A stretch of DNA of 36,309 nt from an archaeon (GTDB lineage: Archaea; SpSt-1190; DYHY01). Where the stretch lies: NCBI GenBank assembly GCA_043803745.1, contig JAZDJS010000031.1:1-36309 (forward strand), read 5' to 3'. The notes beneath the pieces were generated by a model. It saw only the letters and a program-made list of their open reading frames with translations, searched no databases and was not told the origin of the DNA. This document shows, piece by piece, positions 1-36,309 of this stretch; position 1 is the first letter of the stretch; each line of letters starts with the position of its first letter. Position numbers and translations under genes: made by a program.

Positions 1-282
1 GAGCTTCCCGCCCTCAAGAGCCTTGAAATAGAAAATCCATGCGAGGGCGTTCCCCGCCCCGGAGAGTATTGAGAGAATCCAAAAGTTCCAGGAAAACATC
101 GGCCCCTTGCCCCAGAAAAAGGGAAGGAGACTGAAATAGATTACCGCTGAAATCCCCTGGGTGTAGAAGAGGGCGCGGCGCGAGCCTATCTTGTCAATTA
201 CCTTCTTTGCGAAAAGGTCGGAAACCGCCCAGAGGATTATCACTGCGAAGGAAATCAGTATTCCGGCAAGTTCAGTATTCAC
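1..282 (-). CDS. EamA/DMT family transporter, 3'-truncated by the window edge
   Basis: Not in ORF track. Manual translation from GTG at 282: MNTELAGILISFAVIILWAVSDLFAKKVIDKIG...LAWIFYFKALEGGKL. Hydrophobic, with the EamA-like 'FYFKAL..G' motif; overlaps the stop of the upstream gene. Confidence 0.75.
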   Translation of the reverse strand, partial: MNTELAGILISFAVIILWAVSDLFAKKVIDKIGSRRALFYTQGISAVIYFSLLPFFWGKGPMFSWNFWILSILSGAGNALAWIFYFKALEGGKL

Positions 283-1012
283 CAAGGCTTTCGATCCCTC
301 CGAGGACTGTCCCGTCGATCAGAATCGCATTTAAGCTTTCTGTGTCAATGCATTTCCAGAAACCCCTGGAAAAGTCAACATCCTGGATTATCGAGCCGCC
401 GAGAAGGGAGTTGAAGGCGGGGAGAACCAGGGCGCGGAGCAGCTTCTTGGGAACTTTCTTGTAATTCTCGGCAAGCTTTTCCCGGGGAATCAGCCCGGCG
501 AGATAGCAGGGCTCCTTGTGAAATCCGCCAAGGGAATCGAGGAAGGCAACGTTCGGATGGAGGTGGGAGAAAACAAGGGTTCTTGCCGAGAGGAGCCGTT
601 CATCCGGCCAGGAATGCCCGTGGAAGAAACCGGTCTTCCCTATTATCGCGCCGGATGCTTTGTGAAGCTTTATTTTCCGGGGGAGGACGTTCCCCAGCTC
701 GCCGTCGTGGTTTCCCGGGACAATTTCGACCCGGGCAAGCTTCGAAAGGCTCTCGAGGAAGGAGACAACCTTCTCCTCCTCAAGGAAAGTCGGGGAACTG
801 AAGGAATGCTTTACGTCTCCGAGGATGATGATGCGTTTCGCGCCGGTTTTCTTGAGGATTGCGGAAATCCTTGAAAGGAACGCCGGAGACTGGTCGGGGA
901 TGAAGACCCCGTGGCGCCCGAGCTCTATTTCGAACCCTATGTGGATGTCGGAAATTGCCACCAGACGCTCCCTGGGGAGGAAGACCGCCCTCTCCCCCTT
1001 CACAATTTCCAT
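272..1012 (-). CDS. Metallophosphoesterase (COG1407-like, calcineurin-like fold)
   Basis: Motifs SDIHIG, LGDVKH, PGNHD, FHGH, SHLHP and VLPAFN. Likely start is the ATG at 1012 (MEIVKG). Confidence 0.85.
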   Translation of the reverse strand: MEIVKGERAVFLPRERLVAISDIHIGFEIELGRHGVFIPDQSPAFLSRISAILKKTGAKRIIILGDVKHSFSSPTFLEEEKVVSFLESLSKLARVEIVPGNHDGELGNVLPRKIKLHKASGAIIGKTGFFHGHSWPDERLLSARTLVFSHLHPNVAFLDSLGGFHKEPCYLAGLIPREKLAENYKKVPKKLLRALVLPAFNSLLGGSIIQDVDFSRGFWKCIDTESLNAILIDGTVLGGIESLGEY

Positions 1013-1065
1013 TCCCCGCACCTGAAGGCGCGGGATTAAAAAAGGTTGGCTGGCGCGGACCGGCA

Positions 1066-1740
1066 ATGGTTTCCGGAAAAAGGCACGCCTTGATAATCGG
1101 GGAAAGCGAACTCGAGCTCGTTCCGAAGGAGCTATGGCGCCACCCGGTCGTCCTTGCCCGAGCTAGGAAACTTGAGAAAAATCCGGGGGAAATGCTTCTG
1201 CAGTCCGGGGAAGTTTACAAGGCAATGCGCGGAATCCCTGAGGAGGGTAGGCGGGGTCGCCCGGACCTTGTCCATTTCGCGCTGACAATTGCAACCGATT
1301 CCCCCGCATTCGCGGAAGGGCGTCTCGAAGTTATTCTCCATCTCCGGGACAATTCCATTGTCAGAATCCGGGAAGGGCTACGGCCGCCGAAGGAATATTC
1401 CCGATTCTGCGGGCTTGCCGAGCAGCTCCTCCTGAAGGGACGGGTCCCGGCTGAAGGGGACTGGCTGATGAAAATCGAGCCTGGAAAGAAGACCCTTGCC
1501 GAACTTGCGGAGGAAACTGGAACTGAAACTCTTATCTTTGACAGCGGAGGGGAACTGACAACCGTTTCCGAGCTTTCCGGGATTCTCGGCGGCGAAGGAA
1601 AAACCCTTGTCGTGGGCGGATTTCCCCACGGCACATTCCACTCTAGGCCGGAAGGAAGGACGATTACAATAAGCAAAAAGGAGCTCCTGGCAGGGACCGT
1701 TGTCGGCTTCATATCGGCTGCGCTCGGTGACCAAAGATGA
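1066..1740 (+). CDS. nep1: 16S rRNA pseudouridine N1-methyltransferase Nep1/Emg1
   Basis: GRPDLVHFAL, RPPKEYSRFCGLAEQLL and VVGGFPHG SPOUT motifs. ATG at 1066. Confidence 0.9.
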   Translation: MVSGKRHALIIGESELELVPKELWRHPVVLARARKLEKNPGEMLLQSGEVYKAMRGIPEEGRRGRPDLVHFALTIATDSPAFAEGRLEVILHLRDNSIVRIREGLRPPKEYSRFCGLAEQLLLKGRVPAEGDWLMKIEPGKKTLAELAEETGTETLIFDSGGELTTVSELSGILGGEGKTLVVGGFPHGTFHSRPEGRTITISKKELLAGTVVGFISAALGDQR

Positions 1741-2027
1741 AATTACCGAATATCAATGAAATTGCGCGGGAGAGAATTGAACTCCTGCTCGACCTTGCGG
1801 AAAGGAATCTTGACAGGCCCGAGAGGGCGCGGCGCTATGTCGAGCTTGCGAGGAAAATCGGGATGAAGCATTCGATAAGGCTGAAGGAAGACCGCCAGAG
1901 GTTCTGCAAGAAATGCCTGATTCCGCTCGTAATCGGGAAGACCGTCTCGGTAAGGATTTCCAAAGACGGGAGGAAAATAGTCTCCTGCCTTTTGTGCGGG
2001 GGGAAAAGGAGCAGAAAGATTTTCTAG
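1737..2027 (+). CDS. rnp4: RNase P protein subunit Rpp21 (component 4)
   Basis: IARERIELL...ARRYVELARKIGMK, with zinc ribbon FCKKC...CLLCG. ATGA overlap with nep1. Confidence 0.92.
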   Translation: MKLPNINEIARERIELLLDLAERNLDRPERARRYVELARKIGMKHSIRLKEDRQRFCKKCLIPLVIGKTVSVRISKDGRKIVSCLLCGGKRSRKIF

Positions 2028-3214
2028 CCCCCTTTCGGAAGATAGATTACACCAACGGTTCCCGTGCTGGCAATTCTGACTGGGTCGCCTGTCCGTATTC
2101 TTGCAAATTTTATCAAGTCCGTTGTGCCCGGAATTCCTGAAACGCGTTCGGCATTGAGGTACAATATCCCACGTTCTCGGCAAATTTCCCCGTCATGGGA
2201 GCCTGTCTGAAGGGAGGTTCCTACGACGGCCCGCGCATTCGACGGAATCGGAAGGCGCTCGTCTTCGGATTTCAGATATGGTGTGAAGAGAACGAATCCG
2301 TCCGGATTTTCCTCGTTGAACCTGACAAGCCCCCGAGTATCCGCTGTTGGGCTGCCGCTCCTTTTCAGATAGACAAAAAAGGCCGGCCCTGCAAACTCTC
2401 CGGGAACGCCCGTGTCATACGTTCCGAAAACCAGCTTTTCGCCGTCCTTGTATGGAATTTCTGGAGCCTCCTTTACCGTGAGCTTTCGGACCTGAAGCAG
2501 GTTTATTCTGGGCAGGTCAGTGCCGTATCTGAATCCCCAAGACGCCTCCATTATCACCGGGCAATTCATCTTTTCTTCCAGCAGACTGCTTGCCCCGCAG
2601 AGCCGTTCGAATCGAGGTTCCTGAACCGAGTAGCCGCTTGAGCGAACAACGTGGGTGTGTGTAGCATCCTTTTCGAAAAGATCGACTCTCCGGCCAGAGT
2701 GAAGCAGGCTTGTCCAGGCAATTTTGCACAAATCCTCCGGGCCGTCAACTTGAGAATACGCCGTTGACGTGACGTGACGAGGCGCGCCTAATTGAACAAT
2801 TACCGGAATTTCCTCCGGCGCAACCAATTCAAACTCGGCAAGTCTTCCCACGGCATATTCAGTTAGCCCGCTTCTTCTGACGCTCTCAATTGCATCGGGC
2901 AGCCTTGGAAGCGGGACGTTCTCCTCCGTTCCGAAAACCCCGAAAAGTGAATGCGCGCCCCAATCTTCCAGAATTGATGAGGAGCGTACCCAATAAGACG
3001 GAGCAGCTTCCCCTGAAAGCGCCCTTGCTGCGGAAATTATTTCCGGCGAATCCGAAGGGATTCCCGGCGGGACAACGAGAAACCGGGGAACCTTGAATCC
3101 GCCCAGTCTGCGAAGTTCTGGAAGCGCCTTCTGAATAGCATATAGTCCGTACGCCTTTCCGCCGACAAGTTCAATCCCAGGATTCCCGTCCTCCCAGGTA
3201 AAAATCCTCGCCAT
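2024..3214 (-). CDS. Compact PEP synthase/PPDK-like protein: ATP-grasp domain plus phospho-His mobile domain, no substrate-binding barrel
   Basis: GGKAYGL, VRSSSILED, VIVQ and LLQVRKL resemble PPDK_N. GSHDGEICRERGI and GDPVRI resemble the mobile-domain SHxxIxxRExGIP motif. Confidence 0.75.
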   Translation of the reverse strand: MARIFTWEDGNPGIELVGGKAYGLYAIQKALPELRRLGGFKVPRFLVVPPGIPSDSPEIISAARALSGEAAPSYWVRSSSILEDWGAHSLFGVFGTEENVPLPRLPDAIESVRRSGLTEYAVGRLAEFELVAPEEIPVIVQLGAPRHVTSTAYSQVDGPEDLCKIAWTSLLHSGRRVDLFEKDATHTHVVRSSGYSVQEPRFERLCGASSLLEEKMNCPVIMEASWGFRYGTDLPRINLLQVRKLTVKEAPEIPYKDGEKLVFGTYDTGVPGEFAGPAFFVYLKRSGSPTADTRGLVRFNEENPDGFVLFTPYLKSEDERLPIPSNARAVVGTSLQTGSHDGEICRERGILYLNAERVSGIPGTTDLIKFARIRTGDPVRIASTGTVGVIYLPKGG

Positions 3215-3339
3215 CTGGAGGAATCCATATTTTCACGGTTTATAATTCTTGACCACTTTTGAGTGGACTTACCGGGCAATTCGCTTCCAACAGCCCCGGA
3301 AGAAACCTTAATAAATGCCCGAAAAGTCCATTTTCCCGA

Positions 3340-3771
3340 ATGGCAACACCACACGATGTTTCAACTCAGAAGCTGATTGACATGCTCGCAGGGGATCTCG
3401 CCGGGAAGGTGAAGCAGCCGGCCTGGAGCATGTTCGTCAAGACCGGCCCGCAGGCGACAAGGCTCCCTAGCCAGAAAGACTGGTATTTCAAGAGGACTGC
3501 GAGCATCCTTAGGAGGGTCTATGTCGACGGCCCGGTCGGAATCGAGCGCCTGAGAACGGTATATGGCGGGCTCGCGGAAAGGGGCGCAAAACCAAAAAGA
3601 TTCGCACGGGCGGGCGGAAAAATAATCAGGACAATACTCCAGGACCTCGAAAAGGAAGGTCTTGTCGAGAAGGCTGGAAAGGACGGACGGGCAATCTCTG
3701 CCAAGGGCAGGAAATATGTCGACGGCCTTTGCAGGAAAGTCTCGGAATACGCAGAAAAGGAAAATGGCTGA
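3340..3771 (+). CDS. rps19e: 30S ribosomal protein S19e
   Basis: PAWSMFVKTG, DWYFKRTASILRRVY..GPVG and GGKIIRTILQDLE. ATG at 3340. Confidence 0.97.
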   Translation: MATPHDVSTQKLIDMLAGDLAGKVKQPAWSMFVKTGPQATRLPSQKDWYFKRTASILRRVYVDGPVGIERLRTVYGGLAERGAKPKRFARAGGKIIRTILQDLEKEGLVEKAGKDGRAISAKGRKYVDGLCRKVSEYAEKENG

Positions 3772-4027
3772 TAAGGAAATCGGACCAGACCCGAATGCTG
3801 TCGAAGCCGCCAAGAAGCTCCTCTTCATGAAGATAATGGACGAGGGCGCAAGAAGGCGGATGAACAACATAAGGTTCGCAAATCCGGCATTCGCCGAGCA
3901 GGTGGAAGCCGTCGTTTTGCAGGTAATCCAGTCCGGAAGGGCGCGGGTTATTGACGAGGGGACGCTGGTCAAGCTGATAAACCAGCTCAGGGGACCCCCG
4001 AGGGAAACGAAGATAGTTAGGAAGTGA
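3764..4027 (+). CDS. PDCD5/TFAR19-like dsDNA-binding protein
   Basis: MDEGARRRMNNIRFANPAFAEQVE...IDEGTLVKLI...ETKIVRK; conserved position after rps19e. Confidence 0.88.
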   Translation: MADKEIGPDPNAVEAAKKLLFMKIMDEGARRRMNNIRFANPAFAEQVEAVVLQVIQSGRARVIDEGTLVKLINQLRGPPRETKIVRK

Positions 4028-4091
4028 CGCTGAAGCGGAGACTGCCGCTGAAGTACCGAGTCAAATGGAAAGATAAACGAGGTAAAAAAAT

Positions 4092-4247
4092 ATGGCAAGA
4101 ACAAAACCTGCCGCAAAGAAAATCAGGCTTTCAAAGGTGAACAGGCAGAACCGGCGCGTGCCGGTCTGGGTGATTGCGAAAACCAAGAGACAGGTCCGCT
4201 CGCACCCAAAGCAACATTCATGGAGACGTGGGAGGCTGAAAAAATAA
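4092..4247 (+). CDS. rpl39e: 50S ribosomal protein L39e (51 aa)
   Basis: Not in ORF track. Manual translation: [53 protein letters not shown]-like GAGGT upstream. Confidence 0.96.
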
Positions 4248-4250
4248 AAG

Positions 4251-4610
4251 ATGGCAGACCAGCAGCAACAGCAGCAAGAAAAGGTGTTCACGATTCCGTT
4301 CAGGAATGTCCTTTGCGCACCCCAGCGGGCGAGGGCGGACCGGGCGGTTACCGAGGTGCGCGCGTTCATTTCAAGGCATCTGAAGGTCCCGGTCGCGAGC
4401 GTGAAGGTTGGCGTTGCGCTCAACGAAAAGCTCTGGGAAAATGGCGCGAAGGAAATCCCAAAGAAGCTGAAGATACACGCGAAGAAGGTGGATGAATCGA
4501 CCCTCGTGGAGCTCGCGGACGTTCCCTTCCCCGCCGGAACATCCGAAAAGAAGGAGAAAAAGAAGATCAAGGAACCCGCAGCAGCGCCGAATCCAGAGAA
4601 GAAATTATGA
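4251..4610 (+). CDS. rpl31e: 50S ribosomal protein L31e
   Basis: FTIPFR...RADRAVTEVRAFISRHLK...LNEKLWENG..IPKKLKI; synteny with rpl39e and eif6. Confidence 0.95.
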   Translation: MADQQQQQQEKVFTIPFRNVLCAPQRARADRAVTEVRAFISRHLKVPVASVKVGVALNEKLWENGAKEIPKKLKIHAKKVDESTLVELADVPFPAGTSEKKEKKKIKEPAAAPNPEKKL

Positions 4611-5263
4611 AAAGAATCTTGCGGGACGAAATTTTCGGGACCCCCTTCCTAGGAATATATTCGATTGCGACCGAGAGCGCGGTCTACCTGCCTAGCGGAT
4701 TCGACAAGGGGCATGGGGGCGCGCGTTTTTCGGACATCCTCTCCGCGCCTGCAAAGTTCATTTCGATTTACGGTTCCCCCCTCATAGGGATGTTCGGAAA
4801 GGCGAACTCGAACGGCCTATTGATACCGAGCATTTCCGAAGTCCCTACCGGAGTGGAGAACGTTACGGAAGTTACCGACAAGTTTACGGCACTCGGGAAC
4901 CTGATTCTTACGAACGATTCTGGGGCGCTGATTTCCCCGGAGTTTTCAAAAAGGGCAGAATCCGAGATAAAGACCGGGCTTGGCGTTGCCGAAGTTGTCC
5001 GCGGGACGATTGGAGGGAGCGGGCTTGTTGGCGGCCTCGGATTCGCAACCAATTCTGGGGCGCTGATTTCCCCCCGGGCAAATGAAGCGGAACTCGAGCT
5101 CATAAAATCCGTACTGAAGATACAAAACTGCGGGATAGGAAGCCTTAACCGCGGAAGCGATTTCGTCGGCGTATGCGCAATCGGGAATTCGAAGGGGGGG
5201 CTTGTCGGAAACATCACGACCCCAATCGAAATAACGAGGCTCGAGGATGTTTTCAATGGCTGA
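4607..5263 (+). CDS. eif6: Translation initiation factor 6 (aIF6)
   Basis: Pentein repeats: ALGNLILTNDSGALISP, ATNSGALISP, GSLNRGS, TTPIEITRLEDVF. Confidence 0.95.
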   Translation: MKRILRDEIFGTPFLGIYSIATESAVYLPSGFDKGHGGARFSDILSAPAKFISIYGSPLIGMFGKANSNGLLIPSISEVPTGVENVTEVTDKFTALGNLILTNDSGALISPEFSKRAESEIKTGLGVAEVVRGTIGGSGLVGGLGFATNSGALISPRANEAELELIKSVLKIQNCGIGSLNRGSDFVGVCAIGNSKGGLVGNITTPIEITRLEDVFNG

Positions 5264-5738
5264 ATCCGCAAAAGAAGCTGAGGCGCGCATGCAGGAAAAG
5301 GTAATGCAGGCCGAATTCCTGCGGAAACAGGCTGAATCGGCCGGCGCACAGCTTGAACTTGTGATGAGGACCCTTACCGAAATGACAATTACGAAGGAAG
5401 TTCTCCTCGAAATCTCAAAGATTCCCGAAAAAACTGAAACTCTTGTGCCGCTTGGAACGGGCGTTTACCTGAAGGCGATGGTGGCTGACAGGGAAAAGGT
5501 TTTCGTCGGCCTCGGGGCCGAGACGGTTGTCGAAAAGAAAATCCCCGAAGCAATCGGAATAATAGACGAACAGATCGTGAAGCTCGAGGAAGCGCGCGGA
5601 AAGCTCAATGAAACTGTCGAGCAGATCAACGAAACTCTCAAGATACTCGTTCCCGAGCTCGAAAGGATTGCGGCGAAGTTCTCGGGGCACACATCCCATT
5701 CGGTTGTAGGTGATGACGGCTTTGTTCGGATTCCTTAA
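5256..5738 (+). CDS. pfdA: Prefoldin subunit alpha
   Basis: Coiled coils flank ETLVPLGTGVYLKA...KVFVGLGAETVVEK; synteny between eif6 and ftsY. Confidence 0.93.
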   Translation: MAESAKEAEARMQEKVMQAEFLRKQAESAGAQLELVMRTLTEMTITKEVLLEISKIPEKTETLVPLGTGVYLKAMVADREKVFVGLGAETVVEKKIPEAIGIIDEQIVKLEEARGKLNETVEQINETLKILVPELERIAAKFSGHTSHSVVGDDGFVRIP

Positions 5739-7284
5739 GAAAGCCGTCGGGGGGCTCATTGACAGCGTCAAGAGGAAGCTGGAAGGCAAGTCTGAGGAGA
5801 AAATTCCGGATGCGCCGGTTGACGAAAGAGAAGAGAAACCTGAGGCACTGACTGAAGAGCAATTCGAGCCGATTCCTGAACAAGTTGAAGAAGCGGTCAA
5901 GGAGCCCGTTCTGGAACTGAAAATTGAAAGATTCCGAGAACCGGTTCGGGAGCCATCAATTGCCCCTGAGAAACCTGTTGTTGAAGGAGAACTAAAAGTT
6001 GCTGCTGGCGAAGAAACTCTTCCCGAGCCGCCGATTAAACTGGAAGAAACTGTTGAAACGATAACCGAATCGTTCGCCCCTCCGTTGGAGCTCGCTCTGG
6101 AGCCGGTTCGGGAGCCGGTTCGGGAGCCGATTGAAACTGAGAAGGAAAAAGTCCCGATTATACCCGAAAAGCCTCGCGTTGTCAATGACGCGCCGATTGA
6201 CGAAAAGAAACGAACCCTGCCTGCCACGGAGAAACTCATTGAAAGCCTGAGGGAGCCCGAGCCCAAGAAACCGGAACCAGTTGCAGTCCCCCAAAGGAAA
6301 ACGGAGCTGGCGCCCAAGAAACTTGCTGTTGCTGACCCTGCCCTTGAAAGGGAAGGGGAAAAAGAAAACAGGGGCTTCTTCGGCAAGCTCTTCGGCGGGA
6401 TAAAGAAGGCAACTGAAACCGTTGCAAAGGCGGTAACTGAGAAGACAATCGGGGAGAACGACGTTTCCGAGGTTCTTTCCCGCTTCGAGCTTGAGCTTAT
6501 CCAGGCTAACGTTGCCTCGGAAGTTTCGGAGAAAATCTGCCGGAGAATCCGCACAGACCTGGTTGGCAGGAAAATCAAGCGCACCCAGGATGTCGGCGTC
6601 CTGATAGTTGGAAGCTTGAAGGGCGCAATCGAGGAAATCGTCGGCGGGGAGAAGCCGGACTTTTTCGCCCTCCTCGAAAAAGGGGAGAAGCCGAAACTGA
6701 TTGCGTTCATAGGCTTCAACGGAAGCGGGAAGACTACGACAATCGCGAAGGTCGCACATCTTCTGAAAAATAAGGGCCTTACGCCGGTGATTGCCGCGGG
6801 CGACACTTTCAGGGCTGCCGCGCTCGAGCAGGCGGAAATCCATGGCGAGCGGCTCGGGGTGCGCGTGATAAAGCAGCAGTATGGCGCCGATTCGGCGGCC
6901 GTCATTTTCGACGCAGTGAAATATGCGCAGGCGCACGGAGCCGATGTTGTCCTTGCGGACACTGCCGGGCGCCAGCACACTAATTCCAATTTGATGGAAG
7001 AGCTAAGGAAAATCGTGCGGGTGAACAATCCGGACATCAAGATTCTCGTTGTGGACAGTCTATCCGGAAGCGACTCGGTCCTCCAGGCGAAAAGCTTTGA
7101 TGAGGCTGTCGGAGGCTTGACAGGGGTCATCCTAACGAAGGTTGACGTTGACGAAAAGGGCGGGACCGCGCTTTCGGTCGCACACACAATCGGCAAGCCG
7201 ATTTTCTTCCTCGGGCTGGGCCAGGAATATTCGGACCTGAAGGAGTTCGACCCGGCTGAATATGTGAAGATGGTTTTGGGCTGA
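5722..7284 (+). CDS. ftsY: SRP receptor FtsY with a long Glu/Pro-rich N-terminal region
   Basis: GFNGSGKTTTIAK, DTFRAAA, DTAGR, TKVD and GLGQEY motifs. Start uncertain: TTG at 5722 (MFGFLKK) follows AGGTGA; GTG 5710 and ATG 5713 are alternatives. Confidence 0.96.
   Translation: MFGFLKKAVGGLIDSVKRKLEGKSEEKIPDAPVDEREEKPEALTEEQFEPIPEQVEEAVKEPVLELKIERFREPVREPSIAPEKPVVEGELKVAAGEETLPEPPIKLEETVETITESFAPPLELALEPVREPVREPIETEKEKVPIIPEKPRVVNDAPIDEKKRTLPATEKLIESLREPEPKKPEPVAVPQRKTELAPKKLAVADPALEREGEKENRGFFGKLFGGIKKATETVAKAVTEKTIGENDVSEVLSRFELELIQANVASEVSEKICRRIRTDLVGRKIKRTQDVGVLIVGSLKGAIEEIVGGEKPDFFALLEKGEKPKLIAFIGFNGSGKTTTIAKVAHLLKNKGLTPVIAAGDTFRAAALEQAEIHGERLGVRVIKQQYGADSAAVIFDAVKYAQAHGADVVLADTAGRQHTNSNLMEELRKIVRVNNPDIKILVVDSLSGSDSVLQAKSFDEAVGGLTGVILTKVDVDEKGGTALSVAHTIGKPIFFLGLGQEYSDLKEFDPAEYVKMVLG
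6100..6129 (+). repeat. 12-bp in-frame tandem repeat (GAGCCGGTTCGG x2.5, encoding EPVR) within ftsY
   Basis: Seen directly; a related copy GAACCGGTTCGGGAGCC lies near 5938. Confidence 0.85.
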
Positions 7285-7357
7285 CTTTTCCCCTTGCATA
7301 AATCTGGCAGATTGCAGGGGAATTCTTAAAAAGAAACCACTTCCAGATGGTTCTACA

Positions 7358-8260
7358 ATGGCACTTGACGAGGGTTCCTGGGAAATTTCCCTGCCCGTGA
7401 AAAGCTTTAGGAAAGGGAAGGTTGTTTTTGAACTGCCGACAACTGGGATTGAAACATCCGGAAAAAAGGTTTTCGGGCATACTTATCTCCTGTTCTCCGG
7501 GGAGGATGGAACCGGTTTCGGAGCTCTCCATGCCCAGGAGCCCTGCGGCCTGCCGATTCCAATTCCCGAAGAAAGAGAACACGAAGACATCAACTTTTAC
7601 AAGCCAAATGAAAGCATGGCTGGCTGGTCCTGGGAAGCTAAGGGCGGACGAACCCATGCATCCCGTGAATGGGAAGTTTCCGGCGGAAAAGGAGAACTTG
7701 AATATGAGTCAATTCTCAAAGACCCAACCGGAGAAAAAAGAATCCTGGTGCCTTATCTCAGTTACTTCCAAACCTCGGGAACTTACGAACTTGAGAGTCT
7801 TGAGGTAACGCTTTCAAGCGACGGTCACCCAAATGCGATTCGCCTCAGGCTTGTGGACCCGAGAAACCCGCCAAGCACTGGCTATGTTTCATTTGACGCA
7901 CACCCTGACGGGCAAATAGAGTATACGAAAGTTACGGGAACTTACGAAGGCCTTGGAACCCTTCTCGGGCAGGAGGCAATAGAATTCCTTAACGGAACTG
8001 GCTTTTTCGGAGAAACTTGGGCTCCTTTCAAGGGAAAGTCTCCGAAAATAGTAACTGATGCAAGCCCGAAAAAACTGAGGCAGAAAGAGTGCGAGTGGCT
8101 AGCTGCAGGAGACGCCCCCTTTTCCGCAGGAATCTATAACATTGTTTTCGGGGAGGAGATTGCTGATTTCAATCCGGCGGAAATCGGGACACGGCTCCTA
8201 GCGGTTGCCGGGGAGAACCGGCCAATTTCTCCGAGGGAACTCCTCTACGGGAAGGGCTGA
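7358..8260 (+). CDS. Hypothetical protein (300 aa), orphan family member 1
   Basis: Long ORF filling the ftsY-srp54 gap, with TTAAAA about 25-30 nt upstream. Shares a motif with the next ORF. Confidence 0.75.
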   Translation: MALDEGSWEISLPVKSFRKGKVVFELPTTGIETSGKKVFGHTYLLFSGEDGTGFGALHAQEPCGLPIPIPEEREHEDINFYKPNESMAGWSWEAKGGRTHASREWEVSGGKGELEYESILKDPTGEKRILVPYLSYFQTSGTYELESLEVTLSSDGHPNAIRLRLVDPRNPPSTGYVSFDAHPDGQIEYTKVTGTYEGLGTLLGQEAIEFLNGTGFFGETWAPFKGKSPKIVTDASPKKLRQKECEWLAAGDAPFSAGIYNIVFGEEIADFNPAEIGTRLLAVAGENRPISPRELLYGKG

Positions 8261-8262
8261 AA

Positions 8263-9021
8263 ATGACGATAACTGAACAAGTGAAAACAAGAACGCCATT
8301 AGTTGAAGCAACAAGGGAACTTCAGGGCGCCTCCTCGAGATTCGAAGTGCATCCGGTAATCTACACAACTGAAAGCGGGCTGGCCGTTTTCTCATTCGAG
8401 ACACCCGAACGGGCAATGGTTGGCCCTTTCACTGACGGACCGGAGTTCGACATGGACGCTTTTGTTGAAACCCTTCCCGACGGCTTCCACTATGCTGTTT
8501 CGGAGGCGGAAAACGGCCCGACAATGCAGGCAAGCAAAGCCTGGAAAACTGACGGAGGCAAACACTCGGTCGAATACGGAACCCGCTGGAAGGGAAAATA
8601 CGGAACAAGTGATGAGCTTGCCCTGGGAGACTTCAAGTACCAGATTTGGCGGAGCAGGGGAGAATTTCTCGTTGAGGAAACAGTTGACATTGCCGGGCGG
8701 GAGACTCCAGAAAGCGCGGTTCTTGTAATTTCAGTTTCCAAGGAGCCGGGCGTTCCTTCGGGGGGGATAATTGTCAATTTCTCCGGAGGGGAGCCTACAA
8801 GAGTTTATCTTCCAAAGGACCGTGAAGTAAGATCCTTGCTAATTGAGGGCGCAAAACTTCCCGGAGGCGAATATCTCCATTCGCATAAGGATTTTGGGCG
8901 GGCTTTTGAAGTGGCTACCGGACGGTCTGTGGAAGCTCCGGTAGATTATCTTAAACTCGTACGAACGGCTCTGGCAGCCGCAAAAGACGGCTCGAATGTT
9001 GGAGTAAGGGACCTTTTCTAG
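8263..9021 (+). CDS. Hypothetical protein (252 aa), orphan family member 2
   Basis: Starts 2 nt after the previous stop. GPTMQASKAWKTDGGKHSVEY aligns with GGRTHASREWEVSGGKGELEY of member 1. Confidence 0.75.
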   Translation: MTITEQVKTRTPLVEATRELQGASSRFEVHPVIYTTESGLAVFSFETPERAMVGPFTDGPEFDMDAFVETLPDGFHYAVSEAENGPTMQASKAWKTDGGKHSVEYGTRWKGKYGTSDELALGDFKYQIWRSRGEFLVEETVDIAGRETPESAVLVISVSKEPGVPSGGIIVNFSGGEPTRVYLPKDREVRSLLIEGAKLPGGEYLHSHKDFGRAFEVATGRSVEAPVDYLKLVRTALAAAKDGSNVGVRDLF

Positions 9022-9067
9022 CCAGGACGGATATATTTTAAACCGCCGGCTGGCTCCCGAAGCAACA

Positions 9068-10405
9068 ATGCTCGAATCCCTTGCTGAAAAGCTCCAGGAC
9101 GCGATGAAGCGGCTTGCCGGGAAGGCTGTTGTTGACCGCCAGGCTGTCGAGGAGTTCGTGAAGGAGATGCAGCGGGCCCTTATTGCCGGAGATGTCGGAG
9201 TCGAGCTTGTCTTTTCCCTTTCCGAGAGAATCCGGAAGCGGTCTCTTGAGGAGAACCAACTGATTGGGCTTTCCCTGAAGGACCACGTTCTCAAGGTGAT
9301 TTACGAGGAACTTTTGGGAATTGTCGGGAAGGGGACTCCCTTCGACACAAGCAAAAGGCCAATCCGGATAATGATGTGCGGGCTTTTCGCTGCAGGGAAG
9401 ACCACAACCTCGGGAAAGCTTGCCCTCTGGTTCAAGAAGCGCGGATTGAAAGTCGCCCTTGTCGGAGCCGACATCTATAGGCCTGCGGCACAGGAGCAGC
9501 TTCGGCAGCTTTCAGCGCAGACCGGCGTCGACTACCTCGGCGAAGGGACGGACATTCTGGGAATTGTCCGGGAAGCAAGCGAGAAATTCGCAAGGCACGA
9601 TGCAGTAATCTATGACACTGCCGGAAGGAACGCCTTTGACGGGGAAATGCTGCAGGAGCTTCTGCGGGTGCGGGAAATCGCAAAACCGACCGACACCTTC
9701 CTCGTCGTCGCGGCGGACATCGGCCAGTCCGCCGGAAGGCAGGCAACCGAGTTCTCAAAGGTCGGTCTTTCCGGGGTGATTGTGACGAAAATCGAGGGAA
9801 CTGCGAAAGGCGGAGGGGCGATAACTTCCTGCGCTTCTGCGGGCGCCCCGGTCATCTTTGTCGGAACTGGCGAGAAGATGGGCGACCTTGACATTTTCGA
9901 GCCGAAGGGCTTCGTTTCCCGGATGCTCGGCTGGGGGGATGTCTCAGCTCTCCTTCGGAAGGCTGAAGAAATTGCAAAGGAAAGCTCGCTGAACCCGGAG
10001 GACATCATGAACTCCTTCAACCTCAACACGTTCTACAAGCAGCTTGAGGCTGCGAAAAGCATGGGCCCGCTCAAGAACGTGCTGCAGATGCTCGGCGCCG
10101 GGGGGCAGGTTCCCGAGGAAATGCTTGTCAAGAGCGAGACGAAGCTGAAGAAATACAAGCACATAATGGATTCAATGTCGCGGAAGGAGCGGTTCGACCC
10201 AGACCTTATTGACGGCTCGAGAATCGCGAGGATTGCGAAGGGTTCCGGAGTGAAAGAATCGGAAGTGCGCGAGCTTTTGCAGCATTACAAGCAGGCGGAA
10301 AAGATGCTCAAGCTGGTCAAGAAGGGTCGGATGCCGAGGGATTTCGCAAAGAGGTTCGGCGGGAGCTTGCCGAAGGGTTTCGGCGGGCTGGGCGGGTTCG
10401 GTTGA
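9068..10405 (+). CDS. srp54: Signal recognition particle protein SRP54/Ffh
   Basis: NG domain (AGKTTTSGKLA, DIYRPAA, DTAGR, GTAKGGGA) and M domain (DSMSRKER, SRIARIAKGSG). Confidence 0.97.
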   Translation: MLESLAEKLQDAMKRLAGKAVVDRQAVEEFVKEMQRALIAGDVGVELVFSLSERIRKRSLEENQLIGLSLKDHVLKVIYEELLGIVGKGTPFDTSKRPIRIMMCGLFAAGKTTTSGKLALWFKKRGLKVALVGADIYRPAAQEQLRQLSAQTGVDYLGEGTDILGIVREASEKFARHDAVIYDTAGRNAFDGEMLQELLRVREIAKPTDTFLVVAADIGQSAGRQATEFSKVGLSGVIVTKIEGTAKGGGAITSCASAGAPVIFVGTGEKMGDLDIFEPKGFVSRMLGWGDVSALLRKAEEIAKESSLNPEDIMNSFNLNTFYKQLEAAKSMGPLKNVLQMLGAGGQVPEEMLVKSETKLKKYKHIMDSMSRKERFDPDLIDGSRIARIAKGSGVKESEVRELLQHYKQAEKMLKLVKKGRMPRDFAKRFGGSLPKGFGGLGGFG

Positions 10406-10459
10406 TTTGGCAACCGAATTTAAGGAAGAGAAATCCTATTAACCGGAACGTTTGGAGAA

Positions 10460-11013
10460 ATGGAATTTATGGAAAAGATAGCTGTCCTTGGAGATTCGCA
10501 CTTTCCAGGCAGGGCGCGGGAGCTGCCTGCTCGCCTCCTTGAGGAAGCCAGGAAATTCTCCCCGGACAGGATAATCCTCACCGGCGATGCGAATTCCGGG
10601 GATGTGCTGAAAAGGCTCTCGGAAATCTGCCTCCGGGTCGAGGGGGTGAAGGGGGAGAAAGACTATCTTGAGTTCCCTATTGAGCTCGTTTTCTCGGTCG
10701 GGAAAATAAGCTTCGGAGTTGTCCACGGGGATTTCGCAAAGCCGGCTGGAAACCTGGCTGAACTGGAAAGCTATGGCCGCTCTTTGGGAGTCCAGGTTCT
10801 TATTTCCGGGCACAGTCATAAGCGATTCGTCGGACGGGGAGAGAAACTCCTCCTGCTGAATCCGGGAAGCCTTACCGGCGTGCCTCTCCCGGGGGAAGAT
10901 CCGGAGAATCCCTCCCTCCTCCTTCTGACAGTTGATGAAAAAGAATTTCAGTCAGGACTGTCGAGCTTGAGCGAGGGAAGGTTATCCAGACTGCTGAGGA
11001 ATTCGCTTTCTGA
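10460..11013 (+). CDS. YfcE/Vps29-like metallophosphoesterase, apparently frameshifted at the A-run 10938-10942
   Basis: GDSHFP, TGD, VHGD, SGHSH and NPGS motifs. Adding one A restores ...DEKRISVRTVELERGKVIQTAEEFAF* ending at TGA 11011-11013. Confidence 0.75.
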
Positions 11014-11028
11014 GGCTCAAATCAAACG

Positions 11029-11037
11029 TTTTATAAA
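11029..11037 (+). promoter_or_regulatory. TATA box for rpl21e
   Basis: TTTTATAAA ends 22 nt before the ATG at 11060, consistent with a leaderless archaeal promoter. Confidence 0.6.
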
Positions 11038-11059
11038 CCGGGTTTTCCGGCCTCTGGAC

Positions 11060-11359
11060 ATGGTAAAGAGGCCGCGAGGTCCGCGAAGCAAAACCCGCTA
11101 CAAGATGAAGAAAAGCTCGCGGGAACGGGGCGTCCCAAGCGTTTCGAAGATCGTGAAGAAGCTCGCTCCGGGAACCGTCGTTTCGATTAATATTGAGCCG
11201 GCTATGCACAAGGGGCTTCCTCCAATAGTCTTCCAGGGATTGACCGGGAAGGTCATCGAACAGAGGGGCAGGGACGGTTATGTGGTAGAATTCAGGCAGG
11301 GCAAGGCCCTGAAAAACCTTGTCACAACCGCCGTACACCTGAAGGAAGTGGGCAAGTAG
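11060..11359 (+). CDS. rpl21e: 50S ribosomal protein L21e
   Basis: MVKRPRGPRSKTRYKMKK...HKGLPPIVFQGLTGKV...AVHLK; lies upstream of rpoF. Confidence 0.95.
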   Translation: MVKRPRGPRSKTRYKMKKSSRERGVPSVSKIVKKLAPGTVVSINIEPAMHKGLPPIVFQGLTGKVIEQRGRDGYVVEFRQGKALKNLVTTAVHLKEVGK

Positions 11360-11361
11360 AA

Positions 11362-11730
11362 ATGGCATCCGGACAGGAGGGGCTTCCGGAAGGGAAACCC
11401 GTTACGCTCGCGGTTGTCAAGGCAATACTCTCAAAGAGGGAGAAGGAAGGGGAACTCCATTACGAGCAGAAGCTCGCCCTCGAATATTCCAAGAAATTCT
11501 CGCGTGTTGACGAGAAAGAGGCGCAGGAGATCATCGATGCCTTGGCAAAACTGGAAATCCCGAGATTCAAGGAAAGGCACGCGGTCAAGCTGATAGATGT
11601 CTTGCCGGAGGACAGGACGGGGGTTAAGGCGATTTTCTCGAAGGAGAGCATTTCCCCGAACAACGAGCAGACGGATGCGATCCTGAAGGTTCTCGGTAAG
11701 TACAGGAAGAGCCAGCCGAAGGGGAAGTAA
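11362..11730 (+). CDS. rpoF: RNA polymerase subunit Rpo4 (RpoF)
   Basis: VTLAVVKAIL, ELHYEQKLALEY, AVKLIDVLP; synteny rpl21e-rpoF-DUF655. Confidence 0.92.
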   Translation: MASGQEGLPEGKPVTLAVVKAILSKREKEGELHYEQKLALEYSKKFSRVDEKEAQEIIDALAKLEIPRFKERHAVKLIDVLPEDRTGVKAIFSKESISPNNEQTDAILKVLGKYRKSQPKGK

Positions 11731-11785
11731 GGTCCCCCGGGAAAAAAGGGAAAAGTAATTAAAAAAAGAGGTTTTATTCTGAAAA

Positions 11786-12397
11786 ATGGCTGAGAAACTC
11801 ATAGTTCTTGACATTCTGGAGACGGGACACTCCAGCGACACAAGGCCGCTTCATCTCAGGGAACGGCTCGTCCAGGTCATCAGCGAAGATTTGCTTGTCC
11901 TCAGGGAAGCGGTTCCGACGAACGAATGGAGGCCCTCCCTCCGGGAAGTCGCCTCCCGGGACGATCCCGCCAAGATAAGGAGGATTGCAGACCGGCTTGA
12001 AGCCGGCAGGCGCGTGGAAACAATTGAGTTCTCGCGCCTCACGACAACCGCGAAGAACGAGCTCGAATCTGCTGTCTCGGAGATAGTTGACAGGAACGAA
12101 AAGAGGTTCGTTGATTTCTTCAACAGGGCCGGTCCCCTGACAACGAGGCAGCACAGCCTTGAGCTTCTGCCGGGAATCGGGAAGAAGCATTTGTGGGATA
12201 TTCTTGACGGAAGGAAAACAAAGCCGTTCGAAAGCTTCGCGGGCATCCAGGTCCGGATAAAGCTCTTATCGGACCCGAAAAAGGGGGTTGTGAAGCGGAT
12301 TGCCGCGGAGATTGAAGGCGCCCAGAAATACTACCTCTTCGTCCAACCGCCCCTCTCGAAAATACTCGAGCGCTGGCGAACGACAAATTCCTCCTGA
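11786..12397 (+). CDS. DUF655 putative RNA-binding protein
   Basis: LTTTAKNELE, FVDFFNRAGPLTTRQHSLELLPGIGKK, PFESF, KYYLFV. Confidence 0.92.
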   Translation: MAEKLIVLDILETGHSSDTRPLHLRERLVQVISEDLLVLREAVPTNEWRPSLREVASRDDPAKIRRIADRLEAGRRVETIEFSRLTTTAKNELESAVSEIVDRNEKRFVDFFNRAGPLTTRQHSLELLPGIGKKHLWDILDGRKTKPFESFAGIQVRIKLLSDPKKGVVKRIAAEIEGAQKYYLFVQPPLSKILERWRTTNSS

Positions 12398-12437
12398 CTG
12401 GGAAACTTTATTTATACTTCCTCCCACGTGTTCTCCG

Positions 12438-13040
12438 ATGGCGTCGGATGCTGAAGTCAAGGGAGAAGTCGGCTTTTTCCTCAGGGCGGGGAAATTGAAA
12501 CAAATCGGGCGCAGGGGGTGGACGCTTCGGGGGATAGAAACGCCGGAGACCGTCGCCGACCATTCATACATGACCGCCCTGCTTGCGCTCTACTACGGGG
12601 AGAAATTCAAGCTTGACGTCGGGAAGGTAGTGGGGCTCGCCCTTTTGCACGACATTAATGAGGTTGAAACGGGGGAGCTTGTCGGGGACAAGTTCAAGCC
12701 CGTAAAGGAAAAGGAGAAAATCGCAAACGGCTCCGAAGCCGTCGGGAAGGTCGTTTCCGGACTTGACGCCAAGTTCAGGAAGGAATATGCCGCATTGTGG
12801 AAGGAGGAGAACACCCGGGGAACGCCCGAAGCCTCCATTGCGAGGGACCTCAACAAGCTTGAGCTGGCTTTCCAGGCGCTCAACTACGAGCTCAGGGGGC
12901 ATCCCGGGGAAAGGTTTGAGGACATGTGGGAACACGCGCGGGAGAGCGTCCGCGACAAGAGGCTGAAAGCCGTCCTCTCCAAGCTTGAAAGGAGCAGGCC
13001 CTCCGCAACCCCGAAGAAAAAGAAGAATAAGAAAAGATGA
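12438..13040 (+). CDS. HD-domain hydrolase (YfbR/HDDC2-like)
   Basis: LKQIGRRGW, ETVADHSY, ALLHDINE and TPEA motifs. ATG at 12438 follows TTTATTTATA. Confidence 0.88.
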   Translation: MASDAEVKGEVGFFLRAGKLKQIGRRGWTLRGIETPETVADHSYMTALLALYYGEKFKLDVGKVVGLALLHDINEVETGELVGDKFKPVKEKEKIANGSEAVGKVVSGLDAKFRKEYAALWKEENTRGTPEASIARDLNKLELAFQALNYELRGHPGERFEDMWEHARESVRDKRLKAVLSKLERSRPSATPKKKKNKKR

Positions 13041-13786
13041 GCATACGCCCTAAGAAGTGGCTTGGGCAGAATTTCCTCACCGACAGGAAAACTCTCGAGT
13101 TCGAGGTTTCGGCAGCGGGAGTCTGCGGGAAGGACACCGTCCTTGAAATAGGCCCCGGGGACGGACGGCTCACAAGACTTCTTGCCGAGCGGGCGAAAAG
13201 GGTTGTTGCGGTTGAGAAGGACCTGGAAATGGCGAAATTCCTGGAAGGCCTGCCGGAAAACGTTGAGCTGGTTTTCGGGGATTTCACGAAGCTCCAGCCG
13301 CTCCCGGAATTCAACAAGGTTGTCGCGAACATACCCTACAACCTTTCCTCAAAAATAGCCTTCATCCTCCTCGAGGGGCACGGATTCGAGGTCGCTGTTC
13401 TGACGTTTCAGAAGGAATTCGCAGAACGGCTCGTCGGCAGGCCAGGAACGAAGAACTGGGGGCGCCTTTCGGCAACGGTTAGCTTCCTTGCAAATGTGGA
13501 ACTGCTGAAAACCGTTCCGGCAGGGGCGTTCTACCCAAAGCCGAAGGTTGATTCGGCCGTTGTGCGGATAATCCCGAAGGAAAAGCCGGAAGGGTGGGAG
13601 AGCACGAAAAGGGCTATCAATGCCCTTTTCACGAATCCCGGGAAGACCGTCAAAAACGCCCTGAAGGGGAAAACCGACTCGGAAATCCCTGAGGAGTTCC
13701 GGGGAAAGCGGGTGAGGCGGCTTTCCCCCGGGGAGCTTGAAGCGCTTGGCGCGGCATGTTTCAGAGCCCAAAATATATTTAAATAG
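13037..13786 (+). CDS. rsmA: 16S rRNA m6,2A1518/1519 dimethyltransferase KsgA/Dim1
   Basis: LGQNFL, VLEIGPGDG, VANIPYNLSS, QKEFAERL, FYPKPKVDSAVV. Confidence 0.96.
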   Translation: MSIRPKKWLGQNFLTDRKTLEFEVSAAGVCGKDTVLEIGPGDGRLTRLLAERAKRVVAVEKDLEMAKFLEGLPENVELVFGDFTKLQPLPEFNKVVANIPYNLSSKIAFILLEGHGFEVAVLTFQKEFAERLVGRPGTKNWGRLSATVSFLANVELLKTVPAGAFYPKPKVDSAVVRIIPKEKPEGWESTKRAINALFTNPGKTVKNALKGKTDSEIPEEFRGKRVRRLSPGELEALGAACFRAQNIFK

Positions 13787-13832
13787 CAGTAGTGAATTCT
13801 TTTAAAGTATTAACCTGTTGGGAGTGAAAGAT

Positions 13833-14678
13833 ATGGTAATGGAAGAAAAATTCTTGGCGCAGCTAAGGGACAACTTTGACCTCAATCTTTACGAAGTGAA
13901 AATCTGGACGGCTCTCCTGTCAAGGGGGATTTCCACCGCCGGAGAACTCTCCGATATTGCAAACGTCCCGCGCTCCCGCGCATACGATGTTCTCGAATCC
14001 CTCGAACGGAAGGGGTTCGTCATAATGAAGCTTGGCAAGCCCATCAAATACATTGCGGTGCAGCCCGAAGAGGTAATGGAACGGGTCAAGAAGAACTACA
14101 AGGAATCCGCAATGGAAAAGGCGGGCGAGCTTGAGAAGATAAAGAACTCCGAGGTCGTCCTCCAGCTGAAGCAGCTTTACGAGAAGGGGATCGAGATGAT
14201 AGAGCCGACCGAGCTTTCGGGCGCGCTCAAGGGAAGGCACAACCTGCACGACCACATCGACCTCCTCCTGAAGGACGCTGAAAAGACAATCAGCATTGTC
14301 ACAAGCGTTTCGGAGATGAACCGCCTTGCGGAGTTCCATTTCGCGAGCCTCAAGGATGCGAAGGCAAGGGGAGTCAAGGTGAAGATTGCAGCGGAAATCA
14401 CTCCAGAGAATGCCCAGTCGGCAAAGGTCATGAGCGAGGTTGCCGACATCAGATACATGGATCACATAAGGGCGCGCTTCTACATAATTGACGGGGAAGA
14501 GGTTCTTTTCATGCTCCTCCCGGAGGAAGAGGTCCACCCGACATATGACACTGGAATCTGGGTGCACTCGCCGTTCTTCGCCGAAGCGCTCGAGGACCTC
14601 CTCGAGCATGCCTGGAACAAGCTTGACTCGGCTGAAAAATACATCAAAAAGTCAGAGGCAAAGGGCGCGACAAAGTAA
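13833..14678 (+). CDS. TrmB family transcriptional regulator
   Basis: LNLYEVKIWTALLSRGISTAGELSDIANVPRSRAYDVLESLERKGF HTH, followed by a PLD-like effector domain (ARFYIIDGEEVLF). Confidence 0.92.
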   Translation: MVMEEKFLAQLRDNFDLNLYEVKIWTALLSRGISTAGELSDIANVPRSRAYDVLESLERKGFVIMKLGKPIKYIAVQPEEVMERVKKNYKESAMEKAGELEKIKNSEVVLQLKQLYEKGIEMIEPTELSGALKGRHNLHDHIDLLLKDAEKTISIVTSVSEMNRLAEFHFASLKDAKARGVKVKIAAEITPENAQSAKVMSEVADIRYMDHIRARFYIIDGEEVLFMLLPEEEVHPTYDTGIWVHSPFFAEALEDLLEHAWNKLDSAEKYIKKSEAKGATK

Positions 14679-14684
14679 TTTCCC

Positions 14685-15452
14685 TTATCCGAAAACGGAG
14701 CAGTCAAGCGGGTTGCGGTAAATTCCCTTCTTCGCAAGCTCGGGCAGTCTTGAAAGTTCGGCGGCTGTTTCGGCAATTGAAAGGCGCGCCCCGCAGTTGT
14801 GCTCACCGAAAAGCCGGACAAAATCGGCACCGTAGCCCGCCTCGCCGTTTCTGATTGAGACGGTGCATTCCGCAGATTCTTTCCCGGAAACCGTTGCTGA
14901 AAGCCGCCCCTCGTTCGAAGAGAGGGAAATTGCGGTCCTTTTTGCCTGTGGGAGCACGCGTTCCGCGGAAACTAAATATTCCGGGCCCCTTACATTTCCG
15001 AGGGAAACAGAATATACGATTGAGAGGGGTCCGTTATTGTATGCTGCAGAGGTTCTCTGGGGGGTCGGAAGTCTCCCGTAACAGTCAACCTCGTCGACAA
15101 GGAAGCCGTTGGAAAGACAGGTTCCCCTCAAAAGCTCGGAAACGGGCCTTGATTTGATTCCCTCGGGAAGCCGACCTTCGGGGATTGCCGCAAGAAGCGC
15201 TTGTCGGTTATCGGGATTTCCCAGGAACTCGTGGAACTCGGAAGATGAGCAAAGTTCCCCTGGAATTTGCCTGCTTGTCTGGACCTCGAGATAAATCAGG
15301 TCAGTGCCGGGAACTTTCTTCTCAACAAACAGGACCTTTGCGGGAAAAAGGGCCCACTCGAACTCGGTAGGAGAATCGGCGCCCTCCCCAATTGCCTCGG
15401 CAAGCTTGACAAGGAGGGATGGGTCGGGATTGATTAGTATTTTCTGGAGCAT
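14685..15452 (-). CDS. Hypothetical protein (255 aa), possible orphan family member 3
   Basis: Fills the TrmB-nre gap. TTTATTAA lies about 25-30 nt upstream. Weak motif similarity to the ORFs at 7358 and 8263. Confidence 0.7.
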   Translation of the reverse strand: MLQKILINPDPSLLVKLAEAIGEGADSPTEFEWALFPAKVLFVEKKVPGTDLIYLEVQTSRQIPGELCSSSEFHEFLGNPDNRQALLAAIPEGRLPEGIKSRPVSELLRGTCLSNGFLVDEVDCYGRLPTPQRTSAAYNNGPLSIVYSVSLGNVRGPEYLVSAERVLPQAKRTAISLSSNEGRLSATVSGKESAECTVSIRNGEAGYGADFVRLFGEHNCGARLSIAETAAELSRLPELAKKGIYRNPLDCSVFG

Positions 15453-15476
15453 TTGCCGGGGAGCGGGGGAGGACGG

Positions 15477-16661
15477 TTAATAAAGACTCTCGAAAAAGGA
15501 ACTCAGCCGCCTCTGGTTCCTAAGGAAGGATATTATCTTGGACTTGGCAAGAACCGCTTCCTTTGACAGTCGCGTTTCGGAGAAAATCCTGTCAAGCGCC
15601 TGGGCAAGGTCCGGGAATTCCTCAGGAGCTTGGAGAAAAGCGTTCCGGACGTTTTCCCTCACCTGCCAGACTCCGAGGGGCGCGAAATATCCGGAACCGA
15701 TTGACCTGACGATGAGGACCCCTGCCTGCAGCTTCTTTTCCCTCAAATATTCGCACACGGCAAGCCGCCCGGCATAATAGCCGCCCGCAACGTTCGAGGC
15801 ATAATCCTTTCTTCCTTGGTAGAACTCGAAATCGGAGACAATGGTTTCCCCGGGAACGTATCCCTCGATCTGCTCGAACATCCATTCCGAGGGAATCAGG
15901 AGTATGTGGAACTCGTTGTCAAGGTGCCTTGACCTGAAGAGAAGGAAGCGGTCGGAAAGCTTCTCGAACTCCCTTATTTCGGAAAGGACTTTTCCCGAGA
16001 CAATTGAGTCGGTTGCGGTTATCCCCCAGCGCGTCGGAACGAGCTTCCGGGAACTCCCGAGGAAGCCTGCCGAGAGGAGGCGTTGGATATAGTAGACGTC
16101 AAATCCATAGTTGAAAAGCTCGTTCGCCCCGGAAACCGCCGGAAGCTTCTCGGAGATGATTGAGTCGACCTTCGAGGGGATTTTCGGATTCCCAGTGACC
16201 TTGAGCTCCTCAAGGCGGGCGGAGGGACCCATTGGGCTTGAATATTTGTCAAAGGAAAGCCCCTCGCGGAGCTTGCCTGTCCTTGCCTCAACCTCGGTCG
16301 GCTTGACCGCAAGGGTCACCTCGTTAAGGTATTCGCGCGCAAGCGCGGGTTTCTTGACATCCGCCGAAAAGGTCATGTTGAGGAGGGAAAGCCTTTTCTC
16401 GGCAACTTCGGGAATGCCGAGGCGGGCTTCGAACCATTTCGGAGGATTGTCCAAATCGCGCCCCGGAATCGGCGGGGCAAGAACGCCGGCGCGCACCCTA
16501 GGATAGCCATGATGCCCGATGAATACCGCGGGTGGCGAGTCTCCGAAAAAGCTGCCTGAGGAGAGAATCCGGCGGGTCTGTGCAACGAGCGGCTTGGAAT
16601 GCAGTGGGCAGCGCTCCCGCCCGGCGCCCTTGCAAATCGGACAGCTCTGGGACCCGATCAC
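15477..16661 (-). CDS. nreA: Nre family DNA repair protein with C-terminal PIP box
   Basis: N-terminal CPICKG..CP, SPPAVFIG...YP, RKLVPTRWGITATD, GGYYAGRL, PLGVWQVRENVR; C-terminal QRRLSSFF. Confidence 0.92.
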   Translation of the reverse strand: MIGSQSCPICKGAGRERCPLHSKPLVAQTRRILSSGSFFGDSPPAVFIGHHGYPRVRAGVLAPPIPGRDLDNPPKWFEARLGIPEVAEKRLSLLNMTFSADVKKPALAREYLNEVTLAVKPTEVEARTGKLREGLSFDKYSSPMGPSARLEELKVTGNPKIPSKVDSIISEKLPAVSGANELFNYGFDVYYIQRLLSAGFLGSSRKLVPTRWGITATDSIVSGKVLSEIREFEKLSDRFLLFRSRHLDNEFHILLIPSEWMFEQIEGYVPGETIVSDFEFYQGRKDYASNVAGGYYAGRLAVCEYLREKKLQAGVLIVRSIGSGYFAPLGVWQVRENVRNAFLQAPEEFPDLAQALDRIFSETRLSKEAVLAKSKIISFLRNQRRLSSFFESLY

Positions 16662-16669
16662 TTCCTTCG

Positions 16670-16700
16670 AAGGGAATCCCGGTTTTTAACCGGTTCCCTT
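16670..16700. promoter_or_regulatory. Imperfect inverted repeat over the predicted nre TATA box
   Basis: AAGGGAA-TC-CCGGTT-TTT-AACCGG-TTCCCTT. Confidence 0.4.
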
Positions 16701-16748
16701 GGCTTTCCGGTATCTGGCTTGCTGGAAAAAAGAAGAGGTTGGAAAGAA

Positions 16749-17816
16749 TCATTTCCTGATTTGCGTTTCCCATTCGGCAAGCCTTCCGAAAATCCGCTTC
16801 TCGGCTTTCTCAAGGTCGGAAAGATTCCGGCTTCCGGAAAGGAACATTGCGGCCTTCAGCTCGTCGATCTTTCCGGAGAGAAAGCTTTCGATTCCCTTTC
16901 GTCCTCCGGAGGAAAACGCATGCAGAACGGGCCTTGCAAACCCCCCGCCCCATGCCCCAAGGGAAACTGATTTGGCAACGTCGACCCCGGTCAGTAGCCC
17001 GCCCGAGGAGATTATGGGAACGCCAAGGCCCGCGCACTCAATTACGGAAGCTGCAGCCGGGATCCCCCAATCGGAAAGGGCGCGACCGAGTCCTTTTCCG
17101 CCCCGGGAAAGCTCGATTTTCACGAAATCGGTCCCGCCCGCGCCTGCAACGTCAATTCCCGAGATTCCCGCGTCAACAAGCTTGCGCGCGACCTTCCCAG
17201 AAATCCCGAATCCCACTTCCTTCGCGAAAACGGGGACGCCCGCCTCGTCGGAAATTTCCTCAAGCTTCTCAAGGGATTTTGAGAAAGTCAGGTCCCCTTC
17301 GCGCTGGACCAGCTCCTGCGCAGGGTTCAAGTGGATGAAAAGACCGTCCGCCTCAATTGACTCAACCGCCTTCTTCGCAGCTTTGGGCGGAAGCTGCCCG
17401 TTCGTGAACTGGGCGAGCCCGAGGTTTGCGAAAATCGGGACGTTGCGCGCATGCTTCCTCACCTGAAAACTCCCCGCAGTCCGCGGCATCTCGAACGAAA
17501 CCCTCTGACTTCCGACCCCAAAAGGCAGCTGGAACTTCTCGCACGCCTCTGCAACCGCCTTGTTGAGCTTTTCGCCAACGGCGCTCCCTCCGGACATCGG
17601 GGAGACGAGGATTGGCGCGGAAATCGCCTTTCCGAGGAGACTTGCCGATGTTGAAATCTCGGAAAACGACATGTCCGGAACGGAATTGTTGACGATTTGC
17701 ACGCATTCTAGGAGGTTTGACTGCTTTGAGAGTGAAATTCCGGAAAGCGCAAGCCGGATGTGGTCGGCTTTTCTTGAAACTGTCGGGTTTTTTCTTGAAC
17801 TTGCGGGAAATTCCAT
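16749..17816 (-). CDS. fni: Type 2 isopentenyl-diphosphate delta-isomerase
   Basis: RKADHI, MSGG, GVGSQR, IHLNPAQELVQREGD, KEVGFGIS, DVAGAGGT, SGGL..GVDVAKS. Confidence 0.95.
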   Translation of the reverse strand: MEFPASSRKNPTVSRKADHIRLALSGISLSKQSNLLECVQIVNNSVPDMSFSEISTSASLLGKAISAPILVSPMSGGSAVGEKLNKAVAEACEKFQLPFGVGSQRVSFEMPRTAGSFQVRKHARNVPIFANLGLAQFTNGQLPPKAAKKAVESIEADGLFIHLNPAQELVQREGDLTFSKSLEKLEEISDEAGVPVFAKEVGFGISGKVARKLVDAGISGIDVAGAGGTDFVKIELSRGGKGLGRALSDWGIPAAASVIECAGLGVPIISSGGLLTGVDVAKSVSLGAWGGGFARPVLHAFSSGGRKGIESFLSGKIDELKAAMFLSGSRNLSDLEKAEKRIFGRLAEWETQIRK

Positions 17817-17897
17817 CAGAATCCGATGAAAAACTTCGCGGAATATAAAAAAATTGTTGTGGAAAGTTATTTAAGCGAAACTCGGCTGGAAATCACC

Positions 17898-18494
17898 ATG
17901 CCTGGTGCTTCGAAAAGCATAGACCCATCAGCTTCTTCTTCCTCCGGAGAGTACAAGATAAACAATGTTGTCGTGACAACCCAGCTTGCGAACAATTTCA
18001 ACCTGATTGACGTGACGAAAAAGGTTCCGGGAAGCGTTTACGAGCCGGGAAACTTTCCGGCGCTCCGCCTGAAGAAATACGAGGCGGGATTCCTCCTCTA
18101 TTCCTCGGGGAAGATAGTCTGCACAGGCGCCAAAAGCACTGCGGGTGCCGAGGAAAAGGTCAGGCTGCTCCAGCAGGAGCTCAAGAAATACGGGATTTCG
18201 ACAATCGCCAAGCCGAAGATCTACGTGAGGAACATTGTCGCATCAATTGACCTGAAACGCGAGCTGAAACTGCACGAGCTCGCATGCCTCATGGAGGAAA
18301 GCGAGTACAATCCGGAATATTTCCCGGGGATGAAGGTGCAGTTCGAGAACACGCGGCTCTTGGTCTTCCGGACGGGCAAGGCAATTCTTCCGGGACTGGG
18401 GAGCATTGAAGAAATCGAGAAAACGGTCAAGTGGCTCAAGGGCCGGCTTTATGAAACCGAGCTTGAGATCGCAAAGCAGGGTCTTCGCAAGTGA
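17898..18494 (+). CDS. tbp: TATA-box binding protein (divergent)
   Basis: Two repeats: INNVV...YEPGNFPA...LLYSSGKIVCTGAKS and RNIVAS...YNPEYFPG...LVFRTGKAILPG. Confidence 0.9.
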   Translation: MPGASKSIDPSASSSSGEYKINNVVVTTQLANNFNLIDVTKKVPGSVYEPGNFPALRLKKYEAGFLLYSSGKIVCTGAKSTAGAEEKVRLLQQELKKYGISTIAKPKIYVRNIVASIDLKRELKLHELACLMEESEYNPEYFPGMKVQFENTRLLVFRTGKAILPGLGSIEEIEKTVKWLKGRLYETELEIAKQGLRK

Positions 18495-18910
18495 CCGGAG
18501 AGCTGCCGGAAGTTTCCTTTGAATGCACTGTTTGCGCGGACTGCTGCAAGGACGTCCCCGGCCACAGGAGGCGGATACTTATTCTCGGGAATGAAATTGC
18601 GGCGATCGAGAGGGAATCGCGCCTGGAAAGGAAGGCGTTTTCCCGCAGGTCCGGAAGGAGGGATTCCTACAAATACCGGATGAAAAAAACCGGGGGCAGT
18701 TGTTTCTTCCTTGGGGCGGACCGTCTCTGCCGGATTTACCGGAAGAGGCCGCTTGTTTGCCGGTTCTATCCGTTCGAGCTTTCCCCTGACGGGAACTGGG
18801 GTGTTTCCCGCTCCTGCGAGGGGATCGGATGCGGGGAAAAAGTGCAGGAAAAGCATTTCAAGGGGCTCGTTTCCGAGGCAAGAAGGAGGTTCTCGGGGAA
18901 ACTTGGTTGA
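18491..18910 (+). CDS. YkgJ family cysteine-cluster (CxxCxxCC) protein
   Basis: FECTVCADCC, CFFL....CRIY..RPLVCRFYPF, CEGIG. Confidence 0.9.
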   Translation: MTGELPEVSFECTVCADCCKDVPGHRRRILILGNEIAAIERESRLERKAFSRRSGRRDSYKYRMKKTGGSCFFLGADRLCRIYRKRPLVCRFYPFELSPDGNWGVSRSCEGIGCGEKVQEKHFKGLVSEARRRFSGKLG

Positions 18911-19415
18911 AACCGAAGTGAAAATCCTGGGGATAAACGAGCGAGCCGTTGAGTCGCGGCTGAAGGCGCTCGGAGCAAGGAAGATTTTCGACGGGAGGAT
19001 TGACGGGCTTGCCCTTGACTTTCCGGACGGGGTCCTTTGGAAATCCGGAGCGCTGCTGAGATTGAGAAAAAGGGGGAAAAATTCCGAGCTCACCTTCAAG
19101 AGGGTCGTTTCCGGAAAAAGAACCAAGCGGGCCGTCGAGATTGAAACCGATGTTTCGGATTTCGCGCGAGCAAAGCGGATTTTCGAGGCGCTCGGGCTTG
19201 TTGAGAAGTGGAGGATCTCCAAGCACAGGACATCCTACAAGCTCGGAAAAGCCGAGATTGAAATTGACAAACTTCCCGGAATCCCCGCATATCTCGAAAT
19301 TGAGGCGGAAAGCTTCGGCGAAATAAGGCGGATTGCGGAACGCCTCGGCTTTGGGGCTGGCGAGCTCAAGCCCTGGTCGATGCGGGACGTTATCGCGCAT
19401 TATAGTAAAAAGTAA
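18903..19415 (+). CDS. CYTH / class IV adenylate cyclase-like triphosphate tunnel enzyme
   Basis: ETEVK (ExExK), LRLR, LTFK, EIET, IEIDKLPGI..YLEIE. TTG start at 18903. Confidence 0.9.
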   Translation: MVETEVKILGINERAVESRLKALGARKIFDGRIDGLALDFPDGVLWKSGALLRLRKRGKNSELTFKRVVSGKRTKRAVEIETDVSDFARAKRIFEALGLVEKWRISKHRTSYKLGKAEIEIDKLPGIPAYLEIEAESFGEIRRIAERLGFGAGELKPWSMRDVIAHYSKK

Positions 19416-19439
19416 AAAGGGTTGGCGCGAGTTTCATCC

Positions 19440-19519
19440 GCTCCGCCCATAGCCGAACGCTTGTGATTCTGATGCACAACATCTAACGTGAGCAGGCGTG
19501 CGAGGGCGGGGCAACAGTT
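19440..19519 (+). ncRNA. Putative box H/ACA pseudouridylation guide RNA (single hairpin with K-turn)
   Basis: Hand-folded. Lower stem GCUCCGCCC/GGGCGGGGC, pocket AUAGCCGA/GCGA, upper stem ACGCUUG/CAGGCGU, K-turn UGA / CGU-GAG, apical GAUG/CAUC. ACA at 19514-19516 lies 14 nt from the upper stem. G-U pairs favour the + strand. Confidence 0.7.
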
Positions 19520-19644
19520 CTTAGGCTTGCCCTCCGGCAGGGGGAGAGAGGGGGGAGAGGGCGGGGCTGAGCGGAGGGAGGGAAGACGGAACGTTTATTA
19601 GAAAAAAGTCTCTTTTTTATACAAGGCGCGAGGGAATTCCGGCA

Positions 19645-20400
19645 ATGGCAATCAAGCTTGTCCTCCTCAGGCACGGAAAAAGCACCGACAATATCGGAGG
19701 GATCTTTTCCGGATGGCGTGACTGCGACCTTGCGGACGCAGGGATTGCTGAAGCGCATGCAGCCGGGAGGAAGCTCAAGGAGGGAGGGTATTCTTTCGAA
19801 GTTTCTTTCACTTCCTACCTTCGGCGGGCGATAAAGACGCTCTGGATTGCGCTTGAGGAGCTCGACCTGCTATGGATTCCCGAGGTGAAGGACTGGCGGC
19901 TTAACGAGCGGCACTATGGCGCGCTCCAGGGCAGGAAACACGAAGAGATTGAGGCAAAATTCGGAAAAGAGCGGGAATTTCTCTGGAGGCGGAGCTTCGA
20001 AACCCGCCCGCCTCTTCTTGAGGACGGGGATTCCCGCCTTGCCGAGAACGAGGCGAAGTATTCGGGGATTCCCGGCATTCCAAGAGGCGAGTCCCTGAAG
20101 GACGTGATTCCGAGGGTTTCGTCATTCTACCACGAAATGGTTGTCCCGCTCCTGAAGAAGAGGAAGCGGATATTGATTTCCGCGAGCCACAACAGCCTCC
20201 GGGCGCTTGTCAGCTATTTCGAGGAACTCCCGACCGAGAAAATCCCCGAGCTCAACATCCCGACCGGCATACCGCTTGTCTACGAGCTTGACGAAGAAAG
20301 CCTGAAGCCACTCAAGCACTATTACCTTGCAAGCGACGAGCAGGTCGAAACTGCGCTGAAGAGCGTCCGGGTTTCTTCCGGACCGGTTCCGGGAAAATAG
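19645..20400 (+). CDS. gpmA: 2,3-bisphosphoglycerate-dependent phosphoglycerate mutase
   Basis: LVLLRHGKS, FSGWRD, WRLNERHYGALQG, WRRSF, GESLKD, SHNSLRAL, LNIPTGIPLVYELD. Confidence 0.93.
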   Translation: MAIKLVLLRHGKSTDNIGGIFSGWRDCDLADAGIAEAHAAGRKLKEGGYSFEVSFTSYLRRAIKTLWIALEELDLLWIPEVKDWRLNERHYGALQGRKHEEIEAKFGKEREFLWRRSFETRPPLLEDGDSRLAENEAKYSGIPGIPRGESLKDVIPRVSSFYHEMVVPLLKKRKRILISASHNSLRALVSYFEELPTEKIPELNIPTGIPLVYELDEESLKPLKHYYLASDEQVETALKSVRVSSGPVPGK

Positions 20401-20443
20401 GGAAGTGTTTTTAACTTGAAAAGGGGGCTTGGTTCAGCGAAAG

Positions 20444-21247
20444 ATGGCAGCCGGCGAAGGTAAGGATTCAGAGGGGGGAACGGCTGAGAAGGCAGCCGCT
20501 TCTGAACCGGTCATTAGGGAGAAGCACGTGCCTGTGCCAGTAATCCAGCTTATGGAGAATTACAACAAAGTTGAGCGGGCTGAAAGCGGGATTCCCGGGT
20601 TCGACGACCTTGTTGCGGGAGGGATTCCGAGAGGCTCTTTCGTCCTCCTTTCGGGCATGTGCGGGACGGGAAAAACCACCTTCTCAATGCAGTTCCTTTA
20701 CGACGGGGCGAAAAGGGGGGAGCCGGGGGTTTTCATCTCCCTTGAGGAACAGCCGGAAACCCTGATACGGAACGCCGGGCTTTTCGGACTCGATTTCTAC
20801 GAGCTCATACGGAAGAAGGTCTTCGCGGTCAAGTTCTTCGAGCTCTACGACTTTGACAAGTTCAGGACGAACCTCGAGGAGATAGTTGACGAAATGAAGG
20901 CGAAGCGCGTCGTGATAGAATCCTCCTCGATCCTGGGGCTTTTCTTCGAGGACAAGTACAAGTTCAGGAAGGCGCTTCTCGAGCTTGCGAAGATAATGAG
21001 GGAACGGAACATCACGACCATCCTGATTTCAGAGGTTGCGGAGGGTTCGGAAGCGCTAAGCACCTTCGGGGTCGAGGAATTCGCCGCCGACGGCGTGATT
21101 TGCATGAATTATGTAAAGGCGGGAAACGTTTTCATGCGCGCCCTCAACATAAGGAAGATGCGGGACACTATACATTCGATGAAGATACATCCGCTCCAGA
21201 TGACCGGGCACGGGGTTTACATCTACCCGACGGAAGAAATTTTCTGA
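20444..21247 (+). CDS. KaiC/RAD55-like single-domain RecA-superfamily ATPase
   Basis: SGIPGFDDL..GGIP, GMCGTGKT, FISLEE, EEFAADGVI, IRKMRDT.HS. Confidence 0.9.
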   Translation: MAAGEGKDSEGGTAEKAAASEPVIREKHVPVPVIQLMENYNKVERAESGIPGFDDLVAGGIPRGSFVLLSGMCGTGKTTFSMQFLYDGAKRGEPGVFISLEEQPETLIRNAGLFGLDFYELIRKKVFAVKFFELYDFDKFRTNLEEIVDEMKAKRVVIESSSILGLFFEDKYKFRKALLELAKIMRERNITTILISEVAEGSEALSTFGVEEFAADGVICMNYVKAGNVFMRALNIRKMRDTIHSMKIHPLQMTGHGVYIYPTEEIF

Positions 21248-21413
21248 GTCCTGAAACGGATGCTCTAAGCAGATTTCTGAATTACCCCCCTAATGGCCGA
21301 ACGGAGTGAGGTTCAGCATCTCCGAGGGCGGAAGGCGAGTTAGGTAATTAATGTGAGGCGCACTTTCCGGTGCTGAGGCACAGGGGTCCGACTGCGCCGC
21401 AACTGAGAAATTT

Positions 21414-21447
21414 GAAAAAAGAAAGAATTGGGGCCCTTTCAGGCCCC
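21414..21447 (-). terminator. Hairpin plus U-tract terminator after pilin A
   Basis: Minus strand GGGGCCU-GAAA-GGGCCCC followed by AAUUCUUUCUUUUUUC, starting 18 nt after the stop. Confidence 0.7.
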
Positions 21448-21465
21448 TGCTGGTTAGGGTTAGCC

Positions 21466-21951
21466 TTACTCCATCTTCCCGGTTATTGTTCCCGTGTCGA
21501 CGTGCGTCAGCCCGCCTGCAGTGAAGTAGATGCTTGCGGTAAGTGTGTAGGATTTTCCGGTCGTAAGCGTTCCGAGGCAGTCAGTAACGTTCGAGGTTGT
21601 CGGAAGGGTTGACGTTCCGTCCGATGAAAGCTGGACTGCTGAAGAAACGTTGTATTGGCAGTCCCCGGTCGCCCCTGTCCTTGATGCGGAAAGGTTGGTT
21701 ATCGTTATTGCATCGCCGAACCTGTTCCCGACCAGGATCGTCAGCCCGGTTGTGTTGAGCTTCCAGTCGCTCACCTGGAGGCTTGAGAACCCGGTCGCTC
21801 TCTTGTTAGAGCCCCATGTCGAGGGGTTGAAAATCCCCAACGCGAAAAGGGCTCCGCCGATTATGACGATAATCAGGATTGCCCATCCATATGTGATCAA
21901 ATATTCCAGTGCGCCTTGGGAAGTTCTCCCTTGTCCTTTCTTCGATGCCAT
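21466..21951 (-). CDS. Type IV pilin A (class III signal peptide)
   Basis: MASKKGQGRTS-QGALEYLITYGWAILIIVIIGGALFALG, then a Ser/Thr/Asn-rich globular domain with a Cys pair. SD AGGTGA upstream. Confidence 0.9.
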   Translation of the reverse strand: MASKKGQGRTSQGALEYLITYGWAILIIVIIGGALFALGIFNPSTWGSNKRATGFSSLQVSDWKLNTTGLTILVGNRFGDAITITNLSASRTGATGDCQYNVSSAVQLSSDGTSTLPTTSNVTDCLGTLTTGKSYTLTASIYFTAGGLTHVDTGTITGKME

Positions 21952-22027
21952 TTTTTCAATTCACCTTGTTTAGTTATTTGGTGACAAAAGGGCGCAATTG
22001 GTATTTATAGTTTGGCCGTTTTTAAGG
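21842..22027. repeat. Direct repeat copy 1: pilin promoter, 5' UTR and N-terminal coding region
   Basis: 21842-21918 is identical to 22580-22656, and 21934-21971 to 22657-22694. The upstream region is near-identical to 22750. Confidence 0.9.
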
Positions 22028-22131
22028 AGAAGCGAGCCTGAGAAAAGCTGGTTCGGACCGATTCCGGGAGAAAATTGAGAAAAGCCGGGGAAAACAAATT
22101 AGCCCCGAGAGCCTGCCGCGCGCCCTGATGA

Positions 22132-22170
22132 AGGACTCGTCCTTAGGACTCGTCCTTAGGACTCGATCTT
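22132..22170. repeat. 13-bp tandem repeat AGGACTCGTCCTT x3 (third copy imperfect) spanning the pilin B stop codon
   Basis: Seen directly; each unit is quasi-palindromic (AGGAC-TC-GTCCT). Confidence 0.85.
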
Positions 22171-22674
22171 CCCGGTGATTGTTCCGGAGTCAAGGTGGGT
22201 TACTCCGCTTGACGTTTGGTACTGGAACTGGACCGTAAGAGTGTATGCTTTCCCGATGCCAGCTGAACCGCAGTTGTCCGCTGCGCCGCCATAGGTTCCG
22301 GTCAGTGTTGAGGCTGCTGAAGGGGGTCCTGGGAAAATCTTTCCTGTTTCGTCGGCAGTGAGGTTTCCCAGGGCGGCGATAGTTCCGTTCGAGAAGCAGG
22401 GTGTTGTCTGCCCGGCTGCAGTCATGTTAATTGTCTCAAGATAGATTGGGTCGCCAATCTTGTTTCCAAGGACGAAAGAAGCCCCGGTTGTCCCGATTTT
22501 CCAGTCCTTGACCTGGACTGATGCGAATCCGGTCGCCCTCTTGTTCGAAACCCAGCTTGACGGGTTGAATACTCCGAGTGCGAAAAGGGCTCCGCCGATT
22601 ATGACGATAATCAGGATTGCCCATCCATATGTGATCAAATATTCCAGTGCGCCTTGTCCTTTCTTCGATGCCAT
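22156..22674 (-). CDS. Type IV pilin B (class III signal peptide), paralog of pilin A
   Basis: MASKKG-QGALEYLITYGWAIL...; shares NKRATGF, DWK, YTLT and H.D.GTITGK with pilin A. Confidence 0.9.
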   Translation of the reverse strand: MASKKGQGALEYLITYGWAILIIVIIGGALFALGVFNPSSWVSNKRATGFASVQVKDWKIGTTGASFVLGNKIGDPIYLETINMTAAGQTTPCFSNGTIAALGNLTADETGKIFPGPPSAASTLTGTYGGAADNCGSAGIGKAYTLTVQFQYQTSSGVTHLDSGTITGKIES

Positions 22675-22750
22675 TTTTTCAATTCACCTTGTTTGGTTAT
22701 TTAGTGACAACGGAGCGCACTTGGTATTTATAGTTTGGCCGTTTTTAAGG
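22580..22750. repeat. Direct repeat copy 2 of the pilin promoter and N-terminus
   Basis: Includes minus-strand CCTTAAAAACGGCCAAACTATAAATACCAA (TATA box) and the AGGTGA SD, both shared with copy 1. Confidence 0.9.
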
Positions 22751-22753
22751 GTT

Positions 22754-23890
22754 TCAGGCTTCCAGGTATGCCCTGGAAATCCCCTCAAGAACCGCTGCCG
22801 AAACCACTTCGGACTGCTTGGCGGGAATTCCGAACACTGTGAAAAACTGGATTCCGGAGGCGTCGACAATTGGCGCGTTCCCGGCTGTCAGCTTCCTTTC
22901 CTGCGCAGCTCCCATCATTTGCGAATGCATTCTTTGGGCAGGTTCCCTCGGAAGCTCGGTTCCATCCAGTCCGGAAGAGTAGAAATTCGCCTGCACGTTT
23001 GAACCTGGATTGACACCGATATCAAGCCTTGCCGTTTCCCCCTCTGGAAAGACTATTTTCGCAGTGAATGGCTTCTTGCTTGTGCGGTAGGTGTAAGCGG
23101 ATTCCTCAAGCGCTATCTGCAGGCCGCGGTAAAGGCGCTCGTGAATCTGGTCGTCGGTTTCCCCGAGCGGATTGTAGAGCTCGCCTTCGCCAGTAACATG
23201 AACAAGATAGTCATAGCCGCCCGTCGCCTTGCTTGTTGCAGAGCAGATTCTTGCATCTGAAACGCGCTTGCCAATCCAGGAAAAAACCGTTTCCTCGGTT
23301 TCGGGTAGCAACTTTCCTGTCTCGGCAATTGACTGGATTCTTCGAGCGCCCTTGATTTGTCCGGCCTCCTTAAGGCGCCTCAGTGGTCCGATTGCCCCCG
23401 CCCCGGAAGCGACCAGGTGGTCCACAAGAAGCGCAAGAGCAATGAGCGGAGCGACCGGCTTGTCAAAATTGTCTGCAGCGGCTATTGCGATAAGCGACAT
23501 GCCGAAATCAGCTGAGGCCCCCCAGATGTTGGCATATGCCTCGCGCCCCACGATTTCCCGAAGAGCCGCGCCAGCGGTGTAAGGCTCCCTTGAACCTAGG
23601 TATGCAATCCCGCCCAGTCGGCTGCGCAGGTCCTTTATTCCCGAAGCTTCGCCCCTGTTGGGTTTCCCGAGCGCCCGTTCTTTATCCCCGATCCTAACTC
23701 GCACTTTCCGGAGGGAGGAATCCGCAAGGAGGGCCGCCCTCCAGGCGGCGACATATGCGGCATCATCTCCCAAAATCCCGAACCGCTCGCACTCCGCATC
23801 CGTCGGAAGGTAGATTGAAAGCACGCCGTCCGAAAGTTTCGTCCGTTCAGCAACCCCGGTAAGAGCAGGATCTTGTTTCTCCCTCGCCAT
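22754..23890 (-). CDS. Hypothetical protein (378 aa) within the pilus locus
   Basis: Long ORF with no recognisable motif or signal peptide. TTTAAA lies about 22-27 nt upstream. Confidence 0.7.
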   Translation of the reverse strand: MAREKQDPALTGVAERTKLSDGVLSIYLPTDAECERFGILGDDAAYVAAWRAALLADSSLRKVRVRIGDKERALGKPNRGEASGIKDLRSRLGGIAYLGSREPYTAGAALREIVGREAYANIWGASADFGMSLIAIAAADNFDKPVAPLIALALLVDHLVASGAGAIGPLRRLKEAGQIKGARRIQSIAETGKLLPETEETVFSWIGKRVSDARICSATSKATGGYDYLVHVTGEGELYNPLGETDDQIHERLYRGLQIALEESAYTYRTSKKPFTAKIVFPEGETARLDIGVNPGSNVQANFYSSGLDGTELPREPAQRMHSQMMGAAQERKLTAGNAPIVDASGIQFFTVFGIPAKQSEVVSAAVLEGISRAYLEA

Positions 23891-23923
23891 CCGGAACGGA
23901 TGTGTTTCTCCTTTAAATCGATT

Positions 23924-24931
23924 TCACTGGATTATGCTTCCGACCGAGCCGGAGACAAAGGACCGGACAAGGAAGAAGACGACAAGCCCGATGAGGACGA
24001 GGATTGGCGCGTATTTCAAAGTGTTCTTCGAGTTGCCCGATTCTATCAGGGAAATCGTCACCCCGGAAATTATTGCCGAGGTTATTATGCTTGCAATCGA
24101 GTACTGGACCATGAAGGCTATTGAAATCGACGTCTGGGAGAACTTGAGAGGGCTGTGGGAATAAACGTCGGTTGAGAAAGATGCGGGGTCTATTCCTCCG
24201 GAAATCCGCCCCATGCTTTCGACAAGGAACGTCGAGATTGCGTAAAGGGCGGGCCCTCCGATCCCGACCGCAAGGAAAATGAAGATGACATACATCATCA
24301 CCTGGGAGCGGACCTCTGCGCGCAAGGTCGCAGCGTTCCGGATATCCTCGGCGGTTTCCTCGAGGAGCGTTGCAAGCTCGCCGCCGGATTTTATCCCCTC
24401 GGCAATGAGGCGCGTCGTCCTTTTGACGAGCGGGGAGTTTATTCGCTCCCCCATCCCCAGGATTGCTGATGAAAGGTCCTTTCCCGTGACAGACTGCTTG
24501 GCAACGATTTTTATCTCGGTCTCAAGGATGCCGAACTCGGGCCGTGCAGCCATGAGGAGCGCCTTGTCCGGGGTGAGCCCCGAGCGGATGTGGGATGCCG
24601 TAAGCTGGAGCGCATCGGGAAGGAGGCTTTCGCAGGACTGCGCCTTCCGGTCCATTGTGTAGAAGAGGAAAAGGTAGAGCCCCGCCTGGATTGAAAGGAA
24701 AACCGCAGGAAGAATGAGCGCAAGGAACCAAGGGTTCAGCCCGAAAAGAAGGGTTATCAGGATTGCGGCAATTGGCGAAGAAAGAATCCCGTAGAAAGCG
24801 ACCGTCCCCGTGAGGATTGTCGGGTCAGCCTCAATGTCCGAGTATGTCAGGAGGGATTTCACCTGCTTCCGGTAGGCGGCCGGGAAGAGGTTGCCGAGGG
24901 AAATGCATACCCGCTTGAGGTTCTCAGACAT
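23924..24931 (-). CDS. Type II/IV secretion F-domain membrane platform protein (TadC/ArlJ-like)
   Basis: LPDALQLTASHIRSGLTP..AL, EFGIL..EI, SGGELATLLEETAEDIR; multiple TM segments. Confidence 0.9.
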   Translation of the reverse strand: MSENLKRVCISLGNLFPAAYRKQVKSLLTYSDIEADPTILTGTVAFYGILSSPIAAILITLLFGLNPWFLALILPAVFLSIQAGLYLFLFYTMDRKAQSCESLLPDALQLTASHIRSGLTPDKALLMAARPEFGILETEIKIVAKQSVTGKDLSSAILGMGERINSPLVKRTTRLIAEGIKSGGELATLLEETAEDIRNAATLRAEVRSQVMMYVIFIFLAVGIGGPALYAISTFLVESMGRISGGIDPASFSTDVYSHSPLKFSQTSISIAFMVQYSIASIITSAIISGVTISLIESGNSKNTLKYAPILVLIGLVVFFLVRSFVSGSVGSIIQ

Positions 24932-25793
24932 CTATCGCAGGCCTCCTCGTCCGTATCACGCCAATCAAGAAGTACTGGCAAACCAGGACGAGCCCGTAGA
25001 CAATGAAGAAAACCTGCTTGCCTATGTTCATCGAAGCCATCATCTGGGAAAGGACAATCATTATCGAAATCCCCAACGTCGGGATTATCACAGTTATCAT
25101 CATGTATCCGAGCGCAAGCGGGGAAAGCTCGCTCCCGTATTTCCGGATTGAAATCCTCTGCTCAACTGAGAGGTTGTTCACGATGCTCGTCAGCGTGTTC
25201 CCGATGTCGGCGCCCGCGCGCATTGAGGATGAGATCTGCCAGAGCGCCCGCCGGAAATATACCGAGGTGTTCCGGTAGGCGGCCTCCTCGAGAACCTCGA
25301 TTTCCCCCTTGCCCGCCGAGATTTCCGAGACGATCCTCCCGAATTCCGTTGAGACAAGCCCGTAACCCCCTTGGGAAATCCCGCGCATTGACTCGAAGAG
25401 GGTTATCCCGGAGCGGATTTTTATCAGAAGATGCCTGAGCGCGAAAAGGAGATCCTTGTCTACTTCCTTCGCCCGGCGCGCGACAAGGAGCTTGGGGAGG
25501 AGGATGAAGTAGTTGAACTGGAACCATCCGAGGAAGATGCAGAGGAGGAAAAGGAGCGCGAAGGTCTGCGCCGCCCAGCCGAATATCGCCCCGGAAACCG
25601 GTATAAGGCCAAGCAAGGGGAACAGAAAAGTCCCGGCGGAGAGCACGAGGGCATATGCAAGATATTCCCGAACGGAGATTCCGAGCTCAGCCTGGTAAAG
25701 CGTGACCTTCAGGTCGGGGTTCGCCCTTTCGAAAATCCCGGCAATTCCGAGGAACTTTCTCGAGAGCTTGAGGATGCTTTTGTCGAATTTCAT
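24924..25793 (-). CDS. Second type II/IV secretion F-domain membrane protein (TadB/C-like)
   Basis: DKDLLFALRHLLIKIRSGITLFESM, YGLVSTEF, IRKYGSELSPL, VIIPTLG. ATG at 25793. Confidence 0.9.
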   Translation of the reverse strand: MKFDKSILKLSRKFLGIAGIFERANPDLKVTLYQAELGISVREYLAYALVLSAGTFLFPLLGLIPVSGAIFGWAAQTFALLFLLCIFLGWFQFNYFILLPKLLVARRAKEVDKDLLFALRHLLIKIRSGITLFESMRGISQGGYGLVSTEFGRIVSEISAGKGEIEVLEEAAYRNTSVYFRRALWQISSSMRAGADIGNTLTSIVNNLSVEQRISIRKYGSELSPLALGYMMITVIIPTLGISIMIVLSQMMASMNIGKQVFFIVYGLVLVCQYFLIGVIRTRRPAIDV

Positions 25794-25794
25794 C

Positions 25795-27366
25795 CTATTT
25801 CGAAGCGCCCTCCATTCCGCTAAGGAAGTCTGCCGCGGGCTTGCCTGACTTGACAAACTTGACAAGCTCGTCGTGGTTGATGTAATATTCGCTGATGAGA
25901 TGGCCTATCGGGTTGACGTCAATTACCTTGTTCGCGCAAATCCACTTCAGGACCTCCTGCTTCTCAAGCAGGTTCTCGTCGATTTCCCGCAGGGAAAGGC
26001 CCGTGTGCATCGAGAGCTTGTCGAAAAGTACGATGCTCTTGTCAACCGGCTCAATTGTGTCGGTCCTCGGCTTCCACCGGTAGAGTATGCGCGCTTTCGA
26101 GGAGCCGCCGCCCTCCTTCCCGCCCGATTCCTGCTCCGGAAGTATTTCCGCAATCTCGAAGGTCCGCCGTATTCCCCGTCTCCTGTCGCGGAACATCACG
26201 ATTATGAGGTCGAGGGACGAGAGCATCGAGGGCGCAATTGAAATCGGGGGGCTTATTATGCGCCGGACAGTCTGTTCCGCGGTATCCGCGTGGAGGGTTG
26301 AATATACCGAGTGACCGGTCATCATCGCCTCAAAAAGCACCTCCGCTTCCCTCTGGCGGCGGATTTCCCCGAGGATTATCCTGTCCGGCCTCATACGGAG
26401 GGAGTTCACCATGAGGTCGAGCATCGTAACTTCGCCCTTCCCCTCCTGGTTCGGCTCCCTTGTCGTAAGGGGGACCCAATGGAGAAAGTCCGGAAGGTTC
26501 AGCTCGCGGGTATCCTCAATCGAGATTACCCGGTGGTTGGGCTGGATGAATGAGAGGAACATGTTAAGCGCGGTAGTCTTGCCAGAGCCGGTTCCTCCGG
26601 AAACGATGAAGGAAAGCTCGTATTGCATTGCGAGCCAGAGCAGGCTTGCCGCCTCGTAGGTGACCGAGTTGTTCTCGACAAGGTCCGTTATTGTCCAAGG
26701 CCTCCGCCTGAACTTACGTATTGTTATTGTGTTCCCCTTGGAGGAAATCGGAAAAAGCGTTGCGTTGACGCGGTCGCCGGTCGTAAGGTGGGCGTCCATG
26801 AGCGGCGCAAGGACGGTTATTTGCCTTCCAACCCGCCTGCCGATGAGCTCGGAATAGTTCTCAATCTGCTGCTCGGTTGAAAGGATTACGTTCGTCTTCA
26901 GCCAGCCGATTTGCTTGTAGAAAACCCAGATTGGCTCCCCTGAATGGTTGACAACTATTTCCTCAAGGCCGTCGTCCCGGAGAAGGAATTCTATGTTCCC
27001 AAGGCCTAACATCTGGTGTATCAGCAGCCCGGAAAGGACCTTGACTTCCCGCTCAACGAGACCGGGAAGTTCCTTTCTCAGCAGAATCTGCGCCTTTTCC
27101 CGGAAGTTCGCCTTTATTCTCTCGACTGAGACGCTGTCAATCGCCTCCTCAAGCTTTATCTCGACGGCTGACATGAGGCGGGCCTCAACCTCCTCCATTA
27201 TTGCGCGCGTTCCCTCGCCGAGCTTCGGGATTGAAAGGATGTAGCGCGGGACGAAATCCGCTGCGGTCCGCACGATTGCAACGTTCGCCGGAACCCCTTC
27301 CGATTCAAGGGAATATGACTTGATTGTCGAAAGGACCTGGCCGGGCTTGGTTCCTCCCTCCGCCAA
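25795..27366 (-). CDS. Type IV pilus assembly ATPase (CpaF/TadA/ArlI family)
   Basis: EEIVVN, TITIRKF, Walker A GGTGSGKTT, SIEDTREL, LRMRPDRIILGEIR, TGH...STLHA. TTG start. Confidence 0.95.
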   Translation of the reverse strand: MAEGGTKPGQVLSTIKSYSLESEGVPANVAIVRTAADFVPRYILSIPKLGEGTRAIMEEVEARLMSAVEIKLEEAIDSVSVERIKANFREKAQILLRKELPGLVEREVKVLSGLLIHQMLGLGNIEFLLRDDGLEEIVVNHSGEPIWVFYKQIGWLKTNVILSTEQQIENYSELIGRRVGRQITVLAPLMDAHLTTGDRVNATLFPISSKGNTITIRKFRRRPWTITDLVENNSVTYEAASLLWLAMQYELSFIVSGGTGSGKTTALNMFLSFIQPNHRVISIEDTRELNLPDFLHWVPLTTREPNQEGKGEVTMLDLMVNSLRMRPDRIILGEIRRQREAEVLFEAMMTGHSVYSTLHADTAEQTVRRIISPPISIAPSMLSSLDLIIVMFRDRRRGIRRTFEIAEILPEQESGGKEGGGSSKARILYRWKPRTDTIEPVDKSIVLFDKLSMHTGLSLREIDENLLEKQEVLKWICANKVIDVNPIGHLISEYYINHDELVKFVKSGKPAADFLSGMEGASK

Positions 27367-27367
27367 G

Positions 27368-27604
27368 CTATTTTTTCCCCTCCGGCGGGGCGGAAAGCAC
27401 CCTGACGAACGGCTTGTCGAACGGGTTCTCCGGATAAACGAGCTTCAGAAGGCCCTTGCGCTCGAGGACGAGGGCCCAGTGCTCCGCGGTTTCCTCGGGA
27501 ATCCCGAGCTTTGCAGCAATGTCGGGAAGATTCATCTTCCCCTCCTTCTTCACTGCCAAAAGGAAGGAATCAATCTGGGTTGAGAATGAAAGGGAATCTG
27601 GCAT
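27368..27604 (-). CDS. Small winged-helix-like protein (78 aa) immediately upstream of the pilus ATPase
   Basis: TQIDSFLLAVKKEGKMNLPDIAAKLGIPEETAEHWALVLERKGLLKLVYP. TTTAAA lies about 28-33 nt upstream; 1 nt gap to the ATPase. Confidence 0.75.
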   Translation of the reverse strand: MPDSLSFSTQIDSFLLAVKKEGKMNLPDIAAKLGIPEETAEHWALVLERKGLLKLVYPENPFDKPFVRVLSAPPEGKK

Positions 27605-27676
27605 CTTTTCACTTGAAATAGTTAATTGATGTTTAAAAGTGTGGCGGCTCCCGGTCCGGACTCCCTCATGCCGCAA

Positions 27677-28921
27677 CTAATTCACAAGCGTCTTGTTGTT
27701 GTTTGCAGTGACCCCGTAGAACTGCTCGTGCGGCTGGTCAATCCGGAACCAGGTGTAATAGATGTCGCGCACGGACTTGCCCGAAATCGAACTGTTCCTG
27801 AAATAGAGATAGTCGACGGTTGTCGTGTTCGTGTAGACCGGGATTCCCTTATCGGAGATTTCCGGCAGGGAGGCTATTGATTCAAGGCCGAACGTGCGGG
27901 TGAGCGTGTCCCGAAGCTCGAGCCGGTCCAGGAAGCTCGGACCGCTTCCCGAGAGGTAATATCCCTCGCCAATCGTTTCCTCGAGGTTGTCGAGGGTTGT
28001 GCGGTTCCAGGCGGACTTGCTTGCCGGGTCCAAATAGACATATGTCTCGTTCGGAATCAGCAGGGTTGCGTTGCTTGCCCCGGTAACGTATGCGGAGGCA
28101 AGTGTTGTGCCGTTAACCTCGGCAATTATTCCCGCAAACTGGGGAGCGAGGGTCGAGTTTATCACGGCCCCGTTGGAAACAACAAGGACCGTTCCGCTTT
28201 TGTTCGGGAGGGCGCCCGCCCCGGCGCTCGAGGAAACGAACTTGGAAAGCCCCCGAGCAGTGCCGACCGCATAGCTTCCATTGACGAGGAATGCCGGATA
28301 GCTGGGATAGGGGCTTCGCCTAATCACCCGCGTCACAAGTCCGGAGTTCCTGACGGAATAATAGGGATCCGTGAAATTCTCAAGGGAAACCGTGAAATTC
28401 TTCGCAAGGGTCCGGGTGACGCTTGTCTCGGCGGCCGGGCTCGAGACGTTGAGGGAAATCGTCGTCACCACGGAAATCTCGAAGGAATTCGCTTCGTCAA
28501 CGGAAAAGTCTACGAACCCGAGACCAACGACAAGTCCCGCCCTTTCCCCCGCCTCCTGCATCTTGGAAAGCCAGTAGGAAATCGTGCTGTTCTCCATGAG
28601 GACGGCGGGGTTTCCGTAAAGCGTCCCATTCATTATCAGCTCCTCAAGGTCCGTCTCCGCATCCTGCATTGGGGTCGCGTTCATGGCGTAGTTGACTGCG
28701 ACAACTATTGCACGCCGCGAAGCAACGTCAAGAGCCTTGTCATAGTCCCGCTCAACTGTAGAAACGAAGCTCCGGATGGAGTCGGAGGAGATCTGCGAAA
28801 TCGCCCGCTTCTCCCCGGCGTTCAGGTAAAGCCCCTGGTTGACCGCCGCAAGGACTATTATCGAAAAGACGATCATCGCTATCGTCGTGTAGACCAGCCC
28901 CTTTCTGCGCCGGGCGCTCAT
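27677..28921 (-). CDS. Large pilin-like protein with class III signal peptide (414 aa)
   Basis: MSARRRKG-LVYTTIAMIVFSIIVLA; many N-x-S/T sequons; GPSFLDRLE motif; ATGA overlap. Confidence 0.8.
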   Translation of the reverse strand: MSARRRKGLVYTTIAMIVFSIIVLAAVNQGLYLNAGEKRAISQISSDSIRSFVSTVERDYDKALDVASRRAIVVAVNYAMNATPMQDAETDLEELIMNGTLYGNPAVLMENSTISYWLSKMQEAGERAGLVVGLGFVDFSVDEANSFEISVVTTISLNVSSPAAETSVTRTLAKNFTVSLENFTDPYYSVRNSGLVTRVIRRSPYPSYPAFLVNGSYAVGTARGLSKFVSSSAGAGALPNKSGTVLVVSNGAVINSTLAPQFAGIIAEVNGTTLASAYVTGASNATLLIPNETYVYLDPASKSAWNRTTLDNLEETIGEGYYLSGSGPSFLDRLELRDTLTRTFGLESIASLPEISDKGIPVYTNTTTVDYLYFRNSSISGKSVRDIYYTWFRIDQPHEQFYGVTANNNKTLVN

Positions 28922-30825
28922 ATTCCGACGACCACCTTCATTTCCGACGGACCCCAGAGCCATGAGATTCCTGCAATGTTCGCGGTGTCGCTTGCAGGAG
29001 TTCCCGTAAGATTGTATGGGGCGAGGAGAGCCGTAAGACGCGCGTTCGCATCAGCCTCCGCTTCGGTAACGCCGGAGAACGCATCGCCGTACGGGACGCT
29101 TGCCGGGACGAGGATTGTGTATTCGATTGTCGAGTTCGCCATTATGAAGTTCGAGGATGAGCCCCCGTCGAACCCGTCCCTTGCCTTCAGCGTGTTAGGC
29201 ACGCCAACCTGCAGTCTTGTGAGCGGGATGTAAAGAGTGCTTGGTATGTTCCGGGCGTCGGGGGATTTGAAAATCTGGTAGTTGGACCAGCGGTAGTTGG
29301 GGCTCCCCTGCCAGGAGGGCTCGGATTCTGTCGGGCGTTTCCAGACCGCGACCGCAATCTTGTAGGAATATCTCTGGACGTCGTGGAAATACGCGGAAAC
29401 AAGAGTCGCGTTGGGGATTGTGAAATTGACGGATTTCGTCAGGGAATCGCTTCCCCCAAGCGCGAAAACGTTCGTCACAGGAACCTTGTTGAACTCGACG
29501 ATCGGGTTTGCCAGGGTGTAGTTGAGCCTGAGAACGCTCGTCCCGGATATGTTCGCAAATGCGCTTGCGCCGGAAACGGGATAGTCAACCCCGCTTCCGC
29601 TCGCGGGTATGTCGAGATAGACGGCAATCGTGTTTGTCTCTCCGGTCGAGAAGCTGCCCGCATCCTTGTTGAGGTAGGAGAGGATGTTCTTCGTTATCCC
29701 AACGTTGTTCAGGCTGGTTATGCAGGAGGAACAGCCGCTGCTCGTGTTATACCAGACCCGGTTCGTGTTGATCCAGATTTCGCCGGCCTTGTTGACTCCT
29801 TCGCCCTTCACGAACGCCGTTGCGGAATTTATCTTGGCGCCTGCCGGAATCGAGAAGGGGGCGGTTTCCCATGCGGAGGGCCTTCCGCTCACTGCAGTCA
29901 GGTTTATCTCCTCGTAAACATCTCTGCTCTGGACGAAGTTCGTCTGCCTGTTGTCGTTGTAGTTGAGGACAAGGAGCATTCCTGGATGCGTGTGAGTGTG
30001 ATAGTCCGCGGGCGTCCCGAGGGTCATCCTGAACGCGTTCTGTCCGACCTGGAAATCCCCGGAATCCAGGACTATGCTGTCATAGCAGGCGTCGGTGGGA
30101 TGATAGCATTCGTTTCCGGGCGGGATTGCCTGGAGCTGCCCGTTGACGAAGGGAAAGACCCAACCGCTTTCCTCGTGCAGGGAGAGATAAAGCGTTGCGG
30201 TGAGGTTGTCTGTCGAAGAGAGGTTGAAGTATTTCGTGAAGGTGAGGTTCCCGTATGTTGACGAGTATGCGGAAGAGAAGCCGCTCCCGAGGGGGGAAAT
30301 CTCGATTACGTCGGTGAAATTCCCGCGCGCAGTCCCGAGCCATGCGCGGGAAATGTAGCCGCTCGTCGGTCTGCCTATCGCATATCCGGAAATGACCGCC
30401 CTTGTCGAAAGCGCGGAGGAATATTCCCGGGAATTCTCGAGTATCGTTGTGTTGTCAATCGAAATCCGGTAGTAGAGTCGGGAGGGGAGGAAGGAGGAAA
30501 AGACCCCTGAGAGGACTGCCCCCGCCGCAGTGCTGTTGTCGGCGGCATAGAAGGCGCCGATTACGTCGACGAGCCTCTTGTCGAAATCGGACGGGAGTAT
30601 TGCGCCGCCCTGAATGTATGATTCTATTATCGGGATTTCCCTCGCCTCTGAAACCTTCGTTTTCTCAAGCACGGTTATGATGTCCCGCGAAACGGTCGAG
30701 AGGTATTGGTATTTCCCGGCTTCCGGGCGCGACGCCTCGGAAAGGAGATAGATCGAAAGGACTGCGAGGGAGATGACGCTTATTGCCGCAAGCGCGTCAA
30801 GGCTGAAAACGAAAGACCGCCTCAT
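28918..30825 (-). CDS. Large pilin-like / putative adhesin (635 aa)
   Basis: MRRS-FVFSLDALAAISVISLAVL; beta-rich, Ser/Thr/Asn-rich body with Cys pairs; ATGA overlaps on both sides. Confidence 0.8.
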   Translation of the reverse strand: MRRSFVFSLDALAAISVISLAVLSIYLLSEASRPEAGKYQYLSTVSRDIITVLEKTKVSEAREIPIIESYIQGGAILPSDFDKRLVDVIGAFYAADNSTAAGAVLSGVFSSFLPSRLYYRISIDNTTILENSREYSSALSTRAVISGYAIGRPTSGYISRAWLGTARGNFTDVIEISPLGSGFSSAYSSTYGNLTFTKYFNLSSTDNLTATLYLSLHEESGWVFPFVNGQLQAIPPGNECYHPTDACYDSIVLDSGDFQVGQNAFRMTLGTPADYHTHTHPGMLLVLNYNDNRQTNFVQSRDVYEEINLTAVSGRPSAWETAPFSIPAGAKINSATAFVKGEGVNKAGEIWINTNRVWYNTSSGCSSCITSLNNVGITKNILSYLNKDAGSFSTGETNTIAVYLDIPASGSGVDYPVSGASAFANISGTSVLRLNYTLANPIVEFNKVPVTNVFALGGSDSLTKSVNFTIPNATLVSAYFHDVQRYSYKIAVAVWKRPTESEPSWQGSPNYRWSNYQIFKSPDARNIPSTLYIPLTRLQVGVPNTLKARDGFDGGSSSNFIMANSTIEYTILVPASVPYGDAFSGVTEAEADANARLTALLAPYNLTGTPASDTANIAGISWLWGPSEMKVVVGI

Positions 30826-31319
30826 TCCCAGACGAGGACCTCCATTTTGGAAAGCCGCCTTCCGGTCCCGTTGTTGTAGAGAAGCATCCGTTCTATCGGG
30901 ACGATTGAGGTCGAATTGTCATAGGGATAAATCCCGTATGAGAAAATTTCCTCCCCCGTAAGGGAAGTCAGGTTGAGGAAATATTCGAATGCCCCCGCCG
31001 GAAGGAATTGTTTGGAAGCGGAATAGGAAACGTTCCCGAATTGCTGGAGGCGGGAAAGGGAGATGACGTTCTCCTCCTCGGCGAGTCCTATTGTGAGGAC
31101 TGTCTCGTTCGTCCAGCCGGCGGGGAAGCCTCCGCTAGTGCAAAGGACGCTGGAAAGGGCTGTCGCGGTTGAAATCATTTCGCGCAGATTTTCCGAATGG
31201 CGCGTCTCCTCGTTCAGGCGGGTGTATGAAAGGAAGAATATCAGGAAGAATGCCAGGAAAACTACCGCGCTTGCGGCAAAGTCGAAGGAGAACAGCTGGG
31301 ACTTTCTTTCACTGCCCAA
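30822..31319 (-). CDS. Minor pilin-like protein
   Basis: Probable TTG start at 31319: MGSERKS-QLFSFDFAASAVVFLAFFLIF; contains GFPAGW. Confidence 0.8.
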   Translation of the reverse strand: MGSERKSQLFSFDFAASAVVFLAFFLIFFLSYTRLNEETRHSENLREMISTATALSSVLCTSGGFPAGWTNETVLTIGLAEEENVISLSRLQQFGNVSYSASKQFLPAGAFEYFLNLTSLTGEEIFSYGIYPYDNSTSIVPIERMLLYNNGTGRRLSKMEVLVWE

Positions 31320-31704
31320 CCGACACAATCCCTCCGGAATTCGATAGGCGGTTCTTTCCCGCAGAAAAGTTCCCTGAAACGTTGGGCGGGATTGTTTTCT
31401 CCGCAACCGAGATTGAATAATTGGAGAGAACTATGTACGCATGCCCGCCGAAGACATAAACGGAATAGTTGTACGGGCCAACGGTTGCCGGAAGGGTGAT
31501 GTTCTTCGAATATCCGGAGCCACCCAGGTAGACCTGGTCTATTGCGCTGGCTGCAATCCCGACGGTTTCCTTGGCCTCGAGGAAAATGGCATCCTTGACC
31601 GTCGCATTGCGCTCCCGCAGATAAAACGCGGAAACGAGGGAGAGGAAAAGCAGGGCGAGGGAGACGAGCGCGAAAATCTCAAGAGACGCTTGAGATGTTG
31701 ACAT
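31309..31704 (-). CDS. Minor pilin (QxSxE type)
   Basis: MSTS-QASLEIFALVSLALLFL; GGAGG SD upstream. Confidence 0.85.
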   Translation of the reverse strand: MSTSQASLEIFALVSLALLFLSLVSAFYLRERNATVKDAIFLEAKETVGIAASAIDQVYLGGSGYSKNITLPATVGPYNYSVYVFGGHAYIVLSNYSISVAEKTIPPNVSGNFSAGKNRLSNSGGIVSVGQ

Positions 31705-32098
31705 ATCCTCCCTCCTCAGCTCGTATTCTTACCCTGTGAAGCCCCGCAGCCGTCGGGAGGCTTCCCGTAACGTTTGTTTTCGAAGGCTCGACAACGTCAA
31801 GGAAGGTCCCTTTGAAGGAAATCCGAAGGACCGTTTCGTTGTTCCCGAGGGAATAATTGACTATTCCGGAAGGGAAGCTCACCACGACCGTTGTTTCCGC
31901 CGGATACCCTTGGATATAGACGAGCTCGGATGCCCGTGCAATCCGCGAAAGGGCGATTTTCGCTGAGGAAATCTTCAGCGTCTCCTGCTCGTCGGCAACC
32001 GAGCGGTAGAGCGAGAACCAGAGAGGGGAGAGCATGAGGAGGACGAGCCCGACAACGATAAGGAACTCTACAGATATCTGGGCTGAGCGGGAACTCAT
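31679..32098 (-). CDS. Minor pilin (QxSxE type), first gene of the cluster
   Basis: MSSRSA-QISVEFLIVVGLVLLML; VYIQGYP. Confidence 0.87.
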   Translation of the reverse strand: MSSRSAQISVEFLIVVGLVLLMLSPLWFSLYRSVADEQETLKISSAKIALSRIARASELVYIQGYPAETTVVVSFPSGIVNYSLGNNETVLRISFKGTFLDVVEPSKTNVTGSLPTAAGLHRVRIRAEEGGYVNISSVS

Positions 32099-32244
32099 TG
32101 GAACCGTGTCACTTTTCCAAGTTAAAAAGGTTATTCAGTTTTCCGGGAGGGTGGATAGGGCCGGGAGGACAAAAGGCCGGAAAAGCGGGGTTTCGGCTGG
32201 CGCTCTTGCCGCGGTTTAATAAAGGGGTTTGCACGCGGCCGGAA

Positions 32245-32532
32245 ATGGCAATAGGGATTACTCCCGAGCTTGAGGACGGGACGTGCTCAATTTGCAAGAG
32301 GAAGGCGCAAGTGCGCTTCGTAATTGATTCCGAAAAGGGGCTGGCGGCCGGAATCTGCCTCGAATGCGCCCTCCCTTCCAAGCTGACTGCCGAGGAAATA
32401 CTCGTGAAATATGGCAAGGAATCCGCAAAAGCCAAGAAGGCTTTCATTCTTGAAAAGGATGAATGGGTCAAGGAGCAGCAGAATTCCCAGCCTCCGGCGT
32501 TTCCGCCAAAGCTGCCTCAATCGCCTTCCTGA
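32245..32532 (+). CDS. Small zinc-ribbon protein
   Basis: CSIC...CLEC. ATG at 32245, with TTTAATAAA about 22-30 nt upstream. Confidence 0.65.
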   Translation: MAIGITPELEDGTCSICKRKAQVRFVIDSEKGLAAGICLECALPSKLTAEEILVKYGKESAKAKKAFILEKDEWVKEQQNSQPPAFPPKLPQSPS

Positions 32533-33154
32533 AAACGGAAATGTCAACTGCGCCCTCTATCTTCGCCCCGTTGACGAAGAAGGTCGGGGTCGCCTGTATG
32601 CCGACCGAAAGCCCCTTGTTGTAATCGGCGGAAACAACCGAAGCTTTCTCCCCCGAGTCAAGGCAGGAGAAGAAGCGGGCTGAATCCGCTCCGACGGATG
32701 CGGCAAGCTCAGTGAGCTTGGCTGCTGAGAAACTCTGCTGGTTTTCGAAAAGCCTCAGATGATATTTCTCGAAAAGCGCCTGGTCCCGGGCGCACTCGGT
32801 TGCTTCGGCAGCCTTCTGGGCTGTCGCACCGTGTACCGGAAAATGCTTGAAAACGAAATTCACCCTTCCAGAATATTCCGTTTTCAAGAGCGATATTGCG
32901 GACTGTATCCGGGCGCAGTACGGGCATTCGAAATCCGAGAATTCAACGAAGGATATGCGCGTTCCATTGTCAGTGTATTCCGGGAACGGATTGGCGCCGC
33001 TTGCGGAAGATCCCGGTTTCCGCCCCCCGAATCCGGAAAGGAATAGAAGAGTCAGAATGAATGCGGCTCCGACAACGAGCGCATATTTCAATGTCGGGCT
33101 CTTTTTCGCTGATGGACGAGTTCCGTAAAAGTCAAGCTTCCTTCCAGAGGACAT
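32468..33154 (-). CDS. Membrane-anchored DsbA/BdbD family thiol-disulfide oxidoreductase
   Basis: N-terminal TM, EFSDFECPYC, FKHFP, AAEATECA, ATPTFFVNG. Confidence 0.93.
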   Translation of the reverse strand: MSSGRKLDFYGTRPSAKKSPTLKYALVVGAAFILTLLFLSGFGGRKPGSSASGANPFPEYTDNGTRISFVEFSDFECPYCARIQSAISLLKTEYSGRVNFVFKHFPVHGATAQKAAEATECARDQALFEKYHLRLFENQQSFSAAKLTELAASVGADSARFFSCLDSGEKASVVSADYNKGLSVGIQATPTFFVNGAKIEGAVDISVFRKAIEAALAETPEAGNSAAP

Positions 33155-33186
33155 CCCCCCGAGCCAAACGCGAGGTTTTTAAAAGT

Positions 33187-33534
33187 TCATTCGTTCGCAA
33201 AAATCGCCGTTTTTTCCCGGTCCTTTTGCGTAGGATTGAAAAGGGAAACTCCGGTTCCGGAAAGGTAAACTTGGCTCACTTCAAAAGGCGCAACGAACTC
33301 GACCGATTCCTTGCCCCTTATTTCGGAAAGGACCCGCGCCCGCCCCTCCTCATCGGAATAAACCTTCGCAACAATGTCGAAAATCCCTGATATTGAAGAT
33401 GCGGCAACAACGCCGGGAAGCCCGACAAACTCCCTGCATGCAAGGAAAACTGATTTGGCGTCCTGTCCATTTTTCAGCTGGATCAGGAGATATGTATTTG
33501 CATCTCGCTTCGCGGAGGGTGCTATTTTGTCCAT
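33187..33534 (-). CDS. Lrp/AsnC ligand-binding (RAM) domain protein lacking an HTH
   Basis: YLLIQL...LPGVVAASSISGIFDIVAKV...LSEIR; upstream TTTATATA. Confidence 0.7.
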   Translation of the reverse strand: MDKIAPSAKRDANTYLLIQLKNGQDAKSVFLACREFVGLPGVVAASSISGIFDIVAKVYSDEEGRARVLSEIRGKESVEFVAPFEVSQVYLSGTGVSLFNPTQKDREKTAIFANE

Positions 33535-33592
33535 CTGCCCTCTAGAGCAATACTCACTATATAAAGGTTACTGAGCTAGTCCGCCCTAGGCA

Positions 33593-34063
33593 TTACTTTG
33601 AAAACGCCCCTGAAAGCGCTTTGCTTGCCCTGGCAAGCTCCTTTCCGGAAAGGACAATTGACGTTTCCGGGGTTCCGCCGGAGATGATCACGTTTTCCTC
33701 GCCGATAATGGAGGATTCGATTACCGCCGGAAGCTTTGAGCCAATCGGGGTGACGCCCCCTATTTCCGAGCCCGTCAAATGCAGGACCTCCGGAGCCTTC
33801 GCAAGGCGCAGTTTGCCGCTCCCTGCAAGGACGGCAAGCCTCTTCTCGTCAACCTCGCTTCCTTTCGGGAGGATTGCAAGTATTGCCTGCCCGTCCTGGG
33901 AGATGAAAGTCAGGGTTTTCAGGAGATTCTTCTTCGGAATGCCGAAAAGAGGGGCAACCAACTCGGATTTCCGTCCATAGCTTGAATGGTCGAGTATTTG
34001 GCAGGGTATTTTCAGTTCTGCAAGAATCTTGCGCGCAAGCCCAAAGTTTGTGGATACTGCCAT
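33593..34063 (-). CDS. YbaK/EbsC aminoacyl-tRNA deacylase
   Basis: LLKTL, LRLA..EV..LTG.EIGGVTPIG, SGG. ATG at 34063. Confidence 0.9.
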   Translation of the reverse strand: MAVSTNFGLARKILAELKIPCQILDHSSYGRKSELVAPLFGIPKKNLLKTLTFISQDGQAILAILPKGSEVDEKRLAVLAGSGKLRLAKAPEVLHLTGSEIGGVTPIGSKLPAVIESSIIGEENVIISGGTPETSIVLSGKELARASKALSGAFSK

Positions 34064-34126
34064 TTTTCCCGTGCGGAAATCGAACTGGCAACGTTTAAAA
34101 ATAAGCCGAAATCCCATTGTTTTGCA

Positions 34127-34402
34127 ATGGAAGAAATTCAGGGAGCGCCTCCAACGCCTGTCCAGGAAGGCGGAGAGCGGCGCGAATCCAACGGGGAAAA
34201 CCACAGGTTCACGCGGTTCAAGCCGCTCAAGATTGGCGAGGAGCTTGACGTCAAAATCGAAAAGAAGGGCGAAAAGGGCGACGGGATTGCGACAGTGAAA
34301 GGCCTGGTTCTCTTCGTTCCCGGTGGGGAAATCGGGATGGACTGCCGCGTCAAGGTCGTCCGGGTCTTCAGGAACTTTGCGGTCGGAGAGATTATTGCAT
34401 AA
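34127..34402 (+). CDS. Single TRAM-domain RNA-binding protein
   Basis: PLKIGEELDVKIEKKGEKGDGIATVKGLVLFVPG...VKVVRVFRNFAVGE. Confidence 0.92.
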   Translation: MEEIQGAPPTPVQEGGERRESNGENHRFTRFKPLKIGEELDVKIEKKGEKGDGIATVKGLVLFVPGGEIGMDCRVKVVRVFRNFAVGEIIA

Positions 34403-34424
34403 TCCCGGAGATGCGCCGCACCGA

Positions 34425-34844
34425 CTACTGCCTAATCGACTCGGCGACGATCCGGTTTATCAGGTCGCTTATTTCCGGAAGGCAGGCGTCGGGCGTCCCC
34501 GGCTTGGAAATGGGTAGCTTGATTGACCGCGCAATTTCCTCGACAAGGGGGGCGTCTCCGAGGATAACCAGCCCATCCGAGGAGTTGCAAAGCGCTTCAA
34601 TCGCCGATATTTTGGATGTGGAATTCGCGCGGAACTCCAGGTGGCCTCCGGATTTGGGATAGGAAAATGAAAGATGCCTCATTGTCGCTATCCTGGCCGC
34701 TCCGGTAACGACGAGTTCCCCGAACGGGGAGTTTTCGACTAGTATTACCGCGCCGCGCCTTGCGCAAGCAACCCCCGCGGATTCAAGCAGAAGCGGGTCC
34801 TCCGAATCCCCGACAATCCCGATTTGAAGCTTCCTGTTGAACAC
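34425..34844 (-). CDS. Degenerate LOG/SLOG-like Rossmann-fold protein
   Basis: LQIGIVGDS...AGVACARRGAVIL...SDGLVILG...EEIARSIKLPI resembles TIGR00725-type proteins but lacks the glycine motifs. GTG start. Confidence 0.5.
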   Translation of the reverse strand: MFNRKLQIGIVGDSEDPLLLESAGVACARRGAVILVENSPFGELVVTGAARIATMRHLSFSYPKSGGHLEFRANSTSKISAIEALCNSSDGLVILGDAPLVEEIARSIKLPISKPGTPDACLPEISDLINRIVAESIRQ

Positions 34845-34853
34845 GTGGGGGAA

Positions 34854-35000
34854 CTACCGTTTCCTTATTTTCCAGTGCGCCGATGGGTATTTGTAGAACT
34901 TTTTCGGCGCCGAGAGCCTGTTTCCGTAAATGTGCCCCGCAAAGAATCCCAGTGCGAACGAAATCGCGAGGACGACGAGTATCTGCGCGTTGGTTGCCAT
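34854..35000 (-). CDS. Single-TM microprotein (48 aa)
   Basis: Not in ORF track. Manual translation: MATNAQILVVLAISFALGFFAGHIYGNRLSAPKKFYKYPSAHWKIRKR. GAGGGAG upstream; fits between its neighbours. Confidence 0.65.
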   Translation of the reverse strand: MATNAQILVVLAISFALGFFAGHIYGNRLSAPKKFYKYPSAHWKIRKR

Positions 35001-35003
35001 TGC

Positions 35004-35177
35004 CTACTCCCTCAACCTCCGCTTTCCCGAGAGATACTCGAATCTTACCTGCTCTCCGGAATCCTCCGCGAAGAATTTTCCGAGGTAAAAACCTATCCCG
35101 AAACCGAACAGCGCCGCAACGAACAAATCCCATGGAAGCCCCGACAAGAAGCTCCAGATTTGGTCAATTAATCCCAT
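35004..35177 (-). CDS. Single-TM microprotein (57 aa)
   Basis: MGLIDQIWSFLSGLPWDLFVAALFGFGIGFYLGKFF...RRLRE; AT-rich box upstream. Confidence 0.65.
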   Translation of the reverse strand: MGLIDQIWSFLSGLPWDLFVAALFGFGIGFYLGKFFAEDSGEQVRFEYLSGKRRLRE

Positions 35178-35262
35178 GGGTTGCTTCCGTCGCGATTTCC
35201 TAATAAGTATTTGCCTTCGCAGGCACAATAAGAGTTATAACCCGCGGGACCGTATTGTCCCC

Positions 35263-35460
35263 ATGGCAGTCAGTCTCCAGATTGGCTATGTTGTGATAAT
35301 TGTGGCGGTTCTGGCAGCCTTGATAACCGGAAAGCGGGAGCCTATTTTCTGGGCCTTGCTCTTTTTTATCGGCGCAACCGCAATTGCATATGCCGGAATC
35401 TTCACTGCGAAGAAGGTCACCAAAGCCCAGCTGGGCGAGATAAAGCCCCCGAAGGAATGA
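35263..35460 (+). CDS. Small two-TM membrane protein (65 aa)
   Basis: MAVSLQIGYVVIIVAVLAALITG...IFWALLFFIGATAIAYAG; TTATAA about 23-28 nt upstream. Confidence 0.65.
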   Translation: MAVSLQIGYVVIIVAVLAALITGKREPIFWALLFFIGATAIAYAGIFTAKKVTKAQLGEIKPPKE

Positions 35461-35468
35461 CCCTCCCC

Positions 35469-36309
35469 TCAGAGGAGGGAGGCAAGCATCCAGGAGATCG
35501 GATCCCCGGCGAAAATTGTGGTCAGGAGGGCAAGCAGGAAAACCGGGACGAACGGAATCCCCTCCTTCACGCCAATTGTTTTCTGGTCCAGCTTTCCCGC
35601 CTTTGCAAGGGACATTATCCTCGCAATATCCTGCTTTGTGAGCCCGGTAGAGCTTGTGGAAACAACGGTTCTTCCGCCGGACGTGATTCTTTCGGAAAGC
35701 CAGTCCTCGACCTGGAGCTTTCCCGGGGAAACCTTCCGGGTGAATGCAATTGCTTCGGCTGATTTCGACGAGAGGAGGGCGAAATAGAGAAAGAACAGAA
35801 GCGCCCCTAGGAGATTCTCGGGGAACCGGAAAATCAGAACGGATGCCGTGGAAACCGCCGCAAGCGGAAGCGAAACGAACCAGTATTTCCTGATCCTCAG
35901 GAACGCATCGACAAGTATTTCCCGTCTTGAGAAGAAAAGCGAGAAAATCCAGACAACTCCGTAGATTGCCCCGACGAAGAAAACGTTCATAAGAAGGGCT
36001 GCCCAAAAGGGCAGGAGCGTTTTCGCCGGGAATTCGGGGGGAAGGGTTCCGAACGACGCTCCGAGCGCGACAAGCACAAGGAGGTCGCCCCCGCCCCACT
36101 GTTTCGTGAAATAGAACACGAGTGAGAGTGCCAGAAATCCCAGGGAAACCAGGAAGGGCGCGAGGAAAACGGAATCGTCCCCTGAAAAGGCGAACCAGGC
36201 CAGCCGCACGGCGAGAGCCGAGAAAAGGAAACCGACCGATATTTCATCGGCAACCTCCCTTTCCCTGATGTCAGTATAGCTCGCATAACCAAGGAAAAAA
36301 AGCGAAATC
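35469..36309 (-). CDS. A24 family prepilin peptidase, 5'-truncated by the window edge
   Basis: The frame stays open to the window end: YASYTDIREREV (first Asp), WGGGDLLVL (second Asp), C-terminal GIPFVPVF. Confidence 0.92.
   Translation of the reverse strand, partial: ISLFFLGYASYTDIREREVADEISVGFLFSALAVRLAWFAFSGDDSVFLAPFLVSLGFLALSLVFYFTKQWGGGDLLVLVALGASFGTLPPEFPAKTLLPFWAALLMNVFFVGAIYGVVWIFSLFFSRREILVDAFLRIRKYWFVSLPLAAVSTASVLIFRFPENLLGALLFFLYFALLSSKSAEAIAFTRKVSPGKLQVEDWLSERITSGGRTVVSTSSTGLTKQDIARIMSLAKAGKLDQKTIGVKEGIPFVPVFLLALLTTIFAGDPISWMLASLL

What the first reader, a model, noticed from the sequence alone, without database searches (positions are those of the whole stretch)
19440..19519. 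Unannotated K-turn H/ACA guide RNA predicted to target 23S rRNA U2504 (E. coli numbering) in the peptidyl transferase centre
Seen: a complete archaeal H/ACA architecture in an intergenic gap. It has a 9-bp lower stem (19440-48/19504-12), a bipartite pocket AUAGCCGA/GCGA and a 7-bp upper stem. Above that is a K-turn with tandem G.A pairs and a CGU bulge, and the ACA lies 14 nt below the pocket top. The guide rule gives target (CC)UCGC-U-N-UCGGCU. Established: conserved 23S domain V reads CCUCGA-U2504-G-UCGGCUC, and E. coli makes pseudouridine 2504 with the stand-alone enzyme RluC. Inference: RNA-guided modification of this site in a probably reduced-genome archaeon. The single mismatch predicts either a tolerated G.A pair or an unusual C at the 2503-equivalent.
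Basis: partly seen in the sequence, partly recalled or inferred. Interest (0 to 1): 0.75.

Follow-up and report, generated by a model that had tools for sequence, protein, structure and literature searches.

The report
Pseudouridine guide RNA for ribosome's catalytic centre
A small conserved hairpin RNA gene in a tiny-genome archaeon has the hallmarks of a box H/ACA guide RNA. It most likely directs conversion of one uridine in the ribosome's catalytic centre (U2504 in E. coli numbering) to pseudouridine, a site that bacteria modify with a protein-only enzyme.

Summary

The architecture alone is only marginally above chance. Comparative evidence makes it a real RNA gene:
- It recurs in a same-genus genome, a same-family genome and a metagenome contig.
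- 7 of 22 stem pairs change on both sides, while the pocket, both GA dinucleotides and the AACA tail never change.

The geometry fits published archaeal H/ACA rules: 9-bp lower stem, 10-layer "GA stem", and ACA 14 nt from the pocket-closing pair.

The own assembly has no rRNA. In the same-genus relative, which carries the same pocket, the pocket pairs 4+6 Watson-Crick with that genome's own 23S around an unpaired U2504-G2505. Only 22 of 20000 shuffled pockets find such a site.

It is not rare, though: 40 of 401 sampled archaeal genomes have it.

cbf5, nop10 and L7Ae are present. gar1 is undetectable in the whole phylum.

There are no expression or modification data.

Verdict: a new H/ACA guide family with a new target site, so a new member of a known kind. 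The scan found H/ACA guides for other sites on other DNA, but no look-alike of this one.

The parts
19400..19419 (+). A/T-rich TATA-like box (TTATAGTAAAAAGTAAAAAG), 21-40 nt upstream of the stem; putative archaeal promoter
   Evidence: Sequence. A/T-rich boxes sit at the same distance in G001 and G003 despite unrelated flanks. The promoter function is inferred.
19440..19448 (+). Lower stem (H1), 5' strand
   Evidence: 9 bp; 2 of the 9 pairs change on both sides among 4 variants, and all cells are paired.
19449..19456 (+). 5' guide strand AUAGCCGA; A19451-A19456 pair with 23S 2506-2511 (UCGGCU)
   Evidence: Invariant in 4 of 4 variants. Pairing with the G001, G002 and G004 23S.
19457..19463 (+). 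Upper stem (H2), 5' strand
   Evidence: 7 bp with 19493-19499. 4 of the 7 pairs change on both sides.
19464..19466 (+). U.G layer plus GA of the K-turn (non-bulged strand)
   Evidence: GA is invariant. It forms tandem sheared pairs with G19490 and A19491 by sequence register.
19467..19486 (+). Apical part: irregular C stem and a small hairpin (19471-74 with 19480-83, loop CACAA)
   Evidence: The 4-bp hairpin is always paired, with 1 compensatory pair. The two proposed C-stem pairs are paired in only 71% of cells.
19487..19492 (+). K-turn bulged strand: CGU bulge, GA, then G
   Evidence: UGA is invariant in 4 of 4 variants.
19493..19499 (+). Upper stem (H2), 3' strand
19500..19503 (+). 3' guide strand GCGA; pairs with 23S 2500-2503 (UCGC) in relatives
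   Evidence: Invariant. Pairing.
19504..19512 (+). Lower stem (H1), 3' strand
19514..19516 (+). ACA box (within invariant AACA), 14 nt from the pocket-closing pair
19517..19522 (+). GTTCTT, a T-rich stretch right after ACA; possible archaeal terminator
   Evidence: T-rich runs follow ACA in the other variants too. Inferred.

Best explanation
Window 19440-19516 (+) encodes a single-hairpin archaeal box H/ACA guide sRNA of about 77 nt with its own promoter-like and terminator-like signals.

Proposed mechanism:
- Cbf5 binds the ACA box and lower stem through its PUA domain.
- L7Ae binds the K-turn-like GA motif 10 layers above the pocket, and Nop10 bridges the two.
- The pocket strands pair with 23S rRNA nucleotides 2500-2503 (3' guide GCGA) and 2506-2511 (5' guide AGCCGA).
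- U2504 and G2505 stay unpaired, so U2504 enters the Cbf5 active site and is isomerised to pseudouridine.

Shown here: the structure, its conservation and covariation, the perfect complementarity in a sister genome, and three of the four partner proteins. Inferred: transcription, RNP assembly, and the modification itself.
For: 1. All structural elements sit at the stated coordinates. The fold is strand-specific.

2. Homologues exist in G001 (same genus), G003 (same family) and metagenome contig L094. With 4 distinct sequences, 94.3% of pair cells are standard pairs, against 27.6-48.3% when partners are slid. 7 of 22 pairs change on both sides, and 0 of 500 shuffles reach the covariation score. 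The pocket strands, both GA dinucleotides, the U before the 3' GA and AACA are invariant.

3. Flanking genes differ between G000, G001 and G003, so this is an independent gene and not a gene-specific terminator.

4. Geometry fits published rules. The lower stem is 9 bp, within the 7-9 bp rule. The stretch between ACA and the pocket-closing pair is 14 nt, within the 14-15 nt rule. The GA stem is exactly 10 layers, as in all full RNP crystal structures and in 14 of 15 productive Pyrococcus folds (passages of PMC4652768; abstract of PMC2377435).

5. G001 carries the same pocket. In its SSU plus LSU exactly one U has 4+6 contiguous Watson-Crick pairs around an unpaired UN. Only 22 of 20000 shuffled pockets find any such site. 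That site is the U2504 equivalent by the Rfam LSU alignment and by ungapped alignment to MG1655 rrlH.

6. The n-1 pair (G19500 with C2503) and the n+2 pair (A19456 with U2506) are Watson-Crick, as required of productive duplexes (PMC4652768). With A2503 the 3'-guide duplex weakens from -3.6 to -1.5 kcal/mol.

7. Cbf5 carries DKCLD, TruB_N, TruB_C_2 and PUA domains. It matches P. furiosus Cbf5 at E 9e-99 with the GTLDP motif aligned. Nop10 and L7Ae are also present.

8. No RluA/RsuA-family synthase (PF00849) is present.
Against: 1. gar1 is undetectable. PF04410 finds none in G000. No genome of the 17 in the phylum passes the cut-off. At E 0.001 the count is 0 of 17 against 38 of 54 other archaea. 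A custom Gar1 HMM built from 28 archaeal Gar1 frames gives a best E of 2.7 over 20839 frames of G000. In T. kodakarensis, deleting gar1 abolished a guided pseudouridine in vivo (passages of PMC6138745).

2. G000's own 23S and 16S are not assembled, so the native pairing is untested.

3. The 3' guide duplex is only 4 bp. Muller et al. found the 3'-guide duplex to be the critical one, and a 4-bp duplex with two G.U pairs failed.

4. By Muller's count helix H2 should be 5-6 bp. Here it is 7 bp plus a U.G layer, although the 10-layer GA-stem rule is met.

5. The K-turn's C stem is irregular and not conserved as Watson-Crick pairs.

6. Only 4 distinct sequences support the covariation.

7. No homologue was found in G002, G004 or G009, although their 23S carry the same target sequence.

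8. Family f10 has the identical target sequence. It carries the Pyrococcus-type snoR9 RNA, so it is probably Thermococcaceae. In T. kodakarensis the region 2588-2612 shows only three pseudouridines, none at the position that by offset should equal 2504 (the offset is my inference).

9. There are no expression data.
Confidence: 0.8

Rival explanations
1. It is an H/ACA-type RNA that binds Cbf5, Nop10 and L7Ae and the 23S 2500-2511 segment, but it does not (or only barely) make pseudouridine. It would act as a folding or assembly chaperone for the catalytic-centre region, or be a near-dead relic, because the lineage lacks Gar1.
For: gar1 is undetectable in 17 of 17 genomes of the phylum. Gar1 is needed for turnover in vitro and for a guided site in vivo in T. 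kodakarensis. The 3' guide duplex is short.
Against: The pocket, the ACA box and the exact 14-nt and 10-layer geometry that positions the target U are strictly conserved. That is what catalysis needs, more than mere binding does. Without Gar1 the Pab91 particle (L7Ae, Cbf5, Nop10) still modifies its target in single turnover.
Confidence: 0.1
2. It is a K-turn-containing structured RNA of another function, for example an L7Ae-binding regulatory element or a leader or trailer linked to the neighbouring phosphoglycerate-mutase genes. The 10-nt complementarity to 23S would then be fortuitous.
For: A phosphoglycerate-mutase-type gene lies next to the RNA in 3 of 3 genomes where both flanks are known. 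Each is of a different family: His_Phos_1 in G000, iPGM in G001, ApgM-type in G003. Architecture alone is only marginally above chance.
Against: In G003 the mutase gene is on the opposite strand and convergent. A/T-rich box and T-run signals bracket the RNA itself. Invariance falls exactly on the pocket, the GA motifs and ACA. The chance of such a 4+6 rRNA site is about 0.1%, and it falls on a functional-centre U that bacteria also modify.
Confidence: 0.05
3. It is a true H/ACA guide, but its real substrate is a different RNA (tRNA, 16S, another 23S site or an mRNA) in this organism.
For: The native rRNAs are unavailable. Archaeal guides can serve up to three sites (abstract of PMC2377435).
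Against: In the G001 SSU plus LSU only one site satisfies the 4+6 rule. All other sense-strand sites listed (9 or more of 12 positions paired) reach only 9, with internal mismatches. No strict site exists anywhere in the G000 assembly, its 40 tRNA genes included.
Confidence: 0.04
4. It is a chance hairpin or a generic intrinsic structure with no function.
For: Shuffled genomes yield descriptor hits almost as good: maximum stem sum 16 against 17 here.
Against: Conservation across genera in different gene contexts, with 7 compensatory pairs and invariant single-stranded motifs.
Confidence: 0.01

Closest known systems
Single-hairpin Pyrococcus box H/ACA sRNAs (Pab91/Pf9-type; also the H/ACA hairpin of Rfam snoR9, RF00065, examined)
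   Same: One hairpin with a lower stem of 9-10 bp, a pseudouridylation pocket, an upper stem ending in a non-Watson-Crick layer plus tandem G.A pairs, and ACA 14-15 nt from the pocket-closing pair. The GA stem has 10 layers. The same protein set of Cbf5, Nop10 and L7Ae is present.
   Different: There is no sequence similarity and no Rfam match. The target site is different. The apical part is a K-turn-like internal loop with an extra conserved hairpin, not a K-loop. The 3' guide is only 4 nt. No Gar1 is detectable in this lineage.
Nanoarchaeum equitans H/ACA box sRNA (Randau 2012, PMC3491384; abstract and passages seen)
   Same: It is an H/ACA guide kept in a strongly reduced archaeal genome. 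It is intergenic, has its own box-A promoter and T-stretch terminator, and has K-turn bulges with GA-GA pairs.
   Different: The N. equitans RNA is 159 nt with two hairpins, and its expression is proven by RNA-seq. Its predicted targets are in a supplement that I did not open. Here there is one hairpin and no expression data.
E. coli RluC (stand-alone RluA-family synthase making Psi955, Psi2504 and Psi2580; this function is recalled and comes from no call)
   Same: The predicted product at the same 23S position (pseudouridine 2504) is the same.
   Different: RluC is a protein-only enzyme of another family. No PF00849 protein is encoded in G000. Here specificity would come from RNA base pairing.
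Pab40 motif 1 / Pf7 (HgcG) guiding Psi2588 of P. abyssi 23S, and Pab35 guiding the sites made by RluE, RluB and RluC in E. coli (PMC2377435)
   Same: These are RNA-guided pseudouridylations in domain V, close to the peptidyl transferase centre, replacing bacterial stand-alone enzymes.
   Different: By the constant offset of 92 (my inference) none of the P. abyssi domain V sites (2549, 2554, 2585, 2588, 2603, 2672, 2685, 2697) equals E. coli 2504. So the site proposed here has no described archaeal guide in the papers I read.

Membership tests
Archaeal box H/ACA guide sRNA | Stem, internal loop, stem hairpin with a lower stem of 7-9 bp | tested here: met
   9 bp, 19440-48 with 19504-12. 100% of cells are paired in 4 variants. 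Rule taken from PMC4652768 passages.
Archaeal box H/ACA guide sRNA | ACA (ANA) box 14-15 nt 3' of the pair that closes the pocket | tested here: met
   14 nt (19500-19513), with ACA at 19514-16. The spacing is identical in all 4 variants. Rule from PMC2377435 and PMC4652768.
Archaeal box H/ACA guide sRNA | K-turn or K-loop with tandem sheared G.A pairs; GA stem of 10 layers from the pocket-closing pair to the second G.A | tested here: met
   7 bp, plus U.G, plus G.A, plus A.G makes 10 layers. GA and UGA are invariant. By the older count (H2 of 5-6 bp) it is 1 bp long. The snoR9 control hairpin shows the same counting ambiguity.
Archaeal box H/ACA guide sRNA | Canonical K-turn C stem (Watson-Crick pairs beyond the 3-nt bulge), or a K-loop in its place | tested here: inconclusive
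   The two proposed A-U pairs are paired in only 71% of cells, and the loop asymmetry varies between variants. L7Ae binding is untested.
Archaeal box H/ACA guide sRNA | Bipartite complementarity to a stable RNA around an unpaired 5'-UN-3', with Watson-Crick pairs at n-1 and n+2 | tested here: met
   4+6 Watson-Crick pairs with the 23S of G001 (same genus, same pocket), and also with G002 and G004. 22 of 20000 shuffled pockets do as well. G000's own 23S is absent from the assembly, so this was not tested on the native rRNA.
Archaeal box H/ACA guide sRNA | Conservation with compensatory stem changes and conserved guide strands | tested here: met
   7 of 22 pairs change on both sides, and the pocket is invariant. 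Only 4 distinct sequences are available.
Archaeal box H/ACA guide sRNA | Genome encodes Cbf5, Nop10 and L7Ae | tested here: met
Archaeal box H/ACA guide sRNA | Genome encodes Gar1 | tested here: not met
   There is no match in G000. None of the 17 phylum genomes matches, against 38 of 54 other archaea. The genome is 90% complete and Gar1 is small, so absence is likely but not proven.
Archaeal box H/ACA guide sRNA | Stable transcript, and guide-dependent pseudouridine at the predicted site | not testable with these tools
   No sequencing run was listed.
Any curated Rfam family (including snoR9 and HgcE/F/G) | Score at or above the family's gathering threshold | tested here: not met
   0 matches at gathering thresholds in the window. 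The only match at E up to 10 in 19300-19700 is noise.

The most novel reading that the evidence does not exclude
A whole archaeal phylum has lost Gar1. Its reduced-genome members still keep a working three-protein H/ACA particle with, as far as could be seen, a single guide RNA dedicated to pseudouridine 2504. That uridine sits beside a lineage-specific C2503 in the peptidyl transferase centre. RNA-guided Psi2504 would then be a convergent, and possibly compensatory, counterpart of bacterial RluC and RlmN chemistry at 2503/2504, and a natural example of a Gar1-independent H/ACA enzyme.
Probability: 0.2. Interest if true: 0.75.

Novelty: new member of a known kind. Interest (0 to 1): 0.55.

Why it matters
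If pseudouridine 2504 is really made here, three things follow.
- One catalytic-centre nucleotide would be modified by two unrelated routes: protein-only RluC in bacteria and an RNA guide in an archaeon.
- The guide would track a natural A2503C substitution in its target.
- The organism appears to lack Gar1, so it offers a natural test of whether an H/ACA particle can work without that subunit.

It also adds an unannotated RNA family (model R1) for annotating small archaeal genomes. It shows as well that C at 2503, usually described as an invariant A, is present in about a tenth of the sampled archaeal genomes.

Tried and rejected
1. Rfam gave no family at gathering thresholds in the window. 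In 19300-19700 at E up to 10 there was only a noise hit.

2. Sequencing runs: none was listed for window:18700-20400 and no RNA holder was listed, so expression could not be examined.

3. Native target: no LSU or SSU rRNA is in the assembly. The G003 LSU locus lacks the 2504 region because of an assembly gap.

4. More homologues:
- Model R1 over all 17 genomes of the phylum found only G000, G001 and G003, plus one weak partial hit in G013 (20.8 bits).
- One pattern scan each of metagenome contigs (10 loci) and genome contigs (2 loci) added one new variant (L094) and copies of G001 and G003. The other 8 loci did not match R1.

5. A pocket-pattern search in G002, G004 and G009 found no hit with both stems. 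The best one (L070, G002) does not fold: z +0.73.

6. Other H/ACA RNAs in G000:
- The strict descriptor gave 10 further hits, no better than shuffled genomes.
- A relaxed descriptor with G.U-tolerant target matching gave 526 candidates, 77 of them with 'targets'. It was too noisy to use and no shuffle control was run.
- The R1 hit at window 13528-13604 (13.6 bits, E 0.36) lies in coding-like sequence and was dropped.

7. A search of E. coli genomes with the archaeal fragment returned only an odd 2750-bp record. I used MG1655 rrlH by accession instead.

8. Literature:
- 'ACA sRNA' + '2504' + archaea + pseudouridine returned 4 papers, none relevant by title.
- DPANN + ACA + Cbf5 + pseudouridine returned nothing on H/ACA guides in such genomes by title.
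- These searches cannot find papers that use archaeal numbering.

9. The reading of a tolerated G.A pair was rejected, because the relatives carry C at 2503.

Full report
**1. Observation**

- A 9-bp lower stem: 19440-48 with 19504-12, including one G.U.
- Pocket strands AUAGCCGA (19449-56) and GCGA (19500-03).
- A 7-bp upper stem: 19457-63 with 19493-99, including one G.U.
- A U19464.G19492 layer, then tandem G19465.A19491 and A19466.G19490 pairs, with CGU (19487-89) bulged on the 3' strand.
- ACA at 19514-16, exactly 14 nt after the pocket-closing pair.

The element lies between a CYTH-domain ORF ending at 19415 and a histidine-phosphatase (phosphoglycerate-mutase-like) ORF starting at 19645.

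RNAfold returns this fold for the + strand: -35.5 kcal/mol, z -2.99, 2 of 200 shuffles as good. The - strand is ordinary: z -0.44, 59 of 200. The G.U pairs would be A.C mismatches on the - strand.

Rfam has no family for it.

**2. Is it more than chance?**

Architecture alone is weak evidence. A strict descriptor required perfect stems, GA on both strands, and ACA at 13-16 nt.
- In the 1.23-Mb genome it gave 11 hits. This one was top (stem sum 17) and the rest scored 15 or less.
- Twenty dinucleotide-shuffled genomes gave 4-22 hits with maxima of 12-16.

The comparative data decide the question.
- A DNA search of 60 relatives found the element in G001 (same genus, 88% identity) and G003 (same family, 72%). 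All other hits were short noise.
- A covariance model (R1) over all 17 genomes of the phylum found the same three, plus one weak partial hit.
- One pattern scan each of the metagenome and genome collections, checked with R1, added one new variant (L094) and copies of the G001 and G003 forms.

The four distinct sequences give the following counts.
- 94.3% of pair cells are standard pairs, against 27.6-48.3% when the 3' partners are slid by 1-3 columns.
- 7 of 22 pairs change on both sides: 2 in the lower stem, 4 in the upper stem and 1 in the apical hairpin.
- 0 of 500 shuffles reach the covariation score.
- Four sequences is a small sample, and the shuffle control ignores relatedness.

Both pocket strands, both GA dinucleotides, the U before the 3' GA and the AACA tail are invariant. 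Stems that vary while single-stranded guide and protein-binding motifs stay frozen is the pattern expected of a guide RNA.

**3. Independent gene**

The flanks differ between genomes.
- G000: a CYTH gene upstream and a His_Phos_1 gene downstream.
- G001: a small CxxCxxCC-domain ORF upstream and an iPGM downstream.
- G003: the RNA is convergent with an ApgM-type mutase.

An A/T-rich box lies about 21-40 nt upstream of the stem in G000 (19400-19419), and at a comparable distance in G001 and G003. T-rich runs follow ACA in the variants. This matches the box-A and T-stretch arrangement described for the N. equitans H/ACA sRNA (passages of PMC3491384). The promoter and terminator roles are inferred.

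**4. Geometry against published rules**

Muller et al. 2008 (PMC2377435; abstract and passages) give an ACA-to-target distance of 14-15 nt, helix H2 of 5-6 bp, and a dominant role for the 3'-guide duplex.

Toffano-Nioche et al. 2015 (PMC4652768; passages) define the 'GA stem' as running from the pocket-closing pair to the second G.A.
- It is 10 layers in all full RNP crystal structures and in 14 of 15 productive Pyrococcus folds.
- The lower stem is 7-9 bp.
- A continuous 14-15 nt lies between ACA and the first GA-stem pair.
- There is no mismatch or wobble at n-1 or n+2.

Here the lower stem is 9 bp, the stretch is 14 nt, and the GA stem is 7+1+2 = 10 layers in all four variants. By Muller's H2 count the helix is one pair long.

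As a control I examined the H/ACA hairpin of a bona fide snoR9 RNA from an f10 genome. It shows the same ambiguity: 6 bp and 15 nt, or 7 bp and 14 nt if a terminal U.G is counted.

The K-turn's C stem is irregular and not conserved as Watson-Crick pairs. The motif is therefore best called K-turn-like, and L7Ae binding remains to be shown.

**5. Target**

The assembly (90% complete, 51 contigs) holds no LSU or SSU rRNA. I therefore used the relatives' rRNAs.

- Scanning every U for pairing with the pocket found one perfect site in the LSU of G001, G002 and G004: UCGC-U-G-UCGGCU. It has 4 Watson-Crick pairs with the 3' guide and 6 with the 5' guide.
- In the G001 SSU plus LSU it is the only 4+6 site. 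Only 22 of 20000 shuffled pockets find any such site.
- G001 carries the identical pocket, so guide and target are shown within one genome of the same genus.
- The Rfam archaeal LSU alignment places the site on the consensus ACcUCGAUGUCgGcUc.
- An ungapped alignment to E. coli MG1655 rrlH, fetched by accession, shows that the unpaired U is U2504 and that the nucleotide paired with G19500 is position 2503.
- Position 2503 is A in E. coli and in G006, but C in G001, G002, G004 and G009.

With A2503 the 3'-guide duplex drops from -3.6 to -1.5 kcal/mol and would violate the n-1 rule.

No strict site exists anywhere in the G000 assembly, its 40 tRNA genes included. The G003 LSU locus lacks this region.

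**6. How unusual is C2503?**

It is less unusual than assumed. The motif UCGCUGUCGGCUC..AUCCUGG occurs in 40 of 401 sampled archaeal genomes. These include 20 of 20 in family f10 and 6 of 10 in f26. I did not count how many of the other 361 carry the A form or simply lack an assembled LSU.

Family f10 carries the Pyrococcus-type snoR9 RNA, so it is probably Thermococcaceae. This is an inference.

The region 2588-2612 of T. kodakarensis 23S shows pseudouridine only at 2589, 2592 and 2607 (passages of PMC6138745). P. abyssi domain V sites are 2549, 2554, 2585, 2588, 2603, 2672, 2685 and 2697. By the constant offset of 92 (4 more in T. kodakarensis), which is my inference, none of these equals E. 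coli 2504. C2503 therefore does not by itself call for Psi2504, and no described archaeal guide for this site turned up in the papers I read.

A preprint on divergent archaeal catalytic centres (10.1101/2024.11.12.623245; abstract, section 6 and passages) reports variation at 2447-2453 and 2500-2504 in Thermoprotei and Methanomethylicia. The text I could see does not mention 2503 or this lineage. Its figure and supplements were not visible to me.

**7. Protein partners**

- Cbf5 is 321 aa with DKCLD, TruB_N, TruB_C_2 and PUA domains. It matches P. furiosus Cbf5 of the solved RNPs at E 9e-99, with the GTLDP motif aligned.
- Nop10 (60 aa) and L7Ae (126 aa) are present.
- No RluA/RsuA-family synthase is encoded. 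The control for that search rings in 10 bacteria and in none of the 4 archaea.

Gar1 is the exception.
- PF04410 finds nothing in G000.
- No genome of the 17 in the phylum passes the cut-off; the only hits are two weak ones at E 0.05-0.1.
- At E 0.001 or better the count is 0 of 17 against 38 of 54 other archaea.
- An HMM that I built from 28 of those Gar1 frames gives a best E of 2.7 over 20839 frames of G000.

Gar1 drives product release and turnover (review PMC7991803, passages). In T. kodakarensis its deletion abolished a guided pseudouridine in vivo, although the Gar1-less Pab91 particle still modified its target in single turnover. This is the main evidence against a fully canonical mechanism, and also the most interesting loose end.

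**8. Verdict**

The most likely reading (about 0.8) is a genuine single-hairpin box H/ACA guide sRNA that directs Cbf5 to the U2504 equivalent of 23S rRNA.

Rivals, with rough odds:
- A non-catalytic or crippled H/ACA RNA in a Gar1-less lineage: 0.1.
- Another kind of K-turn RNA, with chance complementarity or a link to the neighbouring mutase genes: 0.05.
- A true guide with a different substrate: 0.04.
- Chance: 0.01.

It is a new RNA family not in Rfam and apparently a new guided site. H/ACA guides in reduced archaeal genomes are already known, for example in N. equitans. This scan has also found H/ACA guides for other 23S sites in other genomes, though no look-alike of this sequence. I therefore class it as a new member of a known kind, of moderate interest.

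Noticed in passing
23S rRNA of relatives: L052 (G001), L051 (G002), L050 (G004), L054 (G009); pattern hits: The nucleotide equivalent to E. coli A2503, usually treated as invariant, is C in 40 of 401 sampled archaeal genomes. These include all 20 of one family of complete ~2-Mb genomes (f10) and 6 of 10 of another (f26). In the window's own phylum the four reduced-genome LSUs have C, and the large-genome G006 has A.
   Followed up: partly
Same 23S loci, E. coli positions 2453, 2497 and 2499: Further variation sits next to the catalytic centre. Position 2497 is G or U instead of A. Position 2499 is A or U instead of C. G004 also has U at 2453, so the A2453-C2499 partners change together in G004 (U/U) and singly in G001 and G002 (A/A).
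   Followed up: no
Whole genome G000 and the 16 other genomes of its phylum: Gar1 is undetectable in 17 of 17 genomes of the phylum, against 38 of 54 other archaea with the same search. A custom Gar1 HMM also finds nothing in G000. Cbf5, Nop10 and L7Ae are present.
   Followed up: partly
window 19645-20400; L003 1713-3089 (G001); L004 184-1389 (G003): The guide RNA sits next to a phosphoglycerate-mutase-type gene in all three genomes. Each gene is from a different, non-homologous family: His_Phos_1, iPGM, and ApgM-type (the last is convergent). This could be a remnant of synteny with in-place gene displacement, or coincidence.
   Followed up: partly
L038 (G001 LSU, contig positions 2635-6394): The G001 23S gene spans 3760 nt against a 2987-position model. 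That includes a 136-nt insertion about 25 nt downstream of the predicted target site. The G002 LSU is also long (3172 nt), while the G004 LSU is not (2936 nt). The insertions may be introns or expansion segments.
   Followed up: no
window 19536-19590: A purine-rich G/A tract (GGGGGAGAGAGGGGGGAGAGGGCGGGG...) lies between the RNA and the downstream gene. A 22-nt piece of it matches G004 at 95% (E 0.002). It is not conserved next to the RNA in G001 or G003.
   Followed up: no
G000 contigs C15:73026, C21:2056, C27:7676, C46:3380 (+) and C51:6423 (-): The 11-mer GTCGGCTCGTC is the DNA form of 23S 2505-2515 in relatives. It occurs 5 times in the rRNA-less assembly, where about 0.6 would be expected for a random 11-mer. 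The sites look like coding contexts, so it is probably a recurring protein motif.
   Followed up: no
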